Part shown: positions 1-60,897 of the stretch, in pieces
Position numbering within the stretch: position 1 is the stretch's first letter
Layout of the letters: every line of letters starts with the position of its first letter
Program-made: the position numbers and the translations under genes
Assembly: GCF_001194135.2 (NCBI RefSeq)
Contig: NC_068982.1
Coordinates: 154,396,221-154,457,117, forward strand
Reading direction: 5' to 3'
Origin: Octopus bimaculoides
Taxonomy: Eukaryota
Length of the DNA stretch: 60,897 nucleotides
Notes under the pieces: model-generated
Told to the model about the DNA's origin: nothing
Seen by the model: the letters and a program-made list of their open reading frames with translations, nothing else
The model's database searches: none

Positions 1-46
<46 letters not shown>

Positions 47-251
47 AGAATAAGGAGAAAATGGAGAGGTAATTAATAAAATATTATTTATTCATTATAA
101 AATATGAAATCTTTGACAGCTGTTTCGATTTAGTCATCTTTAGATAATTCATAAAATTGAAATCATTTGAATTGGAAAGGGAGACATCTGTTCTTTTTAC
201 GAATATAACAGGTTCAATATATGTAAATATATATATATAGATACTTTTTAC

Positions 252-650
252 CCTTTTACTCTTTTACTTGTTTCAGTCATTTGACTGCAGCCATGCTGGA
301 GCACCTCCTTTATAGTCAAACAGATCGACCCCAGAGCTTATTCTTTGTAAGCCTAGTACTTATTTATCGGTCACTTTTGCCGAACCGCTGGGTTACGGGG
401 ACGCAAACATACCAGCATCAGTTGTCAAGCGATGCTGAGGGGACAAACAGAAACACAAACATATACACACATATATATATATATACATATATGACGGGCT
501 TCTTCCAGTTTCCGTCTACCAAATCCACTCACAAGGCTTTGGTCGGCCCGAGGCTATAGTAGAAGACACTTGCCCAAGGTGCCACGCAGTGGGACTGAAC
601 CCAGGACCATGTGGTTGGTAAGCAAGCTACTTACCACACAACCACTCCTG
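252..650 (-). mobile_element. tRNA-derived SINE, family 2 (near full length)
   Basis: Minus strand begins caggagtggttgtgtggtaagtagcttgcttaccaaccacatggtcctgggttcagtccc (A/B-box-like), then ggcaccttgggcaagtgtcttctactatagcctcgggccgaccaaagccttgtgagtgg. Homologous copies at 17476-18110 and about 1700-1845, 10925-11070, 41950-42090 and 50128-50200. Confidence 0.8.
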
Positions 651-1854
651 AATATATATATATGGATATATGGGTGGGGTGTAATGCGGACACAGTTGGT
701 GAGTATGTATATTGTACCTGTTATTTTTGTAGAAAGAACAGATGTCTCCCTTTCCAATTCAAAGTGGCTAAAGATTAGCATCGTGCTTGAAACTCAGAGT
801 ACCAACGAATTTGAATCAAACTGTTTTCATCCGTTCATATATATGTATATATATAATACCGACTTAATTGATGAGTATGTATATTTTACCTGTTATATTC
901 GTAGAAAAAAAAAAACAGAAGTCTCCTTTTCCAACTTTCTTCTGATGAGATTCGTTTACAAAAAGAGAAACAAAATAGGTGATCTCTAAAAGAGCCCTTC
1001 ATAGCCCGCACTTTCTTGATATATCCCCCTAAACACTGAATAAGAGTGATTATTTAAACGATGAAGAAATAAACGTTAGATTCGCAGTGTTTGTCTTCTC
1101 GAAGATTTGACTGAATTGACGTGCGATGTATATTACTGACCTCACCTCATTCTGCTTTACTCCCTCTCTTCTCCCTCTCTCTCCCTCTCTCCCCTCCTCC
1201 TCCTTCCCCTCTCTCTCTCTCTCTCATTCACTCTTTCCATCTTTATTTCTCTTTATTTCGTCCTGACTTTTCCTTTGCCGTCTTTGTTTCTCTCTTCTTT
1301 TCTCTGTCTATCTATCTTTTGCTTGTATGTCTGCATAGCTGCATGTTTTGCATTCATCTACGTATGAATTCGAGTAAGTTATGCATGTATGTTTCTATAT
1401 TCATATGAATGCGCGCGTGTTCATATATATATATATATATATANNNNNNNNNNNNNNNNNNNNNNNNNNNNNNNNNNNNNNNNNNNNNNNNNNNNNNNNN
1501 NTATATAATACACGCTCACGTGGTCGCACCAGCTAATCCTGTCTCTACTCATCATACACGAGCTTCTGGACTCTACCTTTTTCATTCTGGACTTATTTAT
1601 TCTGGATATTTTTATTCTGAACTCTCCGGCTGCACCTCTACTACTTGTTACAGAACTTTTTTTTTTTTTTTGCTCACTCCATTAGTGTTACCTAGACGCA
1701 ACCATAGCTGAGTGGTCATGAACTTTGCTTCGCAACCAAGCTGTTTTGTGTTAGATCTCATCACGTAGCATCTTAAGCAAACGGATTTACTATAGCCTCG
1801 AGTTAACCCAAGTCTTGTGAGCAAATTTGAGTAAACGGAGCTACGTAAAAGCCA

Positions 1855-2330
1855 CTAAGCAAAGACAATTACACACCTGACTTACACAGTTACACACCTG
1901 AGCTATTACACAGTTAGAATTACACACCTGACCTACTACACACAAAGTAAGCAGCTGACCAACTACAAACAGACAATTACTCATCTGTCCTACGACACAA
2001 AGTGTCACACACAGAGTTCTCATCTACAATACACAGAGAGTTACACATCTTACAACACACAGAGAATTATAAGCCAGTCCTTTCTGCAACAGTCAGTGTG
2101 TTACCTACAGATAGTTAAAAGCGAGTCGGGCTATACATACAGAACTACAAACCTAACCTGCTTCACAAAGAATTACACAAAAGACCAGTTACACAGAGAA
2201 TTACACACCAGTACTTTCAGTTTAACACAGTTACATACCACACCTGCTACGCATATGGTACTACAGGACTGCTGCACACAGAGGCCAGTTATATATATAG
2301 GGTTGCACATCACACCTACACAGCGAGTTA
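1855..2330. repeat. Degenerate CA-rich minisatellite
   Basis: Recurrent imperfect units such as ttacacacctga, ttacacag, ctacaacacacagag. Confidence 0.5.
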
Positions 2331-2416
2331 TCCCGCATGTTCTTGATCCCCTCTCTTGAAAGTTAGTGTGTTTTTGTTGTAAGGTGTAAGGTAAGTGGGT
2401 AGGTAGAGAGTTAGGT

Positions 2417-2452
<36 letters not shown>

Positions 2453-3654
2453 GGGGGTTACTAAAGGTGAGAGTGAAACAGAAAATTGTAATGTGAGAAT
2501 AACAGACCTGCAGACGTACGGAGAGACTGCTTACTGAATTCTGTTGATTAAACTCCCCAGCGCACTTAAGATTTGAAGTGTGTTGTATAAATGGACAGTT
2601 TTGTAATACTTATTGCTTCAGTTTTTTTTCTTTTTTGGGTATTGTCGTTGGGGGCGGAGGTGTTAATATCTTTTTGTTATTGATGTTATTCAAGTTGTTT
2701 TTGTCTTTGATGCCGCTGCTGTTGTTGCTTAGTTCCAGGTCAGCCTCGATCTAGTGGGCATATAATCAAAGACTTAACAGCCGTGACCATCCCGACTTAC
2801 TATATATCCAGAAGTAAATTACCCTACGAGTCTTATCTCATTTCTGTATTGTTAAAAACGGATGGACGTGATTGAGCAGATACGAAAATGTCTCTTCGAA
2901 TGTTATATTTGTTTTAGTTGCTGTTAGGATTATTGTTGTTCTTGTTACTACTGTTGTACTATTGTTAAGCTGTCACTGTTACTGCCGATGGAGGCATGAG
3001 ATGTAATATTGACATCAGCGGCATTTGAACTAAGAACATGAGCTTGAACAATTACGCAAGACATTTTATCTGATGTTCTAGCGATTCGGCCAAGCCACTG
3101 GCCTTGTTGCATATTTAAAAATAATTTTTAACAACGGAACAAAGCTTCAAATTTGGTGGAAGGGTATTAATCGATTAAATTGATCCTAGTTCTTTATTTT
3201 ATCGATCCTTGAAGGAAAAACGAGATAAACCCGGCGGGATTTGAACCCAGAATGTTATGAGGTGTAACTAAAAACCACGATGCATTTTTCTATCGCTCTA
3301 TTTTCGTCTTCCACCGTCAAGATATTGTATATCTTATAATAATATCTTTTAACCCCAAGTTCTACAAAGATATTCCAGTGACCACAATCCTGTCTTCTTA
3401 GGAGCATATAACACTATTTCATTTCATGTAATATTTTCATACATAAGATGGTCGGATGTGGGAAAAGAAAGAAGTGATTGCAACTCCTAGACAAAAAGGG
3501 AAAAAACGGAGATGCCCCCTCGATTGTAGCTGGTAGTGTTTGGCTCCCAATCCAGACATATTTGAAGAAACCTATGTTCAAAAACGCCGTTCCAGCCATA
3601 GTCTTTTTTATCATACTTCATCTGTTTAGTGAGAGCTCCCCTGAAGCTAACGAA

Positions 3655-3935
3655 CTAGCCTAGTGGTTAAAGTATTGCACTCACGATCGCTAGAGCATGG
3701 GTTCGATTCCAGGACTGGGCAGCGCGTTGTGTTTTTGAGCAAAGCATCTCATTTCTCGCTGCTCTGTGATCATTTCGACATCTGACGTGTGTCACACTTG
3801 TGTACCTGTACAAGCGATGCCGATTTCATGGAGGGATTGAGCTAATGTACAGCACATACATCTGATAGCAATAAATGAATCATTTCTACAGATCATTCAG
3901 CAAAAGCTAAACAATCATACGTCGATTTCGACGGG
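3655..3935 (+). mobile_element. Degenerate tRNA-derived SINE related to family 3
   Basis: Head ctagtggttaaagtattgcactcacgatcgctagagcatgggttcgattccagg has A/B-box-like motifs. The tail cgtcgatttcgacgggag resembles the tail of the 54964-55350 copy. Confidence 0.55.
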
Positions 3936-3945
3936 AGATTCCATT

Positions 3946-3976
<31 letters not shown>

Positions 3977-4090
3977 NNNNNNNNNNNNNNNNNNNNNNNN
4001 NNNNNNNNNNNNNNNNNNNNNNNNNNNNNNNNNNNNNNNNNNNNNNNNNNNNNNNNNNNNNNNNNNNNNNNNNNNNNNNNNNNNNNTATA

Positions 4091-4281
4091 TAAAATTATA
4101 ATTAAGGGTATCTTAGAGATACCGCCATGCTGGAAATAGCAGCCGAAACTTAGCTCAAACATCACATTAAATGTTCATACAGCACTATGCTGTATGAACA
4201 TTTAATGTGGTTTTAGAGTCAAGTTTCGGCTGCTATTTCCAGCATGGTGGTATCTCTTGTATACCCTTGATTATAATTTTA
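4091..4281. repeat. Long near-perfect palindrome (foldback/MITE-like), arms about 94 bp, 3-nt loop
   Basis: Left arm taaaattataattaagggtat...ccatgctggaaatagcagccgaaactt...cacattaaatgttcatacagca, loop cta (4185-4187), right arm is the reverse complement with few mismatches. Confidence 0.9.
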
Positions 4282-4327
4282 ATAATAATTATTACCTTTG
4301 AGGTTTTTATTCCCATGCTGGCTACTT

Positions 4328-4360
4328 GATAAGATCGGTATTTTAAATACCGATCTTATC
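4328..4360. repeat. Perfect 16-bp inverted repeat with 1-nt spacer
   Basis: gataagatcggtattt t aaataccgatcttatc. Confidence 0.9.
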
Positions 4361-4512
4361 CTTATTTTATATACGGATTTAAAGCAGCTCTAGTAATGTA
4401 AGCATTATCGATCACACATACACAATGTATGCTTTGTTTATTCGCCGTATTTGCTGCGTTCTAGCGTTTAGGAAAAACTCCCCAATAATGCTGGGTGTTA
4501 AAACACTTGAGT

Positions 4513-4648
4513 GTCATAGACCAGGCGAGAGAACTTGCCTCAGATCGAATCCACGTGTGGTAGATATCGATATTTCGCCATTATTGTGGTTTATCAATAC
4601 CACGTACTTGGATCGAACGGCAGATGAACTGAATGCCTGGTCTATGAC
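4513..4648. repeat. 136-bp segment bounded by perfect 14-bp inverted repeats
   Basis: gtcatagaccaggc (4513-4526) and gcctggtctatgac (4635-4648). A third gtcatagaccagg lies at 4740-4752. Confidence 0.65.
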
Positions 4649-4878
4649 TACATACAAATAGCGTGAAAACTGTTTGATGATACGCCACGATACTGCATAT
4701 GCGAACGTAAATTAAATTACGAATTAAAATCAGTATATAGTCATAGACCAGGGATTAAATTCGTCTTCGGAACTTCGAAGTCACTGTCACCCTTCTTGTA
4801 AAGGCAAAATTCATATATATCTACACGTATGTAAGTATTATGTATGTATATATACAGACATATATACATATAAATATG

Positions 4879-4913
<35 letters not shown>

Positions 4914-5834
4914 AAGGAAGGAACAATGTTAAACACGTCACACAACAGAATTTCAAGAAAGAAACAGTCGGAAAAAATACTGAAGATGATGAAAATGCAC
5001 ACACAAACATACGTATACACACATATACACACATAAGCATACATACACACACATTTCTTCCTTCGTTATGCTCCCATCTCCTTCCACTACCATTTCTAAC
5101 ACCAACAACAACAACCTCTTACTGTCATTGCACTATTCTAAGGCTCAAACTTGCCGTTCAGTTGGTTTTTAAAAGTGTCGTTCACGCAAACAATGTCAAA
5201 TAGTGCAGGGGGTCTCTCATGCATTGGTACAAAGGAGAGAAAGGAGATGCAGTTAATTGTTGAGAGTGCATCACATATTATGTCATTGAAAATGACCACA
5301 ATAGGGTATAGGGGTGGCGAATCAATGTAAGAACCACTTCAAACTTAATAGAATGAATTAAACAAAAATTCGAATTTTCAGTTTCAGTTATCCAACCGTC
5401 TTTCGGTGACGAATAACAGAAGATACCTCTCTTCGCGGAAAGAGGTTTCTAAAGGTAAAATTTGTCGTTGTTATTGATGATGATGACGATGAGGAGGAGG
5501 AGGAGGAGGAGGAGGAGNNNNNNNNNNNNNNNNNNNNNNNNNNNNNNNNNNNNNNNNNNNNNNNNNNNNNNNNNNNNNNNNNNNNNNNNNNNNNNNNNNN
5601 NNNNNNNNNNNNNNNNNNNNNNNNNNNNNNNNNNNNNNNNNNNNNNNNNNNNNNNNNNNNNNNNNNNNNNAGAAGAAGAAGAAGAAGAAGAAGAAGAAGA
5701 AACAATGTTGACAATTTCTTTGCCACAAGGGCAAACATATATAAAAACATGTGTACTGGCGGTGAGGACAAAGATATTGGAGTGTGTGTACATGATTATA
5801 TATGTGCGTGTATGTGTGTGTGTTGTGTATGTAT

Positions 5835-5870
<36 letters not shown>

Positions 5871-6600
5871 GCATATATATATATAATGATCACAATACAG
5901 TTATCCATACATACATGTACACTCCACAGACATATATTTACAGATATATGTAAGTATATGCATGTACGTATGTATATACGTGTTTATGTATTCATTTATG
6001 CGCATATGCACCCCTATATCAGTTCTTGCTTACGCACACTTAGGTGTACTTATACACACATGCACAGTTGCACACCAATATCCAGATATACATCCGAGCA
6101 TCAGCACATACGTACATGCATGTATGCATATATGCGTGTGTATGTATGTATGTATGTATGTATGCATGTGTGTATGTGTTTTTTTTTTGTGTGTGTGTGT
6201 ATACTACATAAAATTTTAATAATTTTAACACAAAATTTGCATGTAATTATTTATAAAACTGTGGTACAGCCACCAGGCGGAATTGAAGGGCTTGCCCTTT
6301 CATCCGGTACGAATTCGCCACTCACAACTACCTTTTATAGAATGGAGGGCAGTACTTCTCTTTCCACTTTCACATTGTGATGATACTTGTACAAGATTAT
6401 GAGGGCTTCGTTAGGGAGGAAAGCCCTGTGTTTAACTCTTTCAGTTTCGTCCACAATACTGCTATCTCTGTCAGCACAGCCAACATACGGATACAAAACA
6501 GTCTACCCTCACTTTTCACGTGGAAATACGACAAGATGATTTTCACAATAGACTCTAAAAACAGTAAGATCTGTCCTACAAAGATCAGCAAACTGTAGAC

Positions 6601-6791
6601 TGGTGTTTCTCAAGGTAGGGCACACGCCACGCTAGTGGGGCGTGGCATTATTTTGGATAGACGTGGGTTACTTCAGAATGGGCGTAAGTAACAAGCGAAT
6701 AATACATGCAATAGAATTTTAATTAAAACTTCTTTTGTATGTATATGCGTGCTTGTGTGTGCGTGCGCGCACGCGCGCGTATGCACATATT

Positions 6792-6830
<39 letters not shown>

Positions 6831-6917
6831 GCACTTACTTTGTCTATTCACGGCGGGCGTACGCATTTTGATGGAAAATCGAAGTGGGGCGTGAAACAAA
6901 AAACGTTGAGAACACTG
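6601..6917. mobile_element. hAT (Charlie/Buster-like) MITE with 8-bp TSD
   Basis: Direct repeat ctgtagac at 6593-6600 and 6918-6925. Imperfect TIRs tggtgtttctcaa and ttgagaacactg. An 8-bp TSD with central TA is typical of the Charlie/Buster group. Confidence 0.75.
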
Positions 6918-7659
6918 CTGTAGACTTTTAATACACAAATACAGAATGATTTTGTCATGAAGAGTAAAACAATGAAACGTTTTGCTCAAGAACACCGCCC
7001 GGTCCAGAAACTGAAACCACTATCTTACTAGTGTGAATGCAACACTCCTAACTACTTGGCTACACGCCTTGACACAGAGTCAATCCATAGCCAAAAATTT
7101 TTTAAAGTAATAATGAAAAGCATAAAGGATAGTGTTAAGTGTAGACCATGATCATGCTATCAGTACAATGAGACAACAATTGACTGCACCATTTGTGACT
7201 GCTCACTCCTTACATAATCAGAAAATACCTACAAGCACGAATTAGTTGGTAGCTATGATTGCTGAGCAAGATGCCGCGATCTTGATGTTAAACGGAGAAA
7301 AAATTATAGGTTTGTATCACATGTTGTACATAATAACGATTTGGCCACAGTCATTTGACACGTATATATCCAAACTGACGGAGATCCTTGTAGAATTGTC
7401 TGGAATATTATTGTATTTTGTATAAACATTTCGGTTACTTCAAACTAAACATTACCCGGAAAAAGGCCGTGAGTGTATGACTGGGCAAGGAACTTGAAAC
7501 ACAAATAAGCAGTATTTTTTATGGTATGAAAACCATAAAAAATATTGATAATAATTGATTAAACAGGGCATGAACAAAAGCTAAAAGATCTTACAAGAGT
7601 TTATACACCTCCACACAATTTAAAAACGAGTTTTGATAGGCACACCCTATATATTACAC

Positions 7660-8300
7660 ATTAATAAAATAAATGATTAAACCTATACATCTTCTGCATA
7701 GCATATATACAGTATATAGACACATCGTATACACAATCGTCATCCTATAAAATAACACAGCACATATTCTTACACAATTCACATCCGACTCTATCACATC
7801 CCACAGACAAACTACGCAACGGCATCCTACACACTTTCCAACCAGTAATACACAACTCGTATAACACAACTCGTGCAGTGCATATGCAACACGATCACCA
7901 ACCGACACTCGCAAAACATATACGAAACACAATCACCATACAACATAACACGTACCCCTCTATAATCGATGTCCGACACTATAATATCACCCTTTTAACA
8001 CCAATAACATTTCACATTCCACTAATAGAGCACAACCAACACAGCATCATATACGCTCGACATTAATGCATACTCTAAACATAAAAGCACATAACACAGC
8101 ACACGCTGCTCATACGTAACACAAACGCCACCCAGCGAAAGAACATAACTCACATTGTGTATATTCTATAAGGCAAAAACACTAAAATAACGCCAGAAAC
8201 AACAATCTCCTACAACAAGGCAAAACTGATGTAGCATACAAACACAATTCTACGCACCCAAAAGACAATGTTTCACACACTTCAGAAACACAGAAGTGCA
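7660..8300. repeat. Decayed A/C-rich low-complexity tract
   Basis: Strong A+C skew with many acac/acaac fragments. A similar tract lies at about 26050-26560. Confidence 0.45.
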
Positions 8301-8394
8301 GAAGATATTAACATGAAATTTGGGGGAAAATTAAATAGTAATAATAATAATTAATAACAACTAGTTAATCACAACTAATTAATAACAAATAATA

Positions 8395-8520
8395 ACTAGT
8401 TCGGGGGGAGGCGTAAATCGATTACATCGACCCCAGTGCTCAACTGGTACTTATTTTATCGACCTCGAAAAGATGAAAGGCAAAATCGATCTCGGTGGAT
8501 TCTGCCAGCTCGTCGCCTTA
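8395..8520 (-). mobile_element. SINE family 1, internally deleted copy
   Basis: aatcgattacatcgaccccagtgctcaactggtacttattttatcgacctcgaaaagatgaaaggc joins directly to attctgccagctcgtcgcctta (head). Confidence 0.75.
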
Positions 8521-9469
8521 ATAACATCATTTCAATGAGCAGGTATTTCAGTGTCAACTGAATCCTCATCGTCGAACAGTCTACCCACACTTTCATTTCA
8601 GGTAACTTGTTAATAGATAATACTGTATTTAGATGCTTTCAGTTTTACTCTTTTATCGGTTTCATTGATGTTGATGATGATGTTATTGTTACGGTTTTTT
8701 TTTCCTGAATTATTTATTTTTTTTGCTTTTGTTTTTGTTTAGCCAGACCATTCCTTCCTGACTGACCATTCAATTTTAGATGCATTTGAGACTATATTTC
8801 ATTATTCATATTGAATCTGATAGTTTGATGTGATAAATTTCGCACTTCCGTTTATGACAAAACTTGTCCCGTGAAAAGTGTCTGTTAATGTGAATGTCTC
8901 TCATTGCATATCCATGAAAGATGACCTTTCATCGAAAGATCTGCGTTTACATTTACAAACAGGCAGTAGTGTTTAAACATCAGTATGGTTCAATGAGGAA
9001 CTCAACGAGTCGACAGATATTGACATAGACAAATAGAAAAACAAATTTGGAAAAGTCTTGTTAAAATGCCAAATATCTTTTATAAATATAATTGTCTACG
9101 TAATCTCCCTTCTGACGATCAAATTTAACATAGTCGTTCAATATTATTTTAGCATTACTCTTCCCATTTTGGAATGTTGAAAAAGGAATAGTTCTTAGTT
9201 AAATCTATTTCCGGTTGTTGTCCGTGCAACAGGTGGTTGAAAGCTAGTTCTTTGTTAACTAAATGCCTTTTAGCTCGCTGTCAGCGCCAATTTCATCGCA
9301 AACTGTTTATCGAATTGAAATTCAGTGTGATATACGTATATGATGAATCTTAGCTATGATAAATTTTCCTACATTACTGCTTGTAACAACCACCTCGCTA
9401 TACGTAAAATCCCTGATTAAAACAATAACTCTAGTGCTTAATATTTTCTCTAACACCAAACTACAGGTA

Positions 9470-9915
9470 CAGTAATCCCTCGACTATCGCAGGTGCTATG
9501 TTTCAAAGCCCTCCACCCCCGCGATAGGTGAAAATCCGAAAAATTATTTTTATAATTTGTATATATTTATTTATTATTTTTATATTTTTAAACGTTTATA
9601 AACTCTCCTTACACTCTTACAAGTTTTGCTTTCCATACAGTATGTGCGATTCTTTGTTTACTCATCTACGGTACACCACGAATTTTCTTTTAATATATTT
9701 TAATTAACATGTTATACAGTGCCGTACTGTCCAGTATTTTTATTTATTAATTTCTAGGTCCGAAAATGCTTATTTTACCACAGAAACAGTTAAAATCTAA
9801 AAGAAACCCGCGATACACTGAGGAGTCCGCGATATAAATTTACATATATTAGCCAGAAAATCCACGATGTACTGAGGGTGTGATAGGTAAACCGCGATAT
9901 GGGGAATGATTACTG
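9470..9915. mobile_element. pogo/Tigger-like (Tc1/mariner) MITE with TA TSD
   Basis: TA|cagtaatccctcgactatcgc ... ccgcgatatggggaatgattactg|TA. Imperfect TIRs of about 25 bp and no ORF. Confidence 0.8.
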
Positions 9916-9933
9916 TATTAGCATGAATAAAAT

Positions 9934-10153
9934 AAGGCGGTGAGCTGGCAGAATCGTTACCACGCTGGTAAAAATGCTTAGCATCATTTCGTCTGTCTTT
10001 ATGTTGTAAGGTCAAATTCCACCGAGGTTGACTTTCCCTTTCATTCTTACCAGGTCGATGAAATAAATACCAGTCGAGCATTGATAGCGATGAAATCGAC
10101 GAGCCCCCTTCCACCAAATTTCAGGCTTTATGCTTATAGTAGAAAGAATTATT
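9934..10153 (+). mobile_element. SINE family 1
   Basis: aaggcggtgagctggcagaatcgtta...gtcaaattccaccgaggttgactttccc...aaatttcaggctttatgcttatagtagaaagaattatt. More than a dozen homologous copies or fragments occur in the window. Confidence 0.8.
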
Positions 10154-11844
10154 TATAAACAAAATTCAATTAATTTAATTGAAGTCAATATTCAATTCAA
10201 TAAATATTGTTTAGGTCCAGGTCGTTTCTGAAGTGCATTCGAACCATGGATATTCCATCTTTCTTCAAATTTAGTTTAACTAGGACAGCATTTATGTTTT
10301 CGTTAAGATTGTTAGGTGGAGGTAGTCCGAGGGGAATCTACTGTCTGTTTCTAGTTTGTCGAATGACTACGTTGATGGAACTTTCGTTGGACTGATTCTT
10401 AAACAGTATCAAAAGATACTAGGCTCCGCCAAGTCCATTAGCTCTTTAGGATACAAAAGTTCAGTTTGACTCAAATAATGTTTGCACAACTACAACCACG
10501 CCTGCTTGCCTTTCAACTTCATTAAAGATTAAATCATAATTGACACATTGTTGTTGTTATCGTGAATTCTATTATCCTTCTATACATTTCAAAATCCATT
10601 GTTAGTATTTTTTTGTTTTCCCTTGCTGCGAGTTTTCATGATTTTTTTTTCATACTGGAATATTCCATATCAATAATTTATATCTACTTTTAGAGTATTC
10701 TCCAGAATTAGAACAAATAAACTTACACTTGAGGATTCGTACACATTGTATTCAAAATCAAATACAGATTCTTTGCTCTAATCGCTATTCTTCGTCCTTT
10801 ATTCTCCAGTGTAGAGTCTTGATACCACACTAAGTTTATCGATTAACTGCCTACTTTACCCAAACTACTGTTAGATTAATCGACGAATTGTTATGGCTTT
10901 TTAACTTAATCACTTCCAACAGGCATCTCTGTGGAATAAAGAAGTTGCTTTGCCACATTCTGGTTTGAGGTTCAATCCCACTAGGTGACACCTTTGGCAT
11001 AATTTCGAAATGGCCGATGCTTTATAAATGGACTCTGTCAGATAAAAAACTATACAGAAGCTCGTTACTCATGTTTGTATATACATATGCACACATACAA
11101 GTGTGTGTGTGTGTGTGTGTGTGTAAACATGTGTATATCTTTCAACCGTGTATTTCGGCGAAAGCGATTAGCCAGTGTTGTCCGACAATGTTATTGGGGA
11201 TATTCGTTCAGGCTTAGTTGCCATACAAACCCTTGTTGCTTTCTGTAACAACACGATTTTTCATGAAAGTAAACAAATATTTTACATCAGGTATTTAAAG
11301 TTTTACTCAGTCTCTCTTTTCCCATACATCCTTCACAGGTCTGCTATAACATTCACCCTCTCAATTTTTCTACAGTTTGTATCAGCATCTTTTTATAATG
11401 TTGCTAATCTACAAAAAACAAAAACAAAAAATGGGCAACCTTCTAGATTAACTTAAGACGATAGTAAAAATATTAATAATTCCAATTTTAATATATTTTA
11501 ATAAAAATGTTGCTTACATTGTCCATTTTGGTTACCATATTTTCTTAAAGTCTATATCTTACTCGTCATAGCCTCTATTCATTGCAATCACTTCTTTTCT
11601 GCTTCCTGTCACTCGCTTTAAATCTAGATTCGTTTCTTTATCGCACCGACGTTACTGTCAAACTTACGCCGTCTTTTGCTCTCATGAAAATATTGTTATC
11701 GCAATTATAATTAAGAAAATATTGTTCACGTATAGCAAGGAGAGAAAATCGAAGTAATTTATATTTCACGATTTATTTACGAAGTGAATAATTCAACAAT
11801 GCAACTAGGTAAATAAAATTGATTACACACTAAGAGTTTGTAAA

Positions 11845-11879
<35 letters not shown>

Positions 11880-12531
11880 TACTTTTTTTTCCATTGTCCT
11901 TTACAGGCTCAAAGGCAAAGTTAGTATTGGCGGAATTTGAACTCAGTAAGTCAAAAGCCGGATGAGAAACCGCAAAATATTTTCCGATTGTAACGATTCA
12001 GCCAATCCATCGCGCTAAAACAAGATTTTCTGAATCCATGCAGCGACTTAAACAACATGGCCTGTTTTTATGTTACTTTATAACATCTATTGTTTGACAC
12101 TTCAAATGCAGTTTTAATGGGAAGGAAACGACAAAATTGAAAGCTAGGATGAGATGTAAAGACTCTTTACGTTTGAACAACATTATTGCACGCAAGTAGC
12201 TATAGTTGTTGCATCTTTTTCAGTCACAGTTTAAGACTAACCATAAAATTTTCCTCCCTATTGATAATTTATAGGATTAAGCTGTTAAGACATCAATCTG
12301 AAGAGTTTTATCTTTACACTGTTTAAATGCTCTTGAGCTCTTTTGTAGTTTTTATTTTATTTTATTCTATTTTATTCTATTATATGTTCTGTCGATATAC
12401 CATTTATTATCCCCCACTTCATTCAGATATTTCAATCTTCCAAATTTGAAGGCTTCCCCAACTTTGAACAATACTCTGCTTCTCTTTAATAGAACAATAT
12501 TCTTTCCTGTTCTTTCTCCTCNNNNNNNNNN

Positions 12532-12567
<36 letters not shown>

Positions 12568-12899
12568 ATTTTAGTGCATGTCTTATACGTTTGCAATTGT
12601 CTATTGTATCGGTACAAGTATGATAAAGATTAAAGAATATGCTTTGCAAAATACGTGAGTTTGCGTTCGATGCCATGCCACAGCAGAGCTCAATGGGCAG
12701 TGAATTCTATTATAATCTCGGATTAGTCAAATTCATGTGACTGAAATTTGCTAGATGAAAACTATATTGAAGCTCATAGGATAAACTATTCATGTTCTTC
12801 AGTAGTAGATTTACGGCATCACTTGTCTCTTGGGTGCCTTTAGCGAAGTCTAATCTGAGACAAGCACTCGTGTCTTTGACTCAAGCTAGACGCCAACAG

Positions 12900-13213
12900 C
12901 CTTCCTTACACCCAAAGTACTCATCCATGGTACACTACGTATTTTCTTTTAATATATTTTAGTTAATGTGTTATACAGTGCAGTAGTGTACCGTACTTTT
13001 GTTTATTAATTTTTAAGCGTGAAAATGCTTATTTTACCAAAGAAATAATTAAAATCTAAAAGAGAATAAATACCTATCGGCCGCAGAAATCCACGATATA
13101 CTGAATAGACCACAATATAAATTTACACATATTAGCCAGAAAAATCCGCGGTATACTGAAGGTGCGATAGGTGAAACGCGATAGGTGAACCGCGATATGG
13201 CGAGTGATTACTG
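12900..13213. mobile_element. Truncated second copy of the pogo/Tigger-like MITE
   Basis: Colinear with 9600-9915 (ttccttacac...gaaaatgcttattttacca...attagccagaaaa...ccgcgatatggcgagtgattactg|TA). The left TIR is missing. Confidence 0.75.
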
Positions 13214-27455: not shown

Positions 27456-28060
27456 CAAATACACGTACGAAATATTGAACGAACGTAAGAAAGTAGGACT
27501 CAACACATTCAGTAGGAGTCTTTAATATATAATGACAGAGTCACTATGATAATCGATCTGGTTTGGAATAAACTTAAACGAATAACATTGCCTGAATAAA
27601 AGACTCAGTAACATAAAGAGGGTGAAATGCTATAAATTGTTGACAGTAACTTTGAAGTTTCACTAATTGTCGCTTCCTTTTTTCTTTCTCTATCTCTTTC
27701 TTTCTTTCTTTCTTTCTTTCTCCATCTCTCTCTCTTTCTCTCTCTTTCTTTCTTTCTCTCTCCTATACATATGTCTCTGGACTTCAGATTGTTTATGTCT
27801 CATTTTTTCTGAGTGTGTGTGTGTCTACCACTTTATCCTTCTTACTCTCTCTCTCTCTCTCCTTCCCTCTGTCGTTCTCTCCGCCTCTCTCTCTCTATCT
27901 CTCTCTCTGTCTCTCTCTCTCTCTCTTTCATTCTTTCTATCTTACACGCTCTTCCCTTTTACCACTTTCCTCTCCTCATTATATTCTTTCCTATTCACCA
28001 GTTCCACCATTCTTTCATCTGTTTCATTTTTCTCACTCCCTTTCTCGTTCTCTGTCTCTT

Positions 28061-28108
<48 letters not shown>

Positions 28109-29282
28109 TCTCTCTCTCGTAAGCACTCACACACACACACACACGCACAAAACCCCTCTCATCTCCGTATGTTTAACTTGTTACATGTAGGTGTATTTAG
28201 GTCTTCATCAGTCGGTGGATGTGTGTGTGTTTGTCAAACATATACACCATGTGTGAAGTTTCAATCTAATGATTCACTTATTGGTCTGTTTTGTCTATCA
28301 GTAAGCAGTGACGGGGTGTTGAAAGTCCTATCAGAGAATCTAAAATGCGGGTGGTCCTGGACGACATCTCGAAAGACGAACCATAGGGACTAAGAAGACC
28401 TACCTTAGGAATTATTTGTTTATGCCAGATTTGCTCGCTTCTGTTTCAGGCGAAGTATTATGGTTGAGTGGCAGATATCTGGGAGTATAAGAACTGCGTG
28501 AGACATCGTGGAGAGAAAGGTATCGCTATGTTTGAAAAGATAAATAAGGAATACACTCTGTCGTGCACAAAATTGTATGTATTACCAAGGTGACTATTTC
28601 GTCGAATTGACAAGGCGTCGGATAGAATGCCTTGTGGCACTCGTTCAGGTTTTGCAATCTGAGTTCAAACCCCAACCGACGTTGATTTTTATCCTTCTTC
28701 CTTTCGGATTTCATAAATTATCCGTCTACCACTATACTATGGACAATTGCCCCTCTCCCCACCTCTCCCCATTCCCCCCTCTCTCTCTGTCCTATCTATA
28801 TTTCGAAGGCCTAGCCCTTGTCACATTATGTCACGCTGATTTGTCCCGAAAATTATGTAAAAGATACTCGTGTGCGTACCCTTTATTTGTTCGGGCTAGT
28901 GAATGGTCATCGTCCTGATCGACAAGGAACCCCCACCATCCCCCCCTCGTTCACCACGTATTTTCACCTAAAGTACAACCAGTGAAAATGTTCAGCGCTT
29001 TAATATGTTTTTTTTTTTTAACCAAGAGAATCTACTTAGAAAATTTTAGTCTCGTTTGAACCAAACGAGATCGCTTGATCTGTTAAAAATAGTAGTAAAA
29101 TCAACCTGATATCACACATTAATTACAGCAAATAGGGACATGCTGGATAAGGATATAGTCCTATATGTAAATTGCCATGGAATGGTCATGGTCGGAACGC
29201 TTAATCAGAGTTGACTTGAGGCTAAACAACATCTAATTCATTTGAAATATCACATATAAAGCATAGATATTCCTTTCAAATT

Positions 29283-29490
29283 TTTGGCACAAGGCCAGCA
29301 ATGTTAGGGCGGGGGGTAAGTCGATTACATCTACCCCAGTGCTACAACTGGTACTTATTTTATCGTCTCCGAAAGGATGAACGGTAAAGTCGACCTCGGT
29401 GGAACTTGAACTCAGAACGTAAGGACTGACAAAATGCCGCTAAGCATTTTGTCCGGCGTGTTAACGATTCTACCAGCTTGCCACCTTCGT
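29283..29490 (-). mobile_element. SINE family 1
   Basis: ggcacaaggccagcaatg...aagtcgattacatctaccccagtg...gtcgacctcggtggaacttgaactcagaacgtaa...ttaacgattctaccagcttgccacctt. Confidence 0.8.
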
Positions 29491-30004
29491 GAAGCATAGA
29501 TATTAATGGTGGTGAGTTTGTGATCAATTTAGATTAATCAAAACCGTTCAATGAATTTCAGACGCCGGATAACTCTGAATATACATCATAAACAATTTTT
29601 TCTCCATCTCTCTCTCTCTGTCTCTCTGTAGGAAACGTCTAAATATACACATAAACACACATACACACTGTTGCTTCTGTATGAACACCTCTTCCATAAT
29701 GTGTGTGTGTGTGTGTGCATTGTTATATATTATAATAAACGTCTACAGATGTCCTCTTGTTCCAGACAATCGGACTGTCTTTTCTTTAATAGTATTTCAG
29801 TTCTGGAGAATTCTTGATTCTTGAGGTCACCTCTTTTTCTCATTTGAAGATGGTCCCCAATTGCTGGCAAGTGATTGTTTCTGCTCTCCCTGGAACGGGA
29901 GGTAATTTCAATAAATTAGAAATTTCTTTAAAGGTATTCAATATACCGTTATTCGTCTTTGTTATTCAAATACATGCTATTAGCCACTGAGTTATTTCTC
30001 TTAG

Positions 30005-30039
<35 letters not shown>

Positions 30040-31889
30040 GTGCGTCTGCTTGAAGATGACAGGACGTGGTGGAATTTGAGTTACAAGTTAAATATACAAT
30101 TTCTCTCTCTCTCCCTCTGTCTGTCTCACTCTTTATCTATCTATCTCCGCACACACGCATACACATAATGTATGTATGTATGTATATATGTTTGTACACG
30201 TGGATAATACTCCGCATATATTAATATATTCAGTTTCAGCAGTTGAGGAGTTTACGCCTAAACTAAAGATGAACGTTTCCCTAATCTAGATAAATTATGA
30301 GGCTTTTAACAGGAATGAATATTTATTAGAACTCAGAAGTTTTGCAATTCAGAAGGTTGGAAATTAGGATTGCTTGCTTTCATTTTGATTGTAATCGGAA
30401 ATTTGTATGGACAGAAATGAATGAGTGAACTAGAGTCAGAAGAAGGAACATCTTCTGAAAGGTTTAACGGGGAGAGACAAAAGTCTATATTCACACCATT
30501 ATGTATCTCTTATCCCAGTCAGCATCTGGTTAAGTTAGATCGCTTACTTATCTGGTTTTTATTGTGAAAGATTTGTCAGATGGTGATGATCAAACCTTTT
30601 CATGTATTTATCAATTGATGCTGTTAACGTTGGTTAGCTTTAGCTCAGCCTTGATCAAAGAGACTAACAATGATCAAAAGTGTTCCATCTGTGACTAAGG
30701 GATTCCATTGTCTGATGTGTTCTTGAATCTTTAAGAATCAGTCACCGATTTATAGATTTTAAGTGAAGTTGTGAGGACATTTACATATTTAAAGCAATTT
30801 TTTTTTCCTTTTTGTTTTGCTTTGTTTTCTGTTTGGCAGAAGGTATCTTTCTATTTTAGCAAACGACTGAAAGGTGTTACTCTCACGGGTCAAACGTAGT
30901 CCAGTGATTTTGCTTGTCTTATCAACCAAGCTGTTCTCGCTACGGATACTATTCATATTACAATCACTATGTTGGTTAATCAAAACAAATCTAAGCTTCT
31001 GCTATTTTCCGAGTGCTGAGTCAAGGTTTTCGCAATCTGCGTCTTTGCAATCTGAGTTGAATCCACTTACTTTTACATCCATCGCTAATGATTTTTAGGA
31101 GTATGGTCAGTAGATTGTATCTTATTCGGGGGACTGAAAATAAATCCGTACCTAAGGCATTTAACTTTTAGAGATGAGGTTATCTGTAAAATTTGATCTG
31201 AGAAATTTGATCAAAGTACCTTCTCCTCACTTGTGTTGGACTAGATGTCTTTCAAGCTAATAATGCTTGAAGTCGCTACTCCTCACGAAAATTCGGTGGG
31301 TCATTAGGATTTGTGTCATGCCTCACCCTTAAAGCGCAACCAGCACTAACAAATTATAAATGTTGATAAAATTCACGACTGTAAGCAGTGGGAGTGTAGC
31401 AGAATCGACGATTGTTACGTTGGATTGAAACAAAATCTATTTGCAACTGACTAGTGTTCTCCTCGGGAAGTGATTTTATCTCACACTTACTCGACACCAC
31501 AGAAACCGGGTTTGTAAATCGCCCTTCTTCGAATAAGGCTTAGCACTTTTGGTTCCAATGCCGTTTGGAAAGACTTGAACATCACAAAATCTCGATCCTC
31601 TAAGCTTCAAATCTATATACGTCGCCACCACAGTCTGTAGTTAAAACCGTTAGGAAAGATATGAACATCATAAAACTTTTATTCTTCTCGCCTATAAAAG
31701 TAATGTTTAACGTTTAAAGGCTTATAACATCATCATCATCATCATCATCATTAATGACAGAATTTTCGCTCAGATTTCCTCCTAAAAATGAGAAAAAATA
31801 GAATATTCAACATCATTAAAGGAATCATAATAACCATTTGTTGTTTACTCATACGTGGTGTATCTCTCCCCACTCTCTGTTTCTCTCTG

Positions 31890-31941
<52 letters not shown>

Positions 31942-32038
31942 TTTCTCTCTCTAACTCTATTTCTGTCCATGCCTTCTTTTCCTATTACCTTAATACATCC
32001 AGTGGGAACGCCTCCTTCTTTAGCTGCCTGTTTCTCCG

Positions 32039-32083
<45 letters not shown>

Positions 32084-32269
32084 TTCACAGTTTTCCTAAT
32101 ATTTATATCTCCAATCAAGCCTTAACTCCTCCACCTACACAGCTACCCCCCACCCCCGTTCCCATCTACTCCGCCACTTTCAACATATCAATCATTCATT
32201 CTCCCTTCAATTTCTTCTGGAACCTTTTAAGGCAGAGTTCCCGCCTCACACGTTAACAGAAATATGAAA

Positions 32270-32300
<31 letters not shown>

Positions 32301-33524
32301 GGAAATATAAAAAAAGAAAGACAGAAAGAAGGAATAAATATTGAAATAAATATATAAAGAAAAGACAAATAATTATGGAACGAATGAAAAGAATAAAGAA
32401 AAAACAGCAAAAAAATGAATGAAATTTAGAAAGAAAACAAGAAATAATGAAATATAAAACGAATTTCATGAAAGGAACAAAACAGAAAAAAAAGGAATAA
32501 GAAAAAAAGCAAAGCAAACCAAATCAGAACATGACACGGATCCTCGTAATTGTACCTCTGGGGTCGATTTTTCTATAAATGATCCAAGAAGAGAAAGTAT
32601 ATGCATACATTGATAAATTTTACTAAGGCAAAAAATAAAAACCCTTTTCAGAGGTCGAGGAGGAGTGTAGAGGAAGGAGTAGGGTTGGAGAGATGGTTGG
32701 TTGAGAGGAGAGAAAGGGGTATGGGTGGAGAGATAGGAAAGATGGTGGGCTTAGAGTTAGAGTTGAGTGCTGATTTTTGAAAGGTGAAACACCAAACAGA
32801 ACACTAACATTTCGTGTCGCTTTCTGTAAGCTGTGCTAACAAAAAACATTACGTAATATATACACATACACGTATGTGTGTATATGAGTGTGTGTATGAT
32901 ATATGCTTAAGCACACAACTGCATAAATCGTGTGTCTGTGTCTGTGTGTGTCTGTATGTGTATACATGCATTCTAGCTTAGAAACAAGATCTCGATCTGG
33001 GAACTGGTTGATAATTGCCGATAAAAGTCGACCACTATACTCAGCTGAACCTGTTTTGAAAATGAAAGGATTAATTTGATTACGTAGTCCTACATACACA
33101 TAAAAATAGGTGGCGGGGGGGGGGGGGGGGGTTATCGCTGGAACTCTCTTGAACAGAAGTCTTTTCAATCGGTTAAAAACCTGGTGCTAAGGAGCAGTAA
33201 CAATAACTGGCACTCAGTTTTATCGACCCCGAAAGGATGAAGAGTGACGTTCACTTGAGCAGGATTCGAAACCAGAATGTATAGAAAGATGTAACCTAAT
33301 AGCGACAAGATACTTTGTCCGACACTCTACCAATCGTGCTAACCTGTTTCTGTCTTTAATGAGGAAGGTCAAAATTGTCAAAGAGGCCAAGTTTATGCTA
33401 GACGGTATGGTGCAATTTGACGAGGATTTGGCTGTATTACGTAAGAAGTCGAATGATAAATAGTTAGCAGGGAAAAGAACAAATAGTTAGTGAAGAAATT
33501 AATAACTTTTTTTAAAGTTGTAAC

Positions 33525-33557
<33 letters not shown>

Positions 33558-34656
33558 GTAGGTAGATAAGTATATAAATAGATAGATAGAGAGAGAGAGA
33601 GAGAGATTGATTGATTGAGAGATATATGAATGAATNNNNNNNNNNNNNNNNNNNNNNNNNNNNNNNNNNNNNNNNNNNNNNNNNNNNNNNNNNNNNNNNN
33701 NNNNNNNNNNNNNNNNNNNNNNNNNNNNNNNNNNNNNNNNNNNNNNNNNNNNNNNNNNNNNNNNNNNNNNNNNNNNNNNNNNNNNNNNNNNNNNNNNATA
33801 TATATATATATATATATATAAACTCATTTGACATTGGTACTCAAGTTAATTATATCTACTCCACTATTTGACTAAGTGCTTATTTCTTCGGGATCCTTTG
33901 TACGTCTATTCCACCTGCCACAAATATCAAATAAATCTCCTTCAAAACACGCCCTACTCTCTTTAAAGTGGACGGTCAAGTCTAGGAACAAGTAGGGGGG
34001 AATAAACGGAAATGATCATTCCTGGAACATCATTCCTCAGAGTTCTGATCGAAGCGTAAATGGACGTAAGTAAATATCGCACAGTAATTACTCCGGTTCG
34101 CTATCATTTCTGACACTCTATCCCATTCTATGTTTTGGAGCTGGTAATCCAGCTTGGCCTTGACCATGATAGCTAAAACCAGCTGAAAAGCAGGCTACAA
34201 AAATTAAATAAAAAACGCTAAACAAATTTATGTTAATAGCTAGTGACGAATGCAAGAAATTAAAGAATATTTTACATGAAATAAACACATTAACTCCCTG
34301 CCTCTGATCGGAATTGAGTTCGTTTACATATAAACTTGTAAAGGGAATAAAGAATAGCAGAAATTAATTAGATATTGCCAGTTTAGAAGAGAATTTTGCA
34401 AATCACATATAAAAAGAAAAGAAAAAGAAAAGAGAAAAGAAAAATAGAACTGAAGGACAATTGGTCAGATCTCCATCTTGCAAGACATGCAGCAGGAGCG
34501 GTGTGAAGATACCAGCTGCTCGGTAGGTATTCACATAGATTTCTGTCTCCTCCCATCTTTGTTCAAGCGACGACCCTCCGTCCTGCTACCTGCCTACTCA
34601 ACTCACAGGGCTCTCTGAACAATATATCTTTATATATATGTATGTGTATGATATAA

Positions 34657-34700
<44 letters not shown>

Positions 34701-36074
34701 ATGTATGCATGTATGTATTGCAGTCATTCTTTTCCCTTTGGTAAATAGCCTGACAGAATAAAAGACAGATGACGTTAGAACTTTTATATTGTTTTGCTAT
34801 GTTACATAAGCACAAAGTCACTAGATTTATAAGAGATGGATATGAGATTATATAACATTCATGCCACTCCTTCCTCACAAGCATTAATTGTGCCAGTTTC
34901 ATTTATATATTTTTTATTCATATTTGTTTTATCTGGGAATTGAAACTTTATAGAATCGTCCACTCGTTGAGAATGTACCTCCATCTCTATTGACTCCTCC
35001 TTGTGTTGATGAATAAAGCATCGAGGTGTGACAGTCGGGAAATATTGAAGGGTTTTTAATGAACTACGCTGTAGTATATAATAATCGTAAACGGGGAAGG
35101 CTCACAGGTATCCTTTCATCTACATTACCATGTGTCCTTTGTGATGAAAGTTAACAATCAACACCTAATGGCGAGCAAGAACTACTGTGCATTGCAATTT
35201 ACAGCTGTAAGCAATATTTGCTCCATAGAGTTTGTAAAATAGTTAACTGCTTTATTAGTTTGCTATATTAAGTTCAACTTCTTCTACCGTGGACGGTAGA
35301 GAATTACTCAGAAGGGTAGAGAAAGACGAAATCTCTACAAACCAAACTTGGCTTATTATTACTTACTTTTTAAGATGGAGGAGCAGTGATCCATGATCAC
35401 TTTTGCAGAATTTCATAAACCAGAAAGATCGATATTGATTGAATATGTTCAGTCTCAATTTCTGTTATTCGAACTCGGTAAGAAAAAAAAAGCCAGATCA
35501 GAGACGGAAATTTCAGAGGGAAATATCTGGGAATAGAATATTTTAAAATGCTTAATATGGAAAGATGATACACAGCAAAGATTATGAGAGAAGTGTTGGG
35601 GAGGGGAGAGTGAGAAGGGGAAGATATGTATATCGAGTGGTTTGAGGAAAAGAGATACGCAGCTTGCTGGATAAACGGAATTGCGGTATAAGTATCAAAG
35701 AGGAGAAATTGTAACGCTTTGCTATGGGAATTTTTGCCACTGTTTACTATAACAATATGAACATGCAGAGTGTTGTGCATGCAGTATTATAAAAATATAA
35801 TAAAATGGCATATCGTATAATATCTGGAATTGATTCCATTATTTATGCATCAACTGAATATCAATTAAACTTTCCAGATCACAAAATATTCCACTAGTCA
35901 AAATAAGTCCTGTATAATTATTTCATTTGTTCCTTTCACTCTATGTTGAAATCGAATTTCGCCAGGCACACGAGTAACATTTGACAGATTATACATCGTT
36001 TTACTTCCTCTTATTCTCCATCTCTTTTCTCTTTTTTGATACCTCATTTTCTCTCTCTGTCTCTGTATATCACA

Positions 36075-36139
<65 letters not shown>

Positions 36140-38318
36140 CACTCACACACACACCGTTATGCGCATAGGTGAAAAGCAACAGAAGTACTGGCTGGATTTG
36201 AATTCAAAATGTCTTGGTACTCTACTATAACCTGAGTTCACTTTTAAAAGTCCATAGTTGTGCAACATTTTTAGTATCTCAGCGACATACTAATATAACA
36301 TAATCAATTGTAATATAATCAATAGTGTGTCAATATAAAGTGCTGAGTGAAAGTCTCAACATGCCAGTACTGATTCATCTATTGGAAACCCACATGTCAT
36401 CAAAGGCCAATTGCTGATTGGATAGGTTACTCCCATAGCCCGATCTGTTGCCCAGGCCTATGACAGCTACAAAATTATGATTAAATACATATCCGAACTC
36501 TTTTTAGACGTAAATTTTCTGAAACTCATTATCCAAATATAACTTTCTTCTTATGAGGGAAGTTTGAGTACTATCTGTAGCAGAAACAATATCAATAGAA
36601 CGTCTTAGATAAATATTTGGTCTCATTACTGTATGTAATCAGTTTGACTGTGAAATTAAACCCACGAGAGTCTCTGCAACCGTTACATTATTAATATCAG
36701 TCGACCAATTTCATTGTTATTGAAGTATTCACAAGGATTTGCTGTCTTTCCTTTCTCAGATAATCAGTGAAAGTAACTGAAAGCTACTAATTAAAATGTA
36801 AATGTAAAATGCGGCGGTCATAAATTCATTTACATAATAGTGTAAAGTTTGACAGCTCGACAATAGTTAATAGAGTACCAATACTGCGTGCTATATGAAT
36901 AGTCAAACTTATAGGATCATAGTCATATGCTTTGGTCTCATTGTGAAATTTGACATATTAGGGCTAATTTCACAGAGATGTATATGTATTAGTTTCACTC
37001 ATCGGTAATTAGAAGGAAAAGGTCAGTGAAACTTGAATTTCTGAATAATGAGACCAATCGGTTCAACCTTCAGTTTGAACTACGTCAGTGCCCTCGTGGG
37101 TCAAATTTCACAGTGCGGCTAATATGAATATGATTCCATGATAGTTGATTCTTCAAAACCCACGCTTTCTTGATACTTTAACTATTGTCGAACTGTCAAA
37201 AAGTATAATCATTTTGTAAATGTGCTTGTGACTGTCACGTACTTGTTTACATTTTAATAAGTACCCTTCAGTTGCTATCATTGGTAGTTTTAGAATGAAA
37301 AGTTGGCAAATGCTGATGAATTTTTAAGCAGCACTGCAACTAGACGATTAACCCTAGTAGCAAAGAGGCCGCAAAAACCTTCCTGAAGGTCTTGAATCCA
37401 GCTAAACTAATTCCAAATATTTCCTAATATAAAGTGCTCCAACGGAGGTGTTTGTGCTTGATTGATCTGCTAGAAACAACAATCAAATCACTCTTTTAAA
37501 TGAAAGTCACACTGAATAATGAATTTTACATGCATCGTCTGAAAAAGTAAGCAGTGGCTCTTGATCAAAGATCTACTTGATCACAGCAACAGCTTTTATG
37601 CCTATATTGTCCAGAATTTTCAATCAACTGACCCTATTGCTGTTATCTCTCTTCTTTGAAATCTTTTTCAATTTGTCAACTAATTACTTGGATAATCTCA
37701 ACTGAACGATTTCCCACTCACTACATTACATACGTGTATTTGTATTTACGATGGAGACCGATCTTCTGGATTATCTTCCCTCAGCCATCATCTAACTGAT
37801 TGTCATTTTACTCTGTGTGCATGTGTGTGTGCATGCGCGGTGCGTGCATGTTTGGCTATGTGTGTGTGTGCTGTTGTTATTGATGTTTGATCCTAGATTT
37901 CGACTAAGTAGAGATAAGGCCAAAGGCATTCCAGCCGTGACCACGACATCTTTTTAGGAATATGTAGAAAATGTATTACATAAGTGACGAAGCATAAGCA
38001 TCCTCAGTGTTGCTCAACCCTTACCGAGTAGTCCAACCATACCAACCGTGGCCATCTTTCCTTTTCCCCATGTGGATCGAACTCAGAACCATATTACCCA
38101 ATTTATCGACTTTTAAGACACTAGGTTCTCATCTATGGGATATTTGGTTGCTGTTTCTAGCAGTTCTGTTGACCTCACATAGGCTCCTTCGTTCACTTTG
38201 TCTCCGTCATTGCTACATATCTGTACGTATTTGTTTGTATGTGAGTGTTGTATATGTCTTTATGTATGTACGGCTTTATATCAATAACCTTGTATGTTTG
38301 GTGGTGGCTAAGTGCATG

Positions 38319-38362
<44 letters not shown>

Positions 38363-38769
38363 NNNNNNNNNNGTGTGTGTGTGAAGGTGGGATACAGACA
38401 AACAGATGTGAATAAGCAAGCCGATAAACAGAGACGGAAGGTATGCGAATGTGTATAATCTTACGTTCTTATATTCATGTATACTTTCATTTGTGTGATT
38501 CTCCGCGCGAGTTTTTGTGTTTACATATTTGTTTGTGCGGCAATATCTATTGAATGTGAGTATATATTTGTTTGTGCCTGGGTACATACATACATATATG
38601 CGTGTGTGTGTGTGTGTGTGTAGTTGTGGGTATGTAAATGCGTGTACGTGCGTGTTTGCGAGTGTGTGATTGGTTATATGTCAGTGAGTGTAGACTGTGT
38701 GTGTGCTTGTGATTGTAAGTATGCATGTATTGTGCATGTGTGTGTGTGTGTATGAATGTATTGCGTGTG

Positions 38770-38800
<31 letters not shown>

Positions 38801-40010
38801 CTGCGTGTGTGTGTGTGTGTGTGTATTTGACCTTTATGATGCCCAGAATCGTTTTTCTGTAATATTGTTGTAANNNNNNNNNNNNNNNNNNNNNNNNNNN
38901 NNNNNNNNNNNNNNNNNNNNNNNNNNNNNNNNNNNNNNNNNNNNNNNNNNNNNNNNNNNNNNNNNNNNNNNNNNNNNNNNNNNNNNNNNNNNNNNNNNNN
39001 NNNNNNNNNNNNNNNNNNNNNNNNNNNNNNNNNNNNNNNNNNNNNNNNNNNNNNNNNNNNNNNNNNNNNNNNNNNNNNNNNNNNNNNNNNNNNNNNNNNN
39101 NNNNNNNNNTTTACTCTTCTTCTTCTTCCAATCGCTTTCACTCCATATCTCTCTGTATTCTATCTTTTCTATCATTCTTTTTTCCATTATTTCCCCTTGC
39201 ATTCCTTTTCTATGTTCATATCAAACTTAACAATTCCATCCTCTTATGTGTGTATGAGTCTTTCTCAATGCATGCGAACGCGCGCCAGCGTGTGTATGTG
39301 TGTGTTAAGTGAAAAATTACTTACAAAACCACCTATGCTGATGATGTCTCCACCGATTTTGCCGCCCCACCACCGCCTTCGTTATACCAAGTGGTTGATA
39401 TTACCGACAAAGACCTTTGTAAGTATTGTCCCAACATGGGCAAGGGTAGTTAACAGAGCCTCCTCCTTGTATTTGACTGTGCCTTATTTCTTCGACCCAG
39501 GAGAGGATAAAAATGACATCGGTAAGATTTGAATTCAAAATAAAAAAGGAAATGACAAAGTTATGTTGTGTCATACATCTTGATTTTGCACACATCTGGT
39601 TTTTGCCTCAGTTGTTTACATCGTCCAATTCACCTAGTCATAACAATGAACGAAGGTATGGACCTTGACACGATCGTTAGCCCTGCTAGACATCGTACCC
39701 AATTCTCCCTCCGATCTCTTAAAATTCTCAATTCTCTTAAAAAGTGAAGGGTAAGTTTGAAAAAAATAGAACAGCCAAGATGAGGACGATTGCAGCATTG
39801 TTGATAATCAGTCTGCTCGATCGGGTCGTACCTGGAGCTGAACAACATCTAGTATGGAATCATTCAATATCATCAAAAGTATAAATGTATGAGTAGATGT
39901 GAGTGTGCGCGTGTATTTGTGAATGTGTGCGTGTATTTGTGTATGTGTGCGTGTATGTATAGGAGAGATATGTAACTGTGTATATATGTATATATACATA
40001 TGGCCTAGTG

Positions 40011-40042
<32 letters not shown>

Positions 40043-41164
40043 CTGTATACATGCATGTATGTTTGGAGAGAAAGAGACTGAGATAGAAAGAGAAAGAAAG
40101 GAAGAAAGTGAGAGAGGCTTACATATGCTCTAATAGATATAACATATAGTTATGCACTTACATATATACACATATTCACACGTTTGTATATGCTTGTATA
40201 TAAGTGAATTTGTATCCGTACAATGACACTAAGCTTTAACCTGGTTTTTCTAGTTTACCTATCTAAAGTGCACGAACATATATTTACAAGGCTGTACGCT
40301 TAGAATCCAACAATGCTGGGGCTTTATTATTTTTTTCTCCCTTTTCTCTCACAGAATAACACTTTAACTGTTGCACCAAATTGATCAGGGGGATATAGAA
40401 GCGGCTGATCTAGCCAGTCGCTGGTGTGAACTGGTCAGGTGACCACAAGGAAGATTGTTACTGGATTGTTTAGTTGAGACGGCTTCCTATTCTTCTTATT
40501 GAACTTTAATTACAACCCTTCAGGACTGACCGTGGGAACCTTACATATGATGAGTTATAGTAACTCCTGCAATAATTAATTGGTTTTGAACATCAGTTAT
40601 TGATCGAAGCTTACGTAAGAATTTGCAGTAATCATTGTTTGAAGTTGGCACATTATCAATTACACGTTTTTCGTGTAAGTTTTATAATAAATTGAGAGGA
40701 AGAAGAGACTGGTCGAAAGTGGGAATAGATGTTTACAGATATTAATTATCTGCGAAGTTACTTTATAAGTATGAGTTGTGTTTCTTCGGTGTAAGATCGG
40801 TTAGTATTATTTCTTGGTCGTTGATTGGTGCTAGGTTAGTCGGTGGATGAAGTATACAAGGAAAAATAGAAATCACTGGAAAGAAGAAGCAATGTATCCA
40901 ACTGTGGTAACAGCACGATATGTGGTCACATCTTATAATATGTTATATGTGAAAGTTGGCTGATAATGGGATGGAATATCGTCACAGCATTTGTTAAAGC
41001 AGTACCTAAATTAAGATAGAACGAAGGATTATGGCTTTTTGGCTTATGTGGAAAGCACGTAGAAAAAAAGAAAACCCCCTCAAAAAACGAATAAAAGTTG
41101 TTGTTTAAGTTGACATCTGGACACTAGCTAAACAATGCTAACGTTTCAGAATTATTTCTTTCTA

Positions 41165-41372
41165 ATTATGGCACGAAGCCTGCAAGTTTGAGGGAAGCAG
41201 GAAACCGATTACCTTGACTTCAGTGATGAATTGATATTTATTCTATCGGCTCTGAGTGGATGAATGGCAAAGTCGACCTCGGCAGAATTTGAACCCAGAA
41301 ACCAAAGAACCAGAAGAAATGCCGTTACGCATTTGATCCGGCGTGGGAATGATTCTGCCAGTTGGCTGTCTT
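41165..41372 (-). mobile_element. SINE family 1 (diverged)
   Basis: ggcacgaagcctgcaag...ggcaaagtcgacctcggcagaatttgaacccagaa...gattctgccagttggctgtctt. Confidence 0.7.
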
Positions 41373-42671
41373 CCGTTTCAGAATTGTTTTGATTTCTAAA
41401 CAGTTTTATTTCTTACTCCAGCAAATAGATATATCTACTTCAGCAATGTAGGGTAGGCTTTACTTCGCTGATGATTCCAAAATAAAGTAGAAATATCTTT
41501 GACGATGTATCAGTCTTGCCATAAAATTTAACGAAAAAATATTATCAGTTATCGATATATACTTCTTTTTTACTCAATATATAGTTTCTATTTTCGAATA
41601 TTTAATGTTCCATATATTGAATATACTGACAACCACCGAAAAACTATGGTCATCCGAGCCATAATTTAATATCTATATTCACTTTGGTATTCTTCGAATG
41701 CGATTATATCGAGCCATCATCCTCAGAAAGTACTGGTTATATCAACCCCAGTACTTTATCTGGCACTTACTTCACGGCAATATAAAGTCAGTACTGGCGT
41801 ATGAAAGATTATTCAGTCGGACGGACTTTAATACCAAAATTTATTTCTTTTCGAATGTATTAGTTAAAAGAAACCCTATTAAACACCCAAACACAAACAC
41901 ATGCACATATACAAACACACTCATATATACCTATATATTTCTTCACACATAACGGGCTTTCACGTAGTTTCCGCCTTTTATCCAGAAGGTTTTTTTAAAT
42001 ATCGCTAATCTGTTGTTGAAGAAACTTGTCCAAAATTTAGCACATTGGAATCACTGCGATGGTTACGATGCAGACTTCTTAAATGAAATAGTCTTACTTT
42101 TTATTTCTGTCAATTTTTTTTCAAATTGAGCTGAAAAATTTAACCTCGATATCTTAATCTACGCTCTTAATGAGCATCGGCTGTTAATATTTATAACGTA
42201 AATATCTGAAGTAAAACAAAGTTTGAGACTTAGGATAAAAATTTTACATATAGACGTGTTTTTGTCCTAGTAAATTTTAAGATTCATCATCATTTCACAA
42301 TATTTCTATTGAGAATGTGACTATTTTTCTAACATATTCTGTGACATCATTACGATCTTACTGTTGTATCTCTTCTCTACAGTTTCTTGTCATGTATTGT
42401 CTTGGGCCCTCATCTATTAACGGAATCGTGAGGGCGCTGACCCGAAACAGACACACGATTGTACTTCGACCGTCCAAAGGTTTTACCTCTTCCACTACTA
42501 CATGCTACTTCAATTTTTTATTGGAAAGCCCTCTCCTAAAGGGTTTTTTTTTTCCTATTAAGTTGCATAAATTAATGCTCGCCCATTAGCGCTAGGTCAA
42601 ATTTAATAACAATACAAAATACCGAATATTACGTCTAATTTAAATCTAATTGAAATTCTTTTCTTTTGCAG

Positions 42672-42851
42672 ATGAAAAAACTTAAACATAGTTGCAGAAA
42701 TAATGGAAGGTCTATGTTTTCCCCTGCACCAGTCTCCCTTTATCCAAAGAAAGACAAATTATCTTCGACAGAGAAGAAACAAATCCAAACAGAATACGGA
42801 CAGTTACAAGAAATGGTTCCAACAATAGCAAACAGACGTCGAGTGACGAAG
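42672..42851 (+). CDS. Coding exon A of an Id/Emc-like HLH protein lacking a basic region (N-terminus, helix 1, loop)
   Basis: Pyrimidine-rich acceptor ttcttttcttttgcag directly before ATG. 180 nt open: MKKLKHSCRNNGRSMFSPAPVSLYPKKDKLSSTEKKQIQTEYGQLQEMVPTIANRRRVTK. Donor AAG|gtataa, phase 0. EYGQLQEMVPTIANRRRVTK resembles the Id/Emc helix1-loop (CYSKLKELVPSIPQNKKVSK type). Confidence 0.85.
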
Positions 42852-42966
42852 GTATAAACACATCACTACTTGTTGACATTGTTATTTTAATTCTTTTTAT
42901 TTTTTTGGTTCCCATAGTTTCCTTACCTTGTATCAATTATCAAGTTTATCCTTCTACTTAAACACT

Positions 42967-43005
<39 letters not shown>

Positions 43006-43445
43006 GTTGCGTGCGTGCGTGTGAATTTGGAGTCCATCGACTAAGTAGCTTTTATCATCTTTACCACACTCTACCACTGCTTGCCAATTTCAGTATTCCT
43101 CTCGATTCTAACTTCTTGCGTTGCTTCTTTCTGCATCTTTCTTTTATCCGTAATATTATGTAAAGCGTACCTGGAGAAAATAACCAACCAGCCAGCCAAC
43201 CAATCAATCAATCACCATTTATATCGGCTATTAGTATATATAGAGAAACGGAAAGTTAAGGCAAAAGTTTTCTCTGTTCTTAAATAACTAAAGTGACTCT
43301 TTTACAATGTAATTGTCCATATACAGCGACATGCGAAATTACAACGTAATTCAATAACTGCATAAACTGAGAATCGATTCCTCGGATGGAGTGCTTACAG
43401 TGGGTTTAGCTTGATTCTCAAAATCCAATTTTCTACTTATTTGTA

Positions 43446-43482
<37 letters not shown>

Positions 43483-43854
43483 TATATAGATAGATAGATA
43501 GATAAATAGATAAACTTACTTGGAAATGGATGCGTGGCGTTCAGTCATATAATGATATAAATAATGTATATATATATATATATATAAATGTGTATGTATG
43601 TGTGTATGTCATTATTCAGTTTTATTTCAAGATTTCTTGCCAACTGAGAAAGAGCCGGCTTCTAACCTAGATCTAAGTCTCATTTCAACAGTACCAACAG
43701 AGTATATTTGTATGTATGTATGTATGTATGTATGTATGTATATGTGCATATTTGTGTGTTTTCTTATGTATGTATGTATGTATATGTGCATATTTGTGTG
43801 TTTTCTTTTATGTATGTATTCTCATGCATATAGTTGCATGCATTGACATGCTCA

Positions 43855-44330
43855 TATATACTTAATAAACTTCGGGAAAGTTTTATAGATTTGCACAGTT
43901 CCAGTGATGGCTTGGATTTGTAGTCTTTGAATCAGTTTTCTCCTTTCTGGTTTTGAGAAGCCTAATTTCTCGAGATAGGTATTTAGGCAGTGTATTACAT
44001 ATATTTCACGGCCCCAATAATTACAGGTATAAACCTGAACTTGCAATTTGGATAGAGTAACAGCAGATTTCTCAATAGTTCAACATAAATTTTCTCTTCT
44101 TTACTGATCTTTAGCTGTATGTATGTATGTATGTATGTATGTATGTGAATATGTATAGTAGTGTAATTCCTGACAGAGTACAAAGTCAGTGTTCTTCCAA
44201 TGTAGTCAGGAGTTTGTGTTGAATGATCCATTGGAAGAACACTGACATAGGTTTTCTCAAAGTTACAGCTTGAGGGTAGTAACTTTGAGAAATCCTTCAA
44301 TTTCATTGGTGCAAAGACAACAGACACCTC
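43855..44330 (-). pseudogene. 3' fragment of an RLE-endonuclease non-LTR retrotransposon (R2/R4-like) in intron 1 of the HLH gene
   Basis: TPDYI...KISKEEKIYVELLRNLLLLYPNCKFRFIPVIIGAVKYM, then YLEKLGFSKPERRKLIQRLQIQAITGTVQIYKTF. This resembles the C-terminal RPDI...EKxxKYxxL...PVVIGALG...LQxxxxxGTxxI signature. Frameshifted and interrupted by (TATG)n. Confidence 0.6.
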
Positions 44331-44386
44331 ACTAGTAAAAACCTTATTATGAAGGGTACTCTCTCTTTCTCTCTCTCACACACACG

Positions 44387-44425
<39 letters not shown>

Positions 44426-44742
44426 ATGTGTTTTCCTTATGTGTTCATTCTGTTGTCCGCAAAAAAAAGTCCACGTTTTTTGATGTACATATATGTATGT
44501 ATACATGCATATGTTCATATATCATTTGTATTTTTATATATGTGTGTGTGTGTCTATATGCATAAAATCTTAAATACATACGCGTAGACATACACTCATT
44601 TATATGCATAAACATATATGAGAAATGCTGATGCGAATTGGTTATTATTTATTGAAACTATTGTTTGCAATGTACATTAATCGGTCCCCATATCGATGAC
44701 GATGATGATGATAATTTTTTTCTTTGTATATCGTTGTTACAG

Positions 44743-44818
44743 AGACAAGTGGTAAGGGAAGCAACTCTTTATATCGACCAATTACATTCAGAATTATTAG
44801 AAAAATTACATCATAATG
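44743..44818 (+). CDS. Coding exon B of the HLH protein (helix 2)
   Basis: Acceptor tttttttctttgtatatcgttgttacag, donor AATG|gtaagt. In frame with exon A, it encodes RQVVREATLYIDQLHSELLEKLHHN plus 1 nt. The VVxEAxxYIxxL pattern is HLH helix 2. Confidence 0.85.
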
Positions 44819-45533
44819 GTAAGTAGTCGCAAGGTCTCCTTCCCTCTCCCTCTGTTTATCTGTCTGCCTCTCTGTCCATTCCTCTCTCTACTGTCCGTCT
44901 CCCTCTTTCTTCCTTAATTTTTATTCTCGATACTATAACTCTGAAGCAATTTTTTTTATTTTTTATAAATCGTATCGATTGCACTTCGAGACATTAAGCT
45001 GTTAATATACAATAAGACATATCGAGATATACACTTCATAACCATACATTACCACATAATTTGAAAACATACATTGTGTAAATAGTCAAATACTATCAAC
45101 ATATACACTATTCAGCCACATATATTAATGAGACATGCTCAACAATAGACATATAAAATAGTCATACTACCGAGATATATGTCTGGAAAAACACAGAAGG
45201 TATGATCTAAAGAGAGAATCTCTACCCGGTCGCTCGATACACTAGAGACGGTACCAGCATTCACCTCAAATTACTCATTGCTGTTTTTGGAAAAGAGAGA
45301 AAACAGAAGGTACACTGGATGTCGTAGTTCACGTCCTGGAAAAGAACATAAATAAGTAAAGGAAAAAGAGGAAGGGGAAAAAAAAAGGATGGTCGCAGCA
45401 TGAACGTCTTTGATCATGCGTCAGAAGAGGAAAAATCACACATGTATGGGGAAAAAAATATAGGACGGTCACTGGTAGAAAAACCTTTTGAGTTTTAGTT
45501 GTGTCGGATGAGAAGCGACATGATTTCGGAGAT

Positions 45534-45567
<34 letters not shown>

Positions 45568-45636
45568 CACGCACTGCACACACACACACACATGCACGTA
45601 CAGCACACACACACATGCATATATGTTCATATATGA

Positions 45637-45668
<32 letters not shown>

Positions 45669-45797
45669 TTGTATACATATATACATATACATATATTAAT
45701 ATATGTATATACATATATATGTATGCATGCATATATATATGTATGTATATATATACATATACGCATCTTAATATATGTATATACATATATATGTATG

Positions 45798-45834
<37 letters not shown>

Positions 45835-45837
45835 CTG

Positions 45838-45887
<50 letters not shown>

Positions 45888-45894
45888 TATATGC

Positions 45895-45928
<34 letters not shown>

Positions 45929-46156
45929 ACATATATTTATATATGGAAATTTGTGTTTGTGTGTATGTTTGTATGTATACATGTGTGCAGAGAAAAAGTA
46001 TACACAACTAAAGAAAGAGTACATGGTACTGATGTAAAGATAGCTTTGCTCTGAGTTTCGTGCCTGAAGGTCTCAGTCGACAGATGAAATGAAAACAGTT
46101 ATCTCCCTAAAGAGACTGCATACACATATACATACATAGATACATACATACATACA

Positions 46157-46192
<36 letters not shown>

Positions 46193-49100
46193 TACATGCA
46201 TACATACAGCTATGCATTTATACATGCATGCATTCATACATACATGAAAAGACATACATTCATATACAAACATAAATACATACATCCAGACGAACATACG
46301 TAAATAAATGCATATATACATGCATACATACATACATGTATACATACATTCATAGATGCACGCACTCATATATACTTACATACATCCATGCATACATACA
46401 TACATGAAAAGACATACATACGTACATTCACACACANNNNNNNNNNNNNNNNNNNNNNNNNNNNNNNNNNNNNNNNNNNNNNNNNNNNNNNNNNNNNNNN
46501 NNNNNNNNNNNNNNNNNNNNNNNNNNNNNNNNNNNNNNNNNNNNNNNNNNNNNNNNNNNNNNNNNNNNNNNNNNNNNNNNNNNNNNNNNNNNNNNNNNNN
46601 NNNNNNNNNNNNNNNNNNNNNNNNNNNNNNNNNNNNNNNNNNNNNNNNNNNNNNNNNNNNNNNNNNNNNNNNNNNNNNNNNNNNNNNNNNNNNNNNNNNN
46701 NNNNNNNNNNNNNNNNNNNNNNNNNNNNNNNNNNNNNNNNNNNNNNNNNNNNNNNNNNNNNNNNNNNNNNNNNNNNNNNNNNNNNNNNNNNNNNNNNNNN
46801 NNNNNNNNNNNNNNNNNNNNNNNNNNNNNNNNNNNNNNNNNNNNNNNNNNNNNNNNNNNNNNNNNNNNNNNNNNNNNNNNNNNNNNNNNNNNNNNNNNNN
46901 NNNNNNNNNNNNNNNNNNNNNNNNNNNNNNNNNNNNNNNNNNNNNNNNNNNNNNNNNNNNNNNNNNNNNNNNNNNNNNNNNNNNNNNNNNNNNNNNNNNN
47001 NNNNNNNNNNNNNNNNNNNNNNNNNNNNNNNNNNNNNNNNNNNNNNNNNNNNNNNNNNNNNNNNNNNNNNNNNNNNNNNNNNNNNNNNNNNNNNNNNNNN
47101 NNNNNNNNNNNNNNNNNNNNNNNNNNNNNNNNNNNNNNNNNNNNNNNNNNNACATACATACATACATGCATATGGCATACATACGTATGTACGTACATGT
47201 ATACATACGTATGTACGCACATGCATACATACATGCATGCATACATACATACATACATACATACATACATAAACCTGTGTGTGTTCTTACTTTCTCCAAT
47301 CCCGCAACCTCATCTCTGCTTTGCAGTTTTACTTTCCACTTTCTCTTATTTGTTAATTTTTTTTTTTCTTTTTGTTCGTGTTCTCGTTGTTGCTTAACCC
47401 CAGGTTGTCCTGATGCAGCATCTTAAAATCACACTTCTTCTAACCGTGACCATTCCAGATTGAGTGTGTCTACGAGTATAACATCTGATATGTTTACTTT
47501 TCTTAAGTTGATAGGTTATTGATTGAATGAGTGCTGAGTGCTAGCTGCTATTTCTACCAGATCGATAGTGCTTGTAGAAGCTTTCTCATAACTACATAAT
47601 GATGGCGTTGGAGACAGTGGTGGTGGTCATCGTCGTAGTCGTGGTGGTAGTGGAGGGTTTGTTTGTGGTGGTGTGCGACTGTTTTTTTGTTTTGTTTTTT
47701 TTCTTCTTGTTAAACCCTAGATTTGCTCTGGTCAGGTAGACTATAATATCTGATATCGAATATACCCTTGTCTTAAGACAGAAGGTTGTGATTGTTAGGC
47801 AGATTTAGCTGCTATGTTTAGCAAGTCGAACAACGTTAAAGATGCTGATTTGTGGGCGCGTGGATGCTGGGATTAACGGCGGTAGTTGCGGTAGATGAGG
47901 CTGTTAGTGGTTACCATGTTGATGATGGGAGTTGTGATGATGATAGGGTGAGGGCAGTATTAGATGATGACTACCGCAAACAGATGGTTTCTTTCCCAGC
48001 ACCTTGCTGAAAAAATGTCAGTGACGTATCCACAGCTCAAGTGTTAGCGTTTAACTATCTCAGCCGACAGCGCGTGTGGAACGTGTGTGAGTACTGTGGA
48101 GTGGGTGGGTGTATTTGGATGGATGATGGCTGACAGGAGGAATAAGTGAATGGGTGGCCTCTTTTATTTTCGCTTTGTGTTTACGTGTGTGTGTGTCTGT
48201 ATGTGTCTGTGTGCGTGCGTGCGTGCATGTATGCGACTGCATACAAACCTGTGTGGATTCTCAGAGAATGAACGAGAGGCAGAGGCGAGCTAGGAATAAT
48301 AAAAGGAACATAGATAGGTAGAAAGAAAAGAAAAACAAAGAGGGGGAGAAGAAGAGGGAGAGAAAAGAGAGAGAGAGAAAGAGGGTCGGAGACAGAGACG
48401 GTATTCAGGCGGTGATTTTGTATATTCATTGGGTGACTGTTGTATTAGTGTGAGAATGGTAGAACTGGGTATCGGGTGCATGACCCGAACAAATAAAGGA
48501 TCATAGCACTTCTAACGGGTGGCAAGAGAAAATATTTTAGAGGTTTGTTTGACGAGAAAAGAGGGCTGCCATATGGCAATAGGCCGTCTTGGCGAGTCTG
48601 TAAGTGCGCGTGTTTGTATGTATATGTATATGTGCATGAGCGTATACACGCACACACTCACATATATATATATACGTGTATGACTATACGTATTTGTCCA
48701 TAGGTGCGCCTTTGTGTTTGTATACGATATCATGTATGCGTTTGATTTGCGCATGCGTGTTTCACAGATAGAATAGCTTAGCTGAAGTCAGCGTGGGAAC
48801 ATTGGACCTTTGTGTTCTCTACACAAATCTGAACACGTGTAAAGGTAGATTGATGTACATGAAACATCGTCAATTCTACTAGGTGCCTCTATATTTGTCC
48901 GTCTGTCAATCACAGAAAGCTATTGTGGTACTAACCTTTGTATCAAGTGAGCAGCTGGTATTATCATTAGGTGAATTGAGTAAATACATGAATAAAAGCA
49001 TAATATTATTTTTTATGAATTTGGAGGATATTCTACTGTACTCCTACGTACTATGTACCCATCTGCATTTATACCTATCTACTTATCAATATATTCCATC

Positions 49101-49527
49101 TATTTCCTCTCTCTGCTTCTCTCTCTCTCACTCACACACACACTTACACACACACACGCGCGTATACTAATATTATGTATGTGTGTACGAATGTATGTAT
49201 ATTTCCTCCCTATATAGCTATCCCTTTACAATAGCATTCTGTATGTATAATAATGGCTAAGACAAGTATTCAGATAATTGTGTCGAAGACCTTAAATATT
49301 TGGGAAAAGATGATTGCTTCACTCGAACCAGAAGACAAGTCAGTTCTTTACTAAATAGTTAAAACAGAAATCACTTTGACAGAATGGAGTTTCGATGTGT
49401 TTCTGTATTCGTAAAAATGGTTTCGTATTTGCGCAGTGAACCATAAAGGATGAACGTCAAAGTCGACTTCATCGAGATTTAATCGCTGAATATAACAGAC
49501 ACAACTAAATAATATTTTCTACCAAAA

Positions 49528-49940
49528 AGGCGGTGAGCTGGCAAAAACGTTAGTACACAGGGCGAAATATCTAGCGGTATTTCGTCTGCCGTTACGATCT
49601 GAGTTCAAATTCCGCCAAAGTCGACTTTGCCTTTCCTCCTTTAGGGGGTTAATAAATTAAGTACCAGTTACGCACTGGGGGTCAATGTAATCGACTTAAT
49701 CCCTTTGCCTGTCCTTGTTTGTCCCCTCTGTGTTTAGCCACTTGTGGGCAATAAAGAAATAAACGTTAGCACACAGGGCGTGTCTTTACGTTCTGAGTTC
49801 AAATTCCGCCGAGGTCAACTTTGTCTTTCATCCTTTTGGGGTCGATAAATTAAGTACCAGTTGCGTACTGGGGTCGATCTAATCGAATGCCCTCCCCCCC
49901 CAAAAAAAAAATTTCGGGCCTTTTGCCTAGAGTAGAAAAA
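49528..49940 (+). mobile_element. Composite of two family 1 SINE units with different 3' tails, inside one 17-bp TSD
   Basis: TSD aatattttctaccaaaa (49511-49527) and aatattttctgccaaaa (49941-49957). Unit 1 ends gtttgtcccctctgtgtttagccacttgtgggcaataaagaaataa; unit 2 ends ccctccccc...tttcgggccttttgcctagagtagaaa. Confidence 0.75.
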
Positions 49941-50201
49941 AATATTTTCTGCCAAAAGCAGAAGGAACATATTGTCAACTACTCCGACCCCTCTTACTTA
50001 GTTGGTACTCTGTTTCATTGAATTCAAATAAAGGAAATGTTGACTACGATGGAATTTGAAATCAGAACGTAGGGGAATGTAATTAAATGTTACATTTTGT
50101 TTAAGTTAGCTACTCAATGGACTGTAGGTGCAGGCGTAGCTATGTGATAAGAAACTTGATTCCCAACCACATGGTTCCAGGTTCAGTGGCACCTTGAGCA
50201 T

Positions 50202-50510
50202 GGTGTCCCACAAGGCACTGTGTTAGGCTCACTCTTGTTCCTTATCTACATAAATGACATCATCAGGATCCTTAGATACAATGACATAAAAAATTTCCGC
50301 GGATGACTAAGCTTCTGAAGGTTGTCGACAGGATGGAAGACCGGACAAATCTTCAATCGGACCTAGTTGCTGTTATCCAATGGGAGTAGAAACATAACAA
50401 GCAACTGAACGAGAACAAGTTTGAGATAATTCACTTTGGTAAAGAGGCTGCACTTAAACAACCATATATTCTTCCTTTAGGCGAACACCACACGGCATCA
50501 AACAAGACGT
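50202..50510 (+). pseudogene. CR1/L2-group LINE reverse transcriptase fragment
   Basis: GVPQGTVLGSLLFLIYINDII...F/ADD/KLLKVVDRMEDRTNLQSDLVAVIQWE*KHNKQLNENKFEIIHFGK. Canonical PQG...YINDL...FADD motifs with frameshifts and a stop. Confidence 0.85.
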
Positions 50511-51532
50511 TTCATCCATTTCGAGTTCGTGAATAAACTGAGACCATCAACGTCTTCGAAACTTCCAGTCGTTCTCTCTCTCTCTCTCTGGGGCCAGCTT
50601 ATCCGGAGAAAAGACGTCGGTGGGAACCAAATAAGTGTTATTTCAGAAATAAAATATTCAGAGTCGCCATCCGTTCAGAAAGAACAATTTATTCTCAGTC
50701 TAAGATTTCTGAGATTGCCTTGTGTCATTTGTCTATTAATAGTAAAATCGTACATAGCTGTGGAAATTTCGAGAAACGTATTGTTCAGCCAATGAATATC
50801 CTTGTAACATTTAATTGCTTTATTTATTTATTTGTTTATTTGTTTATTTATTACATGCTTGTTAATTACAATTCTTTAAATCTTTATGAGTAGGCTAAAG
50901 AGGAAATTATGAATAAATAAATAAACAAATAAATAAATGAATGAATGAGTAAAAACAATGAAAATATCGTGGCAAAAAGAAAACAAAACATTTGCAAATT
51001 TGAAAAGGAAACAATATTGATGGCATTTGACTCTGAAATGAAGTAGGAGAAAATCGTGTTTATATGTTTAATGATTTTCAAGTTAAATAGAAAATAGCAA
51101 ACATTCGTATTTTGTTTCATAGTTTTGTTGCTATGTTTTTGGATTGTTCGTCACGAATAAAGTTTCCTATCAACATTTTATTACAACGATACGTTGCTAG
51201 GATAAAAGTAAACCCTCAGTTTACATAAATTTCTATTTCGTGAAATTACAAACAGCATTCTTCTTCTTCTTCTCTTTCTCTACTCCTTCTCTTTTTTTGT
51301 CTGTCTGTCTGTCTGTCTTTGATTTTCTGTCTTTCTGTCTTTTTTCTTTATCTTTTTTTATTTTTTAAAAATTTTTGCCGTTCTCTTTTCCTCCCTCGAT
51401 TTCCTTCTTCCCTTGCTTGCTTTCCGTTCTCTTCCCTCTCTCTCTCCTTCGTCTGAGTTTCTCTCCTCTCTCACTCTTTTTACCCAAACACGCACACGCA
51501 CACGCACGCACACACGCATGCATCTTACTCTG

Positions 51533-51563
<31 letters not shown>

Positions 51564-52307
51564 CACTCTCTATATATAAATATATAGACAGAAAGATGGG
51601 GAGAAAGAGAGAGCAGTTATCTATATTGTTAGTACTGAGTCCTTTTTGCAACATAATCTCCTTGATCCTTGATTCAAATGTTCCGCTATTACACACAGGC
51701 ACGCACCACCCACATATAAGCATACACACACAGACACACACACATACACACACACACACACATACACATACACACATACACGCACACACACACACACACA
51801 CATAAATATATAAAGTACAAGTGTGTTTGAATTTCATCTTTTATATTAATATGTTCTTATTATTCCTTTGGGATCTTTTCTGTCTGACTACCACTTTTCA
51901 ATTTCTTCAATTTTAGTTCCAATTCATTTCATATTTGGTGTATTGGTGTAGTTTTGTATGGTAATTATTGACATGAATTTCATTTTCGTTATAAATCAAT
52001 AAATAAAGAGTCAATAGCTTTTAAAATCTGCCAATTTTAAAATTTCCATAACTGCAGCTAAACAGAAAAGACCCTTCTTTTATGTCTAGTTTGGAACTAC
52101 CATTCCGTTTCAAGGCTTTCTCAACCTCAACTTCTAAATGAAGTAGTGATAGTAATGTATTGTTACTGCACATTGTAGTCGGTACTACACGTTCGCGGGA
52201 ATACTGCTGTAACTTATAAAGCGTTATGGCCGGGCTAAAGACTGTGTGACCGTATGCCGCTAAGCTTTTCAACAAACATTTTTCTGTCTGATTTTGTCTC
52301 GTGTTTC

Positions 52308-52308
<1 letters not shown>

Positions 52309-52365
<57 letters not shown>

Positions 52366-52379
52366 GTTATTATTATTAT
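52309..52379. repeat. (ATT)n microsatellite
   Basis: Read directly. Confidence 0.95.
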
Positions 52380-53008
52380 GTACCGCCTAGTCTACTAGAT
52401 GAAATTTTACTGGAGAATGGCTTCTTCAGACTGAGAAGTAAGATGGCAATTTGCATTTTGTCTGGGTGTATTGTACTCGAACACATTTTTTTAATAATTC
52501 AACCATTACGACTGCATAAGTTATGCCGATATATTGCTAATTATCCCTCACACACGATGGACCTAAATATACCATTACCAGCTAAGACTACAGAAGTGGT
52601 TGATTGATGAAGCCGATGATCGGCAAAATTTTCAAATCACTTACAAACTTCTCAGTTTTACACGTATACAAATACACACACTTATATAGGGTTATACACA
52701 CATACATACACTTTCGCATGCGTACATTATTCATTCTCAACATTTTGTACGTTTTCTCTCCTTCATTTGATGGAGGCCACTAGTTTAATTACTAGTCATT
52801 CGATTGTGTGTGTGCGTGTGTGTGCATGTGTGTAGGGGGGGGAGGTGCATATATATATGAACAGCGTGATCAACTTTCCAGAATGTTGTTTGCATAAAAT
52901 TTCTTTATAACAAAAATATTCAAGAAATTTTATTTTTATGTCGTTTTATTTTGTTATTGATCACAGTTTTAACATCTACTTTTTTTTCATTTCTTCTTTT
53001 AATTCTAG

Positions 53009-53118
53009 GATTCTCTGATTTTGACATGAATCTGAACAGCTTGAACAACTTGGTAATAAACCTTATGCAGAATAATTTAGATCTGAATAAACCCAGTAAT
53101 ACGTTTGTTAACAAGTGA
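53009..53118 (+). CDS. Probable terminal coding exon C of the HLH protein
   Basis: Strong acceptor tttttttcatttcttcttttaattctag. Phase 1 matches exon B: G|GA then FSDFDMNLNSLNNLVINLMQNNLDLNKPSNTFVNK*, TGA at 53116-53118. Total CDS 366 nt = 121 aa. It was the best downstream acceptor found by eye; no transcript evidence. Confidence 0.55.
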
Positions 53119-54172
53119 ACAGATACATATATACATACATACATACATATATACATATGTATGTATGTATACACACACACACACGTACACACACACACAC
53201 ACACACGCACACACACACAAACAGATATATATACAAAAACAAAACATGAATATTGGAAAGAAAAGAAATGTAAGGTTTTGCTTTTTTGTGATTAAAACGA
53301 AGATTTGCCAATGAAGGATTTTCTACGAACACCGTGATTCAAATAGGACTTGATATTTGTAAAATGCAGTATATTAGAAGAAAAAAAAATTACATGGACA
53401 TTCATGATTGGTGGTGGTACATTAAAAAATTCATGATGACATAGCAGGAAGAATTAATGTCCACCTACATTGTACAATTCCACAATTTCAAGATCTTAAA
53501 TATCTGTAAATCAAACACCATTTGTGTGTGTGTGTGTGTGTGTCCGTGTGTATGTGTGTGTGTAAGTATGCATGTATGTATATACATTCATTGACATAAG
53601 CACATATATAATATATATCATATCATATATATATATGTATGTATGTATATATATATATATATANNNNNNNNNNNNNNNNNNNNNNNNNNNNNNNNNNNNN
53701 NNNNNNNNNNNNNNNNNNNNNNNNNNNNNNNNNNNNNNNNNNNNNNNNNNNNNNNNNNNNNNNNNNNNNNNNNNNNNNNNNNNNNNNNNNNNNNNNNNNN
53801 NNNNNNNNNNNNNNNNNNNNNNNNNNNNNNNNNNNNNNNNNNNNNNNNNNNNNNNNNNNNNNNNNNNNNNNNNNNNNNNNNNNNNNNNNNNNNNNNNNNN
53901 NNNNNNNNNNNNNNNNNNNNNNNNNNNNNNNNNNNNNNNNNNNNNNNNNNNNNNNNNNNNNNNNNNNNNNNNNNNNNNNNNNNNNNNNNNNNNNNNNNNN
54001 NNNNNNNNNNNNNNNNNNNNNNNNNNNNNNNNNNNNNNNNNNNNNNNNNNNTATTTCACTTTCTGTGAAAAGCATCTTGTGGGAAGGGAGTTCAGAAGTA
54101 CAGGGTTATAGATAAGGTAAACTAGGGAAATATTAAATAATGAAAATTAAATCCATATTTTTTTTTTACATC

Positions 54173-54224
<52 letters not shown>

Positions 54225-54963
54225 TAGAGAGTAAGAGAGTTGTAGGAGAAGAGAAACAAAAGGTAGACTACGAGATGACAGAAGGAAAAAAAAGGATATA
54301 TTATGGATGTCATCGTTTCAAGTTCGAAACGTCAAATGAATTTTCTTTCTATCAACAACAGCTACCTTTGTGTTTGTAGAAGTTTTCAGCTTTTCCCTAT
54401 GTAGATTTACAAAAGAGTATTTGAAGAAGGTTCTTTTTTTCTTCTTTGATAACAGTATTGAATCATTCGGTCAGAATACAGTACGAAGTATGGATACCAA
54501 TCCAACAGAGCCTCTGATCTTTATATTTTACTGTTTGGAAGAAAGAATAACTTTTCATAAGGTGCTGTGAGAAAAATGTAATCTTCGGTTTTGGTTTAAT
54601 TCTTTATAGGGAGTAAGAGAACTAGTATCTAAGCTATGATCATTAAGTGACATTGCCTTATTTAAAAGAAATTGTTAACATCGATCGGAAAATAAATAAA
54701 ATTATTCCTTAGTGCCATTATTGGAACCAGTAAAAGAGCAAAAGATAGAGTTTAATCGTTCCTTGTTTCTTTCGAATTAAAAAACATGTTCTTTAACATG
54801 AATGGAATAATTGCTGCATTTGATTCCTGTCTTATTAAAGAAAAACAACATTCATATAGAATTTTTTTTAAATGTTCTATTTTTATTTTTTACATTTTAA
54901 TATTCTGATATAAATAAATGAAAATATTTTCTTGTTAAAATTCTTTATTGTTATTATTCCTAG

Positions 54964-55350
54964 GGTGGAGGCGCAATGGCCCAGTGGTTAGGGCAACGGA
55001 CTCGCGGTCGTAGGATCGCGATTTCGATTCCCAGACTGGGCGTTGTGAGTGTTTATTGAGCGAAAACGCCTAAAGCTTCACGAGGCTCCGGCAGGGGTGG
55101 TGGCGAACCCTGCTGTACTCTTTCACCACAACTTTCTGTCACTCTTACTTCCTGTTTCTGTTGTGCCTGTAATTCAAAGGGTCAGCCTTGTCACATTGTG
55201 TCAAGCTGAATATCCCCGAGAACTACGTTAAGGGTACACGTGTCTGTGGAGTGCTCAGCCACTTGCATGTTAATTTCACGAACAGGCTGTTCCGTTGATC
55301 GGATCAACTGGAACCCTCGACGTCGTATGCGACGGAGTGCCAACAACAAC
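54964..55350 (+). mobile_element. Full-length tRNA-derived SINE, family 3, with 11-bp TSD
   Basis: Head ggaggcgcaatggcccagtggttagggc...ttcgattcccag has A/B-box-like motifs. Tail gacggagtgccaacaacaac. TSD attattcctag at 54953-54963 and 55351-55361. Confidence 0.85.
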
Positions 55351-55716
55351 ATTATTCCTAGTGGTGGGTGATGGAGAGCTAGAAGAATTGCTAGCGCATT
55401 TGTTCTGGCTTTTTACGTTCTTTGTTCAAATCCCGCAGACGTCAGCTATAACTGTCCTCACCATCTCCTGAGATCGATGGTATCGACTGACGCTACCCAC
55501 CTACCTTATTTCAGGCCTCGTACCTGTTTTAGAAACAATAAGACAGCGAGCTGGCAGAATTGTTATAACTTCGGAAAAAATACTTTGTAGTACTTGTTTC
55601 GGCTCAAATCTTGCCAGGATCAACTTTGCTTTTCATTCTTTCGAGATGGATAAAATAAAGTAGTAGTACAATACTAAGTCTTTTGGTATCGACTAACCCT
55701 CTCCCTCAAAAATGCC

Positions 55717-56284
55717 GGATCTTTTTTAAAACGGGGGCCACATTTTTCATTAACGAAACACTTTGAAACTTGGAACACTGGTAGAATGTGTCATATAAAA
55801 CATCTTTTTCTCTTAATCTTCTTAAAAAAAAAAGAAATCCATAAATTATTCCATGTTAAAGTTGTCGTATTTCTGTAATTTCAACCAATCACTGACGTCC
55901 ATTCAGCCGATATACATTAAGTGCCGACTACATAAACAAACGATTCTGAAACAATTAACTCTAACCCTAACCTTAGGGTTAGGGTTAGGGTTAAAGCAAA
56001 TTTAAAATGAAAAAAGCAAATAAAACGAAGGTATGGAGATTAAATACGCTTTACATCGCTTAATCAGCCAAAGGAGTAAATCTAAACAACTGAATACTTG
56101 TCAGTGATTGGTTGAAATTATCGAAATAAGACAATTTTTTACATGAAATAAATTCGAATACAAAAATATTTTTCTGTTCTATAACACAAAATAGATAAGT
56201 ATACGAAGTTTGAAAGTCTTTCGGTACCAAAAACACTACGTAAAACATTAATGAAAAATGTGGCCCCCGTTTTAAAAAAGATCC
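55717..56284. mobile_element. Non-autonomous TIR DNA element B (GGATCT...AGATCC), 8-bp TSD, telomere-repeat core, inserted in a family 1 SINE tail
   Basis: TIR ggatcttttttaaaacgggggccacatttttcattaa and ttaatgaaaaatgtggcccccgttttaaaaaagatcc. TSD aaaatgcc at 55709-55716 and 56285-56292. Shares tttgaaactt.gaa.actggtagaat and ttgtcgtattt...aatttcaaccaatca with element A. Confidence 0.85.
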
Positions 56285-56699
56285 AAAATGCCTAAATCGG
56301 AAACAATTATCATTGTTCGTGGTGTTGTTTTTATTACTGTTTCTGCTAGTGAGGTTTTTTTTAGCGGGTAGGAGTTGCTATTGTTGTTACGATCGCCCAA
56401 AGAAAATGTATGTTGCAATTTTTTTACCTCCTTTCGACAAGTTCTCGCCCTTTACCTGAATAAATGACAACAGCCACTTACAATTTATATTTTGCACCTC
56501 ATATATAAAAGGCTTACAACACCAACTTTTATTGTGTCAATTTCCACACTTCAGAGGTTTCCCATTAAAAAAGAATAAATGAAACTAAAAGTGATTTCCT
56601 GTTTTATTGCTAGCTTCTGGGCACAGCGGTAAATTTAACTTGGGTGTGCCTAGATTTAATTCCCATAGCTTATATGTTGAAATCCTTTCTACTGGAAGT

Positions 56700-56899
56700 A
56701 CAAGGTCTCACATTTGGGGGAGGGTATTAAGTCGATTATATCGACCCCAGTGCGTAACTGGCACGTAGTTAATCGACCCCGAAAGGATGAACAGAAAAGT
56801 CAACCCCGGCGGAATTTGAACTCTGAACGTAGCGACGGGCGAAATACCGCTAAGCATTTCGTCCTGCGTGCTAACGACTCTGCCAGCGCACCGCCTTTT
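56700..56899 (-). mobile_element. SINE family 1, well preserved
   Basis: aagtcgattatatcgaccccagtgcgtaactgg...ggcggaatttgaactctgaacgtagcgacgggcgaaataccgctaagcatttcg...ctgccagcgcaccgcctttt. Confidence 0.85.
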
Positions 56900-57730
56900 G
56901 TATGTTGAAATCGCCGGTAAAAATATAGAAATGCTCACATTGTCGGTAACAGTAGTCGCAACAGTAACATAAACAGCTTCAACAGTGACCACAACAGGAG
57001 ATTGCTGATTGCATGTAGAAGTGGTAGCCACAGTAGTAGCAGGCAGAGAAATATGGAACTTTAGTAGGCCTGTCGAATGACAGAAAATACTCAATATGAT
57101 CAGCAGAGATCGTGTAAAAAGAATACCTATCCAGAGAGACAGAAGGGATCAAGCTAACACGAGATTGTAACCCCCAATATATTCGTTTGGTTGCATCAGA
57201 AAAAAAAATCTTTTTAGCTCGAAACTTTGGATTTTTCTTCTTTTCTCATAACTATATTACTAATTGCCGACAGAGAGCAGAACTAGTTTCCCAAGATGCT
57301 GCAGTTTAATTTGCAAACACAAATGATGGTTGAGAGAAAAGAGAAAACTATAGCATCCTATGATTTTTTTCATCGAATTAACTTGGAGAAAAATCTGAAC
57401 TCTAGTACGTGAAATGGTTCACTAATATTTAAGTTTCAGTTTCATGTACGTGTAAAAATACTAAATTTGGAAGGATTAATGTGTATGAAATAATTTAGCG
57501 TGCAACCTCATTCCCACGCACATCAGAATATATCGTGCTTTTCCATTGTTATAAGAGGATGACCCTGCCTAGCAGATTAACCATTCTAAATTCACACCCA
57601 ACCAGCTTTAAAAAATAAAGACATAGTTGATAAAGAGCCTCTGGGGCTAAATAACGACAACAGATGTGTTGCTAGTAGAAACAATTGGGGTTTCTTTCGA
57701 GTAGACATTTTTCAAGATAAATAGCTTCTA

Positions 57731-57835
<105 letters not shown>

Positions 57836-57876
57836 CACTCACATATTTCTTACCTTTCCCTGTCTCTTTTTTTCTG

Positions 57877-57913
57877 TTTACCCCAACCATGGTAGATCCA
57901 TGGTTGGGGTAAA
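57877..57913. repeat. Perfect 16-bp-stem hairpin, 5-nt loop
   Basis: tttaccccaaccatgg tagat ccatggttggggtaaa. Confidence 0.9.
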
Positions 57914-58099
57914 ATATACATGGCTTGGTGGAGCTGTGCAAATATACATGGCTTGGTGGAGTTATGGAAACAGACATCTGCCAAAAAATGCCATGAAACA
58001 CACCCTATATATCACAGTTGTTACTAAGACGATGATGCTTTTATAAGATCGTATCGGTTTGAAGGGACAATGCTCATGACATTCAAGGGATCTTCGTGT

Positions 58100-58900
58100 T
58101 AAAGTTGGTGTTCAATTTGAGCATTTGTATGTCGACGTTTGAAGGAAAAACATGCGCAGAGAAGGAATGTTATATGACTGATAAATGGAGAAAAGTTTGG
58201 GCGTGATGGTTAGTGGTGGGCCTGAATCATGAAAAGACGTGCGGATGATAAGTTTGAGAAATAATAATGTTTTGGGTAGGTTTGGGTGGATGTGGTATGT
58301 AAGTAGATGGTTAGGAGGAGCAGAGGTCATTGTAGTAGCGATAGATTCAGTATAAAGAAAGTACATCTGTTAGAGAGATACTGTAGTGTCTTGGGGAGTG
58401 AGTCTAATAATTATTAGTATGGCCATTTGAATTTGAGCTTGGATGCGTTTGAGCATAGGAGCAGAAATGCTCTAGATACGGGTCAGTAATCCAATGATGA
58501 TCTTACCTCTGCTTTGCAGAGGGTCAGTAATGACCATGGCAGACATAATTTCTGGCCATAACAACAAAAACTAATCTTTCATATGTTGTTTTAACTGTGG
58601 AGTCACCAGGAAAGAACACCAGATATTTTGAAGTGATTTTAAGAGTCTTAATTGTGTTTTGTCTAAGATTAGAGAGTGTGAGGCATGTATCTCTGAGTGA
58701 TTGTGTACTTTGTTCTGTTGAAAGTGACAAAATTATCATGAATTTATTAGAGAATGGTTTGAAAATCACTGCTCAGGGAAGGAGTACAGGTTTCATTTTA
58801 GATGTCATGGTTTCATATAGATGATGCTTGTATGTAGAGGGTTATAAGAAGCGATAAAGAATATAATTTGTAGAGGAGTGGGTGTTGTGATAAATTGCTA
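58100..58900 (-). pseudogene. Decayed 3' end of a CR1/L2-group (Daphne/Crack/Jockey-like) LINE ORF2
   Basis: Minus-strand pieces KAEVRSSLDY, LKRIQ, IYRYYNDLCSS and HVFPSNVDIQMLKLNTN resemble the recalled YKAQVRPxxEY...DRIQ...FYRYYxGxCSxEL...LPxxVFPxxYDLQxFKxxVN C-terminus. Many stops; the 5' boundary is approximate. Confidence 0.6.
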
Positions 58901-59120
58901 AAGATTGTTAGATTATTGTTAAGTATGCATGCACTCGCTCTTCTTATTTTGTTTCATTCAGCTCGCCTTGATCCAACAGTGTGGCAGTTTTGCTCTCGAA
59001 AGTACTAGAATTTGAACTAAAGACGATTCATCTAAACCTGGTCTAGACGAATAAGTACCAGTTGAATCATGGGATCAATCTAATCCACCAAATTGCTGGC
59101 CTTGTACCAAAACATGAAAC

Positions 59121-59229
<109 letters not shown>

Positions 59230-60731
59230 AGTCCTTTGCCGCTACGTTCTGAGTTCAAATTCTGCCGAGGTCGACTCTGCCTTTCATCATTTCGAGTCGA
59301 TAAAAATGAGTACCAGTCAAGCACTGAAGTCAAAGTAATTGACTAGCCCCCACCACCACCACCACCACTACCACGCGGCAGCCGCGGTGGTGGTAGTAGT
59401 AGTGGCAGCGGCGGCGTTGGTGGTGGTGGTGGTGGTGGTGGTAGCAGCAGCAGCGCTTTGCATGAAAGTCTTTAAACTGTCAAAATATATTTTCAAAATG
59501 ACTGATTAAATTGTTGTTCTTATTGTATTTAGTCTTTTTCTGTCGTGGCATGTTGCTTCATTGCCGTAGTTACTATCATCGTTATAATCGTAGTCGTCGT
59601 AGTTGTGGTATTCGTTGTTGTTTGTAAAGAATTCTATATAATAGACAGTTGTAGAACCTTTGTGTCAAGTCAAAGGAAACTAATATATTATTCAGGTAGA
59701 ATGTCGGATATAATTTTATTTTATGAATATCAACAAACGATAAGAATACGAAGAGCAGCAACTACGACAAGAACAAAAACAAAAACAATAAACAGAGTCA
59801 AATCATGTGCTTTAAACTGAAAGTAAATATTTTATGACTCAAAGAAGGAACAGGTACATTTTCTCATTCTTGTATAGACATTTTTTCCATTAATCCATTA
59901 ATAAAAGATTATGGGGTTGGAAATCGTGGAAAATTTCGGTTATGACAATAATACATTCAAGTGGTGAAGAACATCACCAAGTAGGTTGTTGCTTTTGTTA
60001 TTTTTGTTGCTATTGCTACTGCTGCTGTTGCCGCCGCCGCCGCTGCTGCTGCTGCTGCTGCTGTTGCTGTTGTAGTTGTTGTTTAACCGCCAATTAACCT
60101 TTGTCAAGAGAAAAGATAACCAAAGATGTTCGAACATTGGTCGTCTGTGTTATTTCTCGAAAAAAGTTTTAGCGTTTTAGCTAAAAGTCAAAAAAGCGGA
60201 GTCTGCAACTCTTTGCATGATCGCCACGACAGGTACAGAAAAAAAGAGAAAGTTCTCAAAGAATCCGAAACTTGGGCCAAAAGCCAACGACAGAGTGAGT
60301 TCCATTAAATGCACCCTACTATTTACCTGAGACTGCATTGCTCAATGTGTTGTTAAAGACAGTAGGGTGAAAGGGAGATTTAGATGTTAATTTTATCAGA
60401 ACGCTCTGTCATCTAGAGGCTTCAGGATTGGCTTATATTCGATCATTTGGAGAGTGAAGTGTGAGTAGAAAAATATTAGCTGACATGTGTGTGTATTTTT
60501 CTGCTATGTGTTTCTCAGTTGAAGGCCAGTCAATTTGAGAAAGAGGTCAACACCACGGCGTATTAGGCATTAGACTAGTTAATATTTCTCTTCTGTTAGA
60601 AATTTACCATGTAACTTAGCCTCGTTGTGAATGGAACTTGATAAACGGAAACCACACACACACACACACACAAATATACATGTGTGTGTACGTATGATTA
60701 CACACATACACATACATACATACATACATAC

Positions 60732-60770
<39 letters not shown>

Positions 60771-60897
60771 TTATTTAAAAGCAGCAGAAATATAACAAAA
60801 AAACCGTTACTCTGAGTTTCACGTTCCCGTTCATCAGACAGTTTTGTTAGAAAAATCATGTGCTTACTCCGGTATATATATATATATATATATATAT

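What the first reader, a model, noticed from the sequence alone, without database searches (positions are those of the whole stretch)
42672..53118. Split small HLH gene without a DNA-binding basic region: candidate orphan dominant-negative HLH
Seen: three phase-compatible exons with canonical splice sites give a 121-aa protein containing IQTEYGQLQEMVPTIANRRRVTK|RQVVREATLYIDQLHSELLEKL. Counting back from the conserved VP, the positions of the bHLH E-R-x-R DNA-contact motif hold S-S-T-E. Established: HLH proteins lacking the basic region (Id/Emc, group D) sequester E-proteins and other bHLH partners. Inference: Y in helix 1 and the loop are Id/Emc-like, but helix 2 (VVREATLYIDQLH) differs from Id/Emc (ILQHVIDYILDL). 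The gene may belong to a separate, poorly characterised protostome or lophotrochozoan family and act as an unannotated brake on bHLH-driven programs. The ORF track misses it because exons B and C are under 60 aa.
Basis: partly seen in the sequence, partly recalled or inferred. Interest (0 to 1): 0.8.

Follow-up and report, generated by a model that had tools for sequence, protein, structure and literature searches.

The report
Octopus HLH-only gene, Id-like paralog
This is a real, conserved three-exon octopus gene for a 121-residue helix-loop-helix protein that has lost the DNA-contact residues; it is not an Id/Emc gene but a cephalopod-specific copy of a little-studied protostome HLH family, and it probably works by tying up partner transcription factors.

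Summary
The assembly gap lies inside intron 2 and matches a microsatellite in a gap-free relative, so the reading frame is unaffected. NCBI models of the same length and exon plan exist in Octopus sinensis (98% identical) and Argonauta hians (84%). dN/dS against Argonauta is 0.14. A cuttlefish ortholog is present as a spliced ~1.3 kb mRNA in larval RNA-seq.

Pfam HLH is hit above its cut-off, but only on helix 1-loop-helix 2. The E-R-x-R positions hold S-S-T-E.

It is not Id/Emc: it scores 19 bits against an Emc profile and 55 bits against a profile of a separate small-HLH family. That family occurs in molluscs, annelids, a nemertean, chelicerates, a myriapod and crustaceans, and all named members are uncharacterised. 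Lottia, Capitella and Daphnia have both Emc and this family.

Octopus also has a canonical family member 264 kb away, with a long basic helix. The window gene is therefore a coleoid-specific paralog that lost the basic helix.

Id-like sequestration of partners is the most likely mechanism but is untested. Whether the family equals the published "Pearl" family could not be settled.

The parts
42670..42671 (+). AG of a likely 3' splice site directly in front of the start codon (ttcttttgcAG|ATG), implying an untranslated 5' exon further upstream
   Evidence: The same AG|ATG arrangement is seen in Argonauta (ccattAG|ATG) and in the Patella family member (ctttcAG|ATG). The upstream exon was not located.
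42672..42851 (+). Exon A: codons 1-60. Holds the N-terminal tail, the degenerate 'basic' positions (S31 S32 T33 E34), helix 1 and the loop; ends ...RRRVTK, donor GT
   Evidence: 97% identical to O. sinensis and 85% to Argonauta. Hit by 43 family proteins in tblastn.
42852..44742 (+). Intron 1 (1891 nt), phase 0, at the loop/helix 2 border
   Evidence: The same site and phase occur in Argonauta, the octopus canonical paralog, Tachypleus and both Capitella genes.
44743..44818 (+). Exon B: helix 2 (RQVVREATLYIDQLHSELLEKLHHN + first base of G86)
   Evidence: 100% identical to O. sinensis. Hit by 81 family proteins.
44819..53008 (+). Intron 2 (8190 nt as assembled), phase 1; contains the assembly gap 46437-47151
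   Evidence: The gap flanks are collinear with O. sinensis. The homologous phase-1 intron in a Gly codon is present in Patella and Tachypleus.
47887..48081 (.). Conserved non-coding element inside intron 2. Single copy, with invariant core CAAACAGATGGTTTCTTTCCCAGCA...TGACGTATCCACA (E-boxes CAGATG at 47981 and CAAGTG at 48038; TGACG at 48022). Candidate enhancer.
   Evidence: 80% identical and collinear in Argonauta. Three-species alignment. No RNA structure signal (z 0.39 and 0.02), one compensatory pair among 58 predicted pairs, and no Rfam hit there. Absent from the paralog's intron.
53009..53118 (+). Exon C: codons 86-121 plus TGA. Encodes a predicted third helix (MNLNSLNNLVINLMQNNL).
   Evidence: 99% identical to O. 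sinensis. dN/dS 0.07 against Argonauta. It aligns with the family-wide 'N-[IV]-x-x-[LFV]-V-x-x-[LM]-M' helix. AF2 predicts helix 94-112.

Best explanation
The locus is a functional three-exon gene for a 121-aa HLH-only protein. It is the coleoid-cephalopod-specific, divergent paralog of a small (b)HLH family. That family is spread across protostomes and is related to, but separate from, Emc/Id.

The canonical family gene of octopus lies about 264 kb downstream on the same strand in O. sinensis. It keeps a long, Arg-rich helix in front of helix 1. The window gene kept the dimerisation core and a third helix, but it lost that basic helix and the C-terminal PS[YF] motif.

Most likely mechanism (inferred, not shown): it pairs through its HLH with other (b)HLH proteins. 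Candidates are its canonical sister, the E-protein/Daughterless homolog and class II bHLHs. The resulting dimers would have only one, or no, DNA-reading helix, so the protein would titrate partner activity as Id/Emc and plant 'microProteins' do.
For: Gene reality:
- Exact spliced ORF.
- Orthologous 121-aa models in O. sinensis and Argonauta with the same junctions.
- The exons are islands of conservation, and dN/dS is 0.14.
- The cuttlefish ortholog P0003 sits on intronless ~1.3 kb contigs from at least 4 runs. One of them is Sepia esculenta larval RNA-seq.

HLH fold:
- Pfam HLH is above its cut-off.
- AF2 gives pLDDT 78.9 with helices 32-48, 60-84 and 94-112.
- Nearly all Foldseek matches, and all of the better ones, are (b)HLH chains; Id1 superposes at 1.3-1.4 A over 40-41 aligned columns.

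No E-box reading head:
- The Pfam match starts at profile position 15.
- Positions 9, 10 and 12 are S, S and E. There are 4 K/R and 2 D/E in positions 1-13, with Pro at position 3.
- The predicted helix 1 starts at position 10. In the canonical paralog it runs through the whole basic region with pLDDT 90-96.

Family placement:
- 58 relatives were found by exhaustive HMMER.
- The window HLH scores 55 bits against the family profile built without cephalopods, 19 bits against Emc and 15 against other bHLH.
- Intron positions are shared.

Paralogy:
- Canonical octopus member P0036/P0100.
- Same chromosome and strand, 263,940 bp apart.
- Same exon plan.

Id-likeness of the family: the family profile hits Id1/Id2 at E 6e-8, far ahead of ASCL1 at 5e-4.
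Against: - No experiment or octopus RNA-seq was available, so expression of this gene in octopus rests on gene models and on the cuttlefish transcript.
- No partner is known, and heterodimer modelling was not possible with the tools.
- The region before helix 1 still carries five lysines (K26, K27, K29, K35, K36), so weak or non-specific DNA contact, or a nuclear localisation role, cannot be excluded.
- The whole family lacks Glu at position 9 yet keeps a very basic helix. The ancestral activity is therefore itself unknown, and the 'loss of DNA binding' step is an inference.
- NJ bootstrap for family monophyly is only 51% on 33 columns.
Confidence: 0.6

Rival explanations
1. It is simply the octopus ortholog of Emc/Id (group D), fast-evolving.
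For: - Best solved-structure relatives are Id1/Id2.
- It is small, has Tyr in helix 1, and aligns to Id without gaps over 33 residues.
- NCBI auto-names some family members 'ID-4-like'.
Against: - It scores 19 bits against an Emc profile on which true Emc proteins from human to Lottia, Capitella and Daphnia score 70-84. It scores 55 bits on the other family's profile.
- Lottia, Capitella and Daphnia have a canonical Emc (..LLQHVIDYILDLE) as well as a member of this family.
- In NJ the Emc clade excludes it (78% bootstrap), and a family+Emc grouping gets only 16%.
Confidence: 0.03
2. It is a DNA-binding or positively acting atypical bHLH. As a homodimer, or with its canonical sister, it would contact DNA through the lysine-rich stretch before helix 1, rather than acting as an inhibitor.
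For: - Five lysines remain at residues 26-36.
- The canonical family has a long basic helix, so the family may bind some non-E-box site.
- A conserved third helix suggests a function beyond plain sequestration.
Against: - None of the E9/R10/R12 contacts is present.
- Acidic residues and a Pro interrupt the stretch.
- The predicted helix starts only at position 10.
- The cuttlefish ortholog has a single basic residue in positions 1-13, so basic character is not conserved within this paralog clade.
Confidence: 0.2
3. Its HLH and third helix are used for something other than bHLH partner control, for example binding a non-HLH protein, or regulating localisation or turnover.
For: - The tail helix is under the strongest constraint (dN/dS 0.07) and has no counterpart in Id.
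- All named family members are uncharacterised.
Against: - The invariant residues are the classical HLH dimer-core positions: L45, P50, E66, Y70, I71 and L74.
- All real structural matches are HLH dimers.
Confidence: 0.12
4. It is a chance ORF, a pseudogene or a gene-prediction artefact.
For: - The exons are short, and exon C lies 8 kb away across an assembly gap.
- No octopus transcript was seen here.
Against: - Conservation of all three exons and their splice sites in three octopod genomes.
- dN/dS of 0.14.
- A spliced cuttlefish mRNA.
- Family-wide intron positions.
Confidence: 0.02

Closest known systems
Id / Extramacrochaetae (bHLH group D)
   Same: - Small protein whose only recognised domain is an HLH.
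- Lacks the E-R-x-R DNA contacts.
- Tyr in helix 1 and the 'LVP' end of helix 1.
- Same loop length, with the loop ending in V-[ST]-K.
- Id1/Id2 are the best solved relatives.
- The presumed mode of action is sequestration of partners.
   Different: - Helix 2 is VVREATLYIDQLH (family: VIEEA[IV][RK]YIDELH), not ILQHVIDYIxDLQ.
- 19 bits against the Emc profile, where true Emc proteins score at least 70.
- Emc and this family coexist in Lottia, Capitella and Daphnia.
- There is a conserved third helix downstream.
- There is an intron at the loop/helix 2 border. From memory, Id genes have none inside the HLH; this was not tested here.
Unnamed protostome small-HLH family: O. bimaculoides LOC106878238, Lottia LOTGIDRAFT_169505, Capitella CAPTEDRAFT_225014, plus Tachypleus, Uloborus, Centruroides, Strigamia, Daphnia, Penaeus and Lineus 'uncharacterized proteins'. 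Possibly the 'Pearl' family of Gyoja et al. 2012.
   Same: - HLH signature E-Y-x-x-L...V-P...K...E-A-x-x-Y-I-D-x-L-H.
- 55 bits on the family profile, within the members' range of 52-80.
- Phase-0 intron after the loop Lys and a phase-1 intron in a Gly after helix 2.
- The third helix.
- No member has Glu at bHLH position 9.
   Different: - The window protein, with its Argonauta and cuttlefish orthologs, has lost the Arg/Lys-rich helix extension.
- It has lost the C-terminal E-x-x-R-x-x-P-S-[YF] motif.
- The helix 2 start changed from KVTVIEE to KRQVVRE.
- It forms its own clade with 84% bootstrap.
Plant HLH microProteins (PRE/ILI/KIDARI) and the microProtein concept in general
   Same: A short protein that derives from a transcription-factor family, keeps the dimerisation domain, lacks the DNA-reading part, and is thought to titrate its relatives. 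There is a weak Pfam bHLH_ILI hit of 13 bits, below its cut-off.
   Different: There is no specific homology beyond the shared HLH fold. The analogy is functional only and untested.

Membership tests
HLH superfamily (Pfam PF00010) | Score above Pfam's gathering cut-off on the HLH model | tested here: met
   24.9 bits against a 20.7 cut-off, residues 37-75 on profile positions 15-53. All 44 aligned family members hit PF00010.
HLH superfamily (Pfam PF00010) | Two amphipathic helices joined by a loop, superposable on solved HLH dimers | tested here: met
   The AF2 model has helices 32-48 and 60-84 with pLDDT 89-96. Nearly all Foldseek matches, and all of the better ones, are (b)HLH chains. Id1, MYF5 and MAX superpose at 0.8-1.4 A over about 40 aligned columns. 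E-values are weak because the domain is small.
E-box-binding bHLH (groups A/B) | Glu at position 9 and Arg at positions 10 and 12/13 of the basic region | tested here: not met
   S31, S32, (T33), E34 and K35 occupy positions 9-13. The Pfam alignment does not cover profile positions 1-14.
E-box-binding bHLH (groups A/B) | At least 5 basic residues in a continuous helical basic region. This criterion comes from the bHLH classification literature, cited from memory. | tested here: not met
   There are 4 K/R and 2 D/E in positions 1-13, with Pro at position 3. The predicted helix starts at position 10.
Emc/Id (group D) | HLH without functional basic region | tested here: met
Emc/Id (group D) | Emc-type HLH signature (…LVPx[IL]Px…[ILV][ILV]Q[HR]VIDYIxDL[QE]), measured as the score on a profile of 11 Emc HLH segments from Simionato 2007 | tested here: not met
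   19.1 bits, where true Emc segments score 70-84 bits.
Emc/Id (group D) | Orthology: one lineage, not coexisting with a separate Emc gene | tested here: not met
   Lottia (Lg49 and LOTGIDRAFT_169505) and Capitella (Cc51 and CAPTEDRAFT_225014) have both. In Daphnia, Emc (Dp34/35) is from D. pulex and the family member is from D. galeata. Octopus's own Emc could not be retrieved.
Protostome small-HLH family (canonical octopus member LOC106878238) | Score on the family HLH profile built without cephalopod sequences, within the members' range | tested here: met
   55.2 bits, with members ranging from 51.7 to 79.7. It falls in the family clade in NJ, with only 51% bootstrap.
Protostome small-HLH family (canonical octopus member LOC106878238) | Shared intron positions: phase 0 after the loop Lys, and phase 1 in a Gly after helix 2 | tested here: met
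   Octopus, Argonauta, the canonical octopus paralog, Tachypleus and Capitella share intron 1. Patella, Tachypleus and the octopods share the phase-1 intron.
Protostome small-HLH family (canonical octopus member LOC106878238) | Arg/Lys-rich helix directly before helix 1 | tested here: not met
   Typical members have 4-8 K/R and usually no acidic residue. P0036 has a continuous helix 14-41. In the window protein this stretch is interrupted and only partly helical.
Protostome small-HLH family (canonical octopus member LOC106878238) | C-terminal E-x-x-R-x-x-P-S-[YF]-x-x-x-[RK] motif | tested here: inconclusive
   The window tail ...NKPSNTFVNK aligns only loosely. The motif is absent in the cuttlefish ortholog.
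'Pearl' HLH family (Gyoja et al. 2012; placed in group D by Bao et al. 2017, PMC5381572) | Clustering with named Pearl sequences in a phylogeny | not testable with these tools
   No Pearl sequence was accessible.

Indirect points for: the reported distribution is bivalve, annelid, spider and Biomphalaria; Pearl is placed next to Emc; and Capitella is reported to have a paralog cluster. I find a tandem pair in Capitella.

Indirect points against: Pearl is reported as missing in limpets and present in cnidarians. This family is present in Lottia and Patella, and Nematostella's Emc-like orphan Nem49 scores only 8 bits.

The most novel reading that the evidence does not exclude
The gene is a coleoid-cephalopod innovation. 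It would be a natural 'microProtein', born by local duplication of a bHLH-like gene and loss of the basic helix, whose main job is to titrate its own parent gene 264 kb away, and perhaps E-proteins as well. The parent family would then be a protostome-wide sister of Id/Emc that has not been functionally studied and has escaped the standard bHLH classifications.
Probability: 0.3. Interest if true: 0.65.

Novelty: new member of a known kind. Interest (0 to 1): 0.45.

Why it matters
HLH proteins without a DNA-reading head are potent switches of differentiation; Id and Emc control neurogenesis, myogenesis and stemness.

If this reading holds, protostomes outside the insects carry a second, unstudied family of that general type. 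Coleoid cephalopods, whose nervous system is the most elaborate among invertebrates, would have added a further copy that shed what was left of the basic helix. That gives a concrete and cheap target for work on cephalopod neurogenesis and cell-type evolution.

It would also be a clean natural example of a transcription-factor duplicate turning into a putative inhibitor.

The finding is not a new principle. The fold, the presumed mechanism and even the gene model (in sister species) already exist in public data.

Tried and rejected
1. Hidden exon in the assembly gap. Rejected: the O. sinensis counterpart is about 190 bp of microsatellite.
2. A second HLH gene or paralog inside the window. None found: tblastn with 97 family proteins hits only exons A, B and C.
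3. The conserved intronic block as a miRNA or structured RNA, or as an alternative exon.
   - There is no fold signal (z 0.39 and 0.02), essentially no covariation and no Rfam family.
   - Splicing exon B to the CAG at about 48004 would give only ...NAPC*. Conservation extends equally on both sides, so an enhancer is more likely. Exon use is not excluded.
4. The Rfam E-value scan of 40-56 kb gave only sub-threshold mir-297/466/3149-type hits on (TG/CA/TA)n microsatellites. These are artefacts.
5. Identity with 'Pearl'.
   - Gyoja 2012 is not held, and the Bao 2017 supplements are not held.
   - The acoel paper's supplement has no Pearl sequences.
   - Searches for gene IDs 169505 and 225014 and for the LOC numbers found nothing useful.
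   - Left open.
6. Cnidarian membership. The Nematostella bHLH table of Simionato 2007 contains no family member, and the Emc-like orphan Nem49 scores 8 bits.
7. Retrieving octopus Emc. 
9. RicA/YmcA phmmer hits (E about 0.02) were dismissed as coiled-coil composition matches.

Full report
**1. The observation**

- Exon A is 42672-42851, exon B is 44743-44818 and exon C is 53009-53118, all on the + strand.
- Both introns have GT...AG borders.
- The spliced ORF is 366 nt and encodes 121 aa: MKKLKHSCRNNGRSMFSPAPVSLYPKKDKLSSTEKKQIQTEYGQLQEMVPTIANRRRVTK|RQVVREATLYIDQLHSELLEKLHHN|GFSDFDMNLNSLNNLVINLMQNNLDLNKPSNTFVNK*.
- Intron 1 is phase 0. Intron 2 is phase 1.
- The ATG itself follows ttcttttgcAG, a likely acceptor, so a non-coding 5' exon probably lies upstream. 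It was not located.

**2. The gap**

- The N run 46437-47151 is inside intron 2.
- The window is collinear with the gap-free O. sinensis locus L001 on both sides of the gap.
- The corresponding O. sinensis stretch is about 190 bp of (ACAT)n-like microsatellite.
- The orthologous genes of O. sinensis and Argonauta contain no N at all.
- The gap therefore hides no exon and does not affect the frame.

**3. Is it a gene?**

- A word-indexed search of 5.8 billion proteins found a 121-aa 'uncharacterized protein LOC115232397' in O. sinensis (98% identical) and a 121-aa Argonauta hians protein (84%).
- Both genomic loci have the same three exons and splice sites.
- Against O. sinensis the CDS has 6 differences in 366 nt. 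The 300-nt intron flanks differ by 14-23%.
- At Octopus-Argonauta distance, the only collinear blocks that still align are the three exons and one intronic element.
- Nei-Gojobori dN/dS against Argonauta is 0.14 (dS 0.64). By region it is 0.19 for the N-terminus, 0.14 for the HLH and 0.07 for the exon C tail.
- A 132-aa ortholog (P0003, 46% identical) lies as one uninterrupted ORF on ~1.3 kb contigs.
  - The contigs were assembled independently from at least four sequencing runs and end near an AATAAA.
  - One run, SRR20545811, is Sepia esculenta larval RNA-seq.
  - The cuttlefish ortholog is therefore transcribed and spliced.
- A related 90-aa product (P0013) reads through into intron sequence right after ...HVTK. 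This marks the same intron site.
- No octopus transcript data could be consulted.

**4. What the protein is**

- Pfam HLH (PF00010) is hit at 24.9 bits against a gathering score of 20.7, but only on profile positions 15-53. That is helix 1-loop-helix 2 without the basic part.
- P50 corresponds to profile position 28. On that numbering, the E9-R10-x-R12 contacts are S31-S32-T33-E34.
- Positions 1-13 hold 4 K/R and 2 D/E, with Pro at position 3.
- AlphaFold2 with the family alignment gives mean pLDDT 78.9 and helices 32-48, 60-84 and 94-112.
- Nearly all Foldseek matches against the PDB, and all of the better ones, are (b)HLH chains. Id1, MYF5 and MAX superpose at 0.8-1.4 A over about 40 aligned columns. 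The E-values are weak, as expected for a 40-residue domain.

**5. The family**

- An exhaustive HMMER search of 1.8 billion cluster representatives gave 58 hits at E<1e-3, all 78-340 aa.
- The hits share three features:
  - R-E-Y-x-[KR]-L-R-x-M-V-P-S-[IV]-A-x-K-x-K-V-S-K-V-T-V-I-E-E-A-[IV]-[RK]-Y-I-D-E-L-H-x-A-L;
  - a downstream amphipathic helix (…N-[IV]-x-x-[LF]-V-x-x-[LM]-M…);
  - in most members, a C-terminal E-x-x-R-x-x-P-S-[YF]-…-R-R.
- Named members come from:
  - gastropods, including Lottia, Patella, Haliotis, Pomacea and Biomphalaria;
  - bivalves (Solemya, Mactra) and a chiton;
  - annelids (Capitella, Paralvinella) and a nemertean (Lineus);
  - a horseshoe crab, a spider, scorpions and a mite;
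  - a centipede, Daphnia, a shrimp, krill and a copepod.
- Every name is 'uncharacterized', 'BHLH domain-containing' or an automatic 'ID-4-like'.
- I saw no insect, deuterostome or cnidarian member. Absence was not tested systematically.
- None of the 44 aligned members has Glu at bHLH position 9; it is Lys in 17 and Arg in 12.

**6. Not Emc/Id**

- The supplement of Simionato et al. 2007 (PMC1828162) supplies canonical Emc HLH segments from human, amphioxus, sea urchin, Drosophila, Daphnia, Lottia and Capitella. All have ...[IL][IL]QHVIDYIxDL[QE].
- I built three profiles on the same ungapped 33 columns. The window HLH scores:
  - 55.2 bits on the family profile, built without cephalopods (members score 51.7-79.7);
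  - 19.1 bits on the Emc profile (Emc proteins score 70-84);
  - 15.2 bits on a mixed bHLH profile.
- Lottia, Capitella and Daphnia possess both an Emc and a member of this family. The two families are therefore paralogous, at the latest since the protostome ancestor.
- NJ trees on these columns recover the family (51% bootstrap), the Emc clade (78%) and the cephalopod trio (84%). A family+Emc grouping gets 16%.
- The family is nevertheless the closest thing to Id among solved structures: the family profile hits Id1/Id2 at E 6e-8, against ASCL1 at 5e-4.

**7. A linked canonical paralog**

- One deep hit, P0036, is O. bimaculoides LOC106878238 (139 aa). Its O. vulgaris copy is auto-named 'ID-4-like', and its O. 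sinensis copy is LOC115229687.
- P0036 is a textbook family member: ...ARRRVRLHLRRLRHREYSKLRTLVPSVANNNKVSK|VTVIEEAIKYIDSLH…NVKEVVCQMM…EKKRKIPSF…RRR.
- In O. sinensis it lies on the same chromosome and strand as the window gene's ortholog, 263,940 bp downstream.
- It has the same three-exon plan, including a long second intron.
- In its AF2 model, helix 1 runs from residue 14 to 41 with pLDDT 90-96, through the entire basic stretch. In the window protein the helix starts only at position 10.
- The window gene is therefore a divergent duplicate that lost the basic helix and the C-terminal motif.
- A cuttlefish ortholog exists, so the duplication predates the octopod-decapod split.

**8. Gene-structure support for family membership**

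- The phase-0 intron directly after the loop lysine is present in the window gene, Argonauta, the canonical octopus paralog, Tachypleus and both Capitella genes.
- The phase-1 intron in a Gly codon after helix 2 is present in the octopods, Patella and Tachypleus. Patella has lost intron 1.

**9. Mechanism**

Shown:
- an intact HLH dimer core (the invariant residues L45, P50, E66, Y70, I71, L74);
- no E-box contact residues;
- a truncated pre-helix;
- purifying selection;
- a basic-helix-bearing sister gene nearby.

Inferred:
- The protein dimerises with (b)HLH partners and yields complexes that lack a full pair of DNA-reading helices. This is the Id/Emc or microProtein logic.
- Candidate partners are the canonical sister, the E-protein homolog and class II bHLHs.

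The conserved third helix has no Id counterpart, and its role is unknown. The alternative that the lysine-rich stretch still touches DNA is not excluded.

**10. Name of the family**

Bao et al. 2017 (PMC5381572) place the 'Pearl' family of Gyoja et al. 2012 in group D beside Emc. They report it from Biomphalaria, oysters, Capitella (four copies, clustered), cnidarians and a spider, but as missing in limpets.
- Points that fit: my family matches in most respects, including a tandem pair in Capitella 9.7 kb apart.
- Points that do not fit: the family is present in Lottia and Patella, and I found no cnidarian member.
- No Pearl sequence was accessible, so identity remains open. I put it at roughly even odds.

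**11. Verdict**

- Three corrections apply:
  - It is not an orphan, because it has a family and a linked paralog.
  - It is already modelled as an uncharacterised protein in two sister species.
  - The inhibitory function is untested.
- It is a new, uncharacterised member of a known kind of regulator, with a moderately interesting evolutionary twist.

Noticed in passing
window 47887-48081: A single-copy block in intron 2 is 80% identical and collinear in Argonauta. It has an invariant core that carries a proneural-type E-box (CAGATGG at 47981), a second E-box (CAAGTG at 48038) and a CRE-like TGACGTA (48022). There is no RNA-structure signal. It may be an enhancer through which bHLH factors regulate this HLH gene.
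   Followed up: partly
window 8414-8499, 9934-10074, 11905-11982, 29317-29487, 33205-33285, 41258-41299, 49525-49886, 56723-56899, 59237-59344: There are about nine copies, on both strands, of an interspersed repeat with a tRNA-like box B (GAGTTCAAATTCCGCC). It looks like a tRNA-derived SINE. The copy at 49525-49886 is a tandem dimer. ARAGORN finds no intact tRNA gene in the window.
   Followed up: partly
window 44376-53610 (e.g. 45600-46400, 47152-47283, 48607-48681, 53122-53228): Dozens of sub-threshold Rfam hits to mir-297, mir-466, mir-3149, mir-1277 and others fall on (TG/CA/TA)n microsatellites. All are far below gathering scores. They are artefacts of simple repeats, not miRNA genes.
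   Followed up: yes
whole window: The window has 15 assembly gaps, 36% G+C and abundant microsatellites. No other protein-coding exon was recognised by family tblastn or among ORFs of at least 100 aa, so the region is gene-poor. Nucleotide identity to O. sinensis is 88%. O. bimaculoides against O. sinensis at the paralog locus is 91%. The window is therefore probably from O. bimaculoides or an equally distant Octopus species.
   Followed up: partly
L001 / L010 (O. sinensis CM016860.1, 112,062,654-112,073,558 and 112,337,498-112,352,390): The window gene's ortholog and the canonical family paralog (LOC115229687) lie 263,940 bp apart on the same strand. Both have a short first intron and a long second one (8.5 kb and 12.9 kb). 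This looks like an old local duplication.
   Followed up: yes
L011/L012 (Capitella teleta KB296161.1): Two family genes (CAPTEDRAFT_225014 = P0075, and P0043) sit in tandem 9.7 kb apart. Both have the phase-0 intron after the loop Lys. This is reminiscent of the 'Pearl' paralog cluster reported for Capitella by Bao et al. 2017.
   Followed up: partly
family alignment A2 / A6, C-termini: Most non-cephalopod-specific members end in a conserved E-[KR]-x-[RQ]-[KR]-x-P-S-[YF]-[LM]-x-x-x-[RK]-[RK] motif of unknown function. It could be a partner-docking, degradation or localisation signal. It is lost or degenerate in the window protein.
   Followed up: no
P0041 (Pomacea, 340 aa), P0074 (Elysia, 448 aa), P0072 (Plakobranchus, 323 aa): Some database members are much longer and carry extra Pfam domains, for example a 7TM receptor domain in P0041. 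These are probably fused gene models rather than real domain architectures.
   Followed up: no
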